DNA of 64,000 nucleotides from the NCBI GenBank assembly GCA_024743315.1, contig JANSWU010000004.1, positions 323,106 through 387,105 on the forward strand. Direction: 5' to 3'. This document shows, piece after piece, positions 1 to 64,000 of the stretch (position 1 is the first letter of the stretch; every line of letters begins with the position of its first letter). Origin of the DNA: Hyphomonadaceae bacterium. GTDB lineage: Bacteria; Pseudomonadota; Alphaproteobacteria; Caulobacterales; Hyphomonadaceae. The notes beneath the pieces are model-generated. The model saw only the letters and a list, made by a program, of their open reading frames with translations, did not search any database and was not told the origin of the DNA. Position numbers and translations under genes: made by a program.

Positions 1-708
1 CCCATGGGTGTTGATCACCGCCTTCGGTTCGCCGGTCGAGCCAGACGTCAGCATGTATTTGGCCACCGTATCCGGGGTCAGTTGGTCATAGGCCTCTGCC
101 ACAGAATTGCCGCCGGGCACAGCGAACGCCTCGAGCGTCTGGCTCTCATAGCTCTGTGGTGCGTTTCGGGAATACAGAACCAGCCGCGACCCAACCTGCA
201 TGCCATCGAGACCACGCTGATATTCTGCTCCATCCTCAACATAGATGTATTTGGGCTCAACCAGCTGGTCGACATAGTTAAGCCGGGCGAAATCCTGGCT
301 CAGCAAGGCATAAGCGGGCGTTACCGGAACCACTGGGCACCCTGCCAACATCGCGCCATACATCACCAGAGCATGATCAATCGTGTTGCGCGACAGGATC
401 ATTATCGGTTCGCCCGCCCCGGCATTCAGGAAGCCCTGCGCAATCGCCTGCACCCGCTCCCAGGCCTCAGAATAGCTAATCGTCTGCCAGCCATCTTTGT
501 GCGGATCAACCGGATCGCGTTGCGCCAGCCAGGGGCGCTCAGGTGCGGTTTCGGCCCAGTGTTTCAACGGCCACAACATGTGCGGCGGAAACTCTTTGAG
601 CGGCTGCCCATTGTCGAGCAGTATGGTGCCATCCTCGCGGCGATTGACCACTAGTTTTTGCGGCAAATAAGGCACGTCCCGAAACGGAATATGGCGCGTT
701 TCACTCAT
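1..708 (-). CDS. Feruloyl-CoA synthase-like AMP-binding acyl-CoA ligase (5' part; runs off the left edge)
   Basis: Not in the ORF track; translated by hand from ATG at 708: MSETRHIPFRDVPYLPQKLVVNRREDGTILLDN...HWAETAPERPWLAQR...ISYSEAWERVQAIAQGFL...MILSRNTIDHAL...PVVPVTPAYALLSQDFARL. This is a typical Fcs N-terminus and is open to the window edge. Confidence 0.8.
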   Translation of the reverse strand, partial: MSETRHIPFRDVPYLPQKLVVNRREDGTILLDNGQPLKEFPPHMLWPLKHWAETAPERPWLAQRDPVDPHKDGWQTISYSEAWERVQAIAQGFLNAGAGEPIMILSRNTIDHALVMYGAMLAGCPVVPVTPAYALLSQDFARLNYVDQLVEPKYIYVEDGAEYQRGLDGMQVGSRLVLYSRNAPQSYESQTLEAFAVPGGNSVAEAYDQLTPDTVAKYMLTSGSTGEPKAVINTHG

Positions 709-712
709 GATT

Positions 713-1495
713 TTATCCCTCGCCGCGGGTTTCAATTTTGACCGGCGCGCCGCAATGCTTGCAGTGCACGGCGTCCGGATCGTGCCGCGTCAATCCACAT
801 GCCTCACATGGATAGTCAACCTTGCCGCCGGGGAGGGTGATGGCGCGCAGCAGACGCAGAAACAGCGTCAGCCCGAGCACCATGATTACCACAGCCAGGA
901 GCCGCCCCCAGACTCCTTCCATCAGAATATCGCCATACCCGGTCGTGGTCAGGCTGGTGACGGTGAAGTAAAGCGCGTCGACATAATTCTGGATGCCCGG
1001 ATTGGCGTCTTTCTGCAGCACATAGACAAGACCGGACATCAAGAACACAAACACAATCAGATTGGTCACCCGATCAAAAATGTCTTCATGTCGCTTCAAA
1101 TAGGACGACACGCTTTTCAATCGCTTCAACAGGGTGAAGGCCCGAATAATCCGTACCGCACGCAGCAGCCGGAGGAAGGCCAGGTTTTGCGTGAACAAGG
1201 GCGCCAGCATCGAGATCACGACAATAATATCGGCCCAATTATAGAAGCGTCGCCAGAACATGGACTTTGGGCGCGCAATGTAAAACCGCGCCCAGAGATC
1301 GAGCGCGATGACCAGTCCGATCACATAATCTGCAATCGGATGCGAGACGCCTTCGCCACGAAACGGTGCCCAAAGAAAATACGCAATGGTGATAATGTCG
1401 AAGGTGAGCAGCGCGACACGGAAAAAGTATGGGCCGCGGCCATGCCCCTCATACAACCAAAACAATTGCCGGTTCAGCCCTTTGCGTTCACTCAC
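713..1495 (-). CDS. Potassium channel / ion transporter with C-terminal Cys4 Zn ribbon
   Basis: S4-like RLLRAVRIIRAF, selectivity filter TSLTTTGYGD, C-terminal CEAC...CKHC. GTG start at 1495 follows a GGGAG; the ORF extends to 1543. Confidence 0.9.
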   Translation of the reverse strand: MSERKGLNRQLFWLYEGHGRGPYFFRVALLTFDIITIAYFLWAPFRGEGVSHPIADYVIGLVIALDLWARFYIARPKSMFWRRFYNWADIIVVISMLAPLFTQNLAFLRLLRAVRIIRAFTLLKRLKSVSSYLKRHEDIFDRVTNLIVFVFLMSGLVYVLQKDANPGIQNYVDALYFTVTSLTTTGYGDILMEGVWGRLLAVVIMVLGLTLFLRLLRAITLPGGKVDYPCEACGLTRHDPDAVHCKHCGAPVKIETRGEG

Positions 1496-1643
1496 TGAAT
1501 CTCGCTCCCGCCCTGATTCTGGCTGTGAGTATGACGGTGCCAATCCGACCTGTCACCTCGCCGGCGCAATCGACCATTGCGCGCGGCAAGCCGAGCATCT
1601 GAAATTGTGATCTGAATTTTGTGTGAGCCAAGGTGATCGTAGC

Positions 1644-1658
1644 TTGATCAGACGTTAA
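1644..1658 (+). promoter_or_regulatory. Possible CtrA box (TTGA-N7-TTAA, one mismatch)
   Basis: ttga tcagacg ttaa upstream of the OMP gene; the consensus is TTAA-N7-TTAA. Confidence 0.3.
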
Positions 1659-1732
1659 GTGCCGGGCGGAGCGTCTCCGGATAGGTCCTTCCTCGTTCGC
1701 CCGTGCCGAACCAAGAAAGAAGGAAGCTCCGA

Positions 1733-2467
1733 ATGTCTCGTTTTGCCACCATGGCGTTTGCCATCTCGTCCCTCTTTGCCCTCCCTGCGATCGCTGAAAA
1801 CGAGACCGGATTTTACGTTTCAGGATTTGTCGGTGCCGGGTTCCCCGGAGACGCTGAGCTCACTGGCATCCAGACCCCTGAAGCCGGCGCCCCAGGCACG
1901 CCGGGCGCGCCAGCCAATATCCAGGCCGACTTCGATTCAGACTCAACCCTCGGCGTGGCACTCGGCTACAAAACCCCTTGGGAGTTTTTCGGCATCTTTC
2001 ATCCGCGCCTCGAACTGGAATACTCCACTCTCAAGGCGGATGTTGGCGCCGGCAGCTTTAATGGCGGCAACCAACCCTTCTCAGGCGACATGCAGATCGA
2101 TTTTTTCCTGATCAACAATTACTCCGACATCATTTGGCGCGATGATCAAACCTTGGTGCCATTTGTCGGCGGTGGGCTCGGCGTCGCCAATGTTGAAACC
2201 AATATTCTTTATGCGGGCGGCGGCGCGACCGCGCCAAACTTCGTCGCGGCCGGAGATGATACAGGACTCGCAGGGACGATTGCAGGCGGGCTGACTTGGC
2301 TCACCGGCAGTCCTTGGCAAGTCTATGGCGAAGCCCGTTACTATCAGGTCCGAGATCTCGAATTCGAGCGCAGGTTTATTGGCGGCGGCGCCGACTTGCT
2401 CAATGCCCGCGTTGAAGACGATTTTGACGGCGCCAGCCTGACTTTGGGCGCTCGATACAAATTCTGA
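1733..2467 (+). CDS. Outer-membrane beta-barrel protein (OmpA-like/P44-Msp2 type)
   Basis: Signal peptide MSRFATMAFAISSLFALPAIA, GFYVSGFVG start, RLELEYS strand, C-terminal LGARYKF. Confidence 0.8.
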   Translation: MSRFATMAFAISSLFALPAIAENETGFYVSGFVGAGFPGDAELTGIQTPEAGAPGTPGAPANIQADFDSDSTLGVALGYKTPWEFFGIFHPRLELEYSTLKADVGAGSFNGGNQPFSGDMQIDFFLINNYSDIIWRDDQTLVPFVGGGLGVANVETNILYAGGGATAPNFVAAGDDTGLAGTIAGGLTWLTGSPWQVYGEARYYQVRDLEFERRFIGGGADLLNARVEDDFDGASLTLGARYKF

Positions 2468-2588
2468 GAGATCGTTTCCTCCCTCAAGATCTCTTAGGCC
2501 TCGGTCCGGCTATGTTCCCCTGCGCATGGCCGGGCCATTTTCTTATTCACCGATGACAAGGGCGGGTGATCGCCTTACATGCGCGCGT

Positions 2589-3482
2589 ATGGCTTCCCCA
2601 TTTGCATATCTCGCCCATCGCGCCGTGCTCTCCCTGACCGGCCCAGACACAGTGACCTTGCTTGAACGCCTGGTCACGCATGCCACCGAAAACTGGACCC
2701 CCGGCACGACCCGCTATGGCGCCTTGCTGACCCCTCAGGGCAAAGTGATTGCCGACTATCTGGCGCTGCGAACGGAAGACGGGGTGCTCCTGGATGTCGC
2801 CAAGGATCATGTCGCTGATCTTGCCAAGCGCCTGAAAATGTTCCGTCTCCGGAGTGAGGTCGAGATCGAAATTCTGGAAGACGTTTTTGTCGTCGCAGGG
2901 CTTGAAGCGGCAGCGTCCGGCGTGCGACCGATTTCGGGCGCGCAGCATGTCTACGTGGATCCGCGTTATCCTGGCGGACGTCTTCGCGGCCTCGCCACCA
3001 AGGAAAGCTGGGCCGCCTGGTATGGCTATCATCCGGCGGAATGGTCACAGCCTGTTGACGCGTATCACCGAGATCGCATCCAGTGCATGGTGCCAGAGCA
3101 AGGTTTTGATTTCGGTTCAGCCGAGGTTTTCCCGGCTGACATCAACATGGACATTCTCGGCGGTGTCGCGCTGAACAAAGGCTGTTTCGTCGGGCAGGAA
3201 GTGGTCAGTCGGATGCATCGGCGCGGCCGCATCCGCAAACGCGCATTATGCGTTGAGGCGCCTGCCAACATTGTTCTGGAACCAGATACAGAGATTATCG
3301 CGCCGCTGTCGATTGGCACCCTTTCCAGTGCCGAGGGCTCACATGCGCTGGCACGTGTGCGGGTTGATCGCATGCTCAAGGCTGAGCAGGCTGGGGAAAT
3401 GTTCAAAGTTCATGAAACCCCGGTCATGATTGCAAAACCCGATTGGCTTGGTGCCGAACTGGACGCTATGGAACAGTCATGA
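2589..3482 (+). CDS. ygfZ: Folate-binding Fe-S/tRNA-modification protein YgfZ
   Basis: Signature KGCFVGQEVVSRM, LLTPQGKV. Confidence 0.92.
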   Translation: MASPFAYLAHRAVLSLTGPDTVTLLERLVTHATENWTPGTTRYGALLTPQGKVIADYLALRTEDGVLLDVAKDHVADLAKRLKMFRLRSEVEIEILEDVFVVAGLEAAASGVRPISGAQHVYVDPRYPGGRLRGLATKESWAAWYGYHPAEWSQPVDAYHRDRIQCMVPEQGFDFGSAEVFPADINMDILGGVALNKGCFVGQEVVSRMHRRGRIRKRALCVEAPANIVLEPDTEIIAPLSIGTLSSAEGSHALARVRVDRMLKAEQAGEMFKVHETPVMIAKPDWLGAELDAMEQS

Positions 3483-4063
3483 CTGCACCTGTTCCCTGCG
3501 CCTGGGCGCCGCCTGATGATAAACTTTACCGCGACTATCACGGTCAGGAATGGGGCGTGCCGGAATATGATTCACGCGCGCTTTGGGAAAAACTGCAACT
3601 CGATGGCATGCAAGCCGGCCTCGCCTGGATCACAATCCTGCGCAAGCGCGAGAGCATGCGCGAAGAATTTGATGGATTTGATCCGGAAAAGATCGCGCGC
3701 TGGGACCAGGCGAGAATAGAAAAGGCGCTGAGCAATCCTGGCATCATTCGCAGTCCGAAAAAGATTGAAGCGTGCATCGGCAATGCACGCGCCTTTCTGG
3801 ACGCCGCCGATGCTGGTGAAAATTTCTCAGACTTCTGTTGGAGCTTCGTCGATGGCACGCCAATCCTGGGCCACCTGAAACACTATAAGGACGGCCCGAC
3901 GAAAACAGACATTTCAGAAGCCTGCTCGAAAGCTCTGAAGCAGCGCGGCTATAAATTTGTAGGCCCGACCATTGTCTATGCCTGGATGCAAGCCTGCGGC
4001 CTTTACAATGATCATGAGATCGATTGCCCGCGATTCAAACAAGTACAGGAGTTCGCCCGATGA
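3479..4063 (+). CDS. tag: DNA-3-methyladenine glycosylase I
   Basis: CAW...YRDYHGQEWG, GMQAGLAWITILRKRE, GYKFVGPTIVYAWMQACG, NDHEIDC. ATGA overlap with ygfZ. Confidence 0.93.
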   Translation: MTAPVPCAWAPPDDKLYRDYHGQEWGVPEYDSRALWEKLQLDGMQAGLAWITILRKRESMREEFDGFDPEKIARWDQARIEKALSNPGIIRSPKKIEACIGNARAFLDAADAGENFSDFCWSFVDGTPILGHLKHYKDGPTKTDISEACSKALKQRGYKFVGPTIVYAWMQACGLYNDHEIDCPRFKQVQEFAR

Positions 4064-4314
4064 AAACCCTCATGACCCTTACGCTTCTGATCGGGCTCGG
4101 CGCCTGTGTTTCCAGCACTGAGTTTGACCGCGACCGCGCTTATGCCAAATGCGAGTCTATTTCTGACAAATCGAGCCGAGACCGCTGCATTGCCGACGCC
4201 ATCACCCAGGCCGAACGCGAACGCGATCGCGACAATGAGCGGCTGGAAGAGTTTCAGGACAATGCAGATCGCCGGGAACTTGGCCGCGAAATCGCCGGGG
4301 CAGGCGACCAGTAA
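4060..4314 (+). CDS. Small hypothetical lipoprotein
   Basis: Lipobox LGAC, two further Cys, charged helical tail, ATGA overlap with tag. Confidence 0.7.
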   Translation: MKTLMTLTLLIGLGACVSSTEFDRDRAYAKCESISDKSSRDRCIADAITQAERERDRDNERLEEFQDNADRRELGREIAGAGDQ

Positions 4315-4393
4315 ATTCAACCATATTTGAACCCCGCCCCAGTTTAGACATAGTTCAGAGCGAATAAGTGAGTGAACACTCACGGAGCCGATC

Positions 4394-5590
4394 ATGTTTA
4401 AGACTGCCCTCGCCGCTTTCACTGCGCTGACCGTCGCCGCCTGCGCACCTTCTGCACAAGCGCCCGACAACCTTAAACCCTGGCAAGACGTGATGGCCGA
4501 GGATGGCCTCGCGGCTGCTCAAGAAAACCTCTCATTGCGACCGCAAACGCCCGAGACCCAGTTCGCGCTTGGCGCGGTTCATTTCTTACGCGCCAGCGAA
4601 GACATTATGCAGGTCCGGTATCAAAACTCGACCGCGCCGCTCGCGATCCTGCCGGGCATGCGCAACCGTTTGCCAGCCAATCCAAACGCGGCGTTTGATC
4701 CGGCCTTTATTGAAATCGCAATGCTGCAGGCGCTTGATCATTTGGAACAGGCCGCGAGCCACCTCGAAAACGCCACGGGAGAAGATTTCGCAATCGAGGT
4801 CGCGCTGCCCGCGATCTGGTTTGACGTGAACGCCAATGGTCGTCGCGAACCGTGGGAAACGGGCCTTGCCGTCATGGCCGACCTGAATGCCGAGCCTTCG
4901 GAAGACTTCGAAGGCATCGTGCGCTTTGACAGCGCCGACGCGCATTGGCTGAAAGCCTATGTCCACGTCATGTCTGGCATGGCAGAACTGACATTGGCCG
5001 CAGACCCAACCCCGGCCATTCGATCCGTTTATGAGGGTCGGCAGGAAATGAATGAGTTTGGCGCGGTCGAAAGCCTGTTTCTCGATAATGATACAATCGA
5101 TACATTGGCTGCGGTCTTGCTGACCCTGCGCGGGGTTCCGGACCAGACCCGCACACGCGCCGCGCACGACCATTTCCGGACCATGATTGCCGAGAACCGT
5201 GCCTTCTGGAGCGCTGTCATGGCGGAAACAGATAATGATCGTGAATGGCTGCCCAATCCAAACCAGAGCTCTGCCTTTGGGGTTGAGGTCACAGAAGACA
5301 TGGCGACCGGCTGGCAAGACGTTCTGGTCGAGATTGAGCGCTTGCTCGAAGGCGAAACCCTGATCCCTTATTGGCGATACGATAATGGCTATAATGCCGA
5401 GACCGGCATTGGCGTAAACCTCGCTAAGGTTCTGCAAGAGCCCGGCGATATGGACATCATTCTGTGGATTCATGGTGCTGGCGCCGCGCCTTATCTTGAA
5501 ACCGGGGAATTGGCCCAAATGCAAGCCTGGGATCGGTTCGCCACCATGACCCGCGGCGATAGCCTGATGTTTGCGGTCTGGTTCAACTGA
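4394..5590 (+). CDS. Hypothetical lipoprotein (398 aa)
   Basis: SD cggag, lipobox VAAC, long ORF ending WFN, no family recognised. Confidence 0.75.
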   Translation: MFKTALAAFTALTVAACAPSAQAPDNLKPWQDVMAEDGLAAAQENLSLRPQTPETQFALGAVHFLRASEDIMQVRYQNSTAPLAILPGMRNRLPANPNAAFDPAFIEIAMLQALDHLEQAASHLENATGEDFAIEVALPAIWFDVNANGRREPWETGLAVMADLNAEPSEDFEGIVRFDSADAHWLKAYVHVMSGMAELTLAADPTPAIRSVYEGRQEMNEFGAVESLFLDNDTIDTLAAVLLTLRGVPDQTRTRAAHDHFRTMIAENRAFWSAVMAETDNDREWLPNPNQSSAFGVEVTEDMATGWQDVLVEIERLLEGETLIPYWRYDNGYNAETGIGVNLAKVLQEPGDMDIILWIHGAGAAPYLETGELAQMQAWDRFATMTRGDSLMFAVWFN

Positions 5591-5693
5591 CTCTTACCGC
5601 GCGAGATGGCTCGACGCCGTGCCAGCATCGGCCTAGAACTTCGGGCAATCAGGAGAACAGAGTCGCGCGGACGCGACACAAGAGGCCTTGCCA

Positions 5694-6815
5694 ATGATCA
5701 CCCCCGTTATTTCGGCCACGGGTCTGTGGACCCCATCAGAATCCGTATCCAATGAAGAACTCGTCGCCAGCTTCAATGCCTGGGCCGACAAATGGAATGC
5801 CGAGCACGCCGCTGATATCGAAGCTGGCACTGTTGAGCCCAAGACGCATTCCAACGTCGAGTTCATCGAAAAGGCGTCAGGGATCAAATCGCGCTACGTG
5901 GTCAACAAGTCTGGCATCGTCGATCCAAATGTCATGCGCCCAGACATTCCTGAGCGCCCGAACGAACAGATTTCGATCCTCGCTGAAATTGCGGTCAACG
6001 CCGCCAAAATGGCACTGGAACGGGCCGGCCGGGATCCGAAAGATGTCGATGCGGTCCTCTGTGCGGCTTCGAATATGCAGCGTGGCTATCCCGCCATGGC
6101 GGTTGAGATTCAGGACGCGCTCGGCATTGAAGGCTTCGGCTTCGATATGAATGTCGCCTGTTCCTCGGCAACATTTGGCATCCAGACCGGCGCGGATTTT
6201 GTCCGTTCCGGCAGCGCCCGTTCAGTGCTGATGGTCAATCCTGAAATCTGTTCAGGCCACCTCAATTTCACCGATCGCGACAGCCACTTCATCTTCGGCG
6301 ACGTCGCCACAGCCGTTTTGATCGAGGCCGAAGACATGGCTCCTGCCAAACATTGGAAGATCCTCGGCACCAATCTGAAGACGCAATTCTCGAACAATAT
6401 CCGCAATAATTTTGGCTTCCTCAATCGCTGCGCACCGGAAGGCATCGGCGCGACCGATAAATTGTTCGTCCAGGAAGGGCGTAAAGTGTTCAAAGAGGTG
6501 GTCCCGATGGTCGCCAAAATGATCATTGAAGACCTTGAGCGCCTGGAGCTTGAAGCCGCGCACCTGCGTCGGATGTGGTTGCACCAGGCCAATGCCAATA
6601 TGAACCGACTAATCGCGTCCAAAGTGCTCGGCCGCGAAGCCACGCCAGATGAGAGCCCGACCGTGCTCGACACATATGCCAATACGAGTTCAGCCGGGTC
6701 GATCATTGCTTTCCATAAGCATAGCGACGATATGGCTTCGGGCGACAAAGGCCTGATCTGTTCGTTCGGGGCGGGTTATTCCGCCGGAACCGTCTTCGTC
6801 GAAAAGGCGGCCTAG
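5694..6815 (+). CDS. Beta-ketoacyl-ACP synthase III (long FabH-like type)
   Basis: Catalytic motifs DMNVACSS, HQAN, ANTSSA, SFGAG. Confidence 0.9.
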   Translation: MITPVISATGLWTPSESVSNEELVASFNAWADKWNAEHAADIEAGTVEPKTHSNVEFIEKASGIKSRYVVNKSGIVDPNVMRPDIPERPNEQISILAEIAVNAAKMALERAGRDPKDVDAVLCAASNMQRGYPAMAVEIQDALGIEGFGFDMNVACSSATFGIQTGADFVRSGSARSVLMVNPEICSGHLNFTDRDSHFIFGDVATAVLIEAEDMAPAKHWKILGTNLKTQFSNNIRNNFGFLNRCAPEGIGATDKLFVQEGRKVFKEVVPMVAKMIIEDLERLELEAAHLRRMWLHQANANMNRLIASKVLGREATPDESPTVLDTYANTSSAGSIIAFHKHSDDMASGDKGLICSFGAGYSAGTVFVEKAA

Positions 6816-8005
6816 ACCACGCCTTCCATCCCATCGCCCAGCACCGCTTCCGGCTCGGCCTGCCGCCCATATAGGAGCAGCAGGGAGACAAAAGCGATGC
6901 TGGTCGCCTGGGAGGAAAACAATTCCAGCATGAGTGCGAAGAACCAGGCAGGAAGCCGCTGCGCCGGCAGAGCCTCTTCAGCTGAACCCACGGAGGCCCG
7001 CAAATCGGCGCGCGCTGCCGCAATCTTGGCTTCGAGATCGGCGCGGCGTTGCGCAAGTCCAAGCTCGTTTTGCGCATCCCGATATGGCTTTTGATGGGTC
7101 CTGCCCGCGGCTTCGACCCCGGCCAGATAGGCTTCTAACCCGGCAATCGACCGGGTTTCTGCCGGGATGCCTTCGAGCTGGCGGGTCCAGTCGGCGATCT
7201 CAGCCTCGGTCAGGGCCCGCATCTGTTCGGCTGAGGCGAAGGAGGCAATCTGACCGTCGGCATTGTTGAGCATATAGAGGGTCGTCCCAGCAATACTGGT
7301 GGCCGCGCCGGCCCCTGCGAAGACCAGCGCGCGCGCGGCTTCTCCGCGCCTCCCACCAGAGATGTGCCACCAGAAAAAGGTGAAACCGCCAAACGAGCAG
7401 ACCGATGCAATCACCCCGCTCCAGCCCCAGACTTCGGCTTGTGTCGGATCACTGACTCCGAGACTGAAAGCCTGGAAATTAGCAAAGCCAGACAGCGCCG
7501 CCGCCGCCAGACCTGCCCCGAGAAAGATCAAAGCCAGAAGCGAGATAATTACCCGTTCGCCCCAGCGCCCGTCTCGCCGTGACGGTGGCGCCGGGATGTC
7601 ATCGTCCTGAACCAGGTCTTCGACCCAATCACTCACGGAGTGAACCACGGCTTCTGGATGGGTCTCGACCAATTCGCCCAATACCGGCTCAACCGGATCG
7701 TCCAATTTTGGCAGGCGCGGCTCGATCGGGATGATTTCAGCCTCTGAAAAAGGCTCATTATTCCATTCGGCGGCTTCGGATTTTTCCCGCAAGTAAGCCA
7801 GCAGCGGGCCTTCCAACCCGCAAGCGCTGCATTGGACTCGGCCGCGTGCGAGCGACAGTCTCAAGCCGCGCGCGGCGCCGCAGCCAGGACAGTCTTCTTG
7901 TGCAAGGCCGCGATCATCAAAGGCTTCATCAAGGCCCGCCGCGCGCAAAGCCTCGTCCAAAACGCTCGAAGTGGTAACAATCGCGCTCATTTCAGCCCTA
8001 GCCAA
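6812..8005 (-). CDS. Hypothetical membrane protein with N-terminal Cys4 zinc ribbon
   Basis: CPGC-x16-CSAC, acidic Pro-rich linker, 3 hydrophobic segments, coiled-coil, C-terminal hydrophobic segment. Confidence 0.75.
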   Translation of the reverse strand: MARAEMSAIVTTSSVLDEALRAAGLDEAFDDRGLAQEDCPGCGAARGLRLSLARGRVQCSACGLEGPLLAYLREKSEAAEWNNEPFSEAEIIPIEPRLPKLDDPVEPVLGELVETHPEAVVHSVSDWVEDLVQDDDIPAPPSRRDGRWGERVIISLLALIFLGAGLAAAALSGFANFQAFSLGVSDPTQAEVWGWSGVIASVCSFGGFTFFWWHISGGRRGEAARALVFAGAGAATSIAGTTLYMLNNADGQIASFASAEQMRALTEAEIADWTRQLEGIPAETRSIAGLEAYLAGVEAAGRTHQKPYRDAQNELGLAQRRADLEAKIAAARADLRASVGSAEEALPAQRLPAWFFALMLELFSSQATSIAFVSLLLLYGRQAEPEAVLGDGMEGVV

Positions 8006-8125
8006 CCCTAATTGATCCCTATTTGTTCTTTTTATGTTTCCATTCTGCTTTCGTCAACCGGGTGAATGATGGGAAGGCTGGAAATTAACTCGACGCAAAG
8101 CCGTGTACGCCATATACGTCATACT

Positions 8126-8710
8126 ATGACACGGATGAGAACCCGCACACCGGCGACCGGCAAACGTCGCCTGCACCGCCGCCGCTGGCGTCACGCCAAT
8201 AGCGCCAAGCCAAGTCGCGAAGAATTGCTTCAGGCTGCGGCTGACGAAGCGCAGCTCAACGGCAAGAGCCTGACCGCGATCCGGAAGCATGTGCTCAATC
8301 TGCTACTAGACGCCAAGAAACCTCTCACCGCTTATGAAGTTCTGGCATCCTTGGATGGGGTTGGCTCGGTGTCACCGCCGACAGCGTACCGCGCGCTCGA
8401 TTTCCTTGTCGCACTTGGTTACGTGACTCGTGTTGAAAGCCTCAACGCCTATATGGCGCTGGACCTTGGGCCGAGTGATGTGCCGCTGGCATTTTTTGTT
8501 TGCGAGAAATGCGGACAGGCCAAGGAACTCTCGGCGTCGGACGCCGTGGTCAGCCTGATCAGCACGGCCGATCAACAGGGCTTCGGCGTTAGCCATGCCT
8601 CGCTGGAAGTGCGCGGCGATTGTCGCGGTCAGCTCGGCTGTGAAACCTGGAGCGAAAGCATTGTCGCGGCCGAGACCCTAGGAACGATCGACAAGCACCG
8701 CCACGAATAA
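8126..8710 (+). CDS. Fur/Zur-family transcriptional regulator
   Basis: LTAIRKHVLNLL, PPTAYRALDFL, VTRVESLNAY, FFVCEKCG, LEVRGDC. Start uncertain (8066 or 8126). Confidence 0.88.
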   Translation: MTRMRTRTPATGKRRLHRRRWRHANSAKPSREELLQAAADEAQLNGKSLTAIRKHVLNLLLDAKKPLTAYEVLASLDGVGSVSPPTAYRALDFLVALGYVTRVESLNAYMALDLGPSDVPLAFFVCEKCGQAKELSASDAVVSLISTADQQGFGVSHASLEVRGDCRGQLGCETWSESIVAAETLGTIDKHRHE

Positions 8711-9229
8711 AGCTGGTTCGTCGCCTTCCACCGCCCAAGCATGATTGGTCGCGCGCTGGATCACAACATCGCCTGGTCCGATCACCGTTTCTTCTTGATC
8801 CAGGATCAGGCGGACGCGACCTTTGACGAGGATGATCGCGTCGAGTGTATGCGTCGTGTGCATGGCCGGATGCTTGCTTGTGTCGGGCTGATGGTCCCCT
8901 GCTCCAATCGCAATGAAGGCTTGCCGCGTCAGGTCTGCAATCATGTCCGGCGGCGCCCCTTCCGGCGACGGGCCGGACGTAAACCACCGGATCTTCACTT
9001 TGCCCTTGTCCGGAGACAGGATGGGTGTGCCCGCGCCTTTATCTTCGCACGGGCTCGGGTCGAGGTCGCCCGTGGCGTCATCATGCCAGATCTCCAGCAA
9101 GCCGCCGAGATCGCCGGTGCGAAACTCATCGGCAGGTCCCCCATCAATCATGATGTGTGACTTTCCATCTGCATCATTGGCGGTGACGACCCGTCGGAGT
9201 CCTGACAGCATTTCATCCATTTTAGACAT
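8678..9229 (-). CDS. Cupin-domain protein
   Basis: RRVVTANDADGKS, MHTTHTLD, GDVVIQRATNHAW. Confidence 0.88.
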   Translation of the reverse strand: MSKMDEMLSGLRRVVTANDADGKSHIMIDGGPADEFRTGDLGGLLEIWHDDATGDLDPSPCEDKGAGTPILSPDKGKVKIRWFTSGPSPEGAPPDMIADLTRQAFIAIGAGDHQPDTSKHPAMHTTHTLDAIILVKGRVRLILDQEETVIGPGDVVIQRATNHAWAVEGDEPALFVAVLVDRS

Positions 9230-9356
9230 GGGTTTCCTCCTCTACGCGACCGATGCGCTTCTTTTTCCCAACCTTAGGCACATTTTTGAAGTCTCGGCGA
9301 GCGCGCTTGACGACGGCGCCTTTTATTTCTTATGCAGACGGCGCAACGGAGACTTT

Positions 9357-9383
9357 ATGTTTAACCAGTCCGAGACCCGGTAA
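9357..9383 (+). CDS. Candidate leader peptide (uORF) MFNQSETR upstream of the yjhX-family gene
   Basis: GGAG 9348-9351, ATG 9357, TAA 9381-9383. Lies just downstream of a TTGACG-N17-TTATGC promoter-like pair (9307-9335). Confidence 0.5.
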   Translation: MFNQSETR

Positions 9384-9384
9384 A

Positions 9385-9481
9385 GGCCCGATCCACGCAA
9401 TGTGGAGACGGGCCCGGAAACAGACGAACGCCCTGACCTGATCAACAGGTCAGCCTGTTTCATTGCGCAGCGCTTGCGCAA
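9385..9481 (+). promoter_or_regulatory. Structured 5' leader (2-3 hairpins)
   Basis: ggcccg/cgggcc enclosing tccac/gtgga (9385-9414); aaacag/ctgttt enclosing ctgacctg/caggtcag (9418-9460); tgcgca pair (9463-9481). Confidence 0.55.
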
Positions 9482-9498
9482 AACCGGATACTTATAAA

Positions 9499-9756
9499 AT
9501 GGACATATCTCGCGCGGAACAGCGCATTCTGCACTTGCTGGCGCAAGGCGGCAGGATCGAAATCGAACGTGGCGAAACGCGCAAGATCGAGCGCGTCACA
9601 TGCATCAATCGAGACGGTTGGCGAGCCCCTGGGCTCGACTTGTTTCTGTTTCGCAAACTGAAACGCCGACGGGCCATCGCCTCGAAACGCGGCCAACCCT
9701 ATCGGATAACGCGGCGTGGGTTGGAATTGGTGCGGTCCGAATTCGATAATCGCTAA
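9499..9756 (+). CDS. yjhX: YjhX/TopAI (UPF0386) family protein
   Basis: MDISRAEQRILHLLAQGGRI...VTCINRDGW...LFRKLKRRRAIASKRGQPYRITRRGLELVRSEFDNR. Confidence 0.88.
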   Translation: MDISRAEQRILHLLAQGGRIEIERGETRKIERVTCINRDGWRAPGLDLFLFRKLKRRRAIASKRGQPYRITRRGLELVRSEFDNR

Positions 9757-9759
9757 AAT

Positions 9760-9797
9760 TGACGGGAGCGCGCGCAAAAAACGTGACTCTCCCGTCA
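9760..9797 (+). terminator. Hairpin after the yjhX-family gene
   Basis: tgacgggag / ctcccgtca 9-bp inverted repeat; weak U-tract. Confidence 0.4.
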
Positions 9798-9921
9798 CAC
9801 TTTCTGACAATGCTGTTAGAGTAGAAATTCATGTCTTTTCTGATTTGAGAACGAGTCTTAACAGACTAGCAACGCGAAGCGCGCGCATATACTCAAACAA
9901 AGCCAATCGGAGGCCTTCAGA

Positions 9922-10812
9922 ATGATCCCTCGCTCAGTTGCGATCCCTAAAAACTGGACCACATTCAATTTCGCGAGTTTCTTCTCTGCATTTTTGTACC
10001 CAGCCCTTGGTCTTGCAACCCTGATTACCGTGATCATTCTTGGCCTGGCGATTTCAGGACTGACCCTGCGCTGGTATTATCTGCCACTTGGGATCGGGGT
10101 TGTCGCGCTCTCTATCTTCGTCTGCAATGCTGGCATTGGGCCTTTGCACCGGATCATGCAGCACAAAGCGGGTGAGCTGCGCGCGCCGGGACAGGTCGTG
10201 ACCATGATCAATCTGATGATCGCCATGCAAGGCAATGTGCGCGACTGGGTGAATTATCACAGCCAGCATCATCGCTTTTCAGACAAGCCTGGTGATCCGC
10301 ACAATCCATTTGAGTCCAAACGCTGGGCCTGGGTCGGATGGATCCTTTGGCGTGACGCGAAAGACATGATGCGCCCGATGCCGATGTGGCTTAAAAAGCA
10401 ACCGATCGTGGTCTGGATGGACGGCTTCTACAATTCCTTGTCCCTGGTCTTACACCTCTTTGTACCGGCCGTGATCTATCTGATTGTCTGGGCCGCTGGG
10501 GGCTCGCTGGTGCTTACCGCGATCTGTCATGCCTGCTTCGTGATTGGTCGGGCGATCCAGTTCCACGCGACAGTTTACGGCATCAATGTGCTTGGCCATT
10601 TGCCAACGCCAAAATGGGCCGACCATCTGATTGGCCTCCTGACCGGCGGCGAGGCGTTCCATGATCACCATCATGAGGAACCGCAAAGCGCCCTGCACCG
10701 CCCGCGCAAAGGCCTGTGGAACCGTATAGTCGATTATAATGGCACCATTCTTTTGGTGTATGAAAAGCTTGGTTGGGTAAAGAACCTGAAGATTGCTCCA
10801 CAATTTGCTTAG
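9922..10812 (+). CDS. Membrane fatty-acid desaturase (delta-9-like)
   Basis: His boxes HRIMQH, HSQHH and HDHHH; SDKPGDPHNP; hydrophobic segments. Confidence 0.85.
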   Translation: MIPRSVAIPKNWTTFNFASFFSAFLYPALGLATLITVIILGLAISGLTLRWYYLPLGIGVVALSIFVCNAGIGPLHRIMQHKAGELRAPGQVVTMINLMIAMQGNVRDWVNYHSQHHRFSDKPGDPHNPFESKRWAWVGWILWRDAKDMMRPMPMWLKKQPIVVWMDGFYNSLSLVLHLFVPAVIYLIVWAAGGSLVLTAICHACFVIGRAIQFHATVYGINVLGHLPTPKWADHLIGLLTGGEAFHDHHHEEPQSALHRPRKGLWNRIVDYNGTILLVYEKLGWVKNLKIAPQFA

Positions 10813-10849
10813 GCGCGATATCGGCTGAGAATTTTTTTAAGCATCTGAT

Positions 10850-10882
10850 GCGGCCCCTCATCCATTGAGGGGCCGCTTTTTT
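10850..10882 (+). terminator. Rho-independent terminator
   Basis: gcggcccctca-tccat-tgaggggccgc followed by T6. Confidence 0.9.
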
Positions 10883-11072
10883 ATGGATTCTGGGGAAAGT
10901 GGTTCAATCCGGAACAGGTTTGCAAACAGGCTCCTAATGCTGGTGTCTGGGTTGTGTTCAATTTTCGAGAAAATTCTCCAATCCACCTGAAACCGACTTT
11001 AATTCGGGCCCTGTATAAAAGCGTCATGGCTGCAGAAGCGGCTTGTTGAACCCTTAGAAAGTGGTTGGAAAA

Positions 11073-11339
11073 ATGACGCAGAATGCTCAATCTCTAAGCG
11101 TGCGGGGGCCCGATGGGCGCCCGCTCACACTTGCAGACTTGCCGAAGCCAGGGATCACCCGCTGGGTAACCCGTCGCAAGGCTGAAGTCGTTGCCGCCGT
11201 ATCCGGTGGCCTCCTGTCAGAGGAAGAAGCGCTTCGCCGCTATGATCTCAGCGAAGAAGAATTCTCTGGCTGGCGTTCCCTTTATTCGAAGCATGGCCGC
11301 AAAGGCCTGCGCACGACGCGCGTTCAGCAATACCGCTAA
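11073..11339 (+). CDS. sciP: CtrA inhibitor SciP (DUF1153)
   Basis: GPDGRPLTLADLP...RWVTRRKAEVVAAVSGGLLSEEEALRRYDLSEEEF...GLRTTRVQQYR. Confidence 0.95.
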   Translation: MTQNAQSLSVRGPDGRPLTLADLPKPGITRWVTRRKAEVVAAVSGGLLSEEEALRRYDLSEEEFSGWRSLYSKHGRKGLRTTRVQQYR

Positions 11340-11385
11340 ACGCGCCGGGGACACAACTGATCCTGCAATGAGCTGAGGCTCATTG

Positions 11386-11401
11386 TTAAAGCGCCGTTTA
11401 C
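11386..11401 (+). promoter_or_regulatory. CtrA box upstream of mini-fliF
   Basis: TTAA-agcgccg-TTTAC, one mismatch to TTAA-N7-TTAAC; directly preceded by the inverted repeat caatgagc/gctcattg. Confidence 0.6.
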
Positions 11402-11461
11402 GACGCCGCTCGTATAGACTTACGAGAATGCCCGCTTCTGCGTCGGGCCAAGGTGTTGTGA

Positions 11462-12103
11462 ATGAGCGCGAAAGACCGAACGCCGACCTTGCGTCTCCTG
11501 GCCCTCGCCGCTTTTCTTTTAGCGGCGGGGCTTTTGGCTTTGCGCGCATATGACCTGTTTGGCACCGTGAAGTCGGAGCCGGTCGGCAGTTCCGTCGAAC
11601 GTCAGCTCACTTATTTGCTGGAGCCGATCACTGGCACGGACCGGGTACGCGTATCGGTCACGGGTCGGGCCCCAAAAACTGTTCTGATCATGGTGGATGG
11701 CGACCTGGCCAGTGATTTGCGTCCGCTGCGAACCCGCGTCGAAAATATTTTGCAGGCATCGATCGGCTTTGATGTCGAAGCTGACAAATTGACATTATCG
11801 CAATTTCCATTCGCGCGCGGCGTGGGTGGATCGCTCACCCCGTTCCAGATCGCCGAGCTAACCGGACTGAGCCTGCTATCGCTAACCCTGCTCGTTATCC
11901 TGTTGAGTTCGCAAAGGCAGCCTGAGATAATGACCGCCAGCCCGCACCGGACCGCCATTCAGCCGCCGCCGCGCCCGCAACATCCTGCAATTCCGATGAC
12001 AACCGAACCCAATGACGTTCGCGAAGCCGCCGCCCTCGCAGAAGCCAACCCTCAAGAAACAGCCAATCTCGTTCGCGGTTGGTTGTCTTATGCGGAGGAT
12101 TAG
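11462..12103 (+). CDS. Short FliF-like M-ring protein (213 aa)
   Basis: N-terminal TM, RBM3-like LLEPITGTDRVRVSV...VLIMVDG...ASIGFD...KLTLSQFPF, second TM, C-terminal NPQETANLVRGWL helix; abuts fliG. Confidence 0.75.
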   Translation: MSAKDRTPTLRLLALAAFLLAAGLLALRAYDLFGTVKSEPVGSSVERQLTYLLEPITGTDRVRVSVTGRAPKTVLIMVDGDLASDLRPLRTRVENILQASIGFDVEADKLTLSQFPFARGVGGSLTPFQIAELTGLSLLSLTLLVILLSSQRQPEIMTASPHRTAIQPPPRPQHPAIPMTTEPNDVREAAALAEANPQETANLVRGWLSYAED

Positions 12104-13033
12104 ATGAGCCTGCCTGCCCTCGCCACGGCCGCGCCGCAAGCATCCGGCTTGACCCGCAGCGCCTTATTGATGCGCGCGCTCGGCGCCAAAGCCGCGGCCG
12201 TATGGTCGCAGCTGACCCCGGAAGAAGCTGAACGATTGAGTCTGGCCATGCAATCCCTGCCAGAAGATGGCGCAGCCGAACAAGACGCGGTTTCAACCTA
12301 TGTCCGGTCCATGCGCACCCCGGTCGTGCAAGCGCTTCCGAAACCAGACTCGGTCTGGGAGGATTTGTCTCAATGTGATGGGGCGTTCCTCGCCGGAATA
12401 ATCCAAAATGAAAGCCCGCAAGTTATTGCGTTGACCCTATCCCGCCTATCGCCACAAGCGGCGGCTGATACTGTTCGCGCCTTACCGCGATCGCTGGCAA
12501 CGGAATCCTTGAAGCGGCTGCTCAATCTGGGGGCAATCCACCCAGCTGCATTGAAAGCGCTTTCACTTTCCCTATCACAGCAACTCGATCGACGTCAGTC
12601 CCGCGATCTCAGCGGCGGACATGAACATGTTGCCCGGATTTTCGATCAGCTCGACAGCACATCTGAGAGCAAGCTCCTGTCCGCGCTGGATAGCGCCGAA
12701 CCTGGATCAGGCGAAAAGATCCGCGCCTTGATGTTCACCTTTGAAGACCTCGCGAAGCTCGATCCGGCCAGCCTGCAGACCATTCTCGTGAATGTTGATC
12801 GGGCCGTCCTCACGATTGCCCTGAAGGGCGCCGGTGAGGTCATCACTGAAGCCTTCTTCAAGAACATCACCCAACGCGCCGCAGCGCTGTTGCGGGAAGA
12901 AATCGCCAATGTCGGTCCGGTCCGGCGCAGCGAGATTGATGCCGCCCGCGCCGACGTGTTGGCGGTCGCCCGGGCCCTGGTGAAACGCGGCGATTTGTTG
13001 CCTCAGAGCGCTGATGATGAGCTGATCGAATGA
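12104..13033 (+). CDS. fliG: Flagellar motor switch protein FliG
   Basis: ESPQVIALTLSRL (EHPQ-like), GGHEHVARIF, MFTFEDL, QRAAALLREEIANVGPVRRSEID. Confidence 0.9.
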   Translation: MSLPALATAAPQASGLTRSALLMRALGAKAAAVWSQLTPEEAERLSLAMQSLPEDGAAEQDAVSTYVRSMRTPVVQALPKPDSVWEDLSQCDGAFLAGIIQNESPQVIALTLSRLSPQAAADTVRALPRSLATESLKRLLNLGAIHPAALKALSLSLSQQLDRRQSRDLSGGHEHVARIFDQLDSTSESKLLSALDSAEPGSGEKIRALMFTFEDLAKLDPASLQTILVNVDRAVLTIALKGAGEVITEAFFKNITQRAAALLREEIANVGPVRRSEIDAARADVLAVARALVKRGDLLPQSADDELIE

Positions 13034-13389
13034 AGCGACTTATCCAAACCATAGAACCATTTCCATTTGAAAGCGATTTCAGCGCCCCGGCCCCCGCCGC
13101 TCGTGACACTGTCACCTTGCAAACCTCGGAACTTGCACTTTTGCTTTCAGACGCCCAGGCCAGCGGCGCTGCGATTGCACGCAATGATACGCTCGCCGAA
13201 CAGGCAGACCGGCTTGAGAAAACCTCATCTGAGCTCAAATCGGTATTGGCGAGCATAGTTGAGCTGGCTACCTGTCTTGAGAAAGCCGCAATCGATGAAC
13301 AAGACCGCGCGGAGGCCCTCGAGCGCGTGCGCCGCCTCGCCGCAGTTGTGATCGAGGGGCAAGCTGACTTATTTTCGGAACAAAGATGA
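13030..13389 (+). CDS. Truncated FliH/FlbE-like protein (119 aa)
   Basis: Position between fliG and fliN, N-terminal FPFESDF aromatic motif, helical body, ATGA overlap; the C-terminal FliH domain is absent. Confidence 0.55.
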   Translation: MKRLIQTIEPFPFESDFSAPAPAARDTVTLQTSELALLLSDAQASGAAIARNDTLAEQADRLEKTSSELKSVLASIVELATCLEKAAIDEQDRAEALERVRRLAAVVIEGQADLFSEQR

Positions 13390-13455
13390 TTTGTTCATTT
13401 CTCGGCAACCATTCACAGCCACGTTAATACCTTAAACCAAAGAGACACTCGCCTC

Positions 13456-13722
13456 ATGACCGCAAATCGCGCGCTCGAAAACTCGCTCATGGACGCTCCC
13501 GTTCGGGTCGATGTCGTCCTGGGCGAAGCGCGCATACCGATGGAAGAGCTGATGTCGCTAAGTGAAGGCGAGATTGTCGAGCTTGAAAACAGCACGACCG
13601 ACCTGGTCGATATCTATGTTTCGGATCGGTTGATGGCCCGCGGCCGTCTGGTTGTCGCAGATGGCCAGCTCGGCGTGACCCTGAGCGAAATCATCGACTC
13701 CAGAACACAGCCTTTCGCGTAA
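13456..13722 (+). CDS. fliN: FliN / SpoA-domain protein
   Basis: LMDAPVRVDVVLGEARIPMEELMSLSEGEIVEL...VDIYVSDRLMARGRLVVADGQLGVTLSEI. Confidence 0.88.
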   Translation: MTANRALENSLMDAPVRVDVVLGEARIPMEELMSLSEGEIVELENSTTDLVDIYVSDRLMARGRLVVADGQLGVTLSEIIDSRTQPFA

Positions 13723-13784
13723 AACGCGAGTTTCATTGCACATTTTCCCTCTGTGTGATCATTATCACGAGGGAGGGCGTTCTC

Positions 13785-15116
13785 ATGAAAATAATAAAGA
13801 CACTCATTGTCGGCTTCAGCACCATTATTCTGGGGGCTGCAATGGCGCATTCAGCAAACGCAGAAGAAAAACGGTTAGCCTTATTAATGGCCAATCAGGA
13901 TTATCCGAGCGAAGTTGGCAAACTTTCCAATACGCATCGCGACGCCGCCATGATCGAGGCGTCACTCAAGACCCTTGGCTATCAGATCACCAAAGTGCTG
14001 GATGCCGATTCCGATGGCATGGATCAAGCGATCACCAATTTTGAGCGCGCCATTGAAGCCGAGGCCGCTGACGGCGATGATGTCGTTGTCTTTGTTTACG
14101 CCTCGATGCATGGGGCCACAGCGCAAGTTGACGGGCGCGCCCGCAACTTTCTATTGCCCGCCAAGGAATCGATCAGCACGCCGGGGCAGCTCATTCGCAA
14201 GGGCATTCGGGTCGACCACTTGATTCAGGGCCTCTCTGCAAGCAGCGCTAAAGCCGTGGTTCTCGTCTCAGACGCCTGTCGGAACGAGCTGGAACAGTCT
14301 TTTTCCAAAAGCACAACCAAAGGCTTTGTCCCGGTCCGCGCACAGTCTGGCGTCGTGGTCGCCTATGCAACAGCGCCAGGATCAACCACGCCGGATGACG
14401 GTTTGTTCGCACGGGTGCTCGCGGAAGAATTGCTGGAAGAAGAGCGCAAGGCCAGTTTCGCCATGCTTGAAACCATTGAAGAGGTCGCCAAGCAGCGTGC
14501 GATTGATGGCCAGCCCTATATGACGTCCGGCGGATTGCCGGACTGGTTCTGCTTCAACAAATGCCCATCCGATCAATTGCTGACAGAGAATGAAGCGATC
14601 GCGCTCGGCCAGGCGCTATCATCAAATAGCATCGCCAAGCTGCAGGAATTTCGCACAAGATTCCCGCAAAGCAATTTCCTCGACCTGATCGACACGCGGA
14701 TTGCCAATGTTGGTCCCCGCAATTTGAAACTCACAGTCAAGCGGATCGAATGTTTGCTGGCCGATGATGAAGGTCCCTTCAATACGGTCGATATGCGTAA
14801 GATGTTTGTCAGCGCAAAGCTGACCTCGAGTGTCCAGCCGATGATCCTTTATGATTGGAAGAATGGCGAAAAAGGCTTCAGCACGGGCGACAAGCTTAAC
14901 GTCAACCAGTCGATCGAATTTCTGTATGATCCACGGGTCGACGAGACCATCGCCTTGACCGCAGAAATGATCGATGGCGACCCGGTCGGCGATGATGAGC
15001 GCGGCGGGTTCAAAGACCGAGCGTTTCCAATTGACCGCATCGGCCAGGAACAGACCTTCAATATCAGCTCGCGCGATTTCAGCTTTAATATTGTGTATCA
15101 ATTCGACGAAGGCTGA
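13785..15116 (+). CDS. Secreted caspase-family (peptidase C14) protein with extra C-terminal domain
   Basis: Signal peptide ending ANA-E, RLALLMANQDY, dyad motifs YASMHG and SDACRN, VAYATAPG; C-terminal beta-rich domain. Confidence 0.85.
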   Translation: MKIIKTLIVGFSTIILGAAMAHSANAEEKRLALLMANQDYPSEVGKLSNTHRDAAMIEASLKTLGYQITKVLDADSDGMDQAITNFERAIEAEAADGDDVVVFVYASMHGATAQVDGRARNFLLPAKESISTPGQLIRKGIRVDHLIQGLSASSAKAVVLVSDACRNELEQSFSKSTTKGFVPVRAQSGVVVAYATAPGSTTPDDGLFARVLAEELLEEERKASFAMLETIEEVAKQRAIDGQPYMTSGGLPDWFCFNKCPSDQLLTENEAIALGQALSSNSIAKLQEFRTRFPQSNFLDLIDTRIANVGPRNLKLTVKRIECLLADDEGPFNTVDMRKMFVSAKLTSSVQPMILYDWKNGEKGFSTGDKLNVNQSIEFLYDPRVDETIALTAEMIDGDPVGDDERGGFKDRAFPIDRIGQEQTFNISSRDFSFNIVYQFDEG

Positions 15117-15196
15117 TTCCCGCGCCGTACCGCCCACGCCGCAGATGTAAACTTGTCCACATTCACCAGAAGCTGTGAAAAACTAACAAATCAACA

Positions 15197-15211
15197 GATT
15201 CTGTTAACCAT
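15197..15211 (+). promoter_or_regulatory. CtrA half-site TTAACCAT plus GANTC upstream of flhF-like gene
   Basis: gattc 15197-15201, TTAACCAT 15204-15211. Confidence 0.55.
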
Positions 15212-15251
15212 TTCGCCTCAACACTCGATTCCATAAAGTGGAGTGTGCTGT

Positions 15252-16256
15252 ATGCGAATGAAGATGTTTGCCGCTGAGTCCCTTGAGGCAGCAAAGGCAT
15301 TAATCTTCGCGGAAATGGGCGATGATGCGGTCATCCTGTCCGAACGCGAAGTGCCAGGCGGCGTGGAAGTGCGAGCAGCGACGGATAAAATGGGCGGCGG
15401 AATGGTGCCCAGTGAGTCGCGAATTCTGACCCGACTGGGCGCCAATCCGGCGCCGCGTCTGGTCGAAAGCCCGGTTCGCAATCGCGTTCGCGACTCCCTC
15501 TTGTGGCATGGCGCACCGCAAAGGTTTGCCGACCGGATTGCGGATGCTGGACTGACAGGCGGGTTTGAAGGCAGCGAACCGAGTGCGGCTTTGGCCGCCG
15601 GTCTTGAATCCACCATTTCTTGTGACCCAATCCCACCGGTGCCACATCGCAATATCGTTTTGGTCGGCGCCCCAGGACACGGCCGCACCGCAACCGCTGC
15701 CAAGCTCACACGCCGCGCCGCTGTTGCCAAAGCGGAAGTCTTGCCGGTCGCCGCCGACCTCGACTTGACCGCCGGCGGCGCGCAACTCGCGGCCTATCTT
15801 GAAAAAGAGCAGGACCAGATCCGTTCGGTAACCAATCCGGATGATCTGTTCGCCCTACTCAAAACCATCAAAGCGGATAATAAACGCTGCATCATCGACA
15901 TGCCGGCGATTATTCCGTTTGACCAGGAAGACATGGCGAGCCTGCAAGACCTGCTTGCGGTGATTGATGCCGAGCCGGTGCTTGTGATCAGCGCCGAAGG
16001 GCATCCTGAAGATCTCAATGAGGCCGCAAGAGCCTTTGCAAGATGTGGAGTGCGGAGAGCGATCGTGACCAAGCTGGACGTGACCCGCCGAAGGGGCGGT
16101 ATCGTTTCAGCGCTCATATCAGCTAAAATCGCATTCTCGCACCTCGCCATCACCCCATTCATTGGTGGTGGCCTGGTGCCAGCGACCCCATCAAGACTGG
16201 CCCAATTGCTGACAGAAGACGCACCGGCCCATGTCGCACTGAAAGGAGCCGCGTAA
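15252..16256 (+). CDS. flhF: FlhF-like SRP-family GTPase with degenerate motifs
   Basis: N-terminal MRMKMFAAESLEAAKALIFAEMGDDAVILS, GAPGHGRT P-loop variant, TKLD G4. Confidence 0.82.
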   Translation: MRMKMFAAESLEAAKALIFAEMGDDAVILSEREVPGGVEVRAATDKMGGGMVPSESRILTRLGANPAPRLVESPVRNRVRDSLLWHGAPQRFADRIADAGLTGGFEGSEPSAALAAGLESTISCDPIPPVPHRNIVLVGAPGHGRTATAAKLTRRAAVAKAEVLPVAADLDLTAGGAQLAAYLEKEQDQIRSVTNPDDLFALLKTIKADNKRCIIDMPAIIPFDQEDMASLQDLLAVIDAEPVLVISAEGHPEDLNEAARAFARCGVRRAIVTKLDVTRRRGGIVSALISAKIAFSHLAITPFIGGGLVPATPSRLAQLLTEDAPAHVALKGAA

Positions 16257-17092
16257 TGAGCTTCCTACTTCCGAAATCACAAGAGCGACCGAACCAGCGC
16301 CCACCGCGCCGGGTCGAACCTGCTTCGATCATTGCGGTCGGCTCCGGCAAAGGCGGCGTTGGCAAGACATTCATGTCGATCACCCTGGCCAGCGCCATGG
16401 CACAAGCCGGACGACGCACGCTGCTGGTCGATGGTGACCTTGGACTCGCTAATGTCGATGTACAGCTTGGCATCGCGCCAGAAACCGATCTTGCGGCCGT
16501 CATCGCAGGATGGGTTGAGCTCGAAGACGCGGTAACCCCGGTCGATGGCGGCTCTGCAAATGGCGGCTTTGACGTCCTGCCCGGTCGATCTGGATCCGGT
16601 GCTTTGGCCGAACTCTCGTCTGAAGAGGTGGCGCGGCTGGCTGCCGGTCTCTCCGCGCTCGCCTTGCAATATGATCAGGTCATTCTGGATCTTGGTGCCG
16701 GGATCGAAGCCAATTGCATGCGTCTGGCGCGCGCCGCAGACAAAGTGCTGATGGTCATCACCGACGAGCCGACCTCGATGACTGATGCTTATGCATTCAT
16801 CAAAGTTTTGAAGGGCTATGCCCCGAGCGTAGAACAAACCATTGCGATCAATCAGTGCGAAACCCGGTCCGCCGGGCAGAACACCTATTCTGCGGTGGCC
16901 CAAGCGTGTCAGACCTTTTTAGGCTTCCGGCCGCACCTGGCGGGCACAATTATTCGCGACGATGCCGTTCGCGAAGCCATTCGCAGCCAGAGAACGTTAA
17001 TTTCAACAAACGCGTCTTCACAGCCCGTGCAGGACGTTATCGCCATTGCTCACACGCTTCTCGGGCGGACCGGGCAAGACCTGCATTCTTAA
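16256..17092 (+). CDS. flhG: FlhG/FleN (MinD/ParA-family) ATPase
   Basis: SGKGGVGKT, VDGDLGLANVD, DLGAGI, EPTSMTDAYAFIK; coupled to flhF. Confidence 0.88.
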   Translation: MSFLLPKSQERPNQRPPRRVEPASIIAVGSGKGGVGKTFMSITLASAMAQAGRRTLLVDGDLGLANVDVQLGIAPETDLAAVIAGWVELEDAVTPVDGGSANGGFDVLPGRSGSGALAELSSEEVARLAAGLSALALQYDQVILDLGAGIEANCMRLARAADKVLMVITDEPTSMTDAYAFIKVLKGYAPSVEQTIAINQCETRSAGQNTYSAVAQACQTFLGFRPHLAGTIIRDDAVREAIRSQRTLISTNASSQPVQDVIAIAHTLLGRTGQDLHS

Positions 17093-17117
17093 GAGGTGTG
17101 AATAAAATTATCGTTTC

Positions 17118-17204
17118 GAATCCGATTGTTAAATCTTCGGTTACTTTCATTACCTAGATTCACAATGGTTAACGATCACGCTAGGAATGCGAATAGACTG
17201 ATTC
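17118..17204. promoter_or_regulatory. ctrA promoter region: three GANTC sites and a TTAACCAT half-site
   Basis: GANTC at 17118, 17157 and 17200; TTAACCAT on the minus strand at 17165-17172; further TTAA...TTAC at 17129-17144. Confidence 0.65.
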
Positions 17205-17216
17205 GGGGAGCTGAAT

Positions 17217-17918
17217 ATGAGAGTCTTACTAATTGAAGATGATAATGCGGTCGCTCGCAGTATCGAACTGATGCTGAAGGCGGCAGGCTTTAACATCTAC
17301 ACAACTGACCTTGGAGAAGAAGGCGTCGACCTGGGAAAGGTCTATGAGTATGACATCATCATCCTCGACCTCTCACTGCCCGACATTTCTGGCTATGACG
17401 TGCTCAAGCAGCTGCGCATGGCACGGGTCAACACCCCGGTCCTGATCCTGTCAGGCAACCCGGACATTGAGGCGAAAGTGAAAACGCTCGGCTATGGCGC
17501 CGACGATTATCTCACCAAGCCGTTCAACAAGGACGAGCTGATCGCCCGTATCACGGCGATTGTCCGTCGCTCCAAAGGCCACGCTGAGAGCGTCATCCGC
17601 ACCGGCGAGATCCTGGTCAACTTGGATGCCAAGACCGTCGAAGTCGACGAAGAGCGCGTCCACCTGACCGGCAAAGAATACCAAATGTTCGAGCTGCTTT
17701 CCTTGCGCAAAGGCACAACGCTGACCAAGGAAATGTTCCTCAACCACCTATATGGCGGCATGGACGAGCCTGAGCTTAAAATCATCGACGTGTTCATCTG
17801 TAAGCTGCGCAAGAAATTGCAGCATGCGACAGGCGGTGAGCATTATATCGAAACCGTTTGGGGCCGCGGCTATGTTCTGCGCGACCCGAAACCGAAAAAG
17901 GAAGCGGTCGCCGCCTAA
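17217..17918 (+). CDS. ctrA: Cell-cycle master response regulator CtrA
   Basis: MRVLLIEDD...[12 protein letters not shown]...[34 protein letters not shown]...[14 protein letters not shown]; C-terminal VAA degron-like end. Confidence 0.98.
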
Positions 17919-17944
17919 CCCTTTTTCATCCCCGAATACCTTTG

Positions 17945-17977
17945 AAACCCGGTGCCTTGGCATCGGGTTTTGTTTTT
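17945..17977 (+). terminator. Rho-independent terminator after ctrA
   Basis: aaacccggtgcc / ggcatcgggttt stem followed by tgttttt. Confidence 0.8.
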
Positions 17978-18013
17978 GCTCATATCTCCCAAAACAAAAA
18001 TCGGGAGGAAACC

Positions 18014-18862
18014 ATGGCCCTGCAAATTGAACCCAGTGGACAGGCGTGCGGCGCGACCGTGACCGGCGTCGACCTGACGGCGCCACTTGACGAGGACACC
18101 GTTGCGGACATCCGCGCCGCCTGGCTCGAGCATCTGGTTCTGTCCTTTCCCGACCAAGCCATGAGCGATGATGATCTCGAGCGCTTTACGCTGTATTTCG
18201 GCCCCTTTGGGCATGATCCTTATATCGCGCCGATTGCAGGGCGCGATCATATCATTGCGGTCAAGCGGGCCGCGGATGAGACCGCGCCCATCTTTGCCGA
18301 AACCTGGCATTCGGATTGGAGCTTCCAGGAAATCCCCCCGGCAGGGACGTGCCTGTTTGGGATTACTATTCCGCCGATCGGCGGCGACACTTTGTTCGCC
18401 AATCAGCAAAAGGCCTGGGACGAGATGCCGGACGCATTGCGCGCCAGGGTGAGCGGCAAAAAGGCGATCCATTCGGCCGCCCTCGGCTATAGCAAGGACG
18501 GGCTGTATGGCGAAAATGATCCAGGCGATCGGAGCATGGACATCCGCCCCTCAGACACGGCGCTTGCCACGCACACGCACCCTCTGATCCGCAAGCATCC
18601 AGAGACCGGCCGCGAAGCGATTTTCAGCTCGGTGGCTTATATTACCGGGTTTGAGGGCATGGACCCGGAGGCAAGTCGTGAGCTTTTGATCGAATTGTAT
18701 CAATGGCAGACAAGACCGGAGTTTCAATATCGCCATGAATGGCAGAAAGACATGCTGGTCATGTGGGACAATCGCTCCGTCGTGCATATGGCGACCGGCG
18801 GCTATGCCGGGCATGACCGCCTCTTGCATCGCACCACGATTGGTGAGCGCGTCGCAGCTTGA
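18014..18862 (+). CDS. TauD/TfdA-family Fe(II)/2-oxoglutarate dioxygenase
   Basis: WHSDWSF (HxD), GGDTLFAN, HPLIRKHPETG, WDNRSVVH...RTT. Confidence 0.92.
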   Translation: MALQIEPSGQACGATVTGVDLTAPLDEDTVADIRAAWLEHLVLSFPDQAMSDDDLERFTLYFGPFGHDPYIAPIAGRDHIIAVKRAADETAPIFAETWHSDWSFQEIPPAGTCLFGITIPPIGGDTLFANQQKAWDEMPDALRARVSGKKAIHSAALGYSKDGLYGENDPGDRSMDIRPSDTALATHTHPLIRKHPETGREAIFSSVAYITGFEGMDPEASRELLIELYQWQTRPEFQYRHEWQKDMLVMWDNRSVVHMATGGYAGHDRLLHRTTIGERVAA

Positions 18863-19008
18863 TCCTGGCCCGCGCGCAAGCCGCATTAAGGTTAAGCCTG
18901 GTCCAATCTGAAACAGCTCCGTCGACCGTCCTAAATTGAAATGTGGCGATGGCACGGCACTTGCCCCAGTCCAATACTGGGTGGGGACCGATCTATGAGA
19001 GGTTGCCA

Positions 19009-19266
19009 ATGACTGCGAGACTAGTACGGCACGAACAGCGTGAAGCGACATGGACCCCATGTCTCATTCGGGTTGATCACGCGACGATCATTCGAGGCTT
19101 GATCACGAACACTTCGGATTCAGGCGCTGAACTGCGTTGCAAGTTCCAGTTCGAGACACAGCAGCGCATAGAGGTATTTGCGCCAAATGAGTCCTTACGG
19201 CGCACCGCCAAGATCGTGCGCGAGCATGGCAATCAATACGGATTGGAGTGGATGGTCGCGGTCTAG
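19009..19266 (+). CDS. Stand-alone PilZ-domain protein
   Basis: RHEQR (RxxxR) and NTSDSG (D/NxSxxG). Confidence 0.8.
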   Translation: MTARLVRHEQREATWTPCLIRVDHATIIRGLITNTSDSGAELRCKFQFETQQRIEVFAPNESLRRTAKIVREHGNQYGLEWMVAV

Positions 19267-19316
19267 ATCCGGCCCACTCAGGGGCCTCAAACGCGTCGTT
19301 TGCAGGCGCGTGCGGA

Positions 19317-19508
19317 CTATTCGTCCTCGTCGACCATGTCCGCCCAGAAAACATCTTTACTGGCGCGGACGGCTTCGAAGACAATAACTGTCACTGCTAT
19401 AGAGAGCACCCACCAGGCGGTGCTGGCTTGGCCCGCCCAATTCACCCTTGCTTCAATCATCACCATGCCTCGGTCTTGCGCCGTCGATGAGACCAATATG
19501 CCCGCCAC
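19317..19508 (-). CDS. Possible small membrane protein
   Basis: One hydrophobic segment (WWVLSIAVTVIVF) and an acidic tail; TTGACT upstream. Start uncertain. Confidence 0.35.
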   Translation of the reverse strand: MAGILVSSTAQDRGMVMIEARVNWAGQASTAWWVLSIAVTVIVFEAVRASKDVFWADMVDEDE

Positions 19509-19611
19509 GTCTTAACGAGAGCTGAGTCAAATCCGGCACAGATCGGGCAATTCGTAATCAAAATCGCCCAATTTCTTTACGCCTGACCCGTTTTGCGCAA
19601 TCAGAGAGCGA

Positions 19612-20232
19612 ATGACGATCCGAAAGCCTACCCGCCAACCGCCCGCCCGAGTCTGGCAGCGCATGCTGTCCGGCCGGCGTCTGGACTTGCTCGACCCATC
19701 ACCGGTCGATGTAGAGGTTGAAGACATCGCTCATGGGCTCGCTCGGGTCGCGCGCTGGAACGGTCAGACCAAGGGCGCGCATGCTTTTTCCGTGGCGCAG
19801 CACAGCGTCATCGTCGAAGCCTTATGTGTGCAGCTAGAGCCGCGTCTTGATCCGCGCTCACGTCTACTGGCTTTGCTGCACGATGCCCCGGAATATGTGA
19901 TTGGCGACATGATCTCGCCGTTCAAGGCGGTGCTCGGGGATGGCTATAAGGACATCGAGGCCCGCCTCGCTTATGCCATCCATGCAAGGTTTGGCTTACC
20001 GGCTGAGACGCCCGCCAGCTTGAAACGCCTGATCAAGAAAGCCGATAATATTTGCGCCTGGTTCGAAGCCACTCAATTGGCCGGGTTTTCAGAAGCCGAA
20101 TCTGATCGCTTTTTCGGTCATCCTCCGCGGGGAATCAAATTGACCCTGACGCCGCAACCGACAGAAGCCGCACAAGCCGATTTTGTGTCGCGCACAGTTG
20201 ACCTGCTTGCCCATATCGAGGCGCCTGCATGA
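19612..20232 (+). CDS. HD-family hydrolase (YfbR-like)
   Basis: DIAHGLAR, FSVAQHS, LLHDAPEYVIGD, KKAD. Confidence 0.9.
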   Translation: MTIRKPTRQPPARVWQRMLSGRRLDLLDPSPVDVEVEDIAHGLARVARWNGQTKGAHAFSVAQHSVIVEALCVQLEPRLDPRSRLLALLHDAPEYVIGDMISPFKAVLGDGYKDIEARLAYAIHARFGLPAETPASLKRLIKKADNICAWFEATQLAGFSEAESDRFFGHPPRGIKLTLTPQPTEAAQADFVSRTVDLLAHIEAPA

Positions 20233-21164
20233 GCCTGATCATTGGCTTGTCGGTCGTGATTGTCGCCTATGATGGCGAAAAGCCGCGCGTGCTGACAACC
20301 CGCCGCGACGGCGATCTCGCTGCCCTGCCCTTCGGCGCGTTTGACCCGGAAGCGCATCGCACATTTGAACTCGCTTTGCGCGGTTGGGTGAAAGAACAGA
20401 CCGGCTTTCAGCTCGGCTATGTCGAACAGCTCTACACATTCGGCGATCGCGACCGCGAAAGCCCGGAAGCGACCTTGCTCAACGCGCCGCCAGATGCCCG
20501 TGTTGTCAGCGTTGGCTATTTGGCCCTCACGCCCGAAGCTGAACGTTTGCCGGAAGCCTTTGAAGCGCGTTGGCGCGGTTGGTATCGCCATTTTCCCTGG
20601 GAAGACCGCCGCGCCGGCCCGCCGGCAATTATTCAACAGGTGATCGCGCCAAAGCTGATCACCTGGGCCGCCGGCAACCCGGACCGACTGACCCGGGCGG
20701 AGAGCGCGTTCGGCCTGCATGGCAATGACTGGCCGGATGAGGCGGTGCTCGAGCGCTATGAGCTGCTATATGAAGCGGGGCTTGTGGCGGAATGTGCGCG
20801 AGATCTGGACCTGCCTGAACCGGATGCCCAGCTCGGCGAACCGATGGCGTCTGATCATAGACGGATCCTCGCCACCGCAATCAGCCGCTTGCGCGCCAAG
20901 ATCCGGTATCGCCCCGTCGTGTTTGAGCTGATGCCAGAGCGGTTCACGCTGACGGCGCTGCAAAGCACGGTCGAAGCCATTCTCGGACAAGTGCTGCACA
21001 AACAGAATTTCCGTCGCGCCCTGGATCGCACCGGTCTGGTGGAAGGCACCGGCGAAATGGAAAGCGGCACCGGCGGACGCCCGGCAGAGCTTTACCGGTT
21101 CAAGCGCGAAGCCTTGCGCAAGACCGGTGCACGCGGCCTAACCGCCCCGGTCGTTCGCGTTTAA
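20229..21164 (+). CDS. NrtR-like Nudix/winged-helix regulator
   Basis: Degenerate Nudix box, YVEQLYTFGD, C-terminal FTLTALQ...HKQNFRR...TGGRPAELYRF. Confidence 0.85.
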   Translation: MSLIIGLSVVIVAYDGEKPRVLTTRRDGDLAALPFGAFDPEAHRTFELALRGWVKEQTGFQLGYVEQLYTFGDRDRESPEATLLNAPPDARVVSVGYLALTPEAERLPEAFEARWRGWYRHFPWEDRRAGPPAIIQQVIAPKLITWAAGNPDRLTRAESAFGLHGNDWPDEAVLERYELLYEAGLVAECARDLDLPEPDAQLGEPMASDHRRILATAISRLRAKIRYRPVVFELMPERFTLTALQSTVEAILGQVLHKQNFRRALDRTGLVEGTGEMESGTGGRPAELYRFKREALRKTGARGLTAPVVRV

Positions 21165-22402
21165 GTCACTGTCGCCTTTATCTTGAACTGAGGCTGATCC
21201 CAGGTGCGCGCCGCGAGGATCTCCTGCAGCGCCTCCATCGCATCCCAAACCTCCGTAAAGCGCACATAGAGCGGCGAGAATCCAAATCGCATTGCGTCTG
21301 GCGCCCGAAAATCCGGAATGATATTGCGCGCGATCAAGGCCTGGACGACGGCATATCCCTGTTCATGCAACAGGCTGACATGGCCGCCGCGCCGCGCGCC
21401 AATTCCGGGCGAGATCGGTTCTAGGCCCAGCCGTTCCGCCCACCACAAACAAAGATCCCCGAGGGCCCGCGCCTTGGCGCTGAGTTGCTCGACCGAAACA
21501 CCTTCAAAAACATCAAGTGCGCCGTCCAAAGCGCGCAAGGACAGGACCCCGGGTGTCCCAGCAGCAAAGCGCGCTGCGCCCGCCACCGGGCGGTAATCTG
21601 CATCAAACGCAAACGGGTCAGCATGGCCAAACCAGCCCGGCAATGGATTGCGTAGCCTCGACGCGATGTCTTCTGCGGCAAAGATGAAAGCCGGGGCGCC
21701 CGGTCCGCCATTGATGTATTTATAGGTGCAGCCGGTTGCCAAATTCGCACCATCGTCAGCTAGGTTGAGATCGACGCAGCCGGTGGCATGACTGAGATCC
21801 CAAATGATCAGCGCCCCAGCCTCAGCCGCGATCTGTTCCAGGCCGGCAATATCCTCAATCACGGCGGTGCGATAATTGACGACACTTTTCAAAAGCACGC
21901 CGCCATCGCGCAAGGCCTGCCGCGCGGCGCCGCTCTCTATGCGGACAAAGTCGGCGCCGGTCTGAGCGCTCAAGCCCTGTGCCATATACTGGTCGGTCGG
22001 AAACTCATCCGCCTCGACCAGGATCCGTTTATGGTCGACCAGGTCCAATGCCGCCGCAGCCAGTTTGTAGAGATTGATCGATACGCTGTCACAGACGATG
22101 ACGTCTTCTGCGGGTGCGCCGATCAAACGCCCGAGTTTCGCGCCGACTGTCTTCGGCAGATTGATCCAGTCAGCGTCGTTCCACGACCGGATCAGACCCC
22201 GACTCCATTCCTCATGCGCCGTGCGCTCTACCGCTTCCAGCGCAGTGCGCGAACTTGGGCCAAGCGAATGACCGTCGAGATAGATCAGACCGTCGGGCAA
22301 ACAGAATTTCTGCGCCGCTAATGCCAATGGGTCGCTTTGATCTTCAGCCATGGCCGCCGCGCGGCTGGTCGGGAGTGCATATGCCATACGCGCCTTCTGC
22401 AA
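21161..22402 (-). CDS. kynU: Kynureninase
   Basis: IYLDGHSLG, DSVSINLYK, WDLSHATG, GCTYKYINGGPGAP, LPGWFGH, RGGHVS, DFRAPD. True start may be 22351. Confidence 0.92.
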   Translation of the reverse strand: MQKARMAYALPTSRAAAMAEDQSDPLALAAQKFCLPDGLIYLDGHSLGPSSRTALEAVERTAHEEWSRGLIRSWNDADWINLPKTVGAKLGRLIGAPAEDVIVCDSVSINLYKLAAAALDLVDHKRILVEADEFPTDQYMAQGLSAQTGADFVRIESGAARQALRDGGVLLKSVVNYRTAVIEDIAGLEQIAAEAGALIIWDLSHATGCVDLNLADDGANLATGCTYKYINGGPGAPAFIFAAEDIASRLRNPLPGWFGHADPFAFDADYRPVAGAARFAAGTPGVLSLRALDGALDVFEGVSVEQLSAKARALGDLCLWWAERLGLEPISPGIGARRGGHVSLLHEQGYAVVQALIARNIIPDFRAPDAMRFGFSPLYVRFTEVWDAMEALQEILAARTWDQPQFKIKATVT

Positions 22403-22472
22403 TAGGATTTGAAACGGGACCAGTCCTCAATCGTGCTTGCCAAACTAGGCCGAACACGAAAAAAGACCCACT

Positions 22473-23438
22473 ATGAAACTGCTCGTCTCCCTCAGCGTCG
22501 CCATGATTTGCCTCGCCGCTTGCGCGCAAGAGCCCGCGCCCGCTGAACCATCCGCCCCTGATCTCGCAGCAAATGTTGAAACAACCGACATGCCTGCCGA
22601 GCTGGCGCTGTTGACCTGGGGGGATTTACTGTCGCAGGAACAGCCAAACCCGACCACCAGCATCCGCCTTGGCGACAAGGAGACTGAGATTGTCGATCTC
22701 TGGATCCCTGAAACCCCCGGACCACATCCCGTTGTGCTGATGGTGCATGGCGGGTGTTGGCAGAAAGCCGTCGCGGATCGCACTTTGATGAATTATGCCG
22801 CCGAAGACCTACGCCAGCGCGGGCTTGCGGTGTGGAACATTGAATATCGCGGCGTTGATGAGGACGGCGGCGGCTATCCGGGAACCTATTTCGACGTCGC
22901 CAAAGCCGCAGACGCGCTGCGCGATCATGCTGAAGAAAATGATCTCGACCTTAATCGGGTGGCGGGCATTGGCCACTCCGCGGGCGGGCATCTGGTGACC
23001 TGGCTTGCGACGCGATCGGCATTGCCTGAAACCAGCCCGTTAAAGACTGCCAATCCTTTGCCATTAGTCGGCGTGATCAATTCGGGCGGTTTGGCCGATC
23101 TCGAGACGTCAGTGAGAGTTACGCAATTCGATTGTTTGGGCGCGATCATCGATGAGCTTACGGGCAACCCGAGCGAATCCCGGGAGAACGTTTATTCAGA
23201 CACGTCGCCCGCCGAACTGTTGCCCGTGCCGGGGGCCTTTGTCAGTGTCAGCGGGGCCATGGACCGTATTTCTCCGCCCGGGCTGGCAGATGAAATTGCT
23301 GCCAAGGATCGGGCAACGGGCGGATCGGGCCGCGCTGTCATTGTCCCGGGCAACAATCATGTCGACCTGATCGCGCCGGGAACCGCCGCCTGGGAAACCC
23401 AGGCCAGTTTGCTGCAAGAGATGCTAGCGCCGCGCTAA
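22473..23438 (+). CDS. Alpha/beta hydrolase (esterase/lipase) lipoprotein
   Basis: Lipobox LAAC, HGGCW oxyanion motif, GHSAGG nucleophile, NHVDL. Confidence 0.88.
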   Translation: MKLLVSLSVAMICLAACAQEPAPAEPSAPDLAANVETTDMPAELALLTWGDLLSQEQPNPTTSIRLGDKETEIVDLWIPETPGPHPVVLMVHGGCWQKAVADRTLMNYAAEDLRQRGLAVWNIEYRGVDEDGGGYPGTYFDVAKAADALRDHAEENDLDLNRVAGIGHSAGGHLVTWLATRSALPETSPLKTANPLPLVGVINSGGLADLETSVRVTQFDCLGAIIDELTGNPSESRENVYSDTSPAELLPVPGAFVSVSGAMDRISPPGLADEIAAKDRATGGSGRAVIVPGNNHVDLIAPGTAAWETQASLLQEMLAPR

Positions 23439-24080
23439 GGCCTGGAACGCCGGATAGGTGAACCCTGCCGCCAGCCCGCCCAAATGCGCGGCCCAGGCAA
23501 TCACCATCATTCCGACATCGCCGCCGAGAAAGGCCAAGACGAGATTGATCAGGATCCAGGGCACGCTGATCGACCAGGCACCGCGCCAGCCGCTTTGAAT
23601 AAAACCAACCGCCGGCAACAGGCCTGAAATCGCCGAAGAGGCGCCAATGGCGATCCCGTCCTTGGCTTCGATCGCGTACCAGAGCATTTGTGCCAAGCCC
23701 CCACCAATGGCGCAGACGGCGAAGAAGATCAGGAACAGGATCGATCCTGAGACAGATTTGCCGAGCGCGTTGGCGATGATCGGCCCGAGCGCAATCAGCA
23801 TGGCCATGTTCAGTAATAAATGAAACGATCCACCGTGCAGGAATGTGTGCAGCACGAAAGGCGCGAAATCACCCCAGGGCCGGACCACGCCTTCAAAGCC
23901 TGGTCCGCCAGCGATCGCAGCGACCGACAACATCCACTCTTGCAGTCGAGGCGAAACATTGAACTGGACCAGCGACACAGCAATTATCGCCCCGGCGAGG
24001 AGCAGGATGACGGTCGGGAACCCCTTGCGGAAAATCGGAGGTTTCTCCGGCGCCTGACCGGGCTCATTATAGACTTGCAT
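23424..24080 (-). CDS. Rhomboid intramembrane serine protease
   Basis: FLHGGSFHLLLNM, GASSAISG, AWAAHLGG. Confidence 0.9.
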   Translation of the reverse strand: MQVYNEPGQAPEKPPIFRKGFPTVILLLAGAIIAVSLVQFNVSPRLQEWMLSVAAIAGGPGFEGVVRPWGDFAPFVLHTFLHGGSFHLLLNMAMLIALGPIIANALGKSVSGSILFLIFFAVCAIGGGLAQMLWYAIEAKDGIAIGASSAISGLLPAVGFIQSGWRGAWSISVPWILINLVLAFLGGDVGMMVIAWAAHLGGLAAGFTYPAFQALARR

Positions 24081-24175
24081 TCGTCCAATATGGCGTCTTG
24101 GCGAGGAAGTACCAGCCTTGCTCTGCCGCCACGTGATGGCTTGACCTCTGCGATGCCACAGCCACGATCCGGCCT

Positions 24176-25345
24176 ATGACTTTGACCTTTGACAGCCTCC
24201 GCCCGCCCTGCCCGCACATGGATGAGACGCATTCTGAATGGCGGCGCTCCGTGCGCGGCTTTGTCGACAAAGAGATCATGCCGTTTGTGGAAGACTGGGA
24301 AGAGGCGGGTCGGATCCCACGCGAGCTGTTCAAAAAGGCCAAAGCGGCAGGCATTCTTGGCATTGGCTATCCAACCGAATATGGCGGTGAAGGCACCGAG
24401 TTTGACCGTTTCCACGGCATTGTCACCTCTGAAGAACTGGCGCGGATCGGCGCCGGCGGGGTGTCCTCGGCGCTGATGATTCATGGCATTGGCTTGCCCC
24501 CGATTATGGCCCTCGGCAACGAGGAGATGAAAACCGAGATTGGCCGTCAGGTCCTGTCCGGTGAGACACAGATCAGCCTTGGCATCACCGAACCGTCGGC
24601 CGGCTCCGACGTCGCGCAACTCAAGACCAAAGCCGTGAAGGATGGCAATGGCTGGCGCGTGAATGGCTCGAAGACTTACATCACTGGCGGCATGACTTCG
24701 AAATGGCTAACCACAGCGGTCCGCACGGGCGGTGAGGGCATGGGCGGGATCTCGCTGATGCTGATCGATCTCGAGGGCGAAGGCGTGAGCCGGACTGAGT
24801 TGCCCAAGCAAGGCTGGTGGGCGTCCGATACGGCGACGATCCATTTCGATGATGTCTTTGTCCCGGCCGAAAACCTGATCGGCGAAGAAGATAAAGGCTT
24901 TTACGGCATTATGGCCAATTTCAATGGCGAACGGCTTGGCATGGCGGCTGGCGCGGCGGCTTCGGCCCGTGTCTGCGTCGAAGAAGCCGCCGCCTGGGCG
25001 CAGGAGCGCAAGACCTTTGGCAAACGCCTCGCCGACCATCAGGTTATCCGCCACAAGCTCGCCAGCATGGCGCAGCGCGTCTGGGCAACGACCTGCATGC
25101 TCGACACCTATGCCTGGCATGTCCAGAACGGCAACACGCCGGTCGCCGAGCTCGCCATGTTGAAAGTCCAGGCCACCGAAACGCTCGAATATTGCGCCCG
25201 CGAGGCGATGCAGATCCTCGGCGGAGCGGGCTTCATTCGCGGTCACCGCGTCGAGCGCATCTATCGCGAGGTTCGGGTCATGGCGATTGGCGGCGGCTCT
25301 GAAGAAATCATGCGCGACCTCGCCGCCCGGCAGCTCTCAGTATAG
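24176..25345 (+). CDS. Acyl-CoA dehydrogenase
   Basis: ITEPSAGSDV, NGSKTYIT, FGKRLADHQ, QILGGAG, IGGGSEEIM. Confidence 0.95.
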   Translation: MTLTFDSLRPPCPHMDETHSEWRRSVRGFVDKEIMPFVEDWEEAGRIPRELFKKAKAAGILGIGYPTEYGGEGTEFDRFHGIVTSEELARIGAGGVSSALMIHGIGLPPIMALGNEEMKTEIGRQVLSGETQISLGITEPSAGSDVAQLKTKAVKDGNGWRVNGSKTYITGGMTSKWLTTAVRTGGEGMGGISLMLIDLEGEGVSRTELPKQGWWASDTATIHFDDVFVPAENLIGEEDKGFYGIMANFNGERLGMAAGAAASARVCVEEAAAWAQERKTFGKRLADHQVIRHKLASMAQRVWATTCMLDTYAWHVQNGNTPVAELAMLKVQATETLEYCAREAMQILGGAGFIRGHRVERIYREVRVMAIGGGSEEIMRDLAARQLSV

Positions 25346-25365
25346 GATGATTGCGGGAGGACCAA

Positions 25366-26187
25366 ATGGACAGCTTTAAAAACAAGACCGTCGTCATCAC
25401 CGGCGGCGCGACCGGCATCGGCTTTGGCTTGGCCAAGCGGTTTGGGGCCGAAGGCGCTAAGATCGTCATCGGTGAACCGCGTCAGACCCGGCTAGATGAA
25501 GCCATCGCGCAATTGCACACGCTCGGCATCGACGCGGCCGCCATGGTCATGGATGTGACGGATCCCCAGAGCATGGAAGCGTTCGCGGATTTCGCTTGGG
25601 ACACTTTTGGCGGTGTGCATGTGCTGATCAACAATGCCGGCATCTCGGTCGGGCGCGCGCCGATGGTCGATGTGCCTCTGGAAGACCTGCACCGCCTGAT
25701 GAATGTCAATTTCTTTGGCGTCTGGCACGGCGCGGCGATTTTTGGCAAGCGGATGATAGAACAAGGCGAACCGGCTGCGATTTACAACCTCGCCTCGGAG
25801 AATTCCTTTTTCAACGCAGTGACAAATAGCGCCGCTTATATCGCCTCGAAACACGCCGTGCGGGGCCTGACGGAAGCGATGCGCGATGATTTTCCGGACT
25901 TCATCCAGATTGGCATGATCGTGCCGGGCTTTGTTGCCTCGGACATGACCAAGGGCTCAGAACAGTTCGCCATGGATGCCGACACGTTCGCTGAGAAGGT
26001 CGTCGAGCAGATCCGGGCGGGCGAGTTTTATGTCGTCACCCATTCGTACAATATCGTTCGCATCAAACCGATCCACGACAAGATCGAAGCGGCCTATGAA
26101 CGCAATGCCCCGCGCTATGACGGCGATGAGGAATATGACGTGCCGACACTGATTGCGCGGCTGAGAGCGCGGAGGGATGGCGCATGA
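25366..26187 (+). CDS. Short-chain dehydrogenase/reductase
   Basis: TGGATGIG, NNAG, YIASK. Confidence 0.93.
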   Translation: MDSFKNKTVVITGGATGIGFGLAKRFGAEGAKIVIGEPRQTRLDEAIAQLHTLGIDAAAMVMDVTDPQSMEAFADFAWDTFGGVHVLINNAGISVGRAPMVDVPLEDLHRLMNVNFFGVWHGAAIFGKRMIEQGEPAAIYNLASENSFFNAVTNSAAYIASKHAVRGLTEAMRDDFPDFIQIGMIVPGFVASDMTKGSEQFAMDADTFAEKVVEQIRAGEFYVVTHSYNIVRIKPIHDKIEAAYERNAPRYDGDEEYDVPTLIARLRARRDGA

Positions 26188-26337
26188 ACGGGATGAAAGC
26201 GGGTTCACAAAAACGAAAACAGCCTTCCGTTTTTGCGTTAACGCAAGAATAGCAGGGGCTAGTGAGCGGTTTAGTTCGAGAGCGACATTTCAAATGTTGA
26301 GAGGCTTCGGGTAAACGACGTCATCGAACCGATCGCG

Positions 26338-26709
26338 TTACCAGCACTGCAGCAGTTGCTCTGGGCCTAGACATTCCAAATGCTTTTCCCTCGCCACGCT
26401 TAAACATGAGACCAGATTTTCATCTCTGAAAATGCTCACCGACTCCTCGTAGACAAGCCAACAATCGAGCCTCGCCAGATCATGGTCGCGATGACAGTCT
26501 TGGATGCACTTTGTGCGTCCACCTGGTCCGTCGTCTAGGAAGCTCTGATGGAGCCGATTCAGAAACTCACCATACTCTTGGATAGATCCTGGGTTCGTTT
26601 CACTGCCGCCAGATGAACCTGGGCCGCAATTTATACCCAAACAGGTAGTTTGTGCATTTGCATTAAAAATAAACGAGAATAGTATAAATAATACAATTAA
26701 AAATCTCAC
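26338..26709 (-). CDS. Small secreted Cys-rich protein (8 Cys), AT-rich gene
   Basis: SD agggaagg, signal peptide ending ANA-Q, 8 Cys in the mature part. Confidence 0.7.
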   Translation of the reverse strand: MRFLIVLFILFSFIFNANAQTTCLGINCGPGSSGGSETNPGSIQEYGEFLNRLHQSFLDDGPGGRTKCIQDCHRDHDLARLDCWLVYEESVSIFRDENLVSCLSVAREKHLECLGPEQLLQCW

Positions 26710-26767
26710 ATTACCTTCCCTAATAAAACTAAATACTATTTATTACTACATATTTATTTCTTGATCA

Positions 26768-26803
26768 ATAAAAATGGCCCCGAACCACAGCCAGTTCGGG
26801 GCC
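26768..26803 (-). terminator. Rho-independent terminator after ompW
   Basis: ggccccgaac / gttcggggcc stem with a U-tract on the minus strand. Confidence 0.8.
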
Positions 26804-26835
26804 CATAGCGGTTGGTATCGTAAGGAGGCAAGAGG

Positions 26836-27510
26836 CTAATATTTATAGCCGAAACCAATACCAACCACGGTCGGGTTAATGTCGACGTCTGCGTCGACAG
26901 TGGCGCCAAGCGCGGTTGTAAAGTCCACCGTGACGTCCGTGTTGATCCAGATCTTCTTGACGTCGGCATTAAACAGCCAGCCGCCGGGTTGGCCATCAAG
27001 ATCATAGTCAAAGCCGACCTGTAGCGCACCGCCAAAACTTGGATCGTAATCGATGCCATCGGCGACCGAGCCTTCATCCTCATTGAAGAAGAAGGTCGCG
27101 TTCACGCCAGCGCCGACATAAGGCTTGAACTGCGTGCCTGTATCGAAATGGTATTGCAGGGTCAGGGTTGGCGGCAACAACCAGACATCGCCGAGATCCA
27201 CTGTCGCATCCGTCAGCGCGCCCGGCACTGTGACATTGACCGCTTCAACATCATGTGGGGTCACGGCCAGAATCAATTCCGCCGCGATGTTCTTGTTGAA
27301 GAAGTAGGTAATATCGAGTTCTGGCACATATTGGTCGCCAATATCGACATTGCCTGCGAGACCTGCACCGGCAACGCTGAGATCCGCGCCCTCATCTGGA
27401 AGCACGCCCAGCACCCGTCCGCGGACCATCCATGGATTGTCCTCGGCATAGGCGGCTGCGCCGATTAAAGTCGACGTGGCCATCAAGACAGAGCAGAATA
27501 GCGATTTCAT
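26836..27510 (-). CDS. ompW: OmpW-family outer-membrane protein
   Basis: PELDITYFF, LLPPTLTLQYHF, KPYVGAGVN, DVKKIWINTD, VVGIGFGYKY. Confidence 0.93.
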   Translation of the reverse strand: MKSLFCSVLMATSTLIGAAAYAEDNPWMVRGRVLGVLPDEGADLSVAGAGLAGNVDIGDQYVPELDITYFFNKNIAAELILAVTPHDVEAVNVTVPGALTDATVDLGDVWLLPPTLTLQYHFDTGTQFKPYVGAGVNATFFFNEDEGSVADGIDYDPSFGGALQVGFDYDLDGQPGGWLFNADVKKIWINTDVTVDFTTALGATVDADVDINPTVVGIGFGYKY

Positions 27511-27720
27511 GTTGAAGCCCCTTTTTTCTAAGCTTGCCCCCACCTAGAACCCTGTTTTGAAATTAAAAACTGGCCTTTCTGACGCGCGGGGACATGCCGC
27601 GCGGCACAGGCGCTCACCTGCGTATTTTCCCGGAGTGACGCGTCGGTTCGACAATGCCAAACGAACAGAATCCACGCTTTCGAGCCGAGGCCTCTTCACA
27701 TTTCCCCACAAACCCCCAAA

Positions 27721-28209
27721 ATGGCGCCCATGGCCCACACGCACGCGCATTCTCACGCCAATACGCCTTGCAGCCCGCAAGAGGCAGAAGCCTTTCTGTT
27801 GGAGGCTGAGCAATTGGTCACCGCCAAAGGACAAAAGCTGACGCCCATAAGGCGCAAAGTCCTGCACCTCTTACTGGAGAGCGAAGAACCGGCAAAAGCC
27901 TATGATTTGCTCGCTAATCTCGATGGAGAAGGCGCCGCAAAACCTCCAACCGTCTATCGCGCGCTCGATTTTCTTCAGGAGATGGGCCTGGCACACAAGA
28001 TTGAAAGCCTGAACGCTTATGTCGCCTGTGGTCATACCAAGCATGCGCACTCGGCGGTCTTTCTGATTTGCCAGAGCTGCGGTGGTGCCGAAGAGCTGCA
28101 TGCGGTGGAAACCAGCGATTCCCTCGCGCACGAAACCGAAGCGGCGGGATTCACTATTCAGAATGCGGTTATCGAAGCACGCGGCATTTGCAGGAATTGT
28201 AAAACATGA
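27721..28209 (+). CDS. Zur-like Fur-family regulator
   Basis: His-rich N-terminus, KPPTVYRALDFL, HKIESLNAYVAC, FLICQSCG, C-terminal CRNC. Confidence 0.9.
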   Translation: MAPMAHTHAHSHANTPCSPQEAEAFLLEAEQLVTAKGQKLTPIRRKVLHLLLESEEPAKAYDLLANLDGEGAAKPPTVYRALDFLQEMGLAHKIESLNAYVACGHTKHAHSAVFLICQSCGGAEELHAVETSDSLAHETEAAGFTIQNAVIEARGICRNCKT

Positions 28210-29129
28210 TCCCATTGTGGAGCGGCATCGCCAACACCTGGGACTGCGATGAGATGGGGCACATGAATGTCCGCGTCTATGTCGAAAAGGCGATGGAAGG
28301 TCTGGGCAGTTTTGCCGGCGCGATCCAGATGCCGCATGCGTTTCGTCCCAATGCGCCGTCTACGCTCCTGCCCGCCGAACACCACATTCGCTATATTCGC
28401 GAAACGCATCCTGGAAAGCCCTTAAGGATGACGGGGTGCGTGTTGGAGTGGGATGAAACCAGCGCCTTAATCTACCAGGATATGCGCCATGGCGACGGGT
28501 CGCCCGCCGCCGCCTTTCGCACGCGCGTATTGCATGTCGATGCGCGGTCGGGAAAACCGTTTCCATGGAGCACGCGGTCTCGTGCCCAACTGGAAGCGCT
28601 CATCGACACGCCGCCGAATGAAACCAAGCCACGGGGTCTCGATCCAGACGTCACGCCAATTCCGTCGAGCATGGCGACTTTGGCGCAGGTCGAAAAAACC
28701 GGCGCGCCAGAAATTGGGCGCGGTATGGTTTTGCCGAAAGAGTGTGATGTCTTCGGCCGGTTCTGGGCACCCTGGTTCATGGGCCGGATATCTGACTCGG
28801 TTCCGACCCTGCTATTCGATTGGCGCAGCAAAGTCGCCTCGTCTCAAGACGGTGCGCGCATGGGCGGCGCTGTGCTGGAATACCGTCTAATCTATCGCAA
28901 ATGGCCACGCGCGGGCGATCGATACGTGATCCATACCAGCCTCGCTGACGTCGCCGAAAAAACTCATTCTCTGTCGCATTGGGTGCTCAACCCGGACACG
29001 GGTGAGGCCTATATCACCTGCCAAGCCGTCGCCGTGACCTTTGACTTGGACAAGCGCAAAGTTATTCCAACGCCGCCGGAGCAAATCGCAGAACTCGAAA
29101 AACTCGCGCCGCGGGGATTGGTATTATAG
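28206..29129 (+). CDS. Double hot-dog thioesterase-family protein
   Basis: WDCDEMGHMNV and a second ECDVFGR repeat; ATGA overlap with the regulator. Confidence 0.82.
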   Translation: MIPLWSGIANTWDCDEMGHMNVRVYVEKAMEGLGSFAGAIQMPHAFRPNAPSTLLPAEHHIRYIRETHPGKPLRMTGCVLEWDETSALIYQDMRHGDGSPAAAFRTRVLHVDARSGKPFPWSTRSRAQLEALIDTPPNETKPRGLDPDVTPIPSSMATLAQVEKTGAPEIGRGMVLPKECDVFGRFWAPWFMGRISDSVPTLLFDWRSKVASSQDGARMGGAVLEYRLIYRKWPRAGDRYVIHTSLADVAEKTHSLSHWVLNPDTGEAYITCQAVAVTFDLDKRKVIPTPPEQIAELEKLAPRGLVL

Positions 29130-29136
29130 AGCTGAT

Positions 29137-30129
29137 ATGACCAGTCCAGACCCAGCCAGACGCATTCTCCTGCTCGGGGCCAGTGGAACGATTGGGATGG
29201 CGACCGCAAAAGCCCTGCTCGAGCGGGATTATGAGGTCGTCTGCCTCATTCGAAGACAATCAGAAGAAGCGGCCAAAAGCCTGCAATCCAGCGGCGCGAT
29301 TGTGCGGCTTGGCGAAGTTTCGGATATCGCATCCCTGGCGCAGGATGGTTTTGCCGGTCAGGAATTTGACGCCGTCATTTCTTGTCTCGCGTCGCGCACG
29401 GGCGTGGCCAAAGATGCGTGGAAGATTGATTATAAGGCAAATGTCGATGCCTTGGCACTGGCAAAGCAGGCGGGCGTTCGCCAATTCATCTTGCTGTCGG
29501 CCATTTGCGTGCAAAAGCCGGTCCTCGCCTTTCAGCACGCCAAGCTCGCCTTTGAAGCCGAATTGGCCGCGTCCGGTCTCACCTATTCGATCGTCCGGCC
29601 AACCGCCTATTTCAAATCCCTGTCCGGCCAGATTGAACGGGTCAAAGCCGGCAAGCCCTTCATGGTGTTTGGGGATGGCACGCTCACCGCCTGCAAACCG
29701 ATCAGTGATGAAGATCTGGCAAATTATATTGCGGACTGCCTGACCCAGTCAGAGCGGCACAACAGGATCCTGCCGATTGGCGGGCCAGGCGAGGCCATGT
29801 CACCAAAACAGCAAGCGGAGTTTCTGTTTTCACTGATGGACAAGCCGGTGCGCATTCAAAACGTGCCGCCAGCAATGTTGAAATGGATCGCCCGCGTCCT
29901 GTCTGGCCTGTCGCGGATTATTCCGCCTCTGGCGGCACGCGCCGAATATGCCCGCATCGGACATTATTATGCGACTGAATCAATGTTGGTTTGGGACGCT
30001 GAATCGATGACCTATCGCGCCGACCTTACCCCTTCAACGGGCACCGTCACGCTGCTTGAGCACTACCGAGACCTAGTATCGGCCGAACCGGACAAACAGC
30101 GTCTGGAAGCTCAGTCTTCCACCATCTGA
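29137..30129 (+). CDS. BciA-like NAD(P)H-dependent divinyl-chlorophyllide 8-vinyl reductase family (atypical SDR)
   Basis: GASGTIG, VISCLASRTG, WKIDY, LLSAICVQKP..AFQHAKLAFE, SIVRPTAYFKSL, CKPIS, IGHYYATESML. Confidence 0.8.
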   Translation: MTSPDPARRILLLGASGTIGMATAKALLERDYEVVCLIRRQSEEAAKSLQSSGAIVRLGEVSDIASLAQDGFAGQEFDAVISCLASRTGVAKDAWKIDYKANVDALALAKQAGVRQFILLSAICVQKPVLAFQHAKLAFEAELAASGLTYSIVRPTAYFKSLSGQIERVKAGKPFMVFGDGTLTACKPISDEDLANYIADCLTQSERHNRILPIGGPGEAMSPKQQAEFLFSLMDKPVRIQNVPPAMLKWIARVLSGLSRIIPPLAARAEYARIGHYYATESMLVWDAESMTYRADLTPSTGTVTLLEHYRDLVSAEPDKQRLEAQSSTI

Positions 30130-30371
30130 TCGCGATAGAGATTATTCGCCATCTGTTGGCGGTGATAGGTGGTGGATACCCGATGGACTGAACAATCCGG
30201 CGTGCCTAATGTCGAGTATTCAGACGCCATCATGTCCTGATTACAGGACACCGCGTGCATCCCCTTTAACACAACCGCTTCAAAATAAGTATCTGAGGCA
30301 GCCCCCGCTGCGCCGAGCACAAAAAAGCTCAAGAATCCGCACGCCATCAGTGCGGCTATTCGATCCTGCAT
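30111..30371 (-). CDS. Small hypothetical exported protein
   Basis: N-terminal hydrophobic segment; fills the gap downstream of the hydrolase. Confidence 0.4.
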   Translation of the reverse strand: MQDRIAALMACGFLSFFVLGAAGAASDTYFEAVVLKGMHAVSCNQDMMASEYSTLGTPDCSVHRVSTTYHRQQMANNLYRDQMVED

Positions 30372-30445
30372 ACTCTCTCTCCCTGGACCCAGAGAGCAAA
30401 AGATTAACGAATTGTCAAAATTTATTTTCGCGTTCTGCGCGAATT

Positions 30446-31408
30446 CTATATGCTGCGCAGCGAACGTTTGACGGCCCCCACCTCTTCCTCGCCGAGACCT
30501 TCGATCAGCCGCGAGATATAGGTCGAGAGCTGGTCGCGCACGTCATATGGCGCTTCCATCGGCAAGAAATGTGTGGTGTTCACCCGCTCTTTCAGAACTA
30601 AGTGCGGACATTTCTTGACCAGGCGCGCCGCGGTTTCATCGGTCATCACAGAGTCACGGTCCGGGCGCAAAACCGTAATCGGAATATTGTGCTTGCGGAC
30701 CTTGGCCAGCGCGCCCCAGGGACGGTTACGCTGTGCCATGAAGGTCGCGGCTTCCCATTTTGGATCACACAGCAATTGCCAGACTTGATGATCGCTATCG
30801 GGGTCATTGCCATCGGTGCGGTCAAACGCATCGAGTATATAGTCTTCGAGAAACGGATCACGCCAAGTCGAGAACGCGCCTCGACCCTTATACTTGTACT
30901 GAATATGCTCGCGGGAATCGAATTTGTTGCGACGCCGACGAGCCTGTTTCGCCATATGATGACTGCCGCGCGCGAGCCCGAACGGGATGAGATGCATGGC
31001 CATATAATAGCTGGCGGGCAGGATTACCGGATCGACCAGAACCAGGCCTGCAACTTTGTCGGGCCGAGCACCGGCGACCATTAAAGCCACCGTGCCGCCC
31101 ATGGAATGCCCGCCAAGAACCACTGGCGAGACCGGCGACTCGCGATCGAGAAAAGCGATCAGATCGTCGCGATAGCGCTTCCAGGATTTCAGAGACCCTG
31201 GCTTGGCGGGCAGGGTCGATCGGCCATGTCCCCTGAGATCGACCGCCTGTACTTTGGTGCGCAATCCGAGCGGCGCCAGAATCGATTGATACGTCATCGC
31301 GTTGAAGCCCGTGGCATGGACCCAAAGCGCAGCGAGTTTCTTTGCAGGATCGCCGAACTCCAGAGCGGCCATATCGCCTTCAGGAGTCTCGAATGTGAAG
31401 CGACGCAT
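30446..31408 (-). CDS. Alpha/beta hydrolase
   Basis: HATGF, DLRGHG, GHSMGG, THFLPME. Confidence 0.9.
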   Translation of the reverse strand: MRRFTFETPEGDMAALEFGDPAKKLAALWVHATGFNAMTYQSILAPLGLRTKVQAVDLRGHGRSTLPAKPGSLKSWKRYRDDLIAFLDRESPVSPVVLGGHSMGGTVALMVAGARPDKVAGLVLVDPVILPASYYMAMHLIPFGLARGSHHMAKQARRRRNKFDSREHIQYKYKGRGAFSTWRDPFLEDYILDAFDRTDGNDPDSDHQVWQLLCDPKWEAATFMAQRNRPWGALAKVRKHNIPITVLRPDRDSVMTDETAARLVKKCPHLVLKERVNTTHFLPMEAPYDVRDQLSTYISRLIEGLGEEEVGAVKRSLRSI

Positions 31409-31422
31409 GCTTTGCCTTTACT

Positions 31423-32163
31423 CTAACCGAATACTCTACGGAGAAGCTCTGTTGTCCGGGCCACCGGATTGTCTCTGATTTTCTTCTCTTCAACTGCGAG
31501 ATAGGTGAACAGACCATCAAGGCCAAATTGGACCGCATATGTGGTTAAATCAGATTTGTAATCTGTGGCAGCCACAGCGAGCAGCGGTTGACTCGACGTG
31601 ACGCTGTCGAGGGCGCGATAGGCCCCGGAAGATTCCAGCGCATCCTGAACATAAGGCGTAAACGTCTGGCGCAGACTGGCTTCGGTTCGGCCACGCAGGA
31701 AGTCGGTGGCCGCGCTGTCTCCGCCGCGCAGGATCCCGAGCGCATCTTCAATCGTGATCGACTGGACCGCATCAATGACAATCCGCTTGCCGGCCGGAAC
31801 GGCATCTTCGGCGGCCCGGTTCATGCGCAATTGCAAATCATCCAGAGGACCGGACAGACCGACCTTGGACAACTCCCCTTGAACCTGGCCGAGCCGTCCC
31901 GGCAGCGGGATCTGGATCTGAGGGTCTTTCCAATAGCCATCGGTGACGCCGATTTGTGCCGCGACGCGCTCGGTGCCGATTTCGAGGGCTTGGCGCAAGC
32001 CGGCATCGATCTCTGCCAAGGTCAGCTCACCACTCGGCGATTGCGCGCCTTCAATCCCGCCAAGCACGTCGCCCAAGACCTGTCCGAAATCCCCGCTGGC
32101 ACCGGTTTCACAACCTGCTGGTAGAATAGTCAGGGCCAAAGCCCCCATGATCATGATCCGCAT
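31423..32163 (-). CDS. DUF4197-family lipoprotein
   Basis: GLRQALEIG, MNRAAEDAVP, DGLFTYLAVEEKKIRDNPVARTTELLRRVFG. Confidence 0.9.
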   Translation of the reverse strand: MRIMIMGALALTILPAGCETGASGDFGQVLGDVLGGIEGAQSPSGELTLAEIDAGLRQALEIGTERVAAQIGVTDGYWKDPQIQIPLPGRLGQVQGELSKVGLSGPLDDLQLRMNRAAEDAVPAGKRIVIDAVQSITIEDALGILRGGDSAATDFLRGRTEASLRQTFTPYVQDALESSGAYRALDSVTSSQPLLAVAATDYKSDLTTYAVQFGLDGLFTYLAVEEKKIRDNPVARTTELLRRVFG

Positions 32164-32290
32164 AGAATTTCCCTCACCGATTGCAGCACTCAAACAAGAT
32201 TTGCCCGTCAAATCAAACAGTTAACTGCTTATCGCTGGGGCAGTCTGGCGAATGTAGCGCGCTTGCGGTAGTTTAGCGAGAGATTTGGAG

Positions 32291-33151
32291 ATGACAGAGA
32301 TGCTTAAGAAAACGCACGAATGCTTCACGGTGTCGGTGGAAGACAAAATTGCCCATATCGTGTTGAACCGGCCGCAAGCTATGAATGCGATGAACAAAGC
32401 GTTCTGGAATGAGTTGCCGGCCATCGTCAAAGAAATCGATGCCAGCGCCGCCGCGCGCGTGATTGTCATCTCCTCCACCGGTAAGCATTTTTCGGCCGGA
32501 ATGGACCTCTCGGTCTTTGGCGATGATGGCTCCGTCAAGCATGGCAAGACCGACCGCCATGTTGCGGCCGAAGCGTTTCGCTCGAACATCAAACAGATCC
32601 AGTCGTCTTTCAACGCACTGGAAGAGGCCCGCATGCCGGTCCTGATTGCCTGCCAGGGCGGCGTCATCGGCGGCGCGATCGATATGATTTCCGCTGGCGA
32701 CATTCGCTGGTGCACCCAAGACGCCTTCTTCTGCATTCAGGAAACCAATATCGCGATGACCGCAGATGTCGGCACGTTCCCGCGTTTGCAGCGTTACATT
32801 CCAGAAGGCTGGGTCAAGCAGATGGCTTATACGGGTGAACGCCTCGGCGCCGCCAAGGCCAAGGAAATCGGCCTCGTCAATGACGTGTTCGACAGCCATG
32901 AAGCGATGATGGAACATGTCATGGGCGTCGCCCGCGAAATCGCCTCAAAGAATCCGATCGCGGTGACCGGATGCAAGGTCCTGATCAATTATGGCCGAGA
33001 TCATTCGACTGCAGATACGCTCGATTATATCGGCGTTTGGAATTCCGGCATGCTGCCACCTTCGCACATGCAGGAAGCCTTTGCGGCAAAAGCCGAGAAA
33101 CGCGATCCGGACTTCCCCGATCTGCTGCCCTTGCGAACGACACCGATGTAG
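32291..33151 (+). CDS. Enoyl-CoA hydratase/crotonase
   Basis: FSAGMDL, GGVIGGA, ETNIAMTADVGT. Confidence 0.93.
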   Translation: MTEMLKKTHECFTVSVEDKIAHIVLNRPQAMNAMNKAFWNELPAIVKEIDASAAARVIVISSTGKHFSAGMDLSVFGDDGSVKHGKTDRHVAAEAFRSNIKQIQSSFNALEEARMPVLIACQGGVIGGAIDMISAGDIRWCTQDAFFCIQETNIAMTADVGTFPRLQRYIPEGWVKQMAYTGERLGAAKAKEIGLVNDVFDSHEAMMEHVMGVAREIASKNPIAVTGCKVLINYGRDHSTADTLDYIGVWNSGMLPPSHMQEAFAAKAEKRDPDFPDLLPLRTTPM

Positions 33152-33162
33152 CGGCGCGTCGC

Positions 33163-33498
33163 TCAGGCGATCCGGAATACGACAGTTGCTTTCAAAAGAT
33201 GCCGATCGCCCTGGCTGGCGAGCCCGCTGGCAAACACCAAAGTGCGGGTCTTGCGATCAATCCGGCTTTCAAAGCGGACATCCGATCCACTTATGGCCTC
33301 AGACGAGGCATCAAATGTGACCGAAACCGTATGCAGGCTGCCATCGTCCAACAGGGTCGATGCGTGGTTCTGCACCACGGCCTGCAACAAGACGCCAACC
33401 TGAACGACGTCCCAGGCCTCGGCAGTGGCGGTCGCAACCGCATCGCTTTCAAAGGTCAATGCGCTGAGCGGGATGACTTGATCTTCAAGTTTCGACAT
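33163..33498 (-). CDS. Small hypothetical protein (possible hot-dog fold)
   Basis: RIDRKTRTLVFASG...LLKATVVFRI resembles PaaI-type C-terminal strands. Confidence 0.55.
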   Translation of the reverse strand: MSKLEDQVIPLSALTFESDAVATATAEAWDVVQVGVLLQAVVQNHASTLLDDGSLHTVSVTFDASSEAISGSDVRFESRIDRKTRTLVFASGLASQGDRHLLKATVVFRIA

Positions 33499-33590
33499 GC
33501 CCCTCCCCTAGTCGGGCACCACGCAAAAGAAAAGGCTCACCGCGCGAGAACGCGGCGAGCCGTGGAATAGGAACCTGGTCTGGTCAGGAA

Positions 33591-34016
33591 TTAAGCGGCA
33601 GCAGCAGCATCCTGCTTGGCCGTCAACATATCGGCAACCACGAGATCGCCGAGATGGCCGAACGCTTCCATGCCGTAAGTAATCTGCATGTATTTGCTGA
33701 TCGCCGGCAGGAGTTGAGAGATTTGTTTGTGCCCAAGACCGGCTTTGTGAAGGCTGGTGAACATGCCTTCACCGACGTGACGGCGTCCACCCGGGGTTTG
33801 CTCAATCAAGCGCGCGATGATGCTCGTCGCGGCGCCCTGATCCGCCCCAGTCGTCGCAGACAGCGTGCGCGCACCCGGCATTTTTCGGAATATCGCTTCG
33901 GCCAGCGGAGAGCCTTGGCGCTCTGCTGTGTTGAGGACGATGCCGAGCGCCTCGCGCGTTTTGGCTTGCGTCAGGCCGGTGGATTCCGCGCAGGTTTTGA
34001 TCAGGTTTTTGAGCAC
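33591..34016 (-). CDS. Conserved helical hypothetical protein (DUF2267/DUF2780-like)
   Basis: LIKTCAESTGLTQAKTREALGIVL pattern. Confidence 0.6.
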   Translation of the reverse strand: MLKNLIKTCAESTGLTQAKTREALGIVLNTAERQGSPLAEAIFRKMPGARTLSATTGADQGAATSIIARLIEQTPGGRRHVGEGMFTSLHKAGLGHKQISQLLPAISKYMQITYGMEAFGHLGDLVVADMLTAKQDAAAAA

Positions 34017-34176
34017 GTGCAGGTTCCTTCTTATCGATCTTGAAGGCTGAGCCTATCTCACGCGTATTGCCCGAAAGTTACCAGAAGCCGCTGATTCGTT
34101 CACTTTCGAGCAGAAGTGGTTAAGCCGCGTTAGGGCCGGGTAAACAAAACCGGCCTTTTGGTTAACCTTTGGTGCC

Positions 34177-35982
34177 TTACATCCGCTCTGGCGCGGTGAT
34201 CCCAAGAATTCCGAGCCCGGCTTCCAATTGGTGCAACACCGCCTGACAGAGACCCAGCCGAGAGGCGCGCGTCGCGGCGGGAACATCCTCTTTCAGGATG
34301 GGACACGCTGAATAGAAGGCGCTGAAGGCCTGCGCCAGCGTATAAACATGTTCGCAGACATAATGCGGCATGCGTTTTTCACGGGCCAGTCGCAAGGCCA
34401 GAGCAAACCCATCCAAGGCAAGGACGAGTTTGCGCTCTTCCGGCGCATCGATGGCAATCTCTCCGGCCGACTTTCCTTCCTCTGCCGCCCGGCGCAGGAT
34501 CGCTTTGATCCGCACCGCTGCATAAAGAAGGTACGGCCCTGTCTTCCCTTCGAAACTGGTGAAGCGCTCAAGGTCGAACACGTAATTTGTCGTGCGCTGG
34601 TTCTGCAAGTCGGCAAAACGCAAGGCGGCTCGCGCGACGAGCTCACCAATCCTGGCTTTCTCCACCGCGTCAATGTCACCAGACAGACCTGCTTCGCCGA
34701 TCCGTTTGGTCGCCTCTTCGAGCGCCATGGCGTTGAGGTCAGACAGCCGAAGCGTCCCGCCCTCGCGGGTTTTAAACGGTTTGCCGTCCGTGCCGTTGAC
34801 GGTGCCAAAACCAAGATGCTCGAGCCGGTCCTGGCTGATATAGCCGACTTTATCGGCGGCGCGGAACACTTGCTCAAAATGCAGCGCCTGGCGCTGATCC
34901 ACGACATATAAGATGCGATCCGGATCGATCGTCTCCATGCGATCCTTGATCGTCGCAAGATCGGTGGCGTGATACCCGGTTGCCCCGCGCGAATTGACCA
35001 GCATGAAAGGCGGCATCGGGTTTTTCAGCCGCGGCTGGCCATCCTTGCCGACGGCTTCCACATTCTCACCGTCTCGGGCAATGTCGATGATCCAGGCACC
35101 ATCATCCTCGGTCGCGTATCCGTCTGACTTCAAGGCCTCGATCATTGGCGCGATCAGCGGATCGACATCGCTCTCGCCCTTCCACAGGTCAAACGCCACA
35201 TCAAGGAAGCCATAATCGACTTTCAGAGCGGTGACGGACACGTCAATAAAATGCTGGAGCAAAGCCCGATATCCGGGCCGTCCGGCCTGCATTTCGGCAA
35301 CTGCGTCCTGGGCCCGTTTGGCATAGGCCGCGTTGTCCTTGGACCGCGCTGACGCCATAGGATACAGCCGGGACAGGTCATCCATGGTGACCGGCGGATC
35401 TGACGGATAGGGGCCGGATTGGCCTGCATCGAAATAGATCAGGTCCGGCTGTTCATCCATGACCGCAATGATCAGGAGGCCCATTTGCAGGCCCCAATCG
35501 CCGAGATGCACATCGCCGGTGACTTTATCGCCGAGGAAGCGCAGCAAGCGCACCAATGTATCGCCAATCACCGCCGACCGGATATGACCGACATGCATGG
35601 GTTTGGCGACATTTGGTCCACCAAAATCGACAATGACATTTTCTGGATCGGGTGCGGCGCCCCCGCCGGCACGCGGATCATTGGCGATAAAGCCAGCCTG
35701 TTTCGCCAGCGCTTCAGCGCCGACTGTAATGTTCAAAAATCCTGGGCCTGCAACATCCACGCGATCCACGGCATCATGTGCGGCAATACGCGGGGCGATT
35801 TTCGCTGCCAATTCACGCGGGTTCATGCCCGCCTGTTTGGCCGCCCCCATACAGCCATTGCACTGAAAATCTGCCAGCTCCGGGCGATCCGATTGTTTCA
35901 CCGCGCCCCATCGCGCTTCCAGGCCTTCGGCTACAAACGCGGCACTGCACGCGGCCGCCAATTGCGTCGCGAGATCTGTCAT
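34177..35982 (-). CDS. argS: Arginine--tRNA ligase
   Basis: PNVAKPMHVGHIRS (HIGH), GDWGLQMG, KPFKTREG, FEGKTGPYLLY. Confidence 0.97.
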   Translation of the reverse strand: MTDLATQLAAACSAAFVAEGLEARWGAVKQSDRPELADFQCNGCMGAAKQAGMNPRELAAKIAPRIAAHDAVDRVDVAGPGFLNITVGAEALAKQAGFIANDPRAGGGAAPDPENVIVDFGGPNVAKPMHVGHIRSAVIGDTLVRLLRFLGDKVTGDVHLGDWGLQMGLLIIAVMDEQPDLIYFDAGQSGPYPSDPPVTMDDLSRLYPMASARSKDNAAYAKRAQDAVAEMQAGRPGYRALLQHFIDVSVTALKVDYGFLDVAFDLWKGESDVDPLIAPMIEALKSDGYATEDDGAWIIDIARDGENVEAVGKDGQPRLKNPMPPFMLVNSRGATGYHATDLATIKDRMETIDPDRILYVVDQRQALHFEQVFRAADKVGYISQDRLEHLGFGTVNGTDGKPFKTREGGTLRLSDLNAMALEEATKRIGEAGLSGDIDAVEKARIGELVARAALRFADLQNQRTTNYVFDLERFTSFEGKTGPYLLYAAVRIKAILRRAAEEGKSAGEIAIDAPEERKLVLALDGFALALRLAREKRMPHYVCEHVYTLAQAFSAFYSACPILKEDVPAATRASRLGLCQAVLHQLEAGLGILGITAPERM

Positions 35983-36000
35983 GTCTTACCCCAACCCTGA

Positions 36001-36561
36001 CTATTGTCCCGCGTTTAAGCGGAACCGTCGCCCTTCTCGATTATACGTGAGCTGATCCTCGGTGAGATCGAAGCCGACCAGGACTTCAAAGTTTGCCGCA
36101 GAAACGGATTCATCGGCGCGCGGAATGAGAATGCGCTGGATCAGCTCACTCTCACCGGTGACCGGTCCGTCAGAGAAGTCTGCACTCACGGTAAAATGCT
36201 GTTTCTGCAGGACTTTGCCACTGCGCCGGGTCACCGCGATCCAGTAACCATAATCATGACGATTGCCGGTCGCGGCGGGTCCCTTTCCGAAGGCAAAGTC
36301 AATCTCGACTTCGGCCCGGACTGGATCCGTCCCGGCATAGCGACAATACAGGCGAACGCCGACAATCTCGCCCGTATATTCGACATTGCCGAAAACTTTT
36401 TCTTCGCCTTCAAAATCGACGATGCGCGATGCATTGTAGACCGCTCCGGCTGGAGGGCAGGTGCCGAGATTCTGGCGCGTATCAAACGCGTCGCCAATAC
36501 GCGACCCGGACTGACAGGCGCTGAGCGCCAAAAGAACCGTGGAAAGGGCGAGAATTCGCAT
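36001..36561 (-). CDS. Conserved hypothetical lipoprotein
   Basis: Lipobox LSAC at MRILALSTVLLALSAC; two further Cys; FEVLVGFDLT. Confidence 0.75.
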   Translation of the reverse strand: MRILALSTVLLALSACQSGSRIGDAFDTRQNLGTCPPAGAVYNASRIVDFEGEEKVFGNVEYTGEIVGVRLYCRYAGTDPVRAEVEIDFAFGKGPAATGNRHDYGYWIAVTRRSGKVLQKQHFTVSADFSDGPVTGESELIQRILIPRADESVSAANFEVLVGFDLTEDQLTYNREGRRFRLNAGQ

Positions 36562-36687
36562 ATGTGATGCCTTGTCACTCTTGGCCTCGTGCGCGAGGCT
36601 GTCCATGTTGAGCGCAGAGTGTTACCGGGGCATGGCAGGGCGCGCAACGCCCTATCTGCGTCGCAAGCATGAGGACACTGTAACGAT

Positions 36688-37629
36688 ATGAAACCGCTGA
36701 CCATTCTGCTTGCCGCGCCGCGCGGCTTTTGCGCTGGGGTCGACCGCGCTATTCAGATTGTTGAAGAGGCGCTGAGCAAATGGGGCGCGCCTGTCTATGT
36801 GAGACACGAGATCGTGCACAATCAGCATGTCGTTTCGCGGCTTGAGCATATGGGCGCAGTTTTCGTGGAAGAACTGGATGAATGTCCACAGGACCGTCCG
36901 GTCGTGTTCTCGGCTCATGGCGTGCCGAAATCGGTACCGGCGGCGGCCGAGGCGCGCGACATGATCTATGTCGATGCGACCTGCCCGCTGGTCTCGAAAG
37001 TCCATGTCGAGGCCGAACGGCACCATCGTGCCGGCCGCGAAATCGTTCTGATCGGACATGCTGGCCACCCGGAAGTCATTGGCACAATGGGGCAGCTCCC
37101 GGACGGCGGCATGCATTTGATCGAAACGGTCGAAGATGTGCAGACCTTCACACCGAAGGATCCGGATAATCTCGCTTTTGTCACGCAAACCACCCTTAGC
37201 GTCGATGATACAGCCGAGATTGTTGAGGCTCTGCAAAAGCGGTTTCCGGCGATCAGCGCGCCGCACAAGGAAGATATCTGCTACGCCACCACCAATCGTC
37301 AGGACGCGGTGAAAGTCATGGCGGAGCGCGCTGACCTCTTTCTGGTCATCGGCGCTGAGACCTCATCAAATTCCAAACGCTTGGTGGAAGTTGCCAAGCG
37401 CGCCGGATCTCAGGAGGCCAAATTGGTCGCCAGCGCGGAGAACATTGACTGGGCCTGGTTTGATGGCGTCGAGACGCTCGGTCTGACGGCGGGTGCCAGC
37501 GCTCCGGAAGACCTGGTGCAAGGGCTGATTGCGGCTTGTCGCGCAAGATTTGAGATCACGGTAGAGGAAGTTACGACCGCGACTGAAAGCGTTGTGTTCA
37601 AACTGCCGCGCGTGCTCGAACAGGCCTGA
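36688..37629 (+). CDS. ispH: 4-hydroxy-3-methylbut-2-enyl diphosphate reductase
   Basis: [49 protein letters not shown]. Confidence 0.97.
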
Positions 37630-37721
37630 TTGAAGCCAATCGACAGGCGACCAATTGCGACTCGTTGAGCCCGGCTGTATAGCCCGCCGCAAGACCTTAA
37701 CTCCGCTTTTGAAAGCTCGCC

Positions 37722-39023
37722 ATGATCCCTCGCTATGCCCGCCCCGCCATGACTGCCATCTGGGACCCGACCAGCAAATATGGCATCTGGCTCGAGATCG
37801 AGACTCTGGCCGCTGAAGCGATGGAAGAGCTCGGGCAAATCCCGACCGGCACCAGCGCCGTGGTCCGCGAAAAAGGCGCCTTCGAAGTCGCTCGGATCGA
37901 TGAGATCGAGGCTGAGGTCAAACATGATGTCATCGCTTTCCTGACCAATGTCGCTGAACATGTCGGAGAGCCAGCCCGCTTCCTTCATAAAGGCATGACC
38001 AGTTCGGACGTGCTCGACACTTGTCTGAATGTACAATTGGTGCGCGCCACGGACCTTATGATGGAGGGCCTCGACCGGGTGCTTGCGGCGCTTGAGAAAC
38101 GTGCCTTTGAACACAAGCTGACCCCAACCATTGGCCGCAGCCATGGCATTCATGCAGAGCCCACGACGTTTGGGATCAAGCTCGCCACGTTTCACGCTGA
38201 ATTCCAACGGGCCAAGCGGCGCTTGCTGACCGCCCGGGAAGAGATCGCCACTTGCGCGATTTCTGGCGCGGTTGGGACCTATGCGAATATCGATCCACGG
38301 GTTGAGGAATATGTCGCTGAAAAGCTTGGCCTCAGCCCGGAGCCGGTCTCCACGCAAGTGATTCCACGCGATCGCCATGCCGCTTATTTCGCGGCGCTCG
38401 GCGTGATCGCGTCGTCAATCGAGCGCCTGGCCGTTGAAATCCGCCACTTGCAACGCACCGAGCTCTACGAAGCCGAGGAGTTTTTCTCCAAAGGCCAGAA
38501 AGGCTCGTCAGCCATGCCGCACAAACGCAACCCGGTCTTGACCGAAAACCTGACCGGACTGGCGCGCCTGGTTCGCATGGCGGTCGTCCCGGCCATGGAG
38601 AATGTCGCGCTCTGGCACGAACGGGATATTTCGCACTCATCGGTCGAGCGCGGCATTGGACCCGACACCACGATTCATCTCGATTTTGCCCTTCACCGGC
38701 TCGCTGGCGTGATCGAGAACTTGCTGGTCTATCCGGAGAATATGCAGGCGGTGATGGACAAGATGGGCGGGCTCCACAATTCGCAGCGGGTTTTGCTGGC
38801 TTTGGTTGAGGCGGGCAATAGTCGCGAAGACAGTTATCGCATGGTGCAGCGCAATGCGATGAAAACCTGGGCGGGCGAAGGGGCCTTCCTCGATCATCTG
38901 AAAGCCGATGCAGACGTGACCGCCAAGTTGTCAGATGAAAAGCTCGAAAGCCTGTTTGACGATGCCTATCACTTTAAGCGCGTCGATTACATTTTCGAGC
39001 GCGTGTTCGGACGCAGCTCGTAA
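37722..39023 (+). CDS. purB: Adenylosuccinate lyase
   Basis: MIPRY, KHDVIAF, GRSHGIHAEP, GSSAMPHKRNP. Confidence 0.97.
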   Translation: MIPRYARPAMTAIWDPTSKYGIWLEIETLAAEAMEELGQIPTGTSAVVREKGAFEVARIDEIEAEVKHDVIAFLTNVAEHVGEPARFLHKGMTSSDVLDTCLNVQLVRATDLMMEGLDRVLAALEKRAFEHKLTPTIGRSHGIHAEPTTFGIKLATFHAEFQRAKRRLLTAREEIATCAISGAVGTYANIDPRVEEYVAEKLGLSPEPVSTQVIPRDRHAAYFAALGVIASSIERLAVEIRHLQRTELYEAEEFFSKGQKGSSAMPHKRNPVLTENLTGLARLVRMAVVPAMENVALWHERDISHSSVERGIGPDTTIHLDFALHRLAGVIENLLVYPENMQAVMDKMGGLHNSQRVLLALVEAGNSREDSYRMVQRNAMKTWAGEGAFLDHLKADADVTAKLSDEKLESLFDDAYHFKRVDYIFERVFGRSS

Positions 39024-39065
39024 CGCCTCTGTGATTCCGATTGGCAGCTCTGGCGTGCTACAGGA

Positions 39066-39554
39066 TTGAAGATGCGCCGGGTCCTCACGCTTTTGGTTCT
39101 TTCGATAATTGCGGCTCTGCCCGTTCAGGCGGAGCCGGTTTTGAAAGTCATCAATTTCACCGCTGACTGGTGCCCGAACTGCCAGATCCTCAATCCGAGG
39201 CTCGATCGCGCAATCGATGCCTTCGAGGCGGGCAGTATTGAGCGCGTCGATCTCGATGTCACGGCCATCCGCCGCAATTCCTCGAGGATCGAGCGTGCGG
39301 CAGTAGAAACTGATGCCCTGATGCTCGCAGGTGAGCACAAAGCTGCTTATCTATGGGACTGGTATGGTGGCATAACCGGTATTGCGGTCGCGATTGCGGC
39401 CGATACAGGCGAGCCGATCACCTGTTTCATGCGCCCGATGAAAAAAGCAGACATTGAAGACCGCTTGCGGCTGGCGAAAATTCTCGCTGAACGCGCCAAA
39501 CCCGGCAATCGCAAACCCGAAGGACCGGACTGTCCCGCCCCTATGCGCGGCTAA
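39066..39554 (+). CDS. Exported thioredoxin-family protein
   Basis: Signal peptide, FTADWCPNC. Confidence 0.8.
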   Translation: MKMRRVLTLLVLSIIAALPVQAEPVLKVINFTADWCPNCQILNPRLDRAIDAFEAGSIERVDLDVTAIRRNSSRIERAAVETDALMLAGEHKAAYLWDWYGGITGIAVAIAADTGEPITCFMRPMKKADIEDRLRLAKILAERAKPGNRKPEGPDCPAPMRG

Positions 39555-39639
39555 GCTTTCATTAATCTCTCCGCCTTCACCCTGCCTCAATTTCTCTTCA
39601 CTAACTCAAGCTGAAGATTTGCGCGAAAGGTGAGCGGGC

Positions 39640-41631
39640 GTGAAAGCTTCGAATGGAAAACCCGGTCTGAAAAAACCCGCTCGGAAACCAGCTGCGAAAG
39701 CATCGCAGGGAGCAGGTATGGGCATTTTTCGGGGTCGACCCATTCTGAAATGGGGCTTGATCAGTAGTTTCGTCCTGACCCTGATCGGTCTCCTCGCCGC
39801 CTGGCTTTATTGGCAGAGCCTGTATCGCGGCATGCCTGCTTTACCGGAAACCGCAGCGCTCTGGGATGCCAATCGCGAGCCGGCCATCGAATATGTCGAC
39901 CGCACCGGCGAGACGATTGCGATTCGCGGTCCGCGCTATGGCCGGGCGATCAAGATTGATGAATTGCCACCGCATGTGCCGCGCGCCTTCATTGCGGCCG
40001 AAGATAAGCGCTTTTACGAACATGATGGCGCTGACACGCAAGCCATGGCGCGCGCCGCCTGGTCAAATGTAATTTCCGGACGCACCGTCTCAGGCGCATC
40101 AACGATTACCCAGCAGCTGGTGAAAAACCTCGTCCTGTCGCCAGAGCAAACGCTCAAGCGCAAGGTTCAGGAAGTGCGTCTGGCCCGTCAGCTCGAAGAG
40201 CAGCTGTCAAAGAATGAAATTCTCGAACTCTATCTCAACCGGGTCTATTTCGGGTCTGGGTTTTACGGTCTCGGCGCGGCTTCGCGATTCTATTTCGGCA
40301 AGGATCCACAGGACTTGACCCTCGCAGAGGCGAGCCTTTTGGCGACCTTGCCGAAGGCCCCGTCGCGACTGGCCCTTGATGATAATATGGAAGGCGCCCG
40401 CCAGCGTCAGGCCTATGTCTTGTCCGAGATGCTGCAGGCCGGTTTCATCACCCCTGAAAGCGCCCAGATTGCGATGGCTTCGGACGTCACGCTCGCCCCG
40501 GAACCTGAACAGGATCCGCAATTTGGGTATATTCTCGACGCAGCGACGGAACGGGCTAATGATTTGCTGCCAGAATTACCGGATGACCTGGTGGTCACGC
40601 TGACCGTCGATGCGGAGCTCCAAACCAAAGTTGCCGAAGCGCTCGAAGCGCGCATGAGCGAAGAGGAAGAAGAGTCCAATGCCGGTCAAACCGCCGCGAT
40701 CCTGATGAATCGCGAAGGTCACGTCCTCGCGCTGTATGGCGGCCGCGATTATACCGAAAACCAATTCAATCGTGCCACCCAGGCAAGACGTCAGCCTGGC
40801 TCGGCGTTCAAGCCCTTTGTGTATGCCGCCGCCCTCGAAGCCGGGATCAGTCCGTACGATGTCCGCATCGATCAGCCCGTCACCATTGATGATTGGTCGC
40901 CGAAGAATTTTTCGCGCGTCTATATGGGCCCCGTAACCGTCTCAGAAGCCTTGCGCGATAGCCTCAACACGATTGCCGCCTTGCTGGCGCAGGAAACCAG
41001 CGTCGAATCGGTGATTTCGATTTCGCGCAAATTCGGGATCAGCGAAGACTTTCAGCCCTTCCCGTCAATTGCCCTGGGCAGCCAGGAGGTGACGCTTTGG
41101 GATCTGACCCGTGCCTATGGACCCTTCATGACCGGCGGGCGCCGGGTTGACCCATACCTAATCCAGAAAATCGAGACGACACGCGGCGATGTCCTATACG
41201 AACGCCCGGAATACGACCCAGCTCGCGTTTTCGACCGAGCCGCTGCCGAGACGATGACTGCGATGATGGCAGAAGTGATCCGCTCCGGAACCGGAACCGC
41301 TGCCAAGGTCAATGGCTGGCCGATTGCTGGCAAGACCGGCACCAGCCAATCCTCACGCGATGCCTGGTTTGTCGGCTATAGCAGCGAACTGCTGGGCGGC
41401 ATCTGGACCGGAAATGATGATGATACGCCAATGGACGGTGTCACCGGTGGCGGCCTTCCCGCACGGCTCTGGTCCGACATGATGACGATCGCGCATCAAG
41501 GCCGTACGCCGAGCTTGCTGCGCGGCGCCGATCAATTGATCCAATTGACGCCCGAACAACAGGCACGGGTTGGCTATTATCGCGATCTCGGCATGGCCTT
41601 TGCCGGGCTCGCAGGCACGGGCGGGCAATAA
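39640..41631 (+). CDS. Class A penicillin-binding protein (PBP1A family)
   Basis: AEDKRFYEH, GASTITQQLVKN, RKVQE, LYLN; TP motifs SAFK, SLN, KTGT. Confidence 0.95.
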   Translation: MKASNGKPGLKKPARKPAAKASQGAGMGIFRGRPILKWGLISSFVLTLIGLLAAWLYWQSLYRGMPALPETAALWDANREPAIEYVDRTGETIAIRGPRYGRAIKIDELPPHVPRAFIAAEDKRFYEHDGADTQAMARAAWSNVISGRTVSGASTITQQLVKNLVLSPEQTLKRKVQEVRLARQLEEQLSKNEILELYLNRVYFGSGFYGLGAASRFYFGKDPQDLTLAEASLLATLPKAPSRLALDDNMEGARQRQAYVLSEMLQAGFITPESAQIAMASDVTLAPEPEQDPQFGYILDAATERANDLLPELPDDLVVTLTVDAELQTKVAEALEARMSEEEEESNAGQTAAILMNREGHVLALYGGRDYTENQFNRATQARRQPGSAFKPFVYAAALEAGISPYDVRIDQPVTIDDWSPKNFSRVYMGPVTVSEALRDSLNTIAALLAQETSVESVISISRKFGISEDFQPFPSIALGSQEVTLWDLTRAYGPFMTGGRRVDPYLIQKIETTRGDVLYERPEYDPARVFDRAAAETMTAMMAEVIRSGTGTAAKVNGWPIAGKTGTSQSSRDAWFVGYSSELLGGIWTGNDDDTPMDGVTGGGLPARLWSDMMTIAHQGRTPSLLRGADQLIQLTPEQQARVGYYRDLGMAFAGLAGTGGQ

Positions 41632-41711
41632 GCAAAAGCCGGGCACAGGCTTCAACACAAATTGAAGCGCGCCCTCTGGATTAATCGCGCGGACCTGATC
41701 AAACAGGCGCG

Positions 41712-42578
41712 ATGAACGAACCGGTTCGAATTTTTGGGCTGACAATGCTCGCCATGATCGCTTTCGCGGCGAATTCCGTGCTCGGGCGCATGGGTCTGGT
41801 TGAGACCGAGATCGGGGCGGGGAGTTTCGCGCTGATCCGTTTGGTCAGTGGCGCGCTGGTGCTCGCTGGGATCTGCGCTTTGCAATCGAGACGGATCGCA
41901 GGCTCGTTCTGGGGCGGGGTTTCCCTGCTGATCTATGCCGCCTGCTTTTCCTTCGCCTATCTCGCTATGTCGGCCGGGATGGGCGCGATCATTCTCTTCG
42001 CCATGGTCCAGATCACCATGTTGAGCTGGGGGCTCGCGCGCGGAGAGATCCTGTCGCAACTGCAATGGCTCGGCTTTATTATTGCCATAGCCGCGCTGGT
42101 CTATTTGGTGTCTCCTAGCCTCGAGGCGCCGCCGCTTTGGGCAGCTGGACTGATGGCGCTCGCCGGGATTGGCTGGGGTGTTTATTCTTTGATCGGCCGC
42201 AGCAACAGGGACGCCACGGCCGCAACGACCGGCAATTTCATCCTTGCCAGTGTGATGGCTCTGCCCTTGCTCGGGCTCATTCTGCTAATTTCGCCAGAGC
42301 CCGCGCCACCCACAGACGGCATCCTTTTGGCGATCATCTCGGGCGCGATCACATCTGGCCTCGGCTATGTCATTTGGTATGCCGCCCTGAAAGACCTGAC
42401 TGCCACGCGCGCAGGAATTGCGCAACTGAGTGTGCCGGCCATTGCCGCGATGGGTGGCGTTCTGTTTCTGGCCGAACCGATCACGCTCCGCTTTACGCTC
42501 GCGACACTTGCCATTCTTGGCGGTGTCGCGCTTGCCGTCTTGACCCGAGCGCCCGCGTCCAGCAAAGCGAGTAAATGA
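41712..42578 (+). CDS. DMT/EamA-family transporter
   Basis: About 10 TM, AFAANSVL, SGLGYVIWY. Confidence 0.88.
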   Translation: MNEPVRIFGLTMLAMIAFAANSVLGRMGLVETEIGAGSFALIRLVSGALVLAGICALQSRRIAGSFWGGVSLLIYAACFSFAYLAMSAGMGAIILFAMVQITMLSWGLARGEILSQLQWLGFIIAIAALVYLVSPSLEAPPLWAAGLMALAGIGWGVYSLIGRSNRDATAATTGNFILASVMALPLLGLILLISPEPAPPTDGILLAIISGAITSGLGYVIWYAALKDLTATRAGIAQLSVPAIAAMGGVLFLAEPITLRFTLATLAILGGVALAVLTRAPASSKASK

Positions 42579-43858
42579 CGGAAGCCGCGTCCTCACCCGC
42601 AAAACCTGGCAAGAACGCGTTCCTGTTCGTGGTCGTCGCCGTCATTTTGAACATGCTGTCTTTTGGCATCATCATGCCGGTCATGCCGGCATTGCTGCTC
42701 GACATTACCGGGCTCGCGGCTGAGCAATCGGTGTCCTATGGCGGCTGGCTATCGATGACTTTTGCGATCGCCAATTTCTTCATGATGCCGATCTTGGGAG
42801 GACTGTCTGATCGCTATGGCAGGCGCCCGGTTCTGCTCGCCTCAATTGCCATGCTCGGGATTGATTTGCTGATCATGGGCCTCGCCCCGACGCTCGCCGT
42901 CTTGTTTATCGGGCGGTTCCTGGGCGGCATGTTCTCGGCCACATATTCGGTCGCGAACGCTTATATTGCGGACGTCACCGAGCCCGAAGATCGCGGTCGC
43001 GCGTTTGGGATTATGGGCGCCGCCTTTGGTATTGGATTTATTTTGGGGCCGGTCTTTGGCGGCCTGCTCGGTGAAATCAATCCGCGCCTGCCTTTCTTTG
43101 TTGCGGCCGGGATTGCTGGCCTGAACTTCCTGTATGGCTGGTTCATTTTGCCAGAAAGCCTGCGCGAAGAGGATCGCCGCGACTTTGACATTGTCCGCGC
43201 GAACCCGTTCGGCGCCATGGTGCATTTCTCGAAAGTGCCGCGCGTCGCCTGGTTCATCATCGCGATTGGCCTCTATCAGATCGCGCACGCAGTTTATCCA
43301 TCGACCTGGAATTTTCATGGCGAAATCCGGTATGATTGGTCGGAGTTCGAGATTGGCCTTTCCTTAGCGTTCGTTGGCGTCGGCTCCGCCCTCGGACAGG
43401 GCCTGTTGACCGGCTATCTGATCAAGCGCATGGGGCCGATGCGGGCGGCCTTGTTTGGCTTTAGCAGCAATGCCATCGCGCTCTTCTTGTTTTCGCTCGC
43501 TGGGGCGCCCTGGATGGCCTATGCGATCATCGCGGTATCTTCTGTCGGAGGCGTTGCGATGCCGGCGATCAACACAATCACTTCGACGCTGACGCCAAGA
43601 AATGAACAGGGCGAGCTGCAAGGCGCCCAAGCGAGCATGATGGCCTTTACGTTGATTTTCAGCCCGGTCCTGATGACGCAGACGCTGAAATACTTTGCCA
43701 ATCTCCCGGAAAGCGACCCTCTGCACACGGGCGGGGCCGCCTTCTTCCTGGCTGGTTTGATCACGACATTATCTCTGGTGCCGCTTTTTGTCGGGATCGG
43801 GATCAATCGCCGAGCTATCGCACGGGCGGCTGCAGCGGAAACCACCGCGGCCGAATAG
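42575..43858 (+). CDS. MFS transporter, TetA-like (TCR/Tet) family
   Basis: GGLSDRYGRRPV motif A, AYIADVT, GFILGPVFGG motif C. Confidence 0.92.
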   Translation: MTEAASSPAKPGKNAFLFVVVAVILNMLSFGIIMPVMPALLLDITGLAAEQSVSYGGWLSMTFAIANFFMMPILGGLSDRYGRRPVLLASIAMLGIDLLIMGLAPTLAVLFIGRFLGGMFSATYSVANAYIADVTEPEDRGRAFGIMGAAFGIGFILGPVFGGLLGEINPRLPFFVAAGIAGLNFLYGWFILPESLREEDRRDFDIVRANPFGAMVHFSKVPRVAWFIIAIGLYQIAHAVYPSTWNFHGEIRYDWSEFEIGLSLAFVGVGSALGQGLLTGYLIKRMGPMRAALFGFSSNAIALFLFSLAGAPWMAYAIIAVSSVGGVAMPAINTITSTLTPRNEQGELQGAQASMMAFTLIFSPVLMTQTLKYFANLPESDPLHTGGAAFFLAGLITTLSLVPLFVGIGINRRAIARAAAAETTAAE

Positions 43859-43862
43859 AAAC

Positions 43863-43885
43863 AGGGCGACCCAACGGATCGCCCT
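43863..43885. terminator. Hairpin between convergent genes
   Basis: agggcga / tcgccct inverted repeat. Confidence 0.5.
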
Positions 43886-43912
43886 ATTATTATGATCTAG
43901 GTTGGGCGGCGT

Positions 43913-44188
43913 TTACCGACCTTTGGTCAAGACGCCAAGAATGCCGCCAATAATGCCACCACCGACGCCGCCATTGAGGAAGCTGCTGAGCAGTCCCATC
44001 ACCGACTCACTGCCGAGCAGAGACTGGAAGCCGATATCAGCGGCGTTCATGCCGTAGCCGCCTGCAAGCCCGCCAATGATCCCGGCAATCGCACCGGTTC
44101 CGCCTTTGCCGCCGAGTGCTTTCGAGACGATTGGTCCGAGCACCGCGCCGCCGACGCCGTTCAGAATAAGTGGAATATATTGTTCCAT
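43913..44188 (-). CDS. Small Gly-rich membrane protein
   Basis: SD gggagg, repeated GxxxG helices. Confidence 0.75.
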   Translation of the reverse strand: MEQYIPLILNGVGGAVLGPIVSKALGGKGGTGAIAGIIGGLAGGYGMNAADIGFQSLLGSESVMGLLSSFLNGGVGGGIIGGILGVLTKGR

Positions 44189-44312
44189 GTGTTTGCCCTC
44201 CCGAGGCTGTTAAGGGGCCTGTTTTCAGGTCTCCCTGAGCCATAAAGCATCAGAATTCCCCTTTTTCGCCAAGGGCTCTCGCGCAGGTGGAGAGTCTGGG
44301 TTAGGCAAGCGA

Positions 44313-44840
44313 ATGGCTGATTCCCGCCCGGCTCTTTTTCTGGATCGCGACGGCGTGATCAATGTCGATCGAGGCTATGTCGCCCGATTGGAGGATTGGG
44401 AATGGATCCCCGGCGCGATCGACTGTGTCAAAACGTACAAGGCCCGCGGCTGGTTTGTTTTCGTGGTCACCAATCAATCCGGGATCGCCTTTGATCATTA
44501 CAGCGAGACTGACATGGAGCGGGTCCATCATCACATGTTGACCGGCATGGCTGAGGCGGGGGCCGAGATTGATCGTGTCTATGCCTGTCCGTTCCATAAA
44601 GACGGCACAAATCCACGCTACTGCAAGGACAGTTTCGACCATAAACCCAAACCCGGCATGATCCTTCAAGCCATGGCGGACTTTCCCGTAAAACGCGAAG
44701 CGAGTTTCCTGATCGGCGACAAGCAGACCGATATTGAGGCCGCACATGCGGCCGGGATTGGCGGGTTTTTGTTCAAAGGCGGCAATCTCGCGTCATTCGC
44801 GGAATGGGCCCTGGCAAGCTTCGAGGATGGCGCCAGATGA
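44313..44840 (+). CDS. HAD-IIIA phosphatase (GmhB/histidinol-phosphatase-like)
   Basis: FLDRDGVIN, TNQSG, CPFH, KPKPGM, IGDK. Confidence 0.9.
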   Translation: MADSRPALFLDRDGVINVDRGYVARLEDWEWIPGAIDCVKTYKARGWFVFVVTNQSGIAFDHYSETDMERVHHHMLTGMAEAGAEIDRVYACPFHKDGTNPRYCKDSFDHKPKPGMILQAMADFPVKREASFLIGDKQTDIEAAHAAGIGGFLFKGGNLASFAEWALASFEDGAR

Positions 44841-45535
44841 AGACGATCGGGTTGATTGGCGGGGTCAGCACGGAAGCCACGCTGATCTATTACAAGACCA
44901 TCAACGCGTTAGTGCGCCAGCGTCTGGGCGGCTATCATAGCGCCGAGTTGCGCATCCATTCGGTCAATTTCCATGATTATAATGGCGCGCATGAAACCCG
45001 CGATTGGGCGTTTATTCGCGATGGGTTCGAGACCGCTGCCCGAGGTTTGAAAGCGGCCGGTGCCGATTTTCTCGTGCTCGCCTGCAACACGCTTCACACG
45101 GTTGCCGACGCGATTGAAAACGCGACCGACTTACCGTTCTTGCACATCGTGGATGCGTGCGGGGCCCGATTGCAACGCGATGGCCGCACTCAGCCCGGGC
45201 TGCTGGGCACGGCATATACGATGGCACAGCCCTATTTTGTCGATCGTTTGGTTGAAACCACAGGCATGAGCCCACATTTGCCAGACGCTGAAACCCAAAC
45301 AGAACTCAGTCGTATCATTTTCGACGACCTCACTCACGGCATCGTACGCGATGAAGCTGTCCTATTCTATGAAGCGGCGATCCAGGCGCTGAAGGATCAG
45401 GGCTGCGACAGTATCATCCTCGGCTGTACCGAGCTGGGCATGCTGGTCACAGAACAAAACAGTCCGCTACCGCCTTATGATACTGCTTTGATTCATTGCC
45501 AGGCCATCGTGGACTACGCACTCGAAGATCAATAG
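44837..45535 (+). CDS. Aspartate/glutamate racemase family
   Basis: MKTIGLIGG, LACNTLH, ILGCTE; ATGA overlap. Confidence 0.92.
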   Translation: MKTIGLIGGVSTEATLIYYKTINALVRQRLGGYHSAELRIHSVNFHDYNGAHETRDWAFIRDGFETAARGLKAAGADFLVLACNTLHTVADAIENATDLPFLHIVDACGARLQRDGRTQPGLLGTAYTMAQPYFVDRLVETTGMSPHLPDAETQTELSRIIFDDLTHGIVRDEAVLFYEAAIQALKDQGCDSIILGCTELGMLVTEQNSPLPPYDTALIHCQAIVDYALEDQ

Positions 45536-45633
45536 CTTTAAACTATCAATACGATCTGCTTCTCCTAATAGACTTTGATTGGATCCACTCCACATCGAAA
45601 GCGGGAACGACATGAATCAGAGGGATCAGACCT

Positions 45634-46338
45634 TTGCGCTTGAGCATTATTGGACTTGCAATCGCAGCGAGCGCGCCGACAGCGTTGGCGCAGAATACGA
45701 GTGGCGTTTTTGGACCGGTCATTGATGAGGGTGAGAGCGGTTGGGAATATCGCATCACTTATGACCCAGACGATGAAGACTTTAATCAGCGATTCCACTA
45801 TCAGCGTGCCATAAACGGGGCGATGCGTTGGCGGGTGATCGCGCAAGTGCGCTCGACCGACGATTCCGATTTCGATCCCGATTATCTGCGCGGCGAGCTG
45901 GTCTGGCAGGTCACACCGGACGAACAGGATTATCAATCCGGGTTCCGCTTTGAAGGACGCTATCGGTTTGACGACCGCCCAGGTGATGTCACGGTCCACT
46001 GGATCAATCAGTGGAAACATATTGATGACTGGACGTTCCGCTTCATTGTCGGCGCGACGCAGCAAATCGGGAATGATCCAGCCGATGGCATCCTGATTCA
46101 GACGCGTTCTTCCGCGACCACCGCGCTTGGCGAAGGCCCGAAGCTCGGCCTGGAATGGTTTGGCGAATATGGCTCAACCTCGGACTGGCTCGACCTGGAT
46201 GATCAGGAGCATCAAATCGGCCCCGTCGCGGTCTGGAACCTCGGCAATGATTGGAGTCTCTATACCGGCGCGCTTTTCGGCGCGACGGATGCCAGCGCCG
46301 ACACCAATTTGCGCCTGCGGATCTCGAAAGAGTATTAG
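45634..46338 (+). CDS. Putative outer-membrane beta-barrel protein
   Basis: Signal peptide, alternating amphipathic strands, aromatic C-terminus. Confidence 0.7.
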   Translation: MRLSIIGLAIAASAPTALAQNTSGVFGPVIDEGESGWEYRITYDPDDEDFNQRFHYQRAINGAMRWRVIAQVRSTDDSDFDPDYLRGELVWQVTPDEQDYQSGFRFEGRYRFDDRPGDVTVHWINQWKHIDDWTFRFIVGATQQIGNDPADGILIQTRSSATTALGEGPKLGLEWFGEYGSTSDWLDLDDQEHQIGPVAVWNLGNDWSLYTGALFGATDASADTNLRLRISKEY

Positions 46339-46778
46339 CGCTTTAGCGGCTTCAGCGTTTTACCGTTGAGACCGCCCATCCGGCAGACTTCCATCCATTC
46401 GTCCTCCAACACCGGTTGCACCGACAGGCGCATACTGGTCACCAAGGACATCTTATCCAACTTCTCATTGGCCTTGACCGCTTTGAGAGTCACAGGTTCT
46501 GGCATGTCTGTGAGCGCGCGGATATGGACGCAATCCCAGCGCTCATCATCGGTGGTGGAATCCGGGGCGCTTTCGGCCGAGACCTCAACAATTCCAACGA
46601 TCTCCAATCCCTCATTCGAGTGATAGAAAAAGCCGCGATCGCCAATCTTCATTTCGCGCATATTGTTGCGCGCCTGATAGTTGCGAATGCCGTCCCATTC
46701 TTCGCCCGCTTCGCCTTTCGCCTTTTGCTGGTCCCAGCTCCATTTGAACGGCTCAGATTTGAACAGCCAGTATTTCAT
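46335..46778 (-). CDS. EVE-domain protein
   Basis: YWLFKSEP, WDGIRNYQARN, FFYHS, RLSVQPV. Confidence 0.93.
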   Translation of the reverse strand: MKYWLFKSEPFKWSWDQQKAKGEAGEEWDGIRNYQARNNMREMKIGDRGFFYHSNEGLEIVGIVEVSAESAPDSTTDDERWDCVHIRALTDMPEPVTLKAVKANEKLDKMSLVTSMRLSVQPVLEDEWMEVCRMGGLNGKTLKPLKR

Positions 46779-46822
46779 GTTCGCTCCTCAGAATGCTGAG
46801 GCGCATTTAGGTCGCTTTGGGC

Positions 46823-47635
46823 TTAGCGTCCACTCATCCGGCAGGCCTGCGACACTAGCGGCTCCAGTTCGGCCCAATGCTTGTAACGGCGCACCTCCGG
46901 CGCGGCGCCCAGCCAGGCATCCTCAAACGCCTCGCGCGTGCCGGGATCCGCAAGAATGGGCAGCAAAGGATCGACACTCACTCGGATGGTGAAGACGACC
47001 GCCTGGGTCGACGGCAATTTGCGGATGGTCTGGCGCTCAATGCGCAAATGAAGATCCTCGACCCGTTTGCCCGAGACGCCGGGACGGTCGGGTGTGTAAC
47101 GTTTTTCACTGGTCTGCACGGTCCAATTGAAGCGTTCCAGGACGACGTCTGGCTTCAGGCCTGTGAAAACGCGTGAGACGCGCGCCGCCAAACCCGGATC
47201 GCCGCCGGGCACCGGGCCATGCAACCCGCCCAGATCCAGCCCGATCCGTTCTGGAAGCGTCCAGAAGGTTGGCGCACACAAGACGCCCGCAGTCAGCCGC
47301 CAATCCCCCGGTCGTGTGGCCTCAAGGACGCACAGATCATCCGAGACCAGAGAGGCGGCTTCTTCCAAGTCGGTCGGCATGTTTTGATGGGGCACAGCAC
47401 CGGTGGCGGTCATAATTAAGGGTAAGAGCTCTTCGGCTGCCGCGCCATTCAAATCACCCGCGGCAACATTGGCGCGCATCATTTTCAGGATCAGGCACTT
47501 GTCGCGCAGCCACGCCGCTGACTCTGTATCTGGCGACACCCAATGCGCTAGCGGAATCGGTGATAGGCCAGGCTGAAATCGCGGCACTCCATCAAGAAAG
47601 GGCAAATAGGGTGGGCGTCGCGATTTAAGCGACAC
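46823..47635 (-). CDS. Heme-dependent oxidative N-demethylase alpha-subunit family (DUF3445)
   Basis: DDLCVL, CAPTFW, LHGPVPG, ERFNW, LRIERQTIRKLP, VFTIR. Confidence 0.85.
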   Translation of the reverse strand: MSLKSRRPPYLPFLDGVPRFQPGLSPIPLAHWVSPDTESAAWLRDKCLILKMMRANVAAGDLNGAAAEELLPLIMTATGAVPHQNMPTDLEEAASLVSDDLCVLEATRPGDWRLTAGVLCAPTFWTLPERIGLDLGGLHGPVPGGDPGLAARVSRVFTGLKPDVVLERFNWTVQTSEKRYTPDRPGVSGKRVEDLHLRIERQTIRKLPSTQAVVFTIRVSVDPLLPILADPGTREAFEDAWLGAAPEVRRYKHWAELEPLVSQACRMSGR

Positions 47636-48254
47636 GCGCCTGTCCCCAGGAGGCAAAGCCGGCAATTTTCGGCGTGTTCGGCAAATACATGGTCTCGTGT
47701 CGCTCGACGGTGAAGCCTTCTGATTCCAGCATTTGCTTGGTGTCGCGGGTCAAGTGGCATCCACCCACGAGTCGCTTCCAGACCGGTTCAATGCGGCGCT
47801 GCCACTTTGCGACGCCTTCATCTGGCGCCAGACCGTGTTCAGAGAACAAGACAGTGCCGCCAGGTTTCAACACGCGCCGGACTTCTTGCAGCGAGGCCTG
47901 CCAGTCCGGGATTGTGCAAAGGACGAAAGTAATGACCGCCGTATCGACGCTATGATTGTCCAAAGGCACAGCCTCGGCGCCGCACGTATGAATGTCGCTC
48001 GAGAATCCGAATTCGCCTTCTGCCCAGGTCTCTTCAGCCCGCTTGACCATCGGAGCGTGCGGTTCAATCGCGTGCAAATGCGTCACCCGAGTTGGATCAT
48101 AAAAGGAAAAATTCGTGCCCGATCCGCAGCCAAGCTCAAGCACCACGCCTTCGGCCAGGGGCACCACTTTTTCGCGTTGTTTGAGGATCGGTTTGGTCGA
48201 ACAGCCGCAGCTGATCAGGGAGGGCAGTACGTAACGATCCCAAAGCCCGAACAT
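47625..48254 (-). CDS. Class I SAM-dependent methyltransferase
   Basis: VLELGCGSG, TFVLCTIPD, RRVLKPGG, EHG, GGCHL. Confidence 0.92.
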   Translation of the reverse strand: MFGLWDRYVLPSLISCGCSTKPILKQREKVVPLAEGVVLELGCGSGTNFSFYDPTRVTHLHAIEPHAPMVKRAEETWAEGEFGFSSDIHTCGAEAVPLDNHSVDTAVITFVLCTIPDWQASLQEVRRVLKPGGTVLFSEHGLAPDEGVAKWQRRIEPVWKRLVGGCHLTRDTKQMLESEGFTVERHETMYLPNTPKIAGFASWGQARVA

Positions 48255-48256
48255 GT

Positions 48257-49042
48257 CTAATTCCCCGACACCATGCGCCGCCGCGTCGCGCCATCGAGCG
48301 GCTCTACCACAAGCGCATTCTGGGTGATCCGAACATTGTATTTCAGTTTGTCGCCCATCGGGAAATACACGGCAGATCCGAACGGTGCCGAGCCGCCGCT
48401 GGTCTTCGAGGTCACCATGCCGGCCGACAGCCAACCTTCGTTTTCGGCGCTTTCGTCGCCCGCGCTGAGCACGCGATCAACGTCTTTCTCGACCCCGTAA
48501 TTGACCAGAGCACCATAAACATCGACGCCGAGTTCGCGATCAAACATCTCAACCTTGCCGTCATCGCTGACCCGTCGACCATAAGAGGTGGCGCGCGTCA
48601 GATCCGTCGAATTGTAGCGGCGCGCATATCGGCTCTCAATGTATTCGAGCCGATAGACGCTGTCATAGCCAAGCATCTGCTTCATTGGAGAAAACCTGAT
48701 GACCTGAGCGCTGACCTGGAACTCGTCGCCGACAAAGCCCTCCTGCCGAATGATCTCGCCGTCTGGAAGCGTCATGGTCAGTGTGTATGTATCATCGGCG
48801 CTGGCGTCTTTGTCGAAGGTGATTTCGGCGACGTCGCGCTCTTTGGTCAGCGCTTTATAGGTTTGCAGGTTGAGACCGATAAAGGTGCCAATCCCAGCCG
48901 CGCCGAGCAGGCCGATGCCGAACAGGAAGCGCAGGCCGCCAGCGGCCAATCTAAGCTTCAACAATCGCCCAAGTCCCGCAAAGCTCAAGACCAGACCGAT
49001 AACGCCCGCCAGCGCCGGCAAGATCCACCAGATCAAACCCAT
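48257..49042 (-). CDS. Conserved membrane protein (2 TM plus soluble domain)
   Basis: Two N-terminal TMs, NLQTYKALTKE, GDEFQVSAQVIR, YRLEYI. Confidence 0.75.
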   Translation of the reverse strand: MGLIWWILPALAGVIGLVLSFAGLGRLLKLRLAAGGLRFLFGIGLLGAAGIGTFIGLNLQTYKALTKERDVAEITFDKDASADDTYTLTMTLPDGEIIRQEGFVGDEFQVSAQVIRFSPMKQMLGYDSVYRLEYIESRYARRYNSTDLTRATSYGRRVSDDGKVEMFDRELGVDVYGALVNYGVEKDVDRVLSAGDESAENEGWLSAGMVTSKTSGGSAPFGSAVYFPMGDKLKYNVRITQNALVVEPLDGATRRRMVSGN

Positions 49043-49141
49043 GTGTCACCTCCTCGGACCACCCCTTACGGCCCTTTCACGACAACTATATCAGTGGCTT
49101 AGGAATTCGCGAGGGTTGAGTTGCAGGCCCAGCCGTTTGGC

Positions 49142-49591
49142 TCAGGGGCCGATCAGCCGCACTTGCTCATTGCGACCGCGCCCGACTTTGGCGCGTTCAC
49201 GCCAGCCGAGCACCATGTAAGCCTCAATCGCTGCGGTGTTCTGGATATCAACATCGAGTTGTAATGGGCGCCCAACAAAGTTCCGAGCCACTTTCAGCAA
49301 CCCACTCCCAACCCCGCAAAAGCGCCAATCTCGGTCGACAAATACATGCGGGACATAGGCTTTGCCTTGCTCCAGCGTCAGAAAACCAACCACACCAGCC
49401 TTTTTCTCAACCGCCACAAAAGCAACATTCGCCGACAGGCTCTGACGCAAGCGAATAATCTCATCTCGCTCCGGGCCGCGCCAGGGAAACGCTTTTAGGC
49501 AATCTCGAAAGATCACCTCAATGCGCGGATAGTCTTCACGTCGCCAGTGACGAACCGACCAACCCGCGCCGGGATGGGTCAAAAGGTTCAT
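49142..49591 (-). CDS. GNAT-family acetyltransferase
   Basis: VFVDRDWRFCGVGSGLL, NTAAIEAY. Confidence 0.8.
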   Translation of the reverse strand: MNLLTHPGAGWSVRHWRREDYPRIEVIFRDCLKAFPWRGPERDEIIRLRQSLSANVAFVAVEKKAGVVGFLTLEQGKAYVPHVFVDRDWRFCGVGSGLLKVARNFVGRPLQLDVDIQNTAAIEAYMVLGWRERAKVGRGRNEQVRLIGP

Positions 49592-49692
49592 ATCGACAGC
49601 GTAATCAAAACTTATGGCGAGGGAAAGGCGTTGATCGCGATAAGCGAAGGCTCTACGCCTAAGGCAATAGAAACAGTGCATTGGAGTGAGAT

Positions 49693-51765
49693 ATGGACGT
49701 TAGAATCGCCCTTGGCGGCCTATTGGCTGCCGGACTGTTTGCCGCCCCAGCGGTCGCGGACGGGCATGGCGAAGATGATAGCCGCAAGTTTACCGCCGAA
49801 CGCGTCTTCGACATTGAATATGCCTCTGACCCGCAAATCTCACCGGATGGTGAGACAATCGTCTATGTCCGGCGCTCTATGGACCGGCTCAAGGATCAGG
49901 ATCGCGGCGATCTCTGGACAATTGATGTCGATAGCGGCGCGCATCGCCCGCTAATCACCGGCGGCGCTTCGGCCGCCGCGCCGCGCTGGTCGCCGGACGG
50001 GTCGAAACTGATTTACTCCACGGCCACAGATGGCAAGCCGGACTTGCGGCTCTATTATTTCGACAGCGATCGCTCAGTCTCGCTCGGCCAATTCGAATAC
50101 GGCCCCGGAAATGCGGCCTGGTCGCCAGACGGGACCACGATCGCCTTCACCATGTTCACGCCGGGTGAAACGCCGAGCTTTGCCAAACCGATTGCCCAGC
50201 CGGAAGGCGCCGAATGGTCCGCGCCGGTTCGGGTGTTTGATGATTTGCAGTTCCGCTTTGATGGCGCTGGCTATCTCAAGGAGGGCGCAACGCATATTTA
50301 CACGCTGCCCATTGATGGCGGCACCCCGCGCCAGATTACCGATGGTGAGGCCGATTTCGGATCGCCGACCTGGCTCAACAATGATACGCTGCTCGCCGTC
50401 GGCAATGATGTCGAAGACGCCGAGCTGGATCCGATTGAAAGCGAGATCTATGCGGTCAGCCTTGGCGATCTGTCCCGCACCGCTTTGACCACGCGCGACG
50501 GACCTGATCTCAGTCCGGCGGTATCGCCCGACGGGGCGCAGATCGCGTATCTGGGTTATGATGACTTGCTTAAGTCCTACCAGCAGGCCGATCTTTACGT
50601 GATGAATGCCGATGGCAGCGACGTGACAGAACTCGCTGCAGATTTCGACCGATCTTTCAACGCGTTGGCCTGGCACCCGAACGGGCGCAGTCTGATCGCG
50701 CAGATCGAAAACGCCGGTGTCATTGACCTTGTTTCAGTTTCGATGACGGGCGAGGTCGAAACCCTGATCACCAATCTCGGTGGCACGTCGATCGGTCGAC
50801 CTTATGCGGCTGGCTCGTTTTCAGTCTCTGATACCCGCCGCCCGGTCATCGCTTATACCGCGGGCTCGCCAGATCGACCGGCCGAAATCGCGGTTTCCGG
50901 CCGCAATGTCCGCGATCGTGTCTTGACCGATTTGAACTCCGACGTGCTGGCGCATCTCGACATGGCGACGATTGAAGAGATCCAAGTCCCGTCGCGCCAT
51001 GACGGGCTGGAGATCGAAGCCTGGATCGCCCTGCCCCATGGCTTTGAAGCCGATGGCAGCGCGCCAATGATTATGGAAATCCATGGCGGTCCGTTTGCCA
51101 TGTATGGCCCTTATTTCGCCAGCGAGATCCAGCGCTTCGCGGCAGAGGGGTATGTCACGGTCTATGTCAATCCACGCGGTTCGACCGGCTATGGCGCCGA
51201 CTTCGCCATGGCCATCGACAAGGCCTATCCGGGCTATGATTATGAAGACCTGATGAGCGTCGTCGACGCGCTGATTGAACGCAATTATGTCAGCGCAGAC
51301 CGGCTCTTCGTCACGGGTGGCTCGGGTGGCGGCATTCTCACCGCCTGGATTGTTGGCAAGACGGATCGATTTGCAGCCGCCGCAACCGTCAAACCCGTGA
51401 TCAACTGGATGACCATGGCGCTGTCAGCCGACATTGCGCAATTCGTGCGGCGCCATTGGATCCGTGAGGACCCATGGGAAAACCCGGATGCTTTCCTGGA
51501 CCTCTCACCAATCATGTTGATCGAGAATGTCGTTACGCCCACCCTGGTCATGGTCGGCGAAGAAGACTGGCGCACGCCGACCTGGGAAGCCGAACAATTC
51601 TATACGGCGCTGAAACTAAAAGGTGTTGATACGGCCCTGATCCGCGTGCCGGGTTCCCCGCATTACATTGCTGGGCGGCCCTCACGCCTGATTGCCAAGA
51701 CCGATAATATCATGGGCTGGTTCGCCAAATACGATCCGGAAAAGCAGGACCAATCAGACGATTAA
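49693..51765 (+). CDS. S9-family prolyl oligopeptidase / dipeptidyl aminopeptidase
   Basis: Signal peptide, WSPDG propeller repeats, IHGGP, GGSGGG nucleophile, DWRTP, catalytic H. Confidence 0.93.
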   Translation: MDVRIALGGLLAAGLFAAPAVADGHGEDDSRKFTAERVFDIEYASDPQISPDGETIVYVRRSMDRLKDQDRGDLWTIDVDSGAHRPLITGGASAAAPRWSPDGSKLIYSTATDGKPDLRLYYFDSDRSVSLGQFEYGPGNAAWSPDGTTIAFTMFTPGETPSFAKPIAQPEGAEWSAPVRVFDDLQFRFDGAGYLKEGATHIYTLPIDGGTPRQITDGEADFGSPTWLNNDTLLAVGNDVEDAELDPIESEIYAVSLGDLSRTALTTRDGPDLSPAVSPDGAQIAYLGYDDLLKSYQQADLYVMNADGSDVTELAADFDRSFNALAWHPNGRSLIAQIENAGVIDLVSVSMTGEVETLITNLGGTSIGRPYAAGSFSVSDTRRPVIAYTAGSPDRPAEIAVSGRNVRDRVLTDLNSDVLAHLDMATIEEIQVPSRHDGLEIEAWIALPHGFEADGSAPMIMEIHGGPFAMYGPYFASEIQRFAAEGYVTVYVNPRGSTGYGADFAMAIDKAYPGYDYEDLMSVVDALIERNYVSADRLFVTGGSGGGILTAWIVGKTDRFAAAATVKPVINWMTMALSADIAQFVRRHWIREDPWENPDAFLDLSPIMLIENVVTPTLVMVGEEDWRTPTWEAEQFYTALKLKGVDTALIRVPGSPHYIAGRPSRLIAKTDNIMGWFAKYDPEKQDQSDD

Positions 51766-51771
51766 TCCATC

Positions 51772-51800
51772 AAAGCCCGCGGCCCAGGTCGCGGGCTTTT
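51772..51800. terminator. Bidirectional terminator
   Basis: aaagcccgcg / cgcgggcttt flanked by A and T runs between convergent genes. Confidence 0.8.
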
Positions 51801-51801
51801 C

Positions 51802-53835
51802 TCAAAACCGTCCATTCAATTCAAAAATCAGGATCGGCGTTTCAACGATCCGGCTGCGTTCAATTTCGACCAGACTTCCAGTCCGGTCAGGATCAAAACG
51901 CAATCTGGATTGCTTCTCGATATCATTGAACGGACGGAACACTTCCGCGCGGGCGGTCAGGCCCCAAAGGTCTTTATGCTCAACAAAAATATTGAGCCGC
52001 CCGGGTTGATCGCGGTCGGTGCGAATGGAATCAAGCCGGACATTATCGGCGGAAAGTTCAGGTGTGAATTCGAACCCCCAGGCGAGATCGGTTCCGGCAA
52101 TATCATGTCGTAATTCGAGATCGACTTCGATCAGGTCTTCGCGATTGATCGCGCGCGTTTCACCGGTCAGCGGGTCTTCAATTTCTGAATCACGGAATCC
52201 CGCAGAATATACCAGTTGCGCGCCCTCAATACCGACGGGATCAAAATTTATAGTGCCCTCAAACTCGATGCCATAGCGCGTGCCGTCATCAATATTTCCT
52301 GGCCCCTCACCATCGCCGACCGGGATTTGATCAACAATGTCTTCGAGCGCTTCGGCAAACACGAGCACATTTCCAGCTCCCCAGGCTCCGAATTGTTGTT
52401 CGAGCTCGACCTCGATCCGCCAGCTTTGCTCCGGAACAATGTCGGAATTACCAACCTGATTGTCACCATCATTGAGATCGAGCTGCGAGACAAAATCGAA
52501 AAAATCGAGCTGCCCAACGCGGCGGTTGAGCCTGGCATTCAATGTCGATGACGGTGCAAATTGCCAGCTCAGCGTCGCTCCGCCTTTCGGGCGCGTAAAG
52601 GTCCGGATTTGACCATTGGTACCGCTGGATGTGATCTCCGAAACCTCTGCGCCAAGCGAAAGCTGTAGCTGGATCGCCTCACCCAGCAGTCGTGAATAGG
52701 TCAGGAAGCCTTCCGAGCGGCTTTCTTCGACCGAAACGTCAGACTCACCGATATCAACCGCCAAGAGCTCGGCTCCAGCGAAGCTTTCAAGCAGCGTGGA
52801 CGAGCTATCGAGCGTATTCTCTGCCACCTCGAAGGAGGCTTCCCAGGATCCAGCAAATGCCTCCCATTTATATTCGGAGCGCAGAATTAGTTCTGATTCA
52901 TCGGTGACCTGGCGAAAAAAGCTGCGGTCAATCGGATCGCCGAAAGGATCGGTGCGCTCGCGCTTGCTGGTGAATGGACTGCTTCGATCTGAATAGACAC
53001 CGATCAGTTTCAAGCGGCCAGCCAGAGCATCAAACTCAACATCACCGCTCAATTCCGCGAGCGTGCTTTCGTCAATGTCCTGAATTAATTGTCGAAACGC
53101 CGGCTGATCGCTCGGGAGGCGATCCGCGCTCTCACGCTGGTCGCGCTTTTCATTGATATAATCGACATTCATGTTGGCGACCAGGCCAGAAGCGGGAGTC
53201 CATCTCAAGCCAAGGCTGCCCTCGATATCCGGGAACAGGTTCTTCTGAACCAAATCTCGGGTTTCCAAAACATTGCGATCTGGGTCGACGAAGATTTCTG
53301 TGCCTGAGCCCGCGCTCCCACGCGGTTCAATATTGACGTTGGCCGTCCAGCCGAGATTTTTTTGCTGCCCTGAAAGTGACAGCTCCCCACCGAAATAAAG
53401 CGGGGTCTGCCCGTCAATGATCCGGGCGCGATACGCCCAGGTGCCACTGATCTCATCAGCTTCAGCGATCACATTCACCACGAGTCCTGAAAGACCTGGT
53501 ATATCGAGTGAGGCGCCTTCGCGAAGTTCGATCCGTGCGACCGTCGCGGCCGGAATGCGTTCCAAAATGTCTGCCGCTGAAGAGGATTTGCTGGAAATTC
53601 GTTGGCCGTTGATCAGAACATTTTCGGTTGCTTGGCCGAGCCCGCGACTCTCGTCTTGTCCGCGTGAATCGCTGAGCCGAAACCCAGGAATCCGCTCGAC
53701 CATGTCCCTGGCATTCAATGGCGCGAATTGAGCAAAATCTTCCGGGAGGAAGATAGACTTCTGAGCGACGGGCGCCTCAGCAGTCGCCTGAAATGAGCAA
53801 GCTAGGATCAGCGAAAGAAGAGACGATCGGATCAT
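51802..53835 (-). CDS. TonB-dependent outer-membrane receptor
   Basis: Signal peptide, plug motif DMVERIPGF...NVLINGQR...VARIEL...VVNVI, C-terminal LNGRF. Confidence 0.88.
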   Translation of the reverse strand: MIRSSLLSLILACSFQATAEAPVAQKSIFLPEDFAQFAPLNARDMVERIPGFRLSDSRGQDESRGLGQATENVLINGQRISSKSSSAADILERIPAATVARIELREGASLDIPGLSGLVVNVIAEADEISGTWAYRARIIDGQTPLYFGGELSLSGQQKNLGWTANVNIEPRGSAGSGTEIFVDPDRNVLETRDLVQKNLFPDIEGSLGLRWTPASGLVANMNVDYINEKRDQRESADRLPSDQPAFRQLIQDIDESTLAELSGDVEFDALAGRLKLIGVYSDRSSPFTSKRERTDPFGDPIDRSFFRQVTDESELILRSEYKWEAFAGSWEASFEVAENTLDSSSTLLESFAGAELLAVDIGESDVSVEESRSEGFLTYSRLLGEAIQLQLSLGAEVSEITSSGTNGQIRTFTRPKGGATLSWQFAPSSTLNARLNRRVGQLDFFDFVSQLDLNDGDNQVGNSDIVPEQSWRIEVELEQQFGAWGAGNVLVFAEALEDIVDQIPVGDGEGPGNIDDGTRYGIEFEGTINFDPVGIEGAQLVYSAGFRDSEIEDPLTGETRAINREDLIEVDLELRHDIAGTDLAWGFEFTPELSADNVRLDSIRTDRDQPGRLNIFVEHKDLWGLTARAEVFRPFNDIEKQSRLRFDPDRTGSLVEIERSRIVETPILIFELNGRF

Positions 53836-53985
53836 AAGAGGCTTCGCGTGCAGATTATTAATGGGTTCGGAAAACGGTAATTCGGTCCGGTTCCGGACGG
53901 ATATATCTCAACCGTTTCTGGTTTCGACCCTATGTCTCAGTCAGCCGCAGTTTTGGCTTGGTCTCGCCGTCCGGTCAGAAACGTG

Positions 53986-55812
53986 TCAGGCGTTCGCCGC
54001 TTTGGCCGCACGTTTGCGCTCATGCGGGTCGAGATGGACTTTGCGCAGGCGAATGCTCTCAGGCGTCACTTCGACCAATTCATCATCGGCGATGTAGGCC
54101 AATGACCGCTCCAGCGTCATTTGCAGTGGTGGGGTCAGGCGTACGGCTTCGTCTGAGCCGCTGGCGCGGACATTGGTCAACTTCTTGCCTTTCAGCACAT
54201 TCACTTCGAGATCATTGTCGCGCGTATGCTCGCCAATGATCATGCCTTGATAGACCTTATCGCCAGGATGGATCATCATCGGACCACGGTCCTCAAGGTT
54301 CCACAGCGCGAACGCAACCGCTTCGCCTTTGTCCATGGCGATTAAGGTGCCGGTTCGACGACCCTGAATCTTGCCTTTGTAAGGCGCGTATTCGAGGAAG
54401 ACGCGGTTCATGATCGCGGTGCCGCGCGTGTCGGACAAGAGCTCACCTTGATAGCCGATCAAGCCGCGGGTTGGGGCATGAAAGACCATGCGTGTGCGCC
54501 CGGCGCCGGATGGTTTCATCTCAACCATTTCGGCTTTGCGCTCGGACAGTTTCTGCACCACGGCGCCGGAAAACTCATCATCAACATCGATGACCACTTC
54601 TTCCATCGGCTCGAGCCGCTCGCCGCTTTCGCTTTCCTTATAGACCACTTGTGGGCGTGAGACGCCGAGCTCGAAGCCCTCGCGGCGCATGGTCTCGATC
54701 AGAACCGCGAGCTGTAATTCGCCGCGCCCGGAGACAACAAAGGCTTCCGCTTCCGCCGACCGTTCCACTTTCAACGCGACATTGCCTTCGGCTTCTTTCT
54801 GCAAGCGGTCCCAGATCACGCGGCTGGTGACCTTGTCGCCCTCGGTGCCGGCCAACGGACTGTCATTGACGCGGAACGTCATGGACAGGGTTGGCGGATC
54901 AATCGGCTGAGCCTCGATTGGCGTATCAACACTCGGGTCGACGAATGTGTCGGCCACGTTGGCCTTTTGCAGGCCCGAAATAGAAACAATGTCGCCGGCT
55001 TCGCCGACCTCGATCGGCTCGCGCTGCAAACCGCGAAAGGCGAGGACTTTGGAGACGCGCCCGGTTTCCACTAATGAGCCATCGCGCGCGAGGACTTTGA
55101 CCGTTTGGTTCGGCTTCACGGTGCCAGAGCTGACACGGCCGGTCAGGATGCGGCCGAGGAAATTGTCAGCGCCAATCGTCGTGGCGAGCATCCGGAACGG
55201 ACCCTCTTCAACCGTCGGCTCGGGCACGTGCTGCACGACGAGGTCGAACAGTTCGGACATGTCGGTGCGCTCATCCTCATACTGCGTCGACATCCAGCCA
55301 TTCTTGGCGGAGCCGTAGAGGATCGGGAAATCGAGCTGCTCGTCATCGGCGCCAAGCGCATCGAACAGGTCAAATACCTCGTCAATCACCTCGTCCGGGC
55401 GGCGTTCCGGCTTGTCGATCTTATTGACCGCCACGATCGGACGCAGACCGATTTTGAGCGCTTTAGAGACCACGAACTTGGTCTGCGGCATCGGCCCCTC
55501 AGCGGCATCAACCAGAACAATCGCACCATCGACCATGGACAGGATGCGCTCGACCTCACCCCCAAAGTCAGCATGCCCCGGCGTGTCGACAATATTGATC
55601 CGGGTGTCACCCCAGACGACGCTGGTCGTCTTGGCGAGAATGGTAATGCCCCGCTCTTTTTCGAGATCATTGGAATCCATCATCCGCTCAGACGTGGCTT
55701 CGTTCTCGCGGAACGTGCCGGACTGTTTCAGCAGGCAGTCGACCAGGGTCGTCTTGCCATGGTCCACGTGGGCAATGATCGCAATATTGCGAAGGGAGGT
55801 TGGCTCAGTCAT
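53986..55812 (-). CDS. typA: Translational GTPase TypA/BipA
   Basis: [53 protein letters not shown]. Confidence 0.98.
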
Positions 55813-55914
55813 TGGGAGGGGCTCTCAAGGCGCAAATAATCGTTGCGCGCGCCATACACGTCACCGCAAGGTTTGGCTATGGGGTGTGGACAGAATGCGA
55901 TTTTCGAAATTAGC

Positions 55915-55947
55915 TTGACTCATAATTATCAAAAATGCTAATTAGCA
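55915..55947 (+). promoter_or_regulatory. Promoter and palindromic operator of the sdpR-like gene
   Basis: TTGACT 55915-55920, GCTAAT 55937-55942, perfect palindrome TGCTAATTAGCA 55936-55947 immediately before ATG 55951; no SD. Confidence 0.6.
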
Positions 55948-55950
55948 AAT

Positions 55951-56247
55951 ATGGCAAATGAGGTTTTCAAAGCACTCGGGCATCCGCTCCGTCGTCAGGT
56001 CATGGCTCTGCTGCGCCAGGGACCGATGAGTTCCGGCGAATTGGCCGACGCCTTTGACGCCGCCTGGCCGACCGTGACCCGGCACCTCAATGTCCTCAAA
56101 GACGCCGATCTGATCACGGCTGAGCGACAGGGCACATCGATCATCTACCGCACCAATACAAGTGTGGTGGAGGATGCGGTGAGCGCGCTGCTCGGCATGA
56201 TCGGTCGCGACAATGGTGATGATGACTTAAAGGAGGCCGCAGAATGA
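55951..56247 (+). CDS. ArsR/SdpR-family repressor
   Basis: FKALGHPLRRQVM, SGELADAF, TRHLNVLKDADLI, GTSIIY. Confidence 0.92.
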   Translation: MANEVFKALGHPLRRQVMALLRQGPMSSGELADAFDAAWPTVTRHLNVLKDADLITAERQGTSIIYRTNTSVVEDAVSALLGMIGRDNGDDDLKEAAE

Positions 56248-56945
56248 TCCGCGCCGGTATGATCGTATCAGGAATAGTGCTGACCCTGATGGCGGGGGTT
56301 TCAATCTGGGCGGGCGGGCAGCTTCCGGCTGACAACATTCCGGTGCACTGGAATGCGCAAGGCGTGGCCGATCGCTTCTCCGATCGCCAAGAGGCACTGT
56401 ACCTCTTATGGCTGATCCCGGGAATGGCGGCCTTGGGCGCCGTGGTCTTCGCCATATTACCGCAAATAGAGCCTTTGCAGGGCAATCTCTTCAAGAGCCG
56501 CAAAGCCTATAATGCCGTGTGGATTTCCACCATGATCCTGTTTCTCGGCATCCATGGTGGCATCGCCTACATGATGACTCGTGGTAGCGGCGCGGATGCG
56601 CAGAGCAATGAATTTGTCCGATTGGTCATTGCTGGCACCGGCATCCTGTTCATCGTGCTCGGAAATTACCTGCCGAAGACCCGTCAGAACTGGTTTCTCG
56701 GCATCCGGACACCCTGGACCCTGTCGAGCGAATATACGTGGGAGAAAACCCATCGGCTGGCGGGCCGGCTGTTTTTCGCGACCGGGTTCATCTGCTTGAT
56801 CGGTGCGTTTGTGCTGAACGGCATCGCGCTTGCCTTCATGGTCAGCGGTTTGGCGGTCAGTTCGGCCCTGTTTTGCGTCGGCTATTCATTCTTCATCTAT
56901 CGCAAAGCGCCCGACAAACGGGTCAGCCCGGACTATATCGTCTAG
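56244..56945 (+). CDS. SdpI-family membrane protein (DUF1648 + SdpI)
   Basis: IPVHWNAQGVADRF, GNYLPKTRQNWFLGIRTPWTLSSEYTWEKTHRLAG; ATGA overlap with the repressor. Confidence 0.92.
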   Translation: MIRAGMIVSGIVLTLMAGVSIWAGGQLPADNIPVHWNAQGVADRFSDRQEALYLLWLIPGMAALGAVVFAILPQIEPLQGNLFKSRKAYNAVWISTMILFLGIHGGIAYMMTRGSGADAQSNEFVRLVIAGTGILFIVLGNYLPKTRQNWFLGIRTPWTLSSEYTWEKTHRLAGRLFFATGFICLIGAFVLNGIALAFMVSGLAVSSALFCVGYSFFIYRKAPDKRVSPDYIV

Positions 56946-57517
56946 CGCGGTGTAATCGTCTCTTCGGCCTCGAAGATCACGGCTTTGGTTGCCTCGTTAT
57001 CAATAGACTCGACCGAAACTTTTGATTGTGCCCCTGTCGACGCTTGCGCCTTATTTATGTCGCCCACCTCAACCCGGATCGCGTAAATCGCCGGTCGGTC
57101 TGTCCAGCCATCCAGGTCCGGTTCCGCGAACACGCCAATATAGTGCACACCATCACGCTCACCTCGAAAATCAATTCGCCACGCGTGGGTGCTGCCGTCC
57201 GCCATATCCTTTCGAATGGACCGCTCAGCGCCAAAGACGGAGACTCCTGCATTGCCCTCGGCGCGGAGCGTCAGCGTGCCTGAAGGATACGCTTCATACA
57301 CGGTCAGATTGAGGCTTGCCGTTTCGCCTACCGCGATGGGCGGCACGATATCATGCTCAAACCGTACGGGCGTTCCGTGCAAGGACATGGATGAGCGTTG
57401 ATCCAGGTCCGGCGCTTTTGGGGGCGGCGCGTCCGTGACTGGACCCGGCATGCACGCGGTCAACAGAGCCAAACAGCAGGCGCTCACCCATCCCTGTCTA
57501 GTCGTCCTGCGATGCAT
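56942..57517 (-). CDS. Partner lipoprotein A (beta-rich, Ig-like?)
   Basis: Lipobox LTAC; paralog of 60225-60803 (YPSGTL, VFGA, WRIDF, DGVHYI, EVGD, AEET shared). Confidence 0.8.
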   Translation of the reverse strand: MHRRTTRQGWVSACCLALLTACMPGPVTDAPPPKAPDLDQRSSMSLHGTPVRFEHDIVPPIAVGETASLNLTVYEAYPSGTLTLRAEGNAGVSVFGAERSIRKDMADGSTHAWRIDFRGERDGVHYIGVFAEPDLDGWTDRPAIYAIRVEVGDINKAQASTGAQSKVSVESIDNEATKAVIFEAEETITPR

Positions 57518-57526
57518 GGGCGCCTC

Positions 57527-59977
57527 CTAATTGGCCACAACACTGAAATTGAAACAGATATCCCTGAGCTCGTCGCGCTCATTTTCCCAGTCGTGCAAGG
57601 TGATCGCATAAGTACCGGCTGACAGATTCCCGGACCAAGTTTCAACACCCTCAAAAGGGCTTTCAGCATCAACTATTGTTTGCCCCTTCAGAAAAATTCT
57701 GAAGTCCGGATCCACGTCTTCAACTGTCCGGTCGGGATCAGGGATTTCCGTCGCTGTGATCGTCAGGTCACTCGGCGTATCCACTGTGAGCATGACGAAT
57801 TCATGCACGCCGAGCCCGTTATATTCGTTGTATTGGCCAGTTGAGCAAAGGGTCAGATCCGGGTCCCCGACGGCCATTTCCTTGTAAACGGGATAGGGCG
57901 TGGCTTGATTATAGACCGCCGGAAATATGTCCGACAGTTCCCCATCATTGGTTTCCCCTTGTCCGAGCGGGCCAGTGCCAGAGATGTCTTCATCGGCGAG
58001 AATGGCATCGAGCGCCGCATCTAGTCCGGGATCCTTATTGGGATCAGCGCGCAATTGATGAATGAAGGAAAAAAGCGTGGTTAGTGTTTCTTGCTCAACA
58101 TAGTCAGGATGCGTCAGAGCTTCATAAAGCGGTGCATATCCAAGCGAGATTGTATCTGGCCCATCATCATTGTCGTCATAGAGATCAAAGACGATTTGCT
58201 GCACCGTGGCGGGACTGAACCAACCTTGTCGCCGGGATGCGCCTTCTGAGCCCGTACTGTCGGCATCGAGGTTCATGCCGAAGGCTTGGTTTTGTTTGCT
58301 CCCATAGGTGTCATCATATCGGTCACGCGACAGGAACACACCAGAAAACGCATTTGCGGTTCCTTCACTGAACGCCACACGAGGATCAAGCCGTCTGCGC
58401 GTGCCCCATGGGCCGCCCAAGCTATCATTGCGCGACAGAACATCCTGCAAAAAGTGGGTAAATTCGTGTGCGATCACCGAGTGATCATATTCTTCAGTAT
58501 CAATGTCTGCCGCGCCAGACAGGACGATGCGCCTTAGACCGGAATTGTAATAAGCTGGCCCACCAATTTCGCCATCCTCGAAATCGCCGTCCGTCGGCAC
58601 GTTGTTGGGGCTCCAGAACACGCGCAAATATGGGAATGAGACATCCGGATCGACGGATGCGGTCAAGGTCACGGCGTCATAGATAACATGCAGGATGGAA
58701 AACGGTCCGGCCGCGCGCGGCTCGGTATACTCCCCTTGCCCGCCATCCGCGTCCGGGTCCCATCCGGAGGGTGCGTTCAGGTCCCGCGTTGAGTCCGTTA
58801 CACCCGAATCCACAAGCCCCCCAGCCAGGATGTAGACTGCGTCCTGATTAGTATTGTCGAGCACATCAACATCCCAATTCGGCGGGCCGGTCTGTTTGAA
58901 TTGGCTGTAGACCCGGACCTGGACCTCGGTCTGGGACGGGACGGTAAAGCTGTAGGCACCAAACGCATCGGTGGCGCTTTCGGCGATCTGATTGCCCGCA
59001 CTGTCGACGATTTCGATCACCGCCCCGCGCACCGGCGATTGAAAGGTCGCGGCATAATCCAGGCCGGAATTATTCGATTTGAGCGGCACCATGTCGAAGG
59101 TGACCACGCCGTCAATGATCACTGTCGCCGGAGGTGGCGGTGGTGGAGGTGGTGGTGGTGGTGGCGGCGGAGGCGGTGGTGGCGGCGGCGGTGGCGGTGG
59201 CGGCGGTGGCGGCGGTGGCGGCGGCGGAGGCGGTGGTGGCGGCGGCGGAGGCGGTGGTGGCGGCGGTGGCGGTGGCGGTGGTGGCGCGACTGTGGGGTTT
59301 TCTGCCCCGGCCGTGTTCGAATTCAGACTCACAAACCAGGTACCGTCTGGCAGGCGCTGGAGAGAGCTTCCGAGCGGCGTTTGCGTGTTTTCATCCACGC
59401 CGACATCAATTGACATTGTGCCCTGCGCAGGACCATCGATCGCCTCGAACACGCCTTCATAAGACAGGAACTCAACGAGCACCCCTCCGCGTATCAAGGC
59501 AATCCCGTCCGGCCCGTTTTGCAGGCCCTCCTGAGACTGGTCGAAGACATAATAGTGATAATCACCGACGGTTGTCTGGGTCGCATCGGCGAAGTCTAGC
59601 GTGCGATATGAGGAGCCGGTCTCACCATCATAGAGCACCACGCTCAAGCTCGATACATCACCATCGGTCGACACCCTGATCTCGATAAACTCTCCCGAAT
59701 TGGCGACGACGACGCCAGGTGCCGAACTCTCATTGTCATAATGAAACTCACTGATCTGCACCGAGGATGGCGGAGGAGGCGGTGGTGGCGGCGGCGGCGG
59801 GGGCGGTGGTGGTGGTGGCGGAGGAGGAGGTGATGTTGTTGGCGGAGTCGGCGCGATCGTATTCGGGCCAGCGTCTGAGCCGCCGCCGCCGCCACATGCG
59901 GTCAAGGCTGCGCTGGCAATGATCAGGGCAAGGAGACTGACGCCGTTTTTGTGAAGTTGAAATGAGCGAATACGCAA
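57527..59977 (-). CDS. Lipoprotein zinc metalloprotease A with lamin-tail domain and poly-Pro linkers
   Basis: Lipobox LTAC-GGGGG, Pro21, LTD-like VQISEFHYDN...EFIEI...LQNGPDG...FLSYEG, Pro~52, beta-sandwich, HEFTH + FSEG, PPC-like C-terminus. Confidence 0.82.
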   Translation of the reverse strand: MRIRSFQLHKNGVSLLALIIASAALTACGGGGGSDAGPNTIAPTPPTTSPPPPPPPPPPPPPPPPPPPPPSSVQISEFHYDNESSAPGVVVANSGEFIEIRVSTDGDVSSLSVVLYDGETGSSYRTLDFADATQTTVGDYHYYVFDQSQEGLQNGPDGIALIRGGVLVEFLSYEGVFEAIDGPAQGTMSIDVGVDENTQTPLGSSLQRLPDGTWFVSLNSNTAGAENPTVAPPPPPPPPPPPPPPPPPPPPPPPPPPPPPPPPPPPPPPPPPPPPPPPPPPPPATVIIDGVVTFDMVPLKSNNSGLDYAATFQSPVRGAVIEIVDSAGNQIAESATDAFGAYSFTVPSQTEVQVRVYSQFKQTGPPNWDVDVLDNTNQDAVYILAGGLVDSGVTDSTRDLNAPSGWDPDADGGQGEYTEPRAAGPFSILHVIYDAVTLTASVDPDVSFPYLRVFWSPNNVPTDGDFEDGEIGGPAYYNSGLRRIVLSGAADIDTEEYDHSVIAHEFTHFLQDVLSRNDSLGGPWGTRRRLDPRVAFSEGTANAFSGVFLSRDRYDDTYGSKQNQAFGMNLDADSTGSEGASRRQGWFSPATVQQIVFDLYDDNDDGPDTISLGYAPLYEALTHPDYVEQETLTTLFSFIHQLRADPNKDPGLDAALDAILADEDISGTGPLGQGETNDGELSDIFPAVYNQATPYPVYKEMAVGDPDLTLCSTGQYNEYNGLGVHEFVMLTVDTPSDLTITATEIPDPDRTVEDVDPDFRIFLKGQTIVDAESPFEGVETWSGNLSAGTYAITLHDWENERDELRDICFNFSVVAN
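59129..59284 (-). repeat. (CCN)n proline-codon repeat, about 52 codons
   Basis: Counted from the coordinates: 156 nt of mixed CCG/CCA/CCT codons. Confidence 0.95.
59768..59830 (-). repeat. (CCN)n proline-codon repeat, 21 codons
   Basis: 63 nt of mixed Pro codons. Confidence 0.95.
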
Positions 59978-60135
59978 CGCGAGAACTCCCGAACGGTTCC
60001 GGACCTGAACGGGACTGCATTCAAGCTATTCTCAGATAGCGAAAGCGCGTTTCCCCCCCGCATCGAGAACAGTGTTCTGAATAGTCTGAGTTGGCAAGAT
60101 TGATATTTAAGAATTTTCAGTATTGAGACATCAGG

Positions 60136-60150
60136 GCAATTAATAATTGC
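60136..60150. promoter_or_regulatory. Palindromic operator candidate upstream of metalloprotease A
   Basis: GCAATTA-A-TAATTGC in an AT-rich intergenic stretch. Confidence 0.4.
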
Positions 60151-60224
60151 TCATTAACTGAACAGAGCGCTCGAGCGCGTGTTATTTTATAAGTATCGGC
60201 GCGACGGAAATGCGCTCGCCGGGA

Positions 60225-60803
60225 CTATTCAATCGTCTCTTCGGCGGGCAATAGGATCGCAGCCTCACCGGACAGCATCATCTGCATATCTTTTTCAGAT
60301 TTCAACTTGGCTTGCGCCGTCTGCCAATCGCCAACTTCAATCCTGACTGCATGTGCGCGCGTTTCACTCAACCCGCCTTTTGGTTCAGCGGTCGCCATGA
60401 TGTTGATATAATGCACGCCATCCGTTTCGCCCTGGAAGTCTATGCGCCATTCGTGTGTGGTCGCGTTGGACATATCCACGCGCATGGTTCGACTGGCCCC
60501 AAAGACTGCAAGCCCAGTCGCACCGGTTGCACTCAAAATCAGAGTCCCAGACGGGTATCCCTCATTTACCGTCACCACGACCGAACCGTTCTCGCCGATC
60601 TCGACCGGTTTCACAGTGGGCGTTGAAAATGTCACGGACGCACCGGGTTTCACCGTGGTGATCGGCGGCGCGAGTTTAACCGAGGTTTCTGTCCGTTCTG
60701 TCGCGAGTTCCAGGTCCGTCGCCGCGGATTGCGTGCAGGCAGACAGAGCGAGGCCCAAAGTCGTGGCGGCCGCGGCACCGAATAGGCTTATGCGATTAAA
60801 CAT
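60225..60803 (-). CDS. Partner lipoprotein B
   Basis: SD gaggagaag, lipobox LSAC, paralog of 56942-57517, ends LPAEETIE. Confidence 0.82.
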   Translation of the reverse strand: MFNRISLFGAAAATTLGLALSACTQSAATDLELATERTETSVKLAPPITTVKPGASVTFSTPTVKPVEIGENGSVVVTVNEGYPSGTLILSATGATGLAVFGASRTMRVDMSNATTHEWRIDFQGETDGVHYINIMATAEPKGGLSETRAHAVRIEVGDWQTAQAKLKSEKDMQMMLSGEAAILLPAEETIE

Positions 60804-60817
60804 GAACTTCTCCTCAC

Positions 60818-62554
60818 TCAGGTGACTGTGAAGCTGAAACAGCTGTCATCCTCAGGCGTCTCATCAAACTTATTGAAATCATAAAATTCGATCGCATAAG
60901 TCCCGGCATCAAGCGTCCCGGTCCAGATTTCGCTGCCATCAGCAGTGCTCTCAGCGCGTCGATCCTGACCGCGCGTATCGCGCGTGAACAATTGTCCTGT
61001 TTCCCAAATGCGAAAGTCCGGATCAGTCTCAGTTACACTGCTTAACGGGGCGGTTTCGGTCGCGGTCATCGTCACCGCGCCGGTGCTTGTCAGCGTCAGA
61101 CTGATATACTCGCGAACCCCATGCTTATTCGTGTCGCCATTATCGTCGGTTGAACAAACGATGACAGCCCCGCCGCCTTGAGTGACTGTTTTGTAGACGG
61201 GCAGAGACTGTGCCACGGCACCATTATTGGTCTCGCCAAGGCCGCGGGATCCGGTGCCGTTAATGTCTTCTGCGACCAACATTGCATCAAGCACGCTGGC
61301 GCTGACACTGCTCTCGTTCCGTATGCGATTTGCGAAGGCGAAGATCGTCGTAAAATCGACATTGGAGATATAAGCCGGGTCGGTGAACGCCGCATAAAGC
61401 GGTGCCAAACCGCCTGAGATCGTGTCGGCACCGTCATCAGCACTGTCATAAATATCGTAAAGGATCTGCTGGACCGAGGCTTCGTTGAACCAGCCCGGGT
61501 CACGCGTGCCGCTGCTGCCTGGCGTGAGGTCATCTTCGACACTGAACGCAAACCCGCCGGCTTGCTGTGCGTTCAAAGCATCGCGATAAATTGGGTCATC
61601 CAGGATCATCGCAGAAAACGCATTGCCCCAACCTTCGCCAAAGGCGAGGCGGGCATCTAGGCGATTGCTGAGGCTGTGCGATCCCCCTGGAGAATCTGAA
61701 CGTGACAGCTGATCTTCGAAGTAATGGCCAAACTCGTGCACAATAACATGGATATCATATTCATCGGTGTCATTGTTCTCGGCGCCGAGGATCCGAATCG
61801 TCGGCACGCCATTCGATCTGGTATAGGAAGATGTGCCAATCTCGCCATCTGCAACATTTCCATTCGTCGGCACATTATTGACGCTCCACAGCACTTGCAG
61901 AGCCGGAAAACTCACATCTGGATCAACCGCTGCAATGTCAGTCACTGTGTCGTAAATGGCATCCAGGATCGAGAATGGACCGGCGGCGCGCGTCCCAGTG
62001 TAGGACGCGCCGCCCCAACCCGATCCAGCATTTAAGTTGCGGGTGGAATTCGAAATCCCTGAACTCGTCAGGCTGCCATTCAGGACATAGATCGCGTTGC
62101 TACTGGTATTATCCAAGACTTGAATATCCCAGGTCGCGCCACTTGATTGTTGCAACTCGCTGCGAACGCGGATGCGCACATCTGTGTTTGAGTTCACATC
62201 GACATCATAATTACCATTGCCATCCGTGACGTCCGTATCAAGAACCGACCCGCTTGCATCGACGGCCTGGACCACGACACCGCGCGCAGGTTCCTGAGTG
62301 ATGGCATCATAGTTGAGCCCGCGGAAATTGTTATTATGCGGCACCTTATCAAACGTCACCTGGCCTGAAATCGTTACAGAGTTCGGTGGCGGCGGTGGCG
62401 GTGGAGGAGGCGGCGGCGAAACGCTTGTGCCGCCGCCTGGCGTGGTTGACCCACCGCCTCCGCCGCCACCGCAGGCTGCGATCAGTCCGACTGATAATAT
62501 GAGCGCCGCCATACCCACGGCGCGTTTGCGCCGCGTCGTTCCAGCTTTTACCAA
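60818..62554 (-). CDS. Lipoprotein zinc metalloprotease B with poly-Pro linker
   Basis: Lipobox IAAC-G7, Pro11 (62384-62416), beta-sandwich, HEFGH...GGSH...FGEGWGNAFS, PPC-like C-terminus. TTG start. Confidence 0.85.
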   Translation of the reverse strand: MVKAGTTRRKRAVGMAALILSVGLIAACGGGGGGGSTTPGGGTSVSPPPPPPPPPPPNSVTISGQVTFDKVPHNNNFRGLNYDAITQEPARGVVVQAVDASGSVLDTDVTDGNGNYDVDVNSNTDVRIRVRSELQQSSGATWDIQVLDNTSSNAIYVLNGSLTSSGISNSTRNLNAGSGWGGASYTGTRAAGPFSILDAIYDTVTDIAAVDPDVSFPALQVLWSVNNVPTNGNVADGEIGTSSYTRSNGVPTIRILGAENNDTDEYDIHVIVHEFGHYFEDQLSRSDSPGGSHSLSNRLDARLAFGEGWGNAFSAMILDDPIYRDALNAQQAGGFAFSVEDDLTPGSSGTRDPGWFNEASVQQILYDIYDSADDGADTISGGLAPLYAAFTDPAYISNVDFTTIFAFANRIRNESSVSASVLDAMLVAEDINGTGSRGLGETNNGAVAQSLPVYKTVTQGGGAVIVCSTDDNGDTNKHGVREYISLTLTSTGAVTMTATETAPLSSVTETDPDFRIWETGQLFTRDTRGQDRRAESTADGSEIWTGTLDAGTYAIEFYDFNKFDETPEDDSCFSFTVT

Positions 62555-62750
62555 CGTCCCAGTCTCCAGCTACTCACCTAAACCATAGCGGGAAAAAGAT
62601 TTCTCGACGACTAATGAGAGGTTAACGCAGTCTGATTCCCAATAATGGAATAAGCTGGATCATGGCGCTTGATCGGACAAGGCAAGACCTCAGCAGATGA
62701 CTAAAATTTGAAGAAGCGCGACGAACGCAGAACCGCTGGCCAGGCAAACA

Positions 62751-62780
62751 GAAGGCGCAGAGAAACTTCTCTGCGCCTTC
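62751..62780 (-). terminator. Strong hairpin downstream of the vWA gene
   Basis: gaaggcgcagagaa / ttctctgcgccttc perfect inverted repeat followed by tgttt on the minus strand. Confidence 0.7.
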
Positions 62781-62831
62781 CGCTCTCACCCGCATTGCGT
62801 CCCGTGCCCGCGGGGAAAAAGGGTACTCTAC

Positions 62832-63605
62832 TTAACGGTTGGAGCCTTTGCGGTCCTTGACGTCTTCTTCTTCCGCAACTGCGCGGTCTTCGGCGTCAAA
62901 TTCGATCTCGGCCGCTTCGCCTTTGCCATAATCGCGGGCCTTTCGGGCGAGGCGCTCCTGCGTGACGGCGAGGGATCCGGCGCTCACCGCCATTTGTTTA
63001 CTGGCGCTCACGCCGACCGCATCGGCATCCCCGAAGCTCGCGAATTCTGCGCCCAGGAAGACCACTTCCCACCCGCGGGCTTCTGCCCGATCTAGCGCGG
63101 CTTTTGCACCTTCGCGTGTCACTTCGCGGGATGAGTTCTCATGACCGTCGGTCATGATCACGATCACCGCTTTTTCAGGATTGTCTGCCTCGGCCATGGT
63201 GATGGTGCGATTGATCGCATCGAACAAAGGGGTCATGCCGCGCGGCGTCACTTCGTCATTGGTGACTTTGGTCCAGGCGTCCGGCTGCACTTGCTTGCGC
63301 AGCACGTCATATTGGAAGCCTTCCTGATGATCGAAGACGGCTAGAGTGACCGAAGTCTCAAGATCATCGGCTTCGCCGTCCTCGAGTTTGCCGACGGCCT
63401 CGGCATAGGCGTTCACAGAGCCAAGGGCTTCGTCCCATATGTCGGACATGGATCCGGTTCGGTCGAGGAGGATGTAGGATGAGACAGCTTTCATGATCGG
63501 AGTATCCGCAATCGGTTCAGGGGTAGGTTTGGTTTTCGCATGCGCGCCAAAGGCAACGGCGGTGGCGGCGATCACGCTGGCAATTGTCAGGCTGGTTCGT
63601 TTCAT
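62832..63605 (-). CDS. Exported vWA-domain protein
   Basis: Signal peptide, MIDAS DRTGS (DxSxS variant), GMTPLFDAI, MTDGHENSSRE, VFLGA. Confidence 0.88.
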   Translation of the reverse strand: MKRTSLTIASVIAATAVAFGAHAKTKPTPEPIADTPIMKAVSSYILLDRTGSMSDIWDEALGSVNAYAEAVGKLEDGEADDLETSVTLAVFDHQEGFQYDVLRKQVQPDAWTKVTNDEVTPRGMTPLFDAINRTITMAEADNPEKAVIVIMTDGHENSSREVTREGAKAALDRAEARGWEVVFLGAEFASFGDADAVGVSASKQMAVSAGSLAVTQERLARKARDYGKGEAAEIEFDAEDRAVAEEEDVKDRKGSNR

Positions 63606-63781
63606 GAGGTGCGTCTCCCATTCGCTTGTCGTGTGCGGAAGACTGTCAGGGTTAATCAAGGCACAGACCCGGCACCAAAAAAGGCATTTTGCCCTTATTT
63701 GTGTCGGCCTCGCCCATTTCTGGTCATCGGCCATTCAGGAAAGTCGCTTGTCGAATTCGGCGGCTGGTTTATCCGGAGGGT

Positions 63782-64000
63782 ATGACTCGTATTGCCCTGG
63801 CGCTTTTTTCCACCTGCGCGACACTCGCTGGATGTGTCTCCATGCCTGAATATGATCGCTTAAGCTTGCCCGACGGCTATGCGCTGGTCTGGTCCGATGA
63901 GTTCGAGACGGACGGCCTGCCAGACGAAAACAAATGGGCTTATGATACGTATCGAAACGCTGCGGGCTGGTATAATGATGAGCGTCAATATTATAGCGCC
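63782..64000 (+). CDS. Glycoside hydrolase family 16 lipoprotein (5' part; runs off the right edge)
   Basis: Not in the ORF track; hand translation MTRIALALFSTCATLAGCVSMPEYDRLSLPDGYALVWSDEFETDGLPDENKWAYD...GWYNDERQYY; SD ggaggg. Confidence 0.85.
   Translation, partial: MTRIALALFSTCATLAGCVSMPEYDRLSLPDGYALVWSDEFETDGLPDENKWAYDTYRNAAGWYNDERQYYSA

Follow-up and report, generated by a model that had tools for sequence, protein, structure and literature searches.

A trimmed flagellar rotor module between sciP and ctrA is conserved in one lineage of the Hyphomonadaceae and may serve outside the flagellum

Our comparative analysis of a 64,000-nt stretch of DNA from a marine Hyphomonadaceae bacterium (hereafter the window) revealed a cut-down set of flagellar rotor genes at 11462-17092, flanked by sciP on the left and ctrA on the right. 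On the evidence of gene order, this module is a remnant of the family's ancestral class II flagellar locus, and it is under strong purifying selection in a lineage (Henriciella, Hyphomonas and allies) whose flagellum comes from a different, self-sufficient gene island. The module probably builds a non-flagellar, motor-like complex. New are its co-occurrence with an orphan stator pair, MotA2/MotB2, and the retention of the module and MotB2 in genomes stripped of flagellar genes.

All module ORFs are intact and coupled, and they lie where a preliminary description of the sequence had placed them (Table 1). Mini-fliF and fliG′ meet in frame and without a gap (TAG, then ATG, at 12101-12106), fliG′ and fliH′ overlap by 4 nt (ATGA at 13030) and flhF′ and flhG′ by 1 nt (TAATG at 16254-16258). 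The in-frame stop-ATG junction, which points to translational coupling, is kept in 29 of 31 loci. For flhF′, the ORF finder gives a GTG at 15243, and the conserved MRMK start lies at 15252. As described before, flhA, fliI and fliM-like genes are absent from the window. Directly 5′ of the fliF slot, sciP is found in all related and in ancestral-type loci, and ctrA is 99-100% identical across the genus.

Table 1. Features of the module, its borders and candidate upstream elements.
Feature	Position	Strand	Evidence or location
sciP (CtrA inhibitor; left border)	11061..11339	+	NF051866 CtrAInhibSciP 126.6 bits and PF06627
CtrA-box-like element TTAAAGCGCCGTTTA (TTAA-N7-TTTA), candidate	11386..11400	+	62-76 nt upstream of mini-fliF start
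mini-FliF, 213 aa	11462..12103	+	AF2, Foldseek, profile, synteny
FliG′, 309 aa, rotor/switch protein paralog	12104..13033	+	FliG_N, FliG_M and FliG_C matches
FliH′, 119 aa, FliH/FlbE-slot protein	13030..13389	+	alignment to sister-genera slot proteins
FliN′, 88 aa, SpoA domain only	13456..13722	+	PF01052 (FliMN_C) 77 bits; TIGR02480 80 bits
caspase-family (Peptidase_C14) gene, 453 aa, outside module proper	13755..15116	+	PF00656 74 bits
conserved upstream element CTAACAAATCAACAGATTCTGTTAACC (holds GANTC, TTAAC)	15183..15209	+	43-69 nt before flhF′ ATG
FlhF′, 334 aa from conserved MRMK start	15252..16256	+	PF00448 55 bits
FlhG′/MinD-type ATPase	16256..17092	+	MinD-family matches
ctrA (right border)	17217..17918	+	NF045991 414 bits

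The ancestral arrangement, sciP-fliF(558 aa)-fliG-fliH(217)-fliN-flbD-flhA-flhF-flhG...ctrA, is preserved in full in sister genera of the same family (g310-g312), and by synteny the module is orthologous to these loci. It also follows the gene order of the Caulobacter-type class II locus (sciP, then fliF-fliG-flbE/fliH-fliN-flbD-flhA); the version used for comparison is that of the Hyphomonadaceae, in which flhF-flhG and ctrA follow. Shared are sciP upstream, flhF-flhG before ctrA and a CtrA-box-like site before the fliF slot. In contrast to the class II locus, the module has a FliF of 213 instead of 558 aa, a FliH of 119 instead of 217 aa, a FliG that has lost 43 aa from N-domain and linker, a FliN without N-terminal extension and an FlhF with a GRT instead of a GKT P-loop, and the flagellum itself is encoded elsewhere. 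The window locus is the ancestral locus minus flbD and flhA, with FliF and FliH internally deleted. The one-sided trimming recognized earlier holds: losses within this lineage comprise RBM1/2 and the collar of FliF, the C-terminal domain of FliH and the genes flbD and flhA, whereas the membrane anchor, RBM3 core and FliG-binding tail remain, together with the torque-helix charges, the N-terminal motif of FliH and the SpoA domain of FliN.

A genome-wide search, as proposed in the preliminary description, detected a separate complete flagellar island on the same contig, 70-105 kb away (C7:412-445 kb). It encodes FliF (516-549 aa, with a FliG-binding tail), FliG (366 aa), FliN, FlhA, FlhB, FliPQR and FliI as well as rod, hook, flagellin, MotAB and a FliM-like protein. 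Since the island has its own FliF, FliG, FliN and FlhA, the module is a paralogous second set and does not hold the only fliF, fliG and fliN of the genome. Four SpoA-domain genes, including that of FliN′, are present in total.

Mini-FliF scored below all Pfam thresholds. Its AF2 model (pLDDT 78) comprises a transmembrane helix (residues 9-33), an alpha-beta-beta-alpha-beta domain (44-114), a second transmembrane helix (127-148), a disordered Pro-rich linker and two C-terminal helices (185-212). The top PDB fold matches in Foldseek were FliF RBM3, PrgK and EscJ, and a profile search against the PDB matched only FliF, in collinear pieces: residues 39-69 align to Salmonella FliF 239-269 and residues 86-211 to 405-558, so that RBM1, RBM2 and the beta-collar are skipped. 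Full-length FliFs in turn match mini-FliF through their C-terminal parts, and the gene is syntenic with full-length fliF of the sister genera. The anatomy proposed from the sequence is thus confirmed by model, fold search and profile. Mini-FliF shares with Salmonella FliF (PDB 6scn/6sd1/7cg7; PF01514 and PF08345) the pair of transmembrane helices, the RBM3-type core and, at the C-terminus, a helix motif that binds FliG (…LVRGWLSYAED versus …VIRQWMSND), but it lacks RBM1/RBM2, the parts around the export gate, and the beta-collar around the rod. The modelled core is of the ring-building RBM3 type, and ring formation is predicted. For a natural read-through FliF′-FliG′ fusion, global AF2 confidence was low (pTM 0.26).

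FliG′ is shortened in its N-domain, while the M and C domains are complete (FliG_C 114 bits, FliG_M 61, FliG_N 40, the last over only half of the model). It forms a separate clade (99/98) on a long stem, nested among ordinary alphaproteobacterial FliGs; the island FliG is far more divergent. The torque-helix charges are retained as previously noted (QRAAALLREEIANVGPVRR at residues 257-275), and the stator-contact residues are near-invariant: R258 and E266 (E/D) occur in all 69 sequences compared and R274/R275 and K241 in at least 67. The MFTF hinge motif is similarly conserved (M210 in 69/69, the remaining three residues in 68/69). The reported change of EHPQ to ESPQ is present (NESPQ at 102-106) but mild, as the ancestral-type FliG of the sister genera already has EYPQ and 12 of the 69 family members show EHPQ; the E[H/S]PQ motif is degenerate in three aflagellate genomes and also in one flagellated relative. 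FliH′ gave no Pfam match. Aligned against the 207-217-aa slot proteins of sister genera, it keeps an N-terminal PFxFxxDF motif, a coiled coil and a QxDLF tail and lacks the C-terminal globular domain; a weak PF02108 (FliH) match in the slot protein of G409 falls within the deleted region.

FlhF′ has an SRP54 GTPase domain (TIGR03499 71 bits, under the cut-off) with G1 GAPGHGRT (Lys to Arg), G3 DMPA and G4 TKLD. The GRT P-loop is found in 29/29 FlhF′ sequences of the module, whereas ancestral-type FlhFs have GKT. FlhF′ is 87-97% identical within the genus and is the sole FlhF of this and every other family genome examined. In FlhG′, the deviant Walker A motif GSGKGGVGKT is intact and identity across the genus reaches 94-99%; its gene always lies between flhF′ and ctrA, also in aflagellate genomes. 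A homolog in H. neptunium is annotated as ‘MotR’.

Purifying selection on the remnant is strong. The dN/dS values are 0.079 for mini-FliF, 0.082 for FliG′, 0.056 for FliH′, 0.032 for FliN′, 0.015 for FlhF′ and 0.016 for FlhG′. Synteny and intact ORFs extend over more than 30 Henriciella loci and 52/52 genomes of four genera, and no frameshifts or stops were detected in module genes of more than 60 genomes across four genera. Both checks suggested earlier, dN/dS and frameshifts in relatives, agree with the view that these are not decaying pseudogenes.

Among the 52 module carriers sampled, 48 are flagellated. The other four (G449, G464, G664 and G594, from three genera and each at least 99% complete) are called aflagellate by gene absence in draft assemblies: they have no FlhA, no Flg_bbr_C (rod/hook) genes and no island MotA or MotB. 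All four keep the rotor operon intact together with FlhF′-FlhG′-ctrA, and they represent at least three independent lineages. One recent deletion event, or a gap in binning, could account for the absence of the flagellar genes, which form one island. Persistence of the module without export, rod and hook genes speaks for a function other than flagellum assembly, as the preliminary description had proposed. In the aflagellate sisters G464 and G664, dS is 0.4-1.2 and omega is 0.31, 0.18, 0.17 and 0.20 for the four rotor genes, 2-6 times above flagellated Henriciella; for FliG′, dS is ~0.9 at omega 0.18, and its branches are no longer than in flagellated sisters.

Orthologs of MotA2 and MotB2 are found in 52/52 module genomes versus 0/9 ancestral-type genomes. 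This co-occurrence provides the strongest support for the “rotor” version of the earlier idea. The MotB2 plug region and channel Asp are conserved, as are the MotA2 Pro residues and charged loop. In the aflagellate genomes these are the sole remaining stator genes; all four keep MotB2 and three an intact MotA2, with an in-frame TAG in MotA2 of G664. By analogy with other dual-stator bacteria, the pair could also serve the real flagellum as a second stator.

CtrA-type sites had been noted upstream of the module. The whole window contains no perfect TTAA-N7-TTAA, but one conserved near-consensus box, TTAAAGCGCCGTTTA, with a single mismatch, precedes mini-fliF. Almost all of ~30 Henriciella loci have an identical core, GTTAAAGCGCCGTTTACG (a single change occurs in one), with variable flanks; distant relatives show TTAA-N7-TT(T/A)A, and G464 and G664 a perfect TTAAACCTGCCTTAA. 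The element CTAACAAATCAACAGATTCTGTTAACC is nearly invariant in Henriciella and recognisable as CTAAC-N-TTGTTAACC in distant loci, and its position matches that of a CtrA peak in H. neptunium ChIP-seq data, which lies upstream of the flhF homolog, between HNE_0941 and HNE_0942 (PMC7200025 S6 Data). The H. neptunium module genes HNE_1391-1393 are expressed (RPKM 101, 33 and 95); the ChIP table lists no CtrA peak for them, and the orphan motB HNE_0894 belongs to the direct CtrA regulon (PMC7200025). In a divJ mutant, both HNE_1391-1393 (1.5-2.1-fold) and island flagellar genes are up (PMC7200025 S10 Data), while CckA depletion lowers MotB2 and raises most island genes (PMC7200025 S1 and S7 Data).

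We give a probability of about one half to the reading that the module forms an autonomous, export-less, rotor/stator-like polar complex. Mini-FliF would oligomerise via its one RBM3-type core and form a small ring in the inner membrane, without a channel partner, and its C-terminal helices would dock FliG′. FliN′, tethered to FliH′ via the PFxF motif, may form a C-ring-like layer, perhaps joined by an orphan FliM2, and MotA2/MotB2 units would act on FliG′ through its conserved torque-helix charges. Polar placement and number of the complex would be set by FlhG′ and by FlhF′, which is probably a pseudo-GTPase, and the CtrA/SciP/DivJ cell-cycle circuit would time expression. The output may be rotation, force or signalling in polar development. 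In the literature, we found no description of a matching complex.

It is possible, if doubtful, that the module is instead an accessory of the real flagellum, as an extra ring, assembly platform or switch modulator inside or beside the island-built basal body, with FlhF′/FlhG′ placing the flagellum and MotA2/MotB2 as its second stator set. FlhF′ being the only FlhF in the family, the ancestral position of flhF after flhA, as in ordinary polar flagellates, and the high share of flagellated carriers fit this explanation, as does the joint response of module and island genes in the divJ mutant; dual stators on one motor also occur in other bacteria. However, the island supplies MotAB, FliG, FliN, a FliM-like protein and a FliF with its own FliG-binding tail, islands of this kind are enough in Rhizobiales and Rhodobacterales, and mini-FliF has neither RBM1/2 nor a collar to touch export gate or rod. 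Retention in aflagellates would then reflect recent island loss or a minor side role, consistent with the raised omega in G464/G664 and the MotA2 stop codon, but the several independent lineages with intact rotor genes, the constraint on FliG′ at substantial dS, its unlengthened tips and the opposite responses of MotB2 and island genes to CckA depletion argue against this.

A role as static polar scaffold or as checkpoint for assembly, with no drive from a stator, appears unlikely. Mini-FliF, FliG′, FliH′ and FliN′ would then be a platform, anchored in the membrane, whose formation is read by CtrA/SciP/DivJ or which recruits polar factors, and MotA2/MotB2 would be functionally unrelated. Similar to this, assembly of MS-ring and switch gates class III/IV expression in Caulobacter, and in Campylobacter it activates FlgSR. 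Such a checkpoint role is documented for Campylobacter FliF/FliG (PMC3760246). The family-wide linkage to sciP and ctrA and the conserved CtrA-like elements would suit a scaffold; one of the most conserved proteins in spite of its lost P-loop Lys, FlhF′ is in keeping with a landmark or scaffold role, and G664, with its MotA2 stop codon, shows an operon that persists intact in the absence of MotA2. This explanation nevertheless leaves the near-invariant stator contacts of FliG′, aflagellates included, and the co-occurrence with MotA2/MotB2 unaccounted for, and flbD, the checkpoint-reading regulator in Caulobacter, is the very gene that was deleted. That the genes are decaying, non-functional leftovers of a replaced ancestral locus is extremely improbable: although the proteins are shortened, FliG′ sits on a long stem and mini-FliF and FliH′ lack Pfam matches, decay is refuted by the selection and intactness data (dN/dS 0.03-0.08 for the rotor genes, mini-FliF lengths of 200-240 aa in ~130 clusters), along with the kept coupling and expression in H. 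neptunium.

Second FliG or MotA/MotB copies beside primary motor genes are known from Borrelia (FliG1/FliG2), Pseudomonas (MotAB/MotCD), Shewanella (PomAB/MotAB) and Cereibacter sphaeroides (Fla1/Fla2). Those extras serve a complete flagellum, whereas the module has its own membrane anchor and no export, rod or hook partner, and it outlives the flagellum in aflagellate genomes. Flagellar gene subsets without a filament also occur in non-motile bacteria, such as the basal bodies of Buchnera and the chlamydial FliI/FlhA/FliF orphans. These keep the export apparatus and have lost rotor and stator; the module, which retains rotor, switch and stator parts without export, is their mirror image.

While the six module genes described earlier are real, the caspase-family gene within the span had been overlooked. 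The gene is specific to this strain and was inserted in the variable slot that holds flbD-flhA in ancestral-type loci; in all related loci this slot, 0.1-4 kb long, is without it. Five paralogs of the gene are located elsewhere in the genome.

For the genes between sciP and ctrA we favour, at a probability of about 0.5, the reading that they encode an autonomous rotor/stator-like complex: the module products would assemble as a small membrane ring of mini-FliF carrying a layer of FliG', FliN' and FliH', the orphan second stator pair MotA2/MotB2 would engage this layer, and FlhF' and FlhG' would position the complex. The gene list of the preliminary description was borne out by an open reading frame map combined with Pfam and NCBIfam scans (see table), and its coupling signals (in-frame TAG-ATG, ATGA overlap and TAATG overlap) are all present. 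Its title named these genes correctly and left out a caspase-family gene in the same interval. This gene was considered as a module member and rejected because it is missing from that slot in all relatives; in the variable slot it was found in the window strain alone, and five paralogs with 25–30% identity lie elsewhere in the genome (two on contig C4 and one each on C6, C7 and C8).

Features of the module locus and of related genes elsewhere in the genome (C2, C4, C6 and C7 are contigs; all other positions are in the window). Identity is to the window protein; dN/dS (NG86) is from 21 Henriciella pairs with a FliG' dS between 0.1 and 1.0.
Feature	Length (aa)	Position	Strand	Basis or context	Identity (%)	dN/dS
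SciP		11061-11339		ORF map, Pfam/NCBIfam scans		0.038
TTAAAGCGCCGTTTA		11386-11400		CtrA-box-like site		
mini-FliF	213	11462-12103		ORF map; no family-model match	51-74	0.079
FliG'	309	12104-13033		FliG_N, FliG_M, FliG_C all above cut-offs	59-77	0.082
FliH'	119	13030-13389		ORF map; no family-model match	58-77	0.056
FliN'	88	13456-13722		ORF map, Pfam/NCBIfam scans	81-95	0.032
Caspase-family (Peptidase_C14) protein, secreted-looking	453	13755-15116		between fliN' and flhF'		
CTAACAAATCAACAGATTCTGTTAACC		15183-15209		upstream of flhF'		
FlhF', FlhF-like SRP-type GTPase		15243/15252-16256		ORF map, family scans	87-97	0.015
FlhG', MinD/FlhG-type ATPase		16256-17092		ORF map, family scans	94-99	0.016
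CtrA		17217-17918		ORF map, family scans	99-100	
MotA2	292	C4:253360-254238	+	outside window		
MotB2	229	C6:135472-136161	+	outside window		
FliM2, FliM/FliN family	333	C2:288587-289588	-	outside window; SpoA domain 42 bits		
Island FliG	366	C7:437602-438702	-	FliG_C 44 bits, FliG_M under cut-off		

The evolutionary origin of the module is evident from its synteny. More than 30 Henriciella/Hyphomonadaceae assemblies have the intact order sciP, mini-fliF, fliG', fliH', fliN', a variable stretch of 0.1–4 kb, flhF', flhG' and ctrA. Among 301 genomes of the order, four genera of the window's family have mini-FliF in all 52 of their sampled genomes; it is missing from three other genera of the family and from every other family, where FliF is full-length only. 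Even sampling of the class (400 genomes) yielded, outside the family, full-length FliFs and three short C-terminal fragments lacking the module synteny, and a metagenomic contig with a 28% identical mini-FliF has the same eight-gene synteny. The three genera without mini-FliF carry an ancestral-type locus consisting of sciP, fliF (558 aa), fliG (352 aa), fliH/flbE (217 aa, with a weak PF02108 match), fliN (113 aa), flbD (461 aa), flhA (710 aa), flhF (329 aa; P-loop GPPGSGKTS), flhG (282 aa), about 4 kb of intervening DNA and ctrA. The window locus is this locus minus flbD and flhA, exactly at the variable slot. Relative to the ancestral type, internal deletions have shortened FliF and FliH, FliG is about 43 residues shorter in its N-domain and linker, and FliN' lacks the N-terminal extension. 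FlhA matches PF00771 with about 857 bits in the ancestral-type genera and about 690 bits in all mini-module genera, and the two forms are only 39–41% identical; the mini-module lineage thus has a working flagellum of another type. In a tree of FliG sequences, FliG' forms one clade (support 99/98) on a long stem within ordinary alphaproteobacterial FliGs, and the FliG of the separate flagellar island is far more divergent. Because of a polytomy and of long-branch attraction towards a single divergent row, the tree does not resolve FliG' as sister of the family's ancestral-type FliG, and FliG' orthology therefore rests on synteny.

Mini-FliF is homologous to and derived from FliF, yet it is no canonical member of that family. 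It has no match at E <= 0.01 in Pfam or NCBIfam, including PF01514 (YscJ_FliF) and PF08345 (YscJ_FliF_C), and of the canonical domain set it has only a first transmembrane helix, a collar-less RBM3 core, a second transmembrane helix and the tail. A profile of the mini-FliF family matches Salmonella FliF weakly (E 0.014), and full-length FliFs match this profile across their C-terminal parts at 1e-5 to 1e-13. When 1.84 billion representative proteins were searched with the profile, 177 relatives were recovered, about 130 of them 200–240 aa long, with full-length FliFs only at the weak end and again aligned via their C-terminal parts. In the PDB the same profile matched FliF chains alone, in collinear pieces: residues 39–69 correspond to FliF 239–269 and residues 86–211 to FliF 405–558, with the tails aligned as LVRGWLSYAED and VIRQWMSND. 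These pieces leave out RBM1, RBM2 and the beta-collar, which mini-FliF thus lacks. An AlphaFold2 model based on 28 homologs (mean pLDDT 78) shows a transmembrane helix at 9–33, an alpha-beta-beta-alpha-beta domain at 44–114, a second transmembrane helix at 127–148, a disordered Pro-rich linker and two helices at the C-terminus (185–212). The best Foldseek matches in the PDB were RBM3 of the Salmonella FliF MS ring and the ring-building domains of PrgK/EscJ; with E-values of about 2e-3, the evidence from the fold is therefore modest. The slot of the gene, after sciP and before fliG, is that of the 558-aa fliF in the sister genera g310–g312 and is also found in other alphaproteobacterial families.

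FliG' retains all three FliG domains in Pfam (FliG_C, PF01706, 114 bits; FliG_M, PF14841, 61 bits; FliG_N, PF14842, 40 bits), with the FliG_N match restricted to model positions 3–53 of 104, and it scores 166 bits against TIGR00207, under the equivalog cut-off of 227. Across 69 sequences including those of genomes without a flagellum, the torque-helix charges are kept almost throughout (K241 in 68, R258 in 69, E265 as E/D in 58, E266 as E/D in 69, R274 as R/K in 67 and R275 in 67), as is the MFTF hinge, with M210 in all 69 and the remaining three residues in 68 each. By alignment to the known motif, we take these charges to be the equivalents of E. coli K264, R281, D288, D289 and R297, which contact MotA. 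The EHPQR-type motif of the M-domain, associated with FliM binding, reads ESPQ in the window and EYPQ in the ancestral type; the residue after its E is S in 50, H in 12, N in 3 and R in 4 of the 69 sequences. E[H/S]PQ is kept in 65, and the degenerate ER-type occurs in three genomes without a flagellum (G449, G464 and G664) and in a flagellated relative, G544.

FliH' is encoded in the position of fliH, after fliG' and before fliN'. The N-terminal aromatic motif of FliH binds FliN in Salmonella, and its C-terminal domain serves both for binding the FliI ATPase and for dimerisation with it. Mini and ancestral forms share an N-terminal PFxFxxDF motif, which would be the FliN-binding part of FliH', whereas the C-terminal FliH domain PF02108 was not matched by FliH' in the Pfam scan. 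In an alignment with three ancestral slot proteins of 207–217 aa, the deletion covers the region in which the 217-aa protein of genome G409 weakly matches PF02108. FliN' has a SpoA (FliMN_C) domain, with 77.4 bits for PF01052 and 79.6 bits for TIGR02480, just under the cut-off of 84.

FlhF' is, by synteny, the ortholog of the FlhF that follows flhA in the sister genera, and it is the only FlhF of the genome. Its G1 motif GAPGHGRT and G3 motif DMPA depart from the canonical GxxGxGKT and DTAG, its G4 motif is TKLD, and it scores 71 bits against TIGR03499 (cut-off 174). In module genomes, each of 29 FlhF' sequences has GxxGxGRT and D(M/L)P(A/G) and retains TKLD, and three ancestral-type FlhFs have GKT; the Lys-to-Arg change in the P-loop arose with the module lineage. 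The protein is conserved nearly to the level of CtrA and persists after flagellum loss. These features would fit a nucleotide-cycle-impaired landmark or scaffold; alternatively, flhF' and flhG' may be constrained as part of an flhF'-flhG'-ctrA transcription unit. FlhG' has the deviant Walker A motif (xKGGxGK[ST]) as GSGKGGVGKT and scores 85–94 bits against MinD models, under the equivalog cut-offs; inspection by eye revealed no DQAxxLR-type N-terminal activator motif in FlhG' or in the ancestral-type FlhG.

The module is paralogous to working flagellar genes. FlhA and a FliF in a 549-aa frame lie on the same contig, 70–105 kb past the module, in an island in which a Pfam scan identified FlhB, FliR, FlhA, FliQ, FliI, FliP, flagellin, FlbT, FlgD, FliK, FlgA, FlgG/F, FlgE, FlgK/L, FlgI, MotA, MotB and a 366-aa FliG. 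The genome encodes FliG twice and has four genes with a SpoA domain, among them the island FliN. The preliminary description had considered that the module might hold the only fliF, fliG and fliN of a flagellated strain, and hence be the switch of a divergent flagellum; this is rejected, since the full island on the same contig has its own FliF, FliG, FliN and FlhA. The module itself is devoid of export gate (FlhA/B, FliPQR), FliI, rod, hook and filament genes, which in its own genome occur in the island only. The island FliG is very divergent, with 19% identity to FliG' and a FliG-tree branch some 9 substitutions per site long, and is more atypical than the supposedly relic FliG'.

The module persists in genomes without flagellar export, rod and hook genes. 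Four module-bearing genomes out of 61 in the family (G449, G464, G664 and G594, spread over three genera and all at least 99% complete) lack FlhA, and they have no Flg_bbr_C rod/hook genes, of which flagellated controls have five each; these absences were called from draft assemblies, in which the flagellar genes form a single island. In all four, sciP-miniFliF-FliG'-FliH'-FliN' is intact and translationally coupled, and the FlhF'(GRT)-FlhG'-ctrA unit is intact as well. Since dS between aflagellate genomes and their nearest flagellated relatives is saturated (above 1), making dN/dS unreliable, an aflagellate sister pair and branch lengths were used instead. G464 and G664, sister taxa in the FliG tree (100/99), differ in the rotor genes by a dS of 0.4–1.2 with omega values of 0.31, 0.18, 0.17 and 0.20; omega is 0.09 for FlhF', 0.04 for FlhG' and 0.10 for a neighbouring control gene. 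In this pair omega is somewhat higher than in flagellated Henriciella. The FliG' tip branches of aflagellates are no longer than those of flagellated sisters (1.43 in G594 versus 1.46 in G569; 0.84 in G449 versus 0.47–0.88). An accessory role of the module in a real flagellum, of which the window genome has a complete gene set, is unlikely alongside such persistence.

Strict co-occurrence links the module to a second stator. MotA2 and MotB2 are encoded apart from one another and from any flagellar gene, and orthologs of both are present in 52 of 52 mini-module genomes versus none of the family's nine ancestral-type genomes; no other stator genes are left in the four aflagellates. All four Pfam domains (PF20560 and PF01618; PF13677 and PF00691) are above cut-off, the channel Asp of MotB2 is kept in an AYADFLTAL motif conserved in 11 sequences, and MotA2 keeps the conserved prolines and charged cytoplasmic loop (ALPALG, YGLVGP and an R..E loop). 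In G664, MotA2 has an in-frame TAG about halfway (L115, G664:C1:1007700-1009300), for which either a pseudogene or a sequencing error could account, and MotB2 and the rotor operon are intact. With conserved, co-occurring stator genes on one side and this single interrupted MotA2 on the other, a static scaffold or checkpoint working without stator drive seems unlikely. MotB2 adjoins a 3-hydroxyisobutyrate-dehydrogenase-family gene, as does the orphan motB HNE_0894 in Hyphomonas neptunium. The orphan SpoA protein FliM2 is a candidate FliM partner of the module; it is 52–77% identical across the clade and has an N-terminal LSAAEIEALL that resembles the CheY-binding motif of FliM.

Strong purifying selection acts on the module (see table), and decay into pseudogenes is rejected as highly improbable on the grounds of intactness, conserved lengths and dN/dS.

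The module is also expressed in a relative and linked to the CtrA circuit. No perfect CtrA box occurs in the whole window, which has one-mismatch sites only, one of them phylogenetically conserved. The CtrA-box-like TTAAAGCGCCGTTTA lies 62–76 nt upstream of mini-fliF; the core around it is identical in nearly all Henriciella loci (with a single change in one) and its flanks vary, and distant relatives have TTAA-N7-TT(T/A)A or a perfect box at this position. Upstream of flhF', CTAACAAATCAACAGATTCTGTTAACC is similarly conserved and has a GANTC site (CcrM methylation) beside TTAAC, which hints at a cell-cycle promoter common to flhF'-flhG'-ctrA. The single candidate RNA run for the window strain was uninformative and gave only short fragments, 90–95% identical, from relatives. 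For H. neptunium we used the data of Leicht et al. 2020 (PMC7200025), with locus tags matched by annotation and synteny. There, the genes after sciP (HNE_1390) are HNE_1391 (hypothetical), HNE_1392 ('putative FliG') and HNE_1393 (hypothetical), which have wild-type RPKM values of 101, 33 and 95 and are 1.5–2.1-fold up in a divJ mutant (PMC7200025). The FlhF homolog HNE_0942 and 'MotR' HNE_0943 precede ctrA (HNE_0944), with an 8.9-fold CtrA ChIP peak upstream of HNE_0942 (PMC7200025). The orphan motB HNE_0894 belongs to the direct CtrA regulon (ChIP peak, RPKM 81, log2FC -1.7 upon CckA depletion), whereas most genes of the motility island (HNE_0239-0276, with its own fliF, fliN, fliG, motB and motA) respond to CckA depletion in the opposite direction (PMC7200025). 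A CtrA ChIP peak is also present for HNE_0504, the counterpart of FliM2, which is up in divJ and pleC mutants.

The favoured rotor/stator-like complex can be extended, tentatively and with considerable doubt, to a fuller picture for Henriciella, Hyphomonas and allies: an autonomous filament-less, export-less motor, in which a mini-FliF ring with the RBM3 core only would carry a switch-like layer, perhaps including FliM2, dedicated proton-driven MotA2/MotB2 would turn or load the ring, FlhF', as a pseudo-GTPase, would place it together with FlhG' and CtrA/SciP would time it, with a mechanical or conformational output for polar development or signalling and not swimming. If true, the flagellar rotor would have a non-flagellar descendant that outlives flagellum loss. 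Known reduced flagellar systems have kept the secretion core and dropped the motor. The module is the reverse, keeping rotor, switch, stator and placement parts under strong selection; it lacks export gate, rod, hook and filament and persists even in genomes without a flagellum. Full-text literature searches by topic and by locus tag returned no description of it, and the H. neptunium study gives its genes as hypothetical or putative only (PMC7200025). The module is a flagellar-motor derivative and would be a new kind of machine if proven to be an autonomous device. If assembled, it would represent a natural minimal MS-ring/C-ring/stator system that tests the capacities of RBM3 alone, of half a FliG N-domain and of a FliH cut short; it would also be an example of a rotary motor exapted for work other than motility, and it would add a new component to the CtrA circuit of the alphaproteobacterial cell cycle. 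Since H. neptunium is a genetically tractable carrier of the module for which transcriptome and ChIP data exist, the question is directly testable.

At the junction of the first two module genes, the fliG' ATG immediately follows the mini-fliF stop codon in frame (window 12101-12106) in 29 of 31 related loci, and the stop varies by species between TAG, TAA and TGA. One stop read-through would yield a FliF-FliG fusion; an AlphaFold2 model of the natural read-through mini-FliF-TAG-FliG' fusion, intended as a test of tail docking, has only low global confidence (pLDDT 67, pTM 0.26). In an unrelated assembly of 51% GC, without sciP or other flagellar genes within 12 kb, a short FliF (YscJ_FliF_C only) and a complete FliG are naturally fused in one 569-aa protein (L136:10001-11710; GCA_965320695.1, CBDNWH010000029.1).

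What the first reader, a model, noticed from the sequence alone, without database searches (positions are those of the whole stretch)
56942..62554. Tandemly duplicated module: tethered lipoprotein zinc metalloprotease plus dedicated partner lipoprotein
Seen: two consecutive protease-partner pairs on the minus strand with 9-14 bp gaps inside each pair. Both large proteins share lipobox-polyGly-polyPro, a beta-sandwich (FDxVP...RGxVxxxVD), AAGPFSIL, HEFxH with a downstream xAFxEG, and a PPC-like end. Both small proteins share YPSGTL, WRIDF, DGVHYI, EVGD and a C-terminal AEET. Known: HExxH plus a distal Glu is the gluzincin signature (M4/M36-like); those enzymes usually carry a propeptide, and protease-inhibitor gene pairs exist (AprA-AprI, protealysin-emfourin). 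Inference: I see no obvious propeptide, so the small lipoprotein may be a cognate inhibitor or trans-acting chaperone with its conserved C-terminal strand as the effector. I recognise no named family for this pair.
Basis: partly seen in the sequence, partly recalled or inferred. Interest (0 to 1): 0.75.

Follow-up and report, generated by a model that had tools for sequence, protein, structure and literature searches.

The report
Lipoprotein metalloprotease with dedicated tail-docking partner
Two neighbouring gene pairs each encode a membrane-tethered zinc protease of an undescribed family and a small partner protein; the partner is almost always encoded next to the protease and is predicted to clamp onto it with a conserved C-terminal tail, most likely to keep it in check.

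Summary
Four intact minus-strand ORFs form two protease-partner pairs (gaps 14 and 9 bp), and every quoted motif is present. The large proteins are lipoproteins with a Gly/Pro tether, a transthyretin-like beta-sandwich, an HExxH...GEGxxN gluzincin domain and a PPC-like end. No Pfam, NCBIfam or PDB family reaches threshold. A profile comparison links only the zinc-site helices to fungalysin M36 (95%), not M4 or M9.

The small proteins are stand-alone proteins of about 190 aa with an MG/Ig-like sandwich and a hallmark tail (phi-phi-phi-x-A-x-E-T-I). They form 865 clusters at 50% identity.

Pairing is near-obligate. 72 of 80 protease loci carry the partner immediately downstream. 31 of 31 evaluable partner loci carry the protease upstream. 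This holds across Alpha- and Gammaproteobacteria and a few other phyla, and no third gene is conserved.

AlphaFold of the natural in-frame read-through of pair B, with a paired alignment, gives pTM 0.90. The tail is ordered in that model (pLDDT 78-97) but is a low-confidence coil when the partner is folded alone.

Best reading: a cognate tail-inserting latency factor or inhibitor. The docking site and inhibition itself are inferred. I rate it a new variant of the known protease-inhibitor operon theme.

The parts
60818..62554 (-). Large A: 578-aa lipoprotein metalloprotease. Order of parts: lipobox IAAC, Gly7, Pro11 tether, transthyretin-like sandwich, HEFGH/GEGWGN catalytic domain, PPC-like C-terminal sandwich.
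61724..61738 (-). HEFGH zinc-binding and catalytic motif of large A (residues 273-277). The third ligand, Glu307, lies at 61634-61636 in LAFGEGWGN.
   Evidence: H273, E274, H277, E307 and N311 are invariant in 78 homologues.
60225..60803 (-). Small A: 192-aa lipoprotein partner (lipobox LSAC) with an MG/Ig-like beta-sandwich core. Its start lies 14 bp after the large A stop codon.
60228..60260 (-). C-terminal tail of small A, AILLPAEETIE. This is the family hallmark phi-phi-phi-x-A-x-E-T-I.
59978..60224 (-). AT-rich 247-bp spacer between pair A and pair B. It holds short palindromes. No terminator-like or sigma-70-like site was called inside it.
57527..59977 (-). Large B: 816-aa paralogue. Order of parts: lipobox LTAC, Gly5, Pro21, lamin-tail-like domain (weak match), Pro52, then the same sandwich, catalytic and PPC-like core as A. 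HEFTH lies at 58454-58468 and the third-ligand Glu at 58364-58366.
56942..57517 (-). Small B: 191-aa lipoprotein partner (lipobox LTAC). It starts 9 bp after the TAG stop of large B and lies in the same frame.
56945..57019 (-). C-terminal tail of small B (VSVESIDNEATKAVIFEAEETITPR). It forms three beta-strands with pLDDT 78-97 in the fused model and is a coil with pLDDT 51-73 when small B is folded alone.
62555..62831 (-). Upstream non-coding region of pair A, the presumed promoter region. It follows a hairpin after the upstream vWA gene.
   Evidence: read by eye. The scan gave no strong site.

Best explanation
Each pair is a self-contained two-gene module. The first gene encodes an outer-membrane-type lipoprotein zinc endopeptidase of an undescribed gluzincin family. 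Its zinc site is distantly fungalysin (M36)-like. It has no propeptide and hangs on a Gly/poly-Pro tether. The second gene is translationally coupled and encodes a Sec-exported partner of about 190 aa, usually also a lipoprotein, with an MG/Ig-like beta-sandwich. Its flexible C-terminal tail ends in a nearly invariant ...phi-phi-phi-x-A-x-E-T-I.

Proposed mechanism: the two proteins form a 1:1 complex in the cell envelope. The tail is disordered on its own. On binding it becomes a beta-strand on the protease, and one face of that strand (hydrophobic residue, Ala, Glu, Ile) lies in the active-site cleft. The invariant Glu then reaches the catalytic zinc or its water. This keeps the propeptide-less enzyme latent, protecting the cell's own envelope until the complex is separated or the partner is cleaved.

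Shown here: gene pairing, family conservation, the tail hallmark, a confident predicted complex, and tail ordering that depends on the protease. Inferred: the docking site, zinc contact, inhibition, and the cellular side on which it happens.
For: Pairing. 72 of 80 protease loci from species-representative genomes have the partner directly downstream on the same strand. These include Gammaproteobacteria, Campylobacterota, Desulfocapsa and Bdellovibrio-like MAGs. All 31 evaluable partner loci from metagenomes have the protease directly upstream. The window's own genome has exactly two of each, and they are these pairs. No third gene is conserved in the flanks. Large and small divergences track each other (r 0.84, Mantel p <= 0.001).

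Complex. AlphaFold2 was run on the natural TAG read-through fusion of pair B, with 37 truly paired rows plus unpaired rows. It gave mean pLDDT 88.9 and pTM 0.90, with only the 48-residue linker disordered. Tail residues 704-727 formed strands at pLDDT 78-97. The same tail in the partner folded alone is a coil at pLDDT 51-73, while the core stays above 90.

Tail. A-x-[ED] lies within the last 16 residues in 141 of 147 representatives at 50% identity. The Glu is kept in every full-length exception. The match always runs to the C-terminus.

Protease. HExxH, E and N are invariant in 78 homologues. The AF2 model places them on two helices. hhalign against M36 gives 95%. No propeptide domain is found.

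Precedent. Operon-encoded cognate inhibitors are known: potempins, which are lipoproteins (PMC9890683), and emfourin (PMC9505478).
Against: It may complete a beta-sandwich rather than enter the cleft.

A single-chain fusion prediction can favour compact arrangements.

Seven proteases of one Hellea-type subclade have no partner and no substitute tail, so the enzyme can exist without it.

Stoichiometric co-expression of a tight inhibitor requires an unknown release step.

The partner core resembles generic MG, Ig and PapD-like domains, not any known inhibitor fold.

There are no expression or biochemical data; no RNA runs were found.
Confidence: 0.5

Rival explanations
1. The partner is a non-inhibitory structural subunit or adaptor. 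Its tail completes a beta-sheet of the protease's N- or C-terminal sandwich by donor-strand-like complementation. Its MG/Ig-like body would position the enzyme, recruit substrate, or co-anchor it.
For: The tail forms beta-strands only in the complex. Foldseek hits to the partner core include PapD-like chaperones and MG domains, not inhibitors. A solo protease subclade exists.
Against: An invariant buried Glu next to a small Ala, on the hydrophobic face of the strand, is unusual for plain strand complementation. The five positions conserved in paired proteases but changed in solo ones all lie in the catalytic domain, not in the sandwiches; this is a weak signal. About 10% of partners lack the lipid anchor, so co-anchoring is not essential.
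Confidence: 0.2
2. The partner is a propeptide supplied in trans. It acts as a folding chaperone needed once for the propeptide-less protease to fold, and is then degraded or released.
For: M4 and M36 enzymes normally need an N-terminal propeptide as intramolecular chaperone and inhibitor (textbook knowledge). This family has none. The genes are tightly translationally coupled.
Against: The partner is itself usually lipid-anchored and strongly conserved as a folded domain, which suggests a lasting role. The solo subclade folds without it. This reading overlaps with the best explanation and cannot be separated from it in silico.
Confidence: 0.15
3. The partner is the dedicated substrate. The protease recognises and trims the conserved C-terminal tail to mature or release the small lipoprotein.
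For: The C-terminal motif is conserved at a fixed distance from the end, with 3-5 residues after the Glu. The tail is predicted to engage the protease.
Against: A 550-800-aa tethered enzyme with substrate-binding-like accessory domains seems excessive for one substrate. Solo proteases lack that substrate. Standard-mechanism inhibitors look the same in silico.
Confidence: 0.08
4. The two genes are merely neighbours in an operon and have no direct physical relationship.
For: No experiment shows binding.
Against: Adjacency is near-obligate in both directions across phyla. The proteins co-diverge. The complex is predicted with pTM 0.90.
Confidence: 0.03

Closest known systems
KLIKK-peptidase/potempin system of Tannerella forsythia (PMC9890683)
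   Same: Each secreted peptidase gene is adjacent to and co-transcribed with a small lipoprotein that specifically binds its genetically linked peptidase. There are several paralogous pairs per genome. The proposed purpose is to protect the cell's own outer membrane.
   Different: Potempins are OB-fold or eight-stranded beta-barrels of 98-132 residues. They are encoded upstream of the peptidase and insert loops into the cleft. Here the partner is an MG/Ig-like sandwich of about 190 aa, it is encoded downstream, and the predicted effector is a C-terminal tail. Here the protease itself is also a lipoprotein. There is no sequence or fold relation.
Protealysin-emfourin (M4in) operon of Serratia proteamaculans (PMC9505478 and its reference 13)
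   Same: A bicistronic operon with the gluzincin protease first and the cognate protein inhibitor second. The complex is 1:1 at the active site.
   Different: Protealysin is a true M4 enzyme with a propeptide and is intracellular. Emfourin is not a lipoprotein. No similarity to emfourin, nor to any Pfam or NCBIfam family, was detected.
Fungalysin family M36 (Pfam PF02128)
   Same: The HE[WF]GHY...GEGW[GS][DN] zinc-binding helix pair. hhalign gives 95% probability and E 2.5e-8 over 51 columns. Five of 78 members give weak PF02128 hits.
   Different: Similarity is confined to about 51 residues and falls below the Pfam threshold. The loop between the motifs is 7 residues longer. There is no FTP/PepSY propeptide. 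The architecture is different: lipobox, poly-Pro, transthyretin-like sandwich and PPC-like end. No metallopeptidase appears among the top 50 Foldseek hits of the model.
Serralysin inhibitors AprI/Inh and tail-inserting carboxypeptidase inhibitors (PCI, LCI); recalled from the literature, not tested here
   Same: A small periplasmic or secreted protein blocks a metallopeptidase by inserting a terminal segment into the active site. The aprA-aprI genes are linked.
   Different: AprI uses its N-terminus and an eight-stranded barrel. PCI and LCI target M14 exopeptidases. There is no sequence hit to either.

Membership tests
Gluzincin (clan MA(E)) metallopeptidase | HExxH on one helix plus a downstream Glu (E-x-x-x-[DN]) on a second helix as third zinc ligand | tested here: met
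   H273, E274, H277, E307 and N311 are invariant in 78 homologues. In the AF2 model, helices 216-231 and 249-266 of the fused numbering carry HEFTH and AFSEG. Codons were verified.
Gluzincin (clan MA(E)) metallopeptidase | Zinc binding and peptidase activity | not testable with these tools
   Needs biochemistry.
Peptidase family M36 (fungalysin) | Match to PF02128 above the gathering score (23.3 bits) | tested here: not met
   The window proteins give no PF02128 hit. Only 5 of 78 family members hit weakly, best E 0.0044.
Peptidase family M36 (fungalysin) | M36-type zinc-site motif HExGHY...GEGW | tested here: met
   hhalign probability is 95.2% and E 2.5e-8 against a bacterial M36 alignment, versus 1.0% for M9 and 1.4% for M4.
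Peptidase family M36 (fungalysin) | N-terminal FTP/PepSY-type propeptide | tested here: not met
   Pfam finds no such domain. The N-terminus is lipobox, Gly/Pro linker and a CarboxypepD_reg-like sandwich.
Bacterial lipoprotein | Signal peptide ending in a lipobox [LVI][ASTVI][GAS]C | tested here: met
   All four window proteins have one. So do essentially all complete large homologues and about 90% of partners. The remaining partners have a signal-peptidase-I type signal.
Potempins | OB-fold or eight-stranded up-and-down beta-barrel, 98-132 aa, encoded upstream of the peptidase | tested here: not met
   The partner core is an MG/Ig-like sandwich; best Foldseek hits are complement C4/C5 and bacterial alpha-2-macroglobulin MG domains. 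It is about 190 aa and encoded downstream.
Known inhibitor families in Pfam/NCBIfam (Inh/AprI, emfourin and others) | Significant profile match | tested here: not met
   Neither small protein gives a family match with E < 0.01. No PDB sequence or profile match was found.
PPC (bacterial pre-peptidase C-terminal) domain | Match to PF04151 | tested here: inconclusive
   7 of 78 members hit, best E 1.9e-4. The window proteins are below reporting. The model shows a C-terminal all-beta domain.

The most novel reading that the evidence does not exclude
The small proteins found a new family of protein inhibitors of metallopeptidases. [quoted passage not shown] The two-gene module is widespread in marine surface-associated Proteobacteria and has duplicated into fast-diverging, specificity-matched pairs.
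Probability: 0.35. Interest if true: 0.7.

Novelty: new variant of a known kind. Interest (0 to 1): 0.6.

Why it matters
Both proteins belong to sizeable families with no curated model and no literature that I could find. The protease family has at least 1,462 clusters at 90% identity. The partner family has 865 clusters at 50% identity.

If the partner is an inhibitor, it adds a new fold and a new mode (C-terminal tail, invariant Glu) to the short list of bacterial protein inhibitors of metallopeptidases. It would also explain how a propeptide-less, surface-tethered protease is kept from damaging its own envelope.

The family is concentrated in marine particle-, alga- and sponge-associated bacteria: Hyphomonadaceae, Maricaulaceae, Hellea, Algimonas, Kangiella and Cellvibrionaceae. 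It is therefore a candidate player in protein degradation at surfaces.

The rigid poly-Pro stalks (11 to 52 residues) make it a natural system for studying reach-limited, tethered proteolysis.

On the practical side, many database entries for the protease start after the poly-Pro run and so have lost the lipobox.

Tried and rejected
- **Block-diagonal alignments.** Alignments of the fusion with unpaired homologues (A1-A3) were misaligned by MAFFT. Signal peptides and the C-terminal sandwich were dragged onto the wrong protein. I discarded them. The problem was solved by collecting 36 loci in which the two genes are naturally in frame and using their read-through translations as paired rows.
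- **Foldseek on the fused model.** Searches against PDB and BFVD returned only beta-sandwich hits, so the catalytic domain could not be classified by fold.
- **PDB sequence and profile searches.** These gave only low-complexity noise.
- **Even sampling of 300 Alphaproteobacteria.** It found neither gene outside the window's own genome. This shows patchiness but gives no co-occurrence statistics.
- **Natural fusions.** None was found among the top 150 partner relatives or at the C-termini of the solo proteases.
- **Paired versus solo residue scan.** It gave only five positions, all in the catalytic domain. This is too weak and too confounded by lineage to locate the interface.
- **Literature.** A search for the family found nothing specific.
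- **Expression.** No RNA-seq runs hold the locus.
- **In-frame arrangement as programmed read-through.** I considered this and set it aside. 26 of 70 genome loci are in frame, about the one third expected by chance. The higher share in the metagenome set comes from close relatives.
Full report
**Observation**

The region holds four intact ORFs on the minus strand:
- large A, 60818-62554, 578 aa
- small A, 60225-60803, 192 aa
- large B, 57527-59977, 816 aa
- small B, 56942-57517, 191 aa

The gaps inside the pairs are 14 and 9 bp. Each contains an AGGAG(G) ribosome-binding site abutting the protease stop codon, which suggests translational coupling. A 247-bp AT-rich spacer separates the pairs. 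Large A and B are 45% identical over 540 residues (E 2e-143). Small A and B are 38% identical (E 4e-41). All four proteins start with a signal peptide that ends in a lipobox cysteine.

**Anatomy of the protease**

After the lipid-modified Cys come 5-7 Gly and a pure proline run: 11 in A; 21 and 52 in B, flanking a weakly lamin-tail-like insert.

Next comes a beta-sandwich that matches CarboxypepD_reg, bMG3 and SdrD_B below threshold, in 73 of 78 family members.

Then comes the catalytic domain. Last is an all-beta domain that matches PPC weakly in a few members.

In an alignment of 78 homologues, H273, E274, H277, E307 and N311 (numbering of large A) are invariant, among 41 invariant columns. 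This is the gluzincin signature HExxH...E-x-x-x-N. The second His and the Glu are 30 residues apart.

No Pfam or NCBIfam model reaches its cut-off on the catalytic part. Single-sequence and profile searches of all PDB sequences give only proline-rich noise.

To place the zinc site, I collected bacterial M36, M9 and M4 sequences from other genomes and ran hhalign against the catalytic columns of the family alignment:

| Family | Probability | E-value | Columns |
|---|---|---|---|
| M36 | 95.2% | 2.5e-8 | 51 (HE[FW]GHY...GEGW[GS][ND]) |
| M9 | 1.0% | 0.052 | 38 |
| M4 | 1.4% | 0.038 | 44 |

So the zinc site is fungalysin-like, but nothing beyond those two helices aligns. There is no FTP/PepSY propeptide. 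I treat this as a new family within the gluzincins, nearest to M36, and not as a member of M36.

**Anatomy of the partner**

The partner has a lipobox, a variable linker of 20-45 residues, and a well-conserved beta-sandwich (motifs KPGASV, EGYPxG, HxWR, DGV). After that come a short helix (GDWxxAQAK), a variable stretch and a tail.

The sandwich folds confidently on its own (pLDDT above 90 for residues 50-160). Its nearest structural neighbours are macroglobulin (MG) domains of complement C4 and C5 and of bacterial alpha-2-macroglobulins, followed by PapD-like domains. Typical values are rmsd of about 3 Å over about 107 residues and Foldseek E around 1e-5. This is a generic fold and not a known inhibitor scaffold.

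A profile search of 1.84 billion representative proteins finds 865 clusters at 50% identity with E <= 1e-3, and 349 with E <= 1e-10. All of the best 150 are stand-alone proteins of about 170-230 aa, apart from a few shorter fragments, and nearly all matches run to or within a few residues of the C-terminus. None is fused to a protease.

The tail is the hallmark of the family. Its consensus is G-E-x-phi-phi-phi-[ML]-x-A-x-E-T-I followed by 0-2 residues.
- A-x-[ED] occurs in the last 16 residues of 141 of 147 representatives.
- The five full-length exceptions still keep E-T-I.
- The motif also holds in about 100 partners read directly from loci. A Kangiella/Bdellovibrio-type variant reads IIQKA[DEG]SNN.

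If the tail is read as a beta-strand, the invariant Ala and Glu fall on the same face as the hydrophobic residues. The variable acidic residues face the other way.

**Is the pairing real?**

*Forward survey.* A scan of one genome per species returned at least 479 relatives of the protease. I examined the best 80 loci.
- 70 have a detectable partner immediately downstream on the same strand.
- L047 shows the start of a partner at the contig end.
- L061 has a divergent 169-aa signal-peptide protein in the same place.
- That makes 72 of 80.
- The hosts span Hyphomonadaceae, Maricaulaceae, Parvularculaceae, Hellea, Algimonas, Litorimonas, Robiginitomaculum and Sphingomonadales. Among Gammaproteobacteria they include Kangiella, Aliikangiella, Cellvibrionaceae, Endobugula and Pseudohongiellaceae. 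Single MAGs are labelled Campylobacterota, Desulfocapsa and Pseudobdellovibrionaceae.
- Seven loci from one Hellea-type subclade have unrelated genes downstream. These proteases have no tail-like extension. Their genomes also carry paired copies; for example L031 is paired while L048 and L051 are solo in one MAG.

*Reverse survey.* A metagenome scan with the partner as query returned 34 loci.
- All 31 with upstream sequence have the protease directly upstream.
- The other three begin at a contig end.

*Further checks.*
- The window's genome (99.9% complete) has exactly two of each gene, and they are these pairs.
- Neither gene was found in 300 other Alphaproteobacteria sampled evenly, so the module is patchy and clade-restricted.
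- Clustering all flanking ORFs shows no third gene conserved beyond close relatives.
- Pairwise divergences of the two proteins across 86 pairs correlate (r 0.84, Mantel p <= 0.001). The partner evolves faster, with mean distance 0.72 against 0.51. Such a correlation is expected for any linked genes, so it is consistent with co-evolution but does not prove it.

**Predicted complex**

The tools fold single chains only. Pair B, however, lies in one frame across its TAG stop codon. Reading TAG as a residue gives a natural fusion. It comprises the protease core (residues 284-816), four linker residues and the whole partner, whose signal peptide and linker act as a flexible connector of about 48 residues.

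Simple alignments that mixed unpaired homologues were corrupted by MAFFT. I therefore gathered 36 further loci where the two genes are in frame and used their read-through translations as truly paired rows. I then added unpaired homologues and checked that they sat in the right half.

AlphaFold2 gave mean pLDDT 88.9 and pTM 0.90. Only residues 538-585 were disordered. A pTM of 0.90 for a chain in which a fifth of the ordered residues belong to the partner implies a confident relative placement.

The last 25 residues of the partner form three strands (704-709, 712-720, 722-727). Their block pLDDT values are 78, 91 and 97.

When small B is folded alone with its own 66-row alignment, the core is unchanged. 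The same tail, however, is a coil with block pLDDT of 56, 51 and 71.

The tail is therefore predicted to be ordered only when the protease is present.

The limitation is that model coordinates are not exposed. I cannot say whether the tail lies in the active-site cleft or extends another sheet. A comparison of paired and solo proteases found only five discriminating positions. All are in the catalytic domain and none is in the flanking sandwiches. This is a weak, lineage-confounded hint towards the catalytic domain.

**Location**

Essentially all complete proteases carry a lipobox. About 90% of partners do as well, and about 10% have an ordinary signal-peptidase-I signal instead. The partner's lipid anchor is therefore dispensable. 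The meeting place must be reachable by a Sec-exported soluble protein, which means the periplasm, at least transiently.

Whether the mature protease ends up facing the periplasm or the outside cannot be decided from sequence. Taken as polyproline-II rods (about 0.31 nm per residue, textbook value), the proline runs of large B would span roughly 20 nm or more. That is easier to reconcile with an outward-projecting enzyme. This last point is inference.

**Mechanism and rivals**

I favour a cognate latency factor or inhibitor that docks by its tail, with confidence 0.5. Complex formation in itself I hold at about 0.8.

Reasons:
- adjacency that is near-obligate in both directions, with translational coupling;
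- a protease that lacks the propeptide its nearest relatives use for latency;
- a tail that folds on binding;
- a tail whose conserved face is hydrophobic with one invariant carboxylate beside a small residue, as expected for a strand that lies over a metal site.

Precedents exist. Potempins are outer-membrane lipoproteins encoded next to, and specific for, each KLIKK peptidase of Tannerella forsythia (PMC9890683). Emfourin is encoded downstream of protealysin in one operon (PMC9505478).

The rivals are:
- a non-inhibitory subunit or adaptor that completes a sheet (0.2);
- a propeptide-like foldase acting in trans (0.15, overlapping with the main reading);
- a dedicated substrate whose tail is trimmed (0.08);
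- mere neighbours (0.03).

All of these can be separated by a multimer model with coordinates and by simple binding and activity assays with tail-deletion and Glu mutants.

**The duplication**

The two pairs are not recent copies. Only the nearest relative (L001; its A protease is 82% identical) and partly L003 carry the second pair.

Between the window and L001, the A proteins are 82% (protease) and 68% (partner) identical. The positionally equivalent B proteins are only 48% and 37% identical. The B catalytic residues are intact.

Pair B therefore evolves several times faster, as a unit. This could reflect relaxed constraint or diversification of a matched pair. I did not test selection because synonymous sites would be saturated.

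**Novelty and score**

The theme, a protease with an operon-encoded cognate protein partner or inhibitor, is known. Several things appear to be new:
- the protease family;
- the partner family and its fold;
- the C-terminal-tail mode;
- both components being tethered lipoproteins;
- the breadth of the module in marine Proteobacteria.

I rate it a new variant of a known kind, with interest 0.6.

Noticed in passing
window 56942-59977 versus L001:6350-9323: Pair B evolves much faster than pair A. Between the window and its nearest relative, the A protease and partner are 82% and 68% identical. The positionally equivalent B proteins are only 48% and 37% identical, with intact catalytic residues.
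   Followed up: partly
window 57517-57532: Large B and small B lie in one reading frame, separated only by TAG plus three codons. The same in-frame arrangement occurs in 26 of 70 genome loci and 20 of 31 metagenome loci. I judged this close to chance plus shared ancestry. Programmed read-through was not excluded experimentally.
   Followed up: partly
L041, L045, L048, L051, L052, L059, L060: A Hellea-type subclade of the protease has lost the partner, or never had it. These proteases sit next to unrelated genes (Baeyer-Villiger-type monooxygenase, pyruvate carboxylase, DUF1800/DUF1501-like). The same genomes also keep paired copies.
   Followed up: partly
P0002, P0005-P0039 and similar database entries: Many public gene calls for the protease start just after the poly-Pro run (MTISGQ...). 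They have therefore lost the signal peptide, lipobox and tether. The family looks non-secreted in those annotations.
   Followed up: no
L007, L023, L040, L043, L055, L057, L075, L076, L104 and others: About a tenth of partners carry an ordinary AxA-type signal peptide instead of a lipobox. In those lineages the partner would be soluble in the periplasm.
   Followed up: partly
window 59129-59830: Runs of 52 and 21 prolines flank a weakly lamin-tail-like domain (PF00932, E 0.021) in large B. Long CCN repeats such as these are prone to assembly and length variation. I did not check this against reads.
   Followed up: no
window 55951-56945: An ArsR-family regulator (HTH_20/HTH_5) and an SdpI/DUF1648 membrane protein form a plus-strand pair. 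It ends convergently 4 bp inside the small B stop region. SdpI is syntenic with the module in about 30 close-relative loci only.
   Followed up: no
window 60140-60185: The spacer between the pairs holds a GC-rich palindrome (GCGCTCGAGCGC) followed by an AT-rich inverted repeat (TTAATGAGCAATTATTAATTG). These are possible regulator sites upstream of pair B.
   Followed up: no
window 62832-63734 and 62760-62800: Upstream on the same strand is a signal-peptide vWA-domain protein (PF00092, E 6.5e-5). It is followed by a terminator-like hairpin (GGCGCAGAGAAGTTTCTCTGCGCC), so pair A probably has its own promoter.
   Followed up: no
window 53986-55812 and L061:6150-8060: TypA/BipA lies near the module both in the window and in an unrelated gammaproteobacterial locus. 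This is probably coincidence.
   Followed up: no
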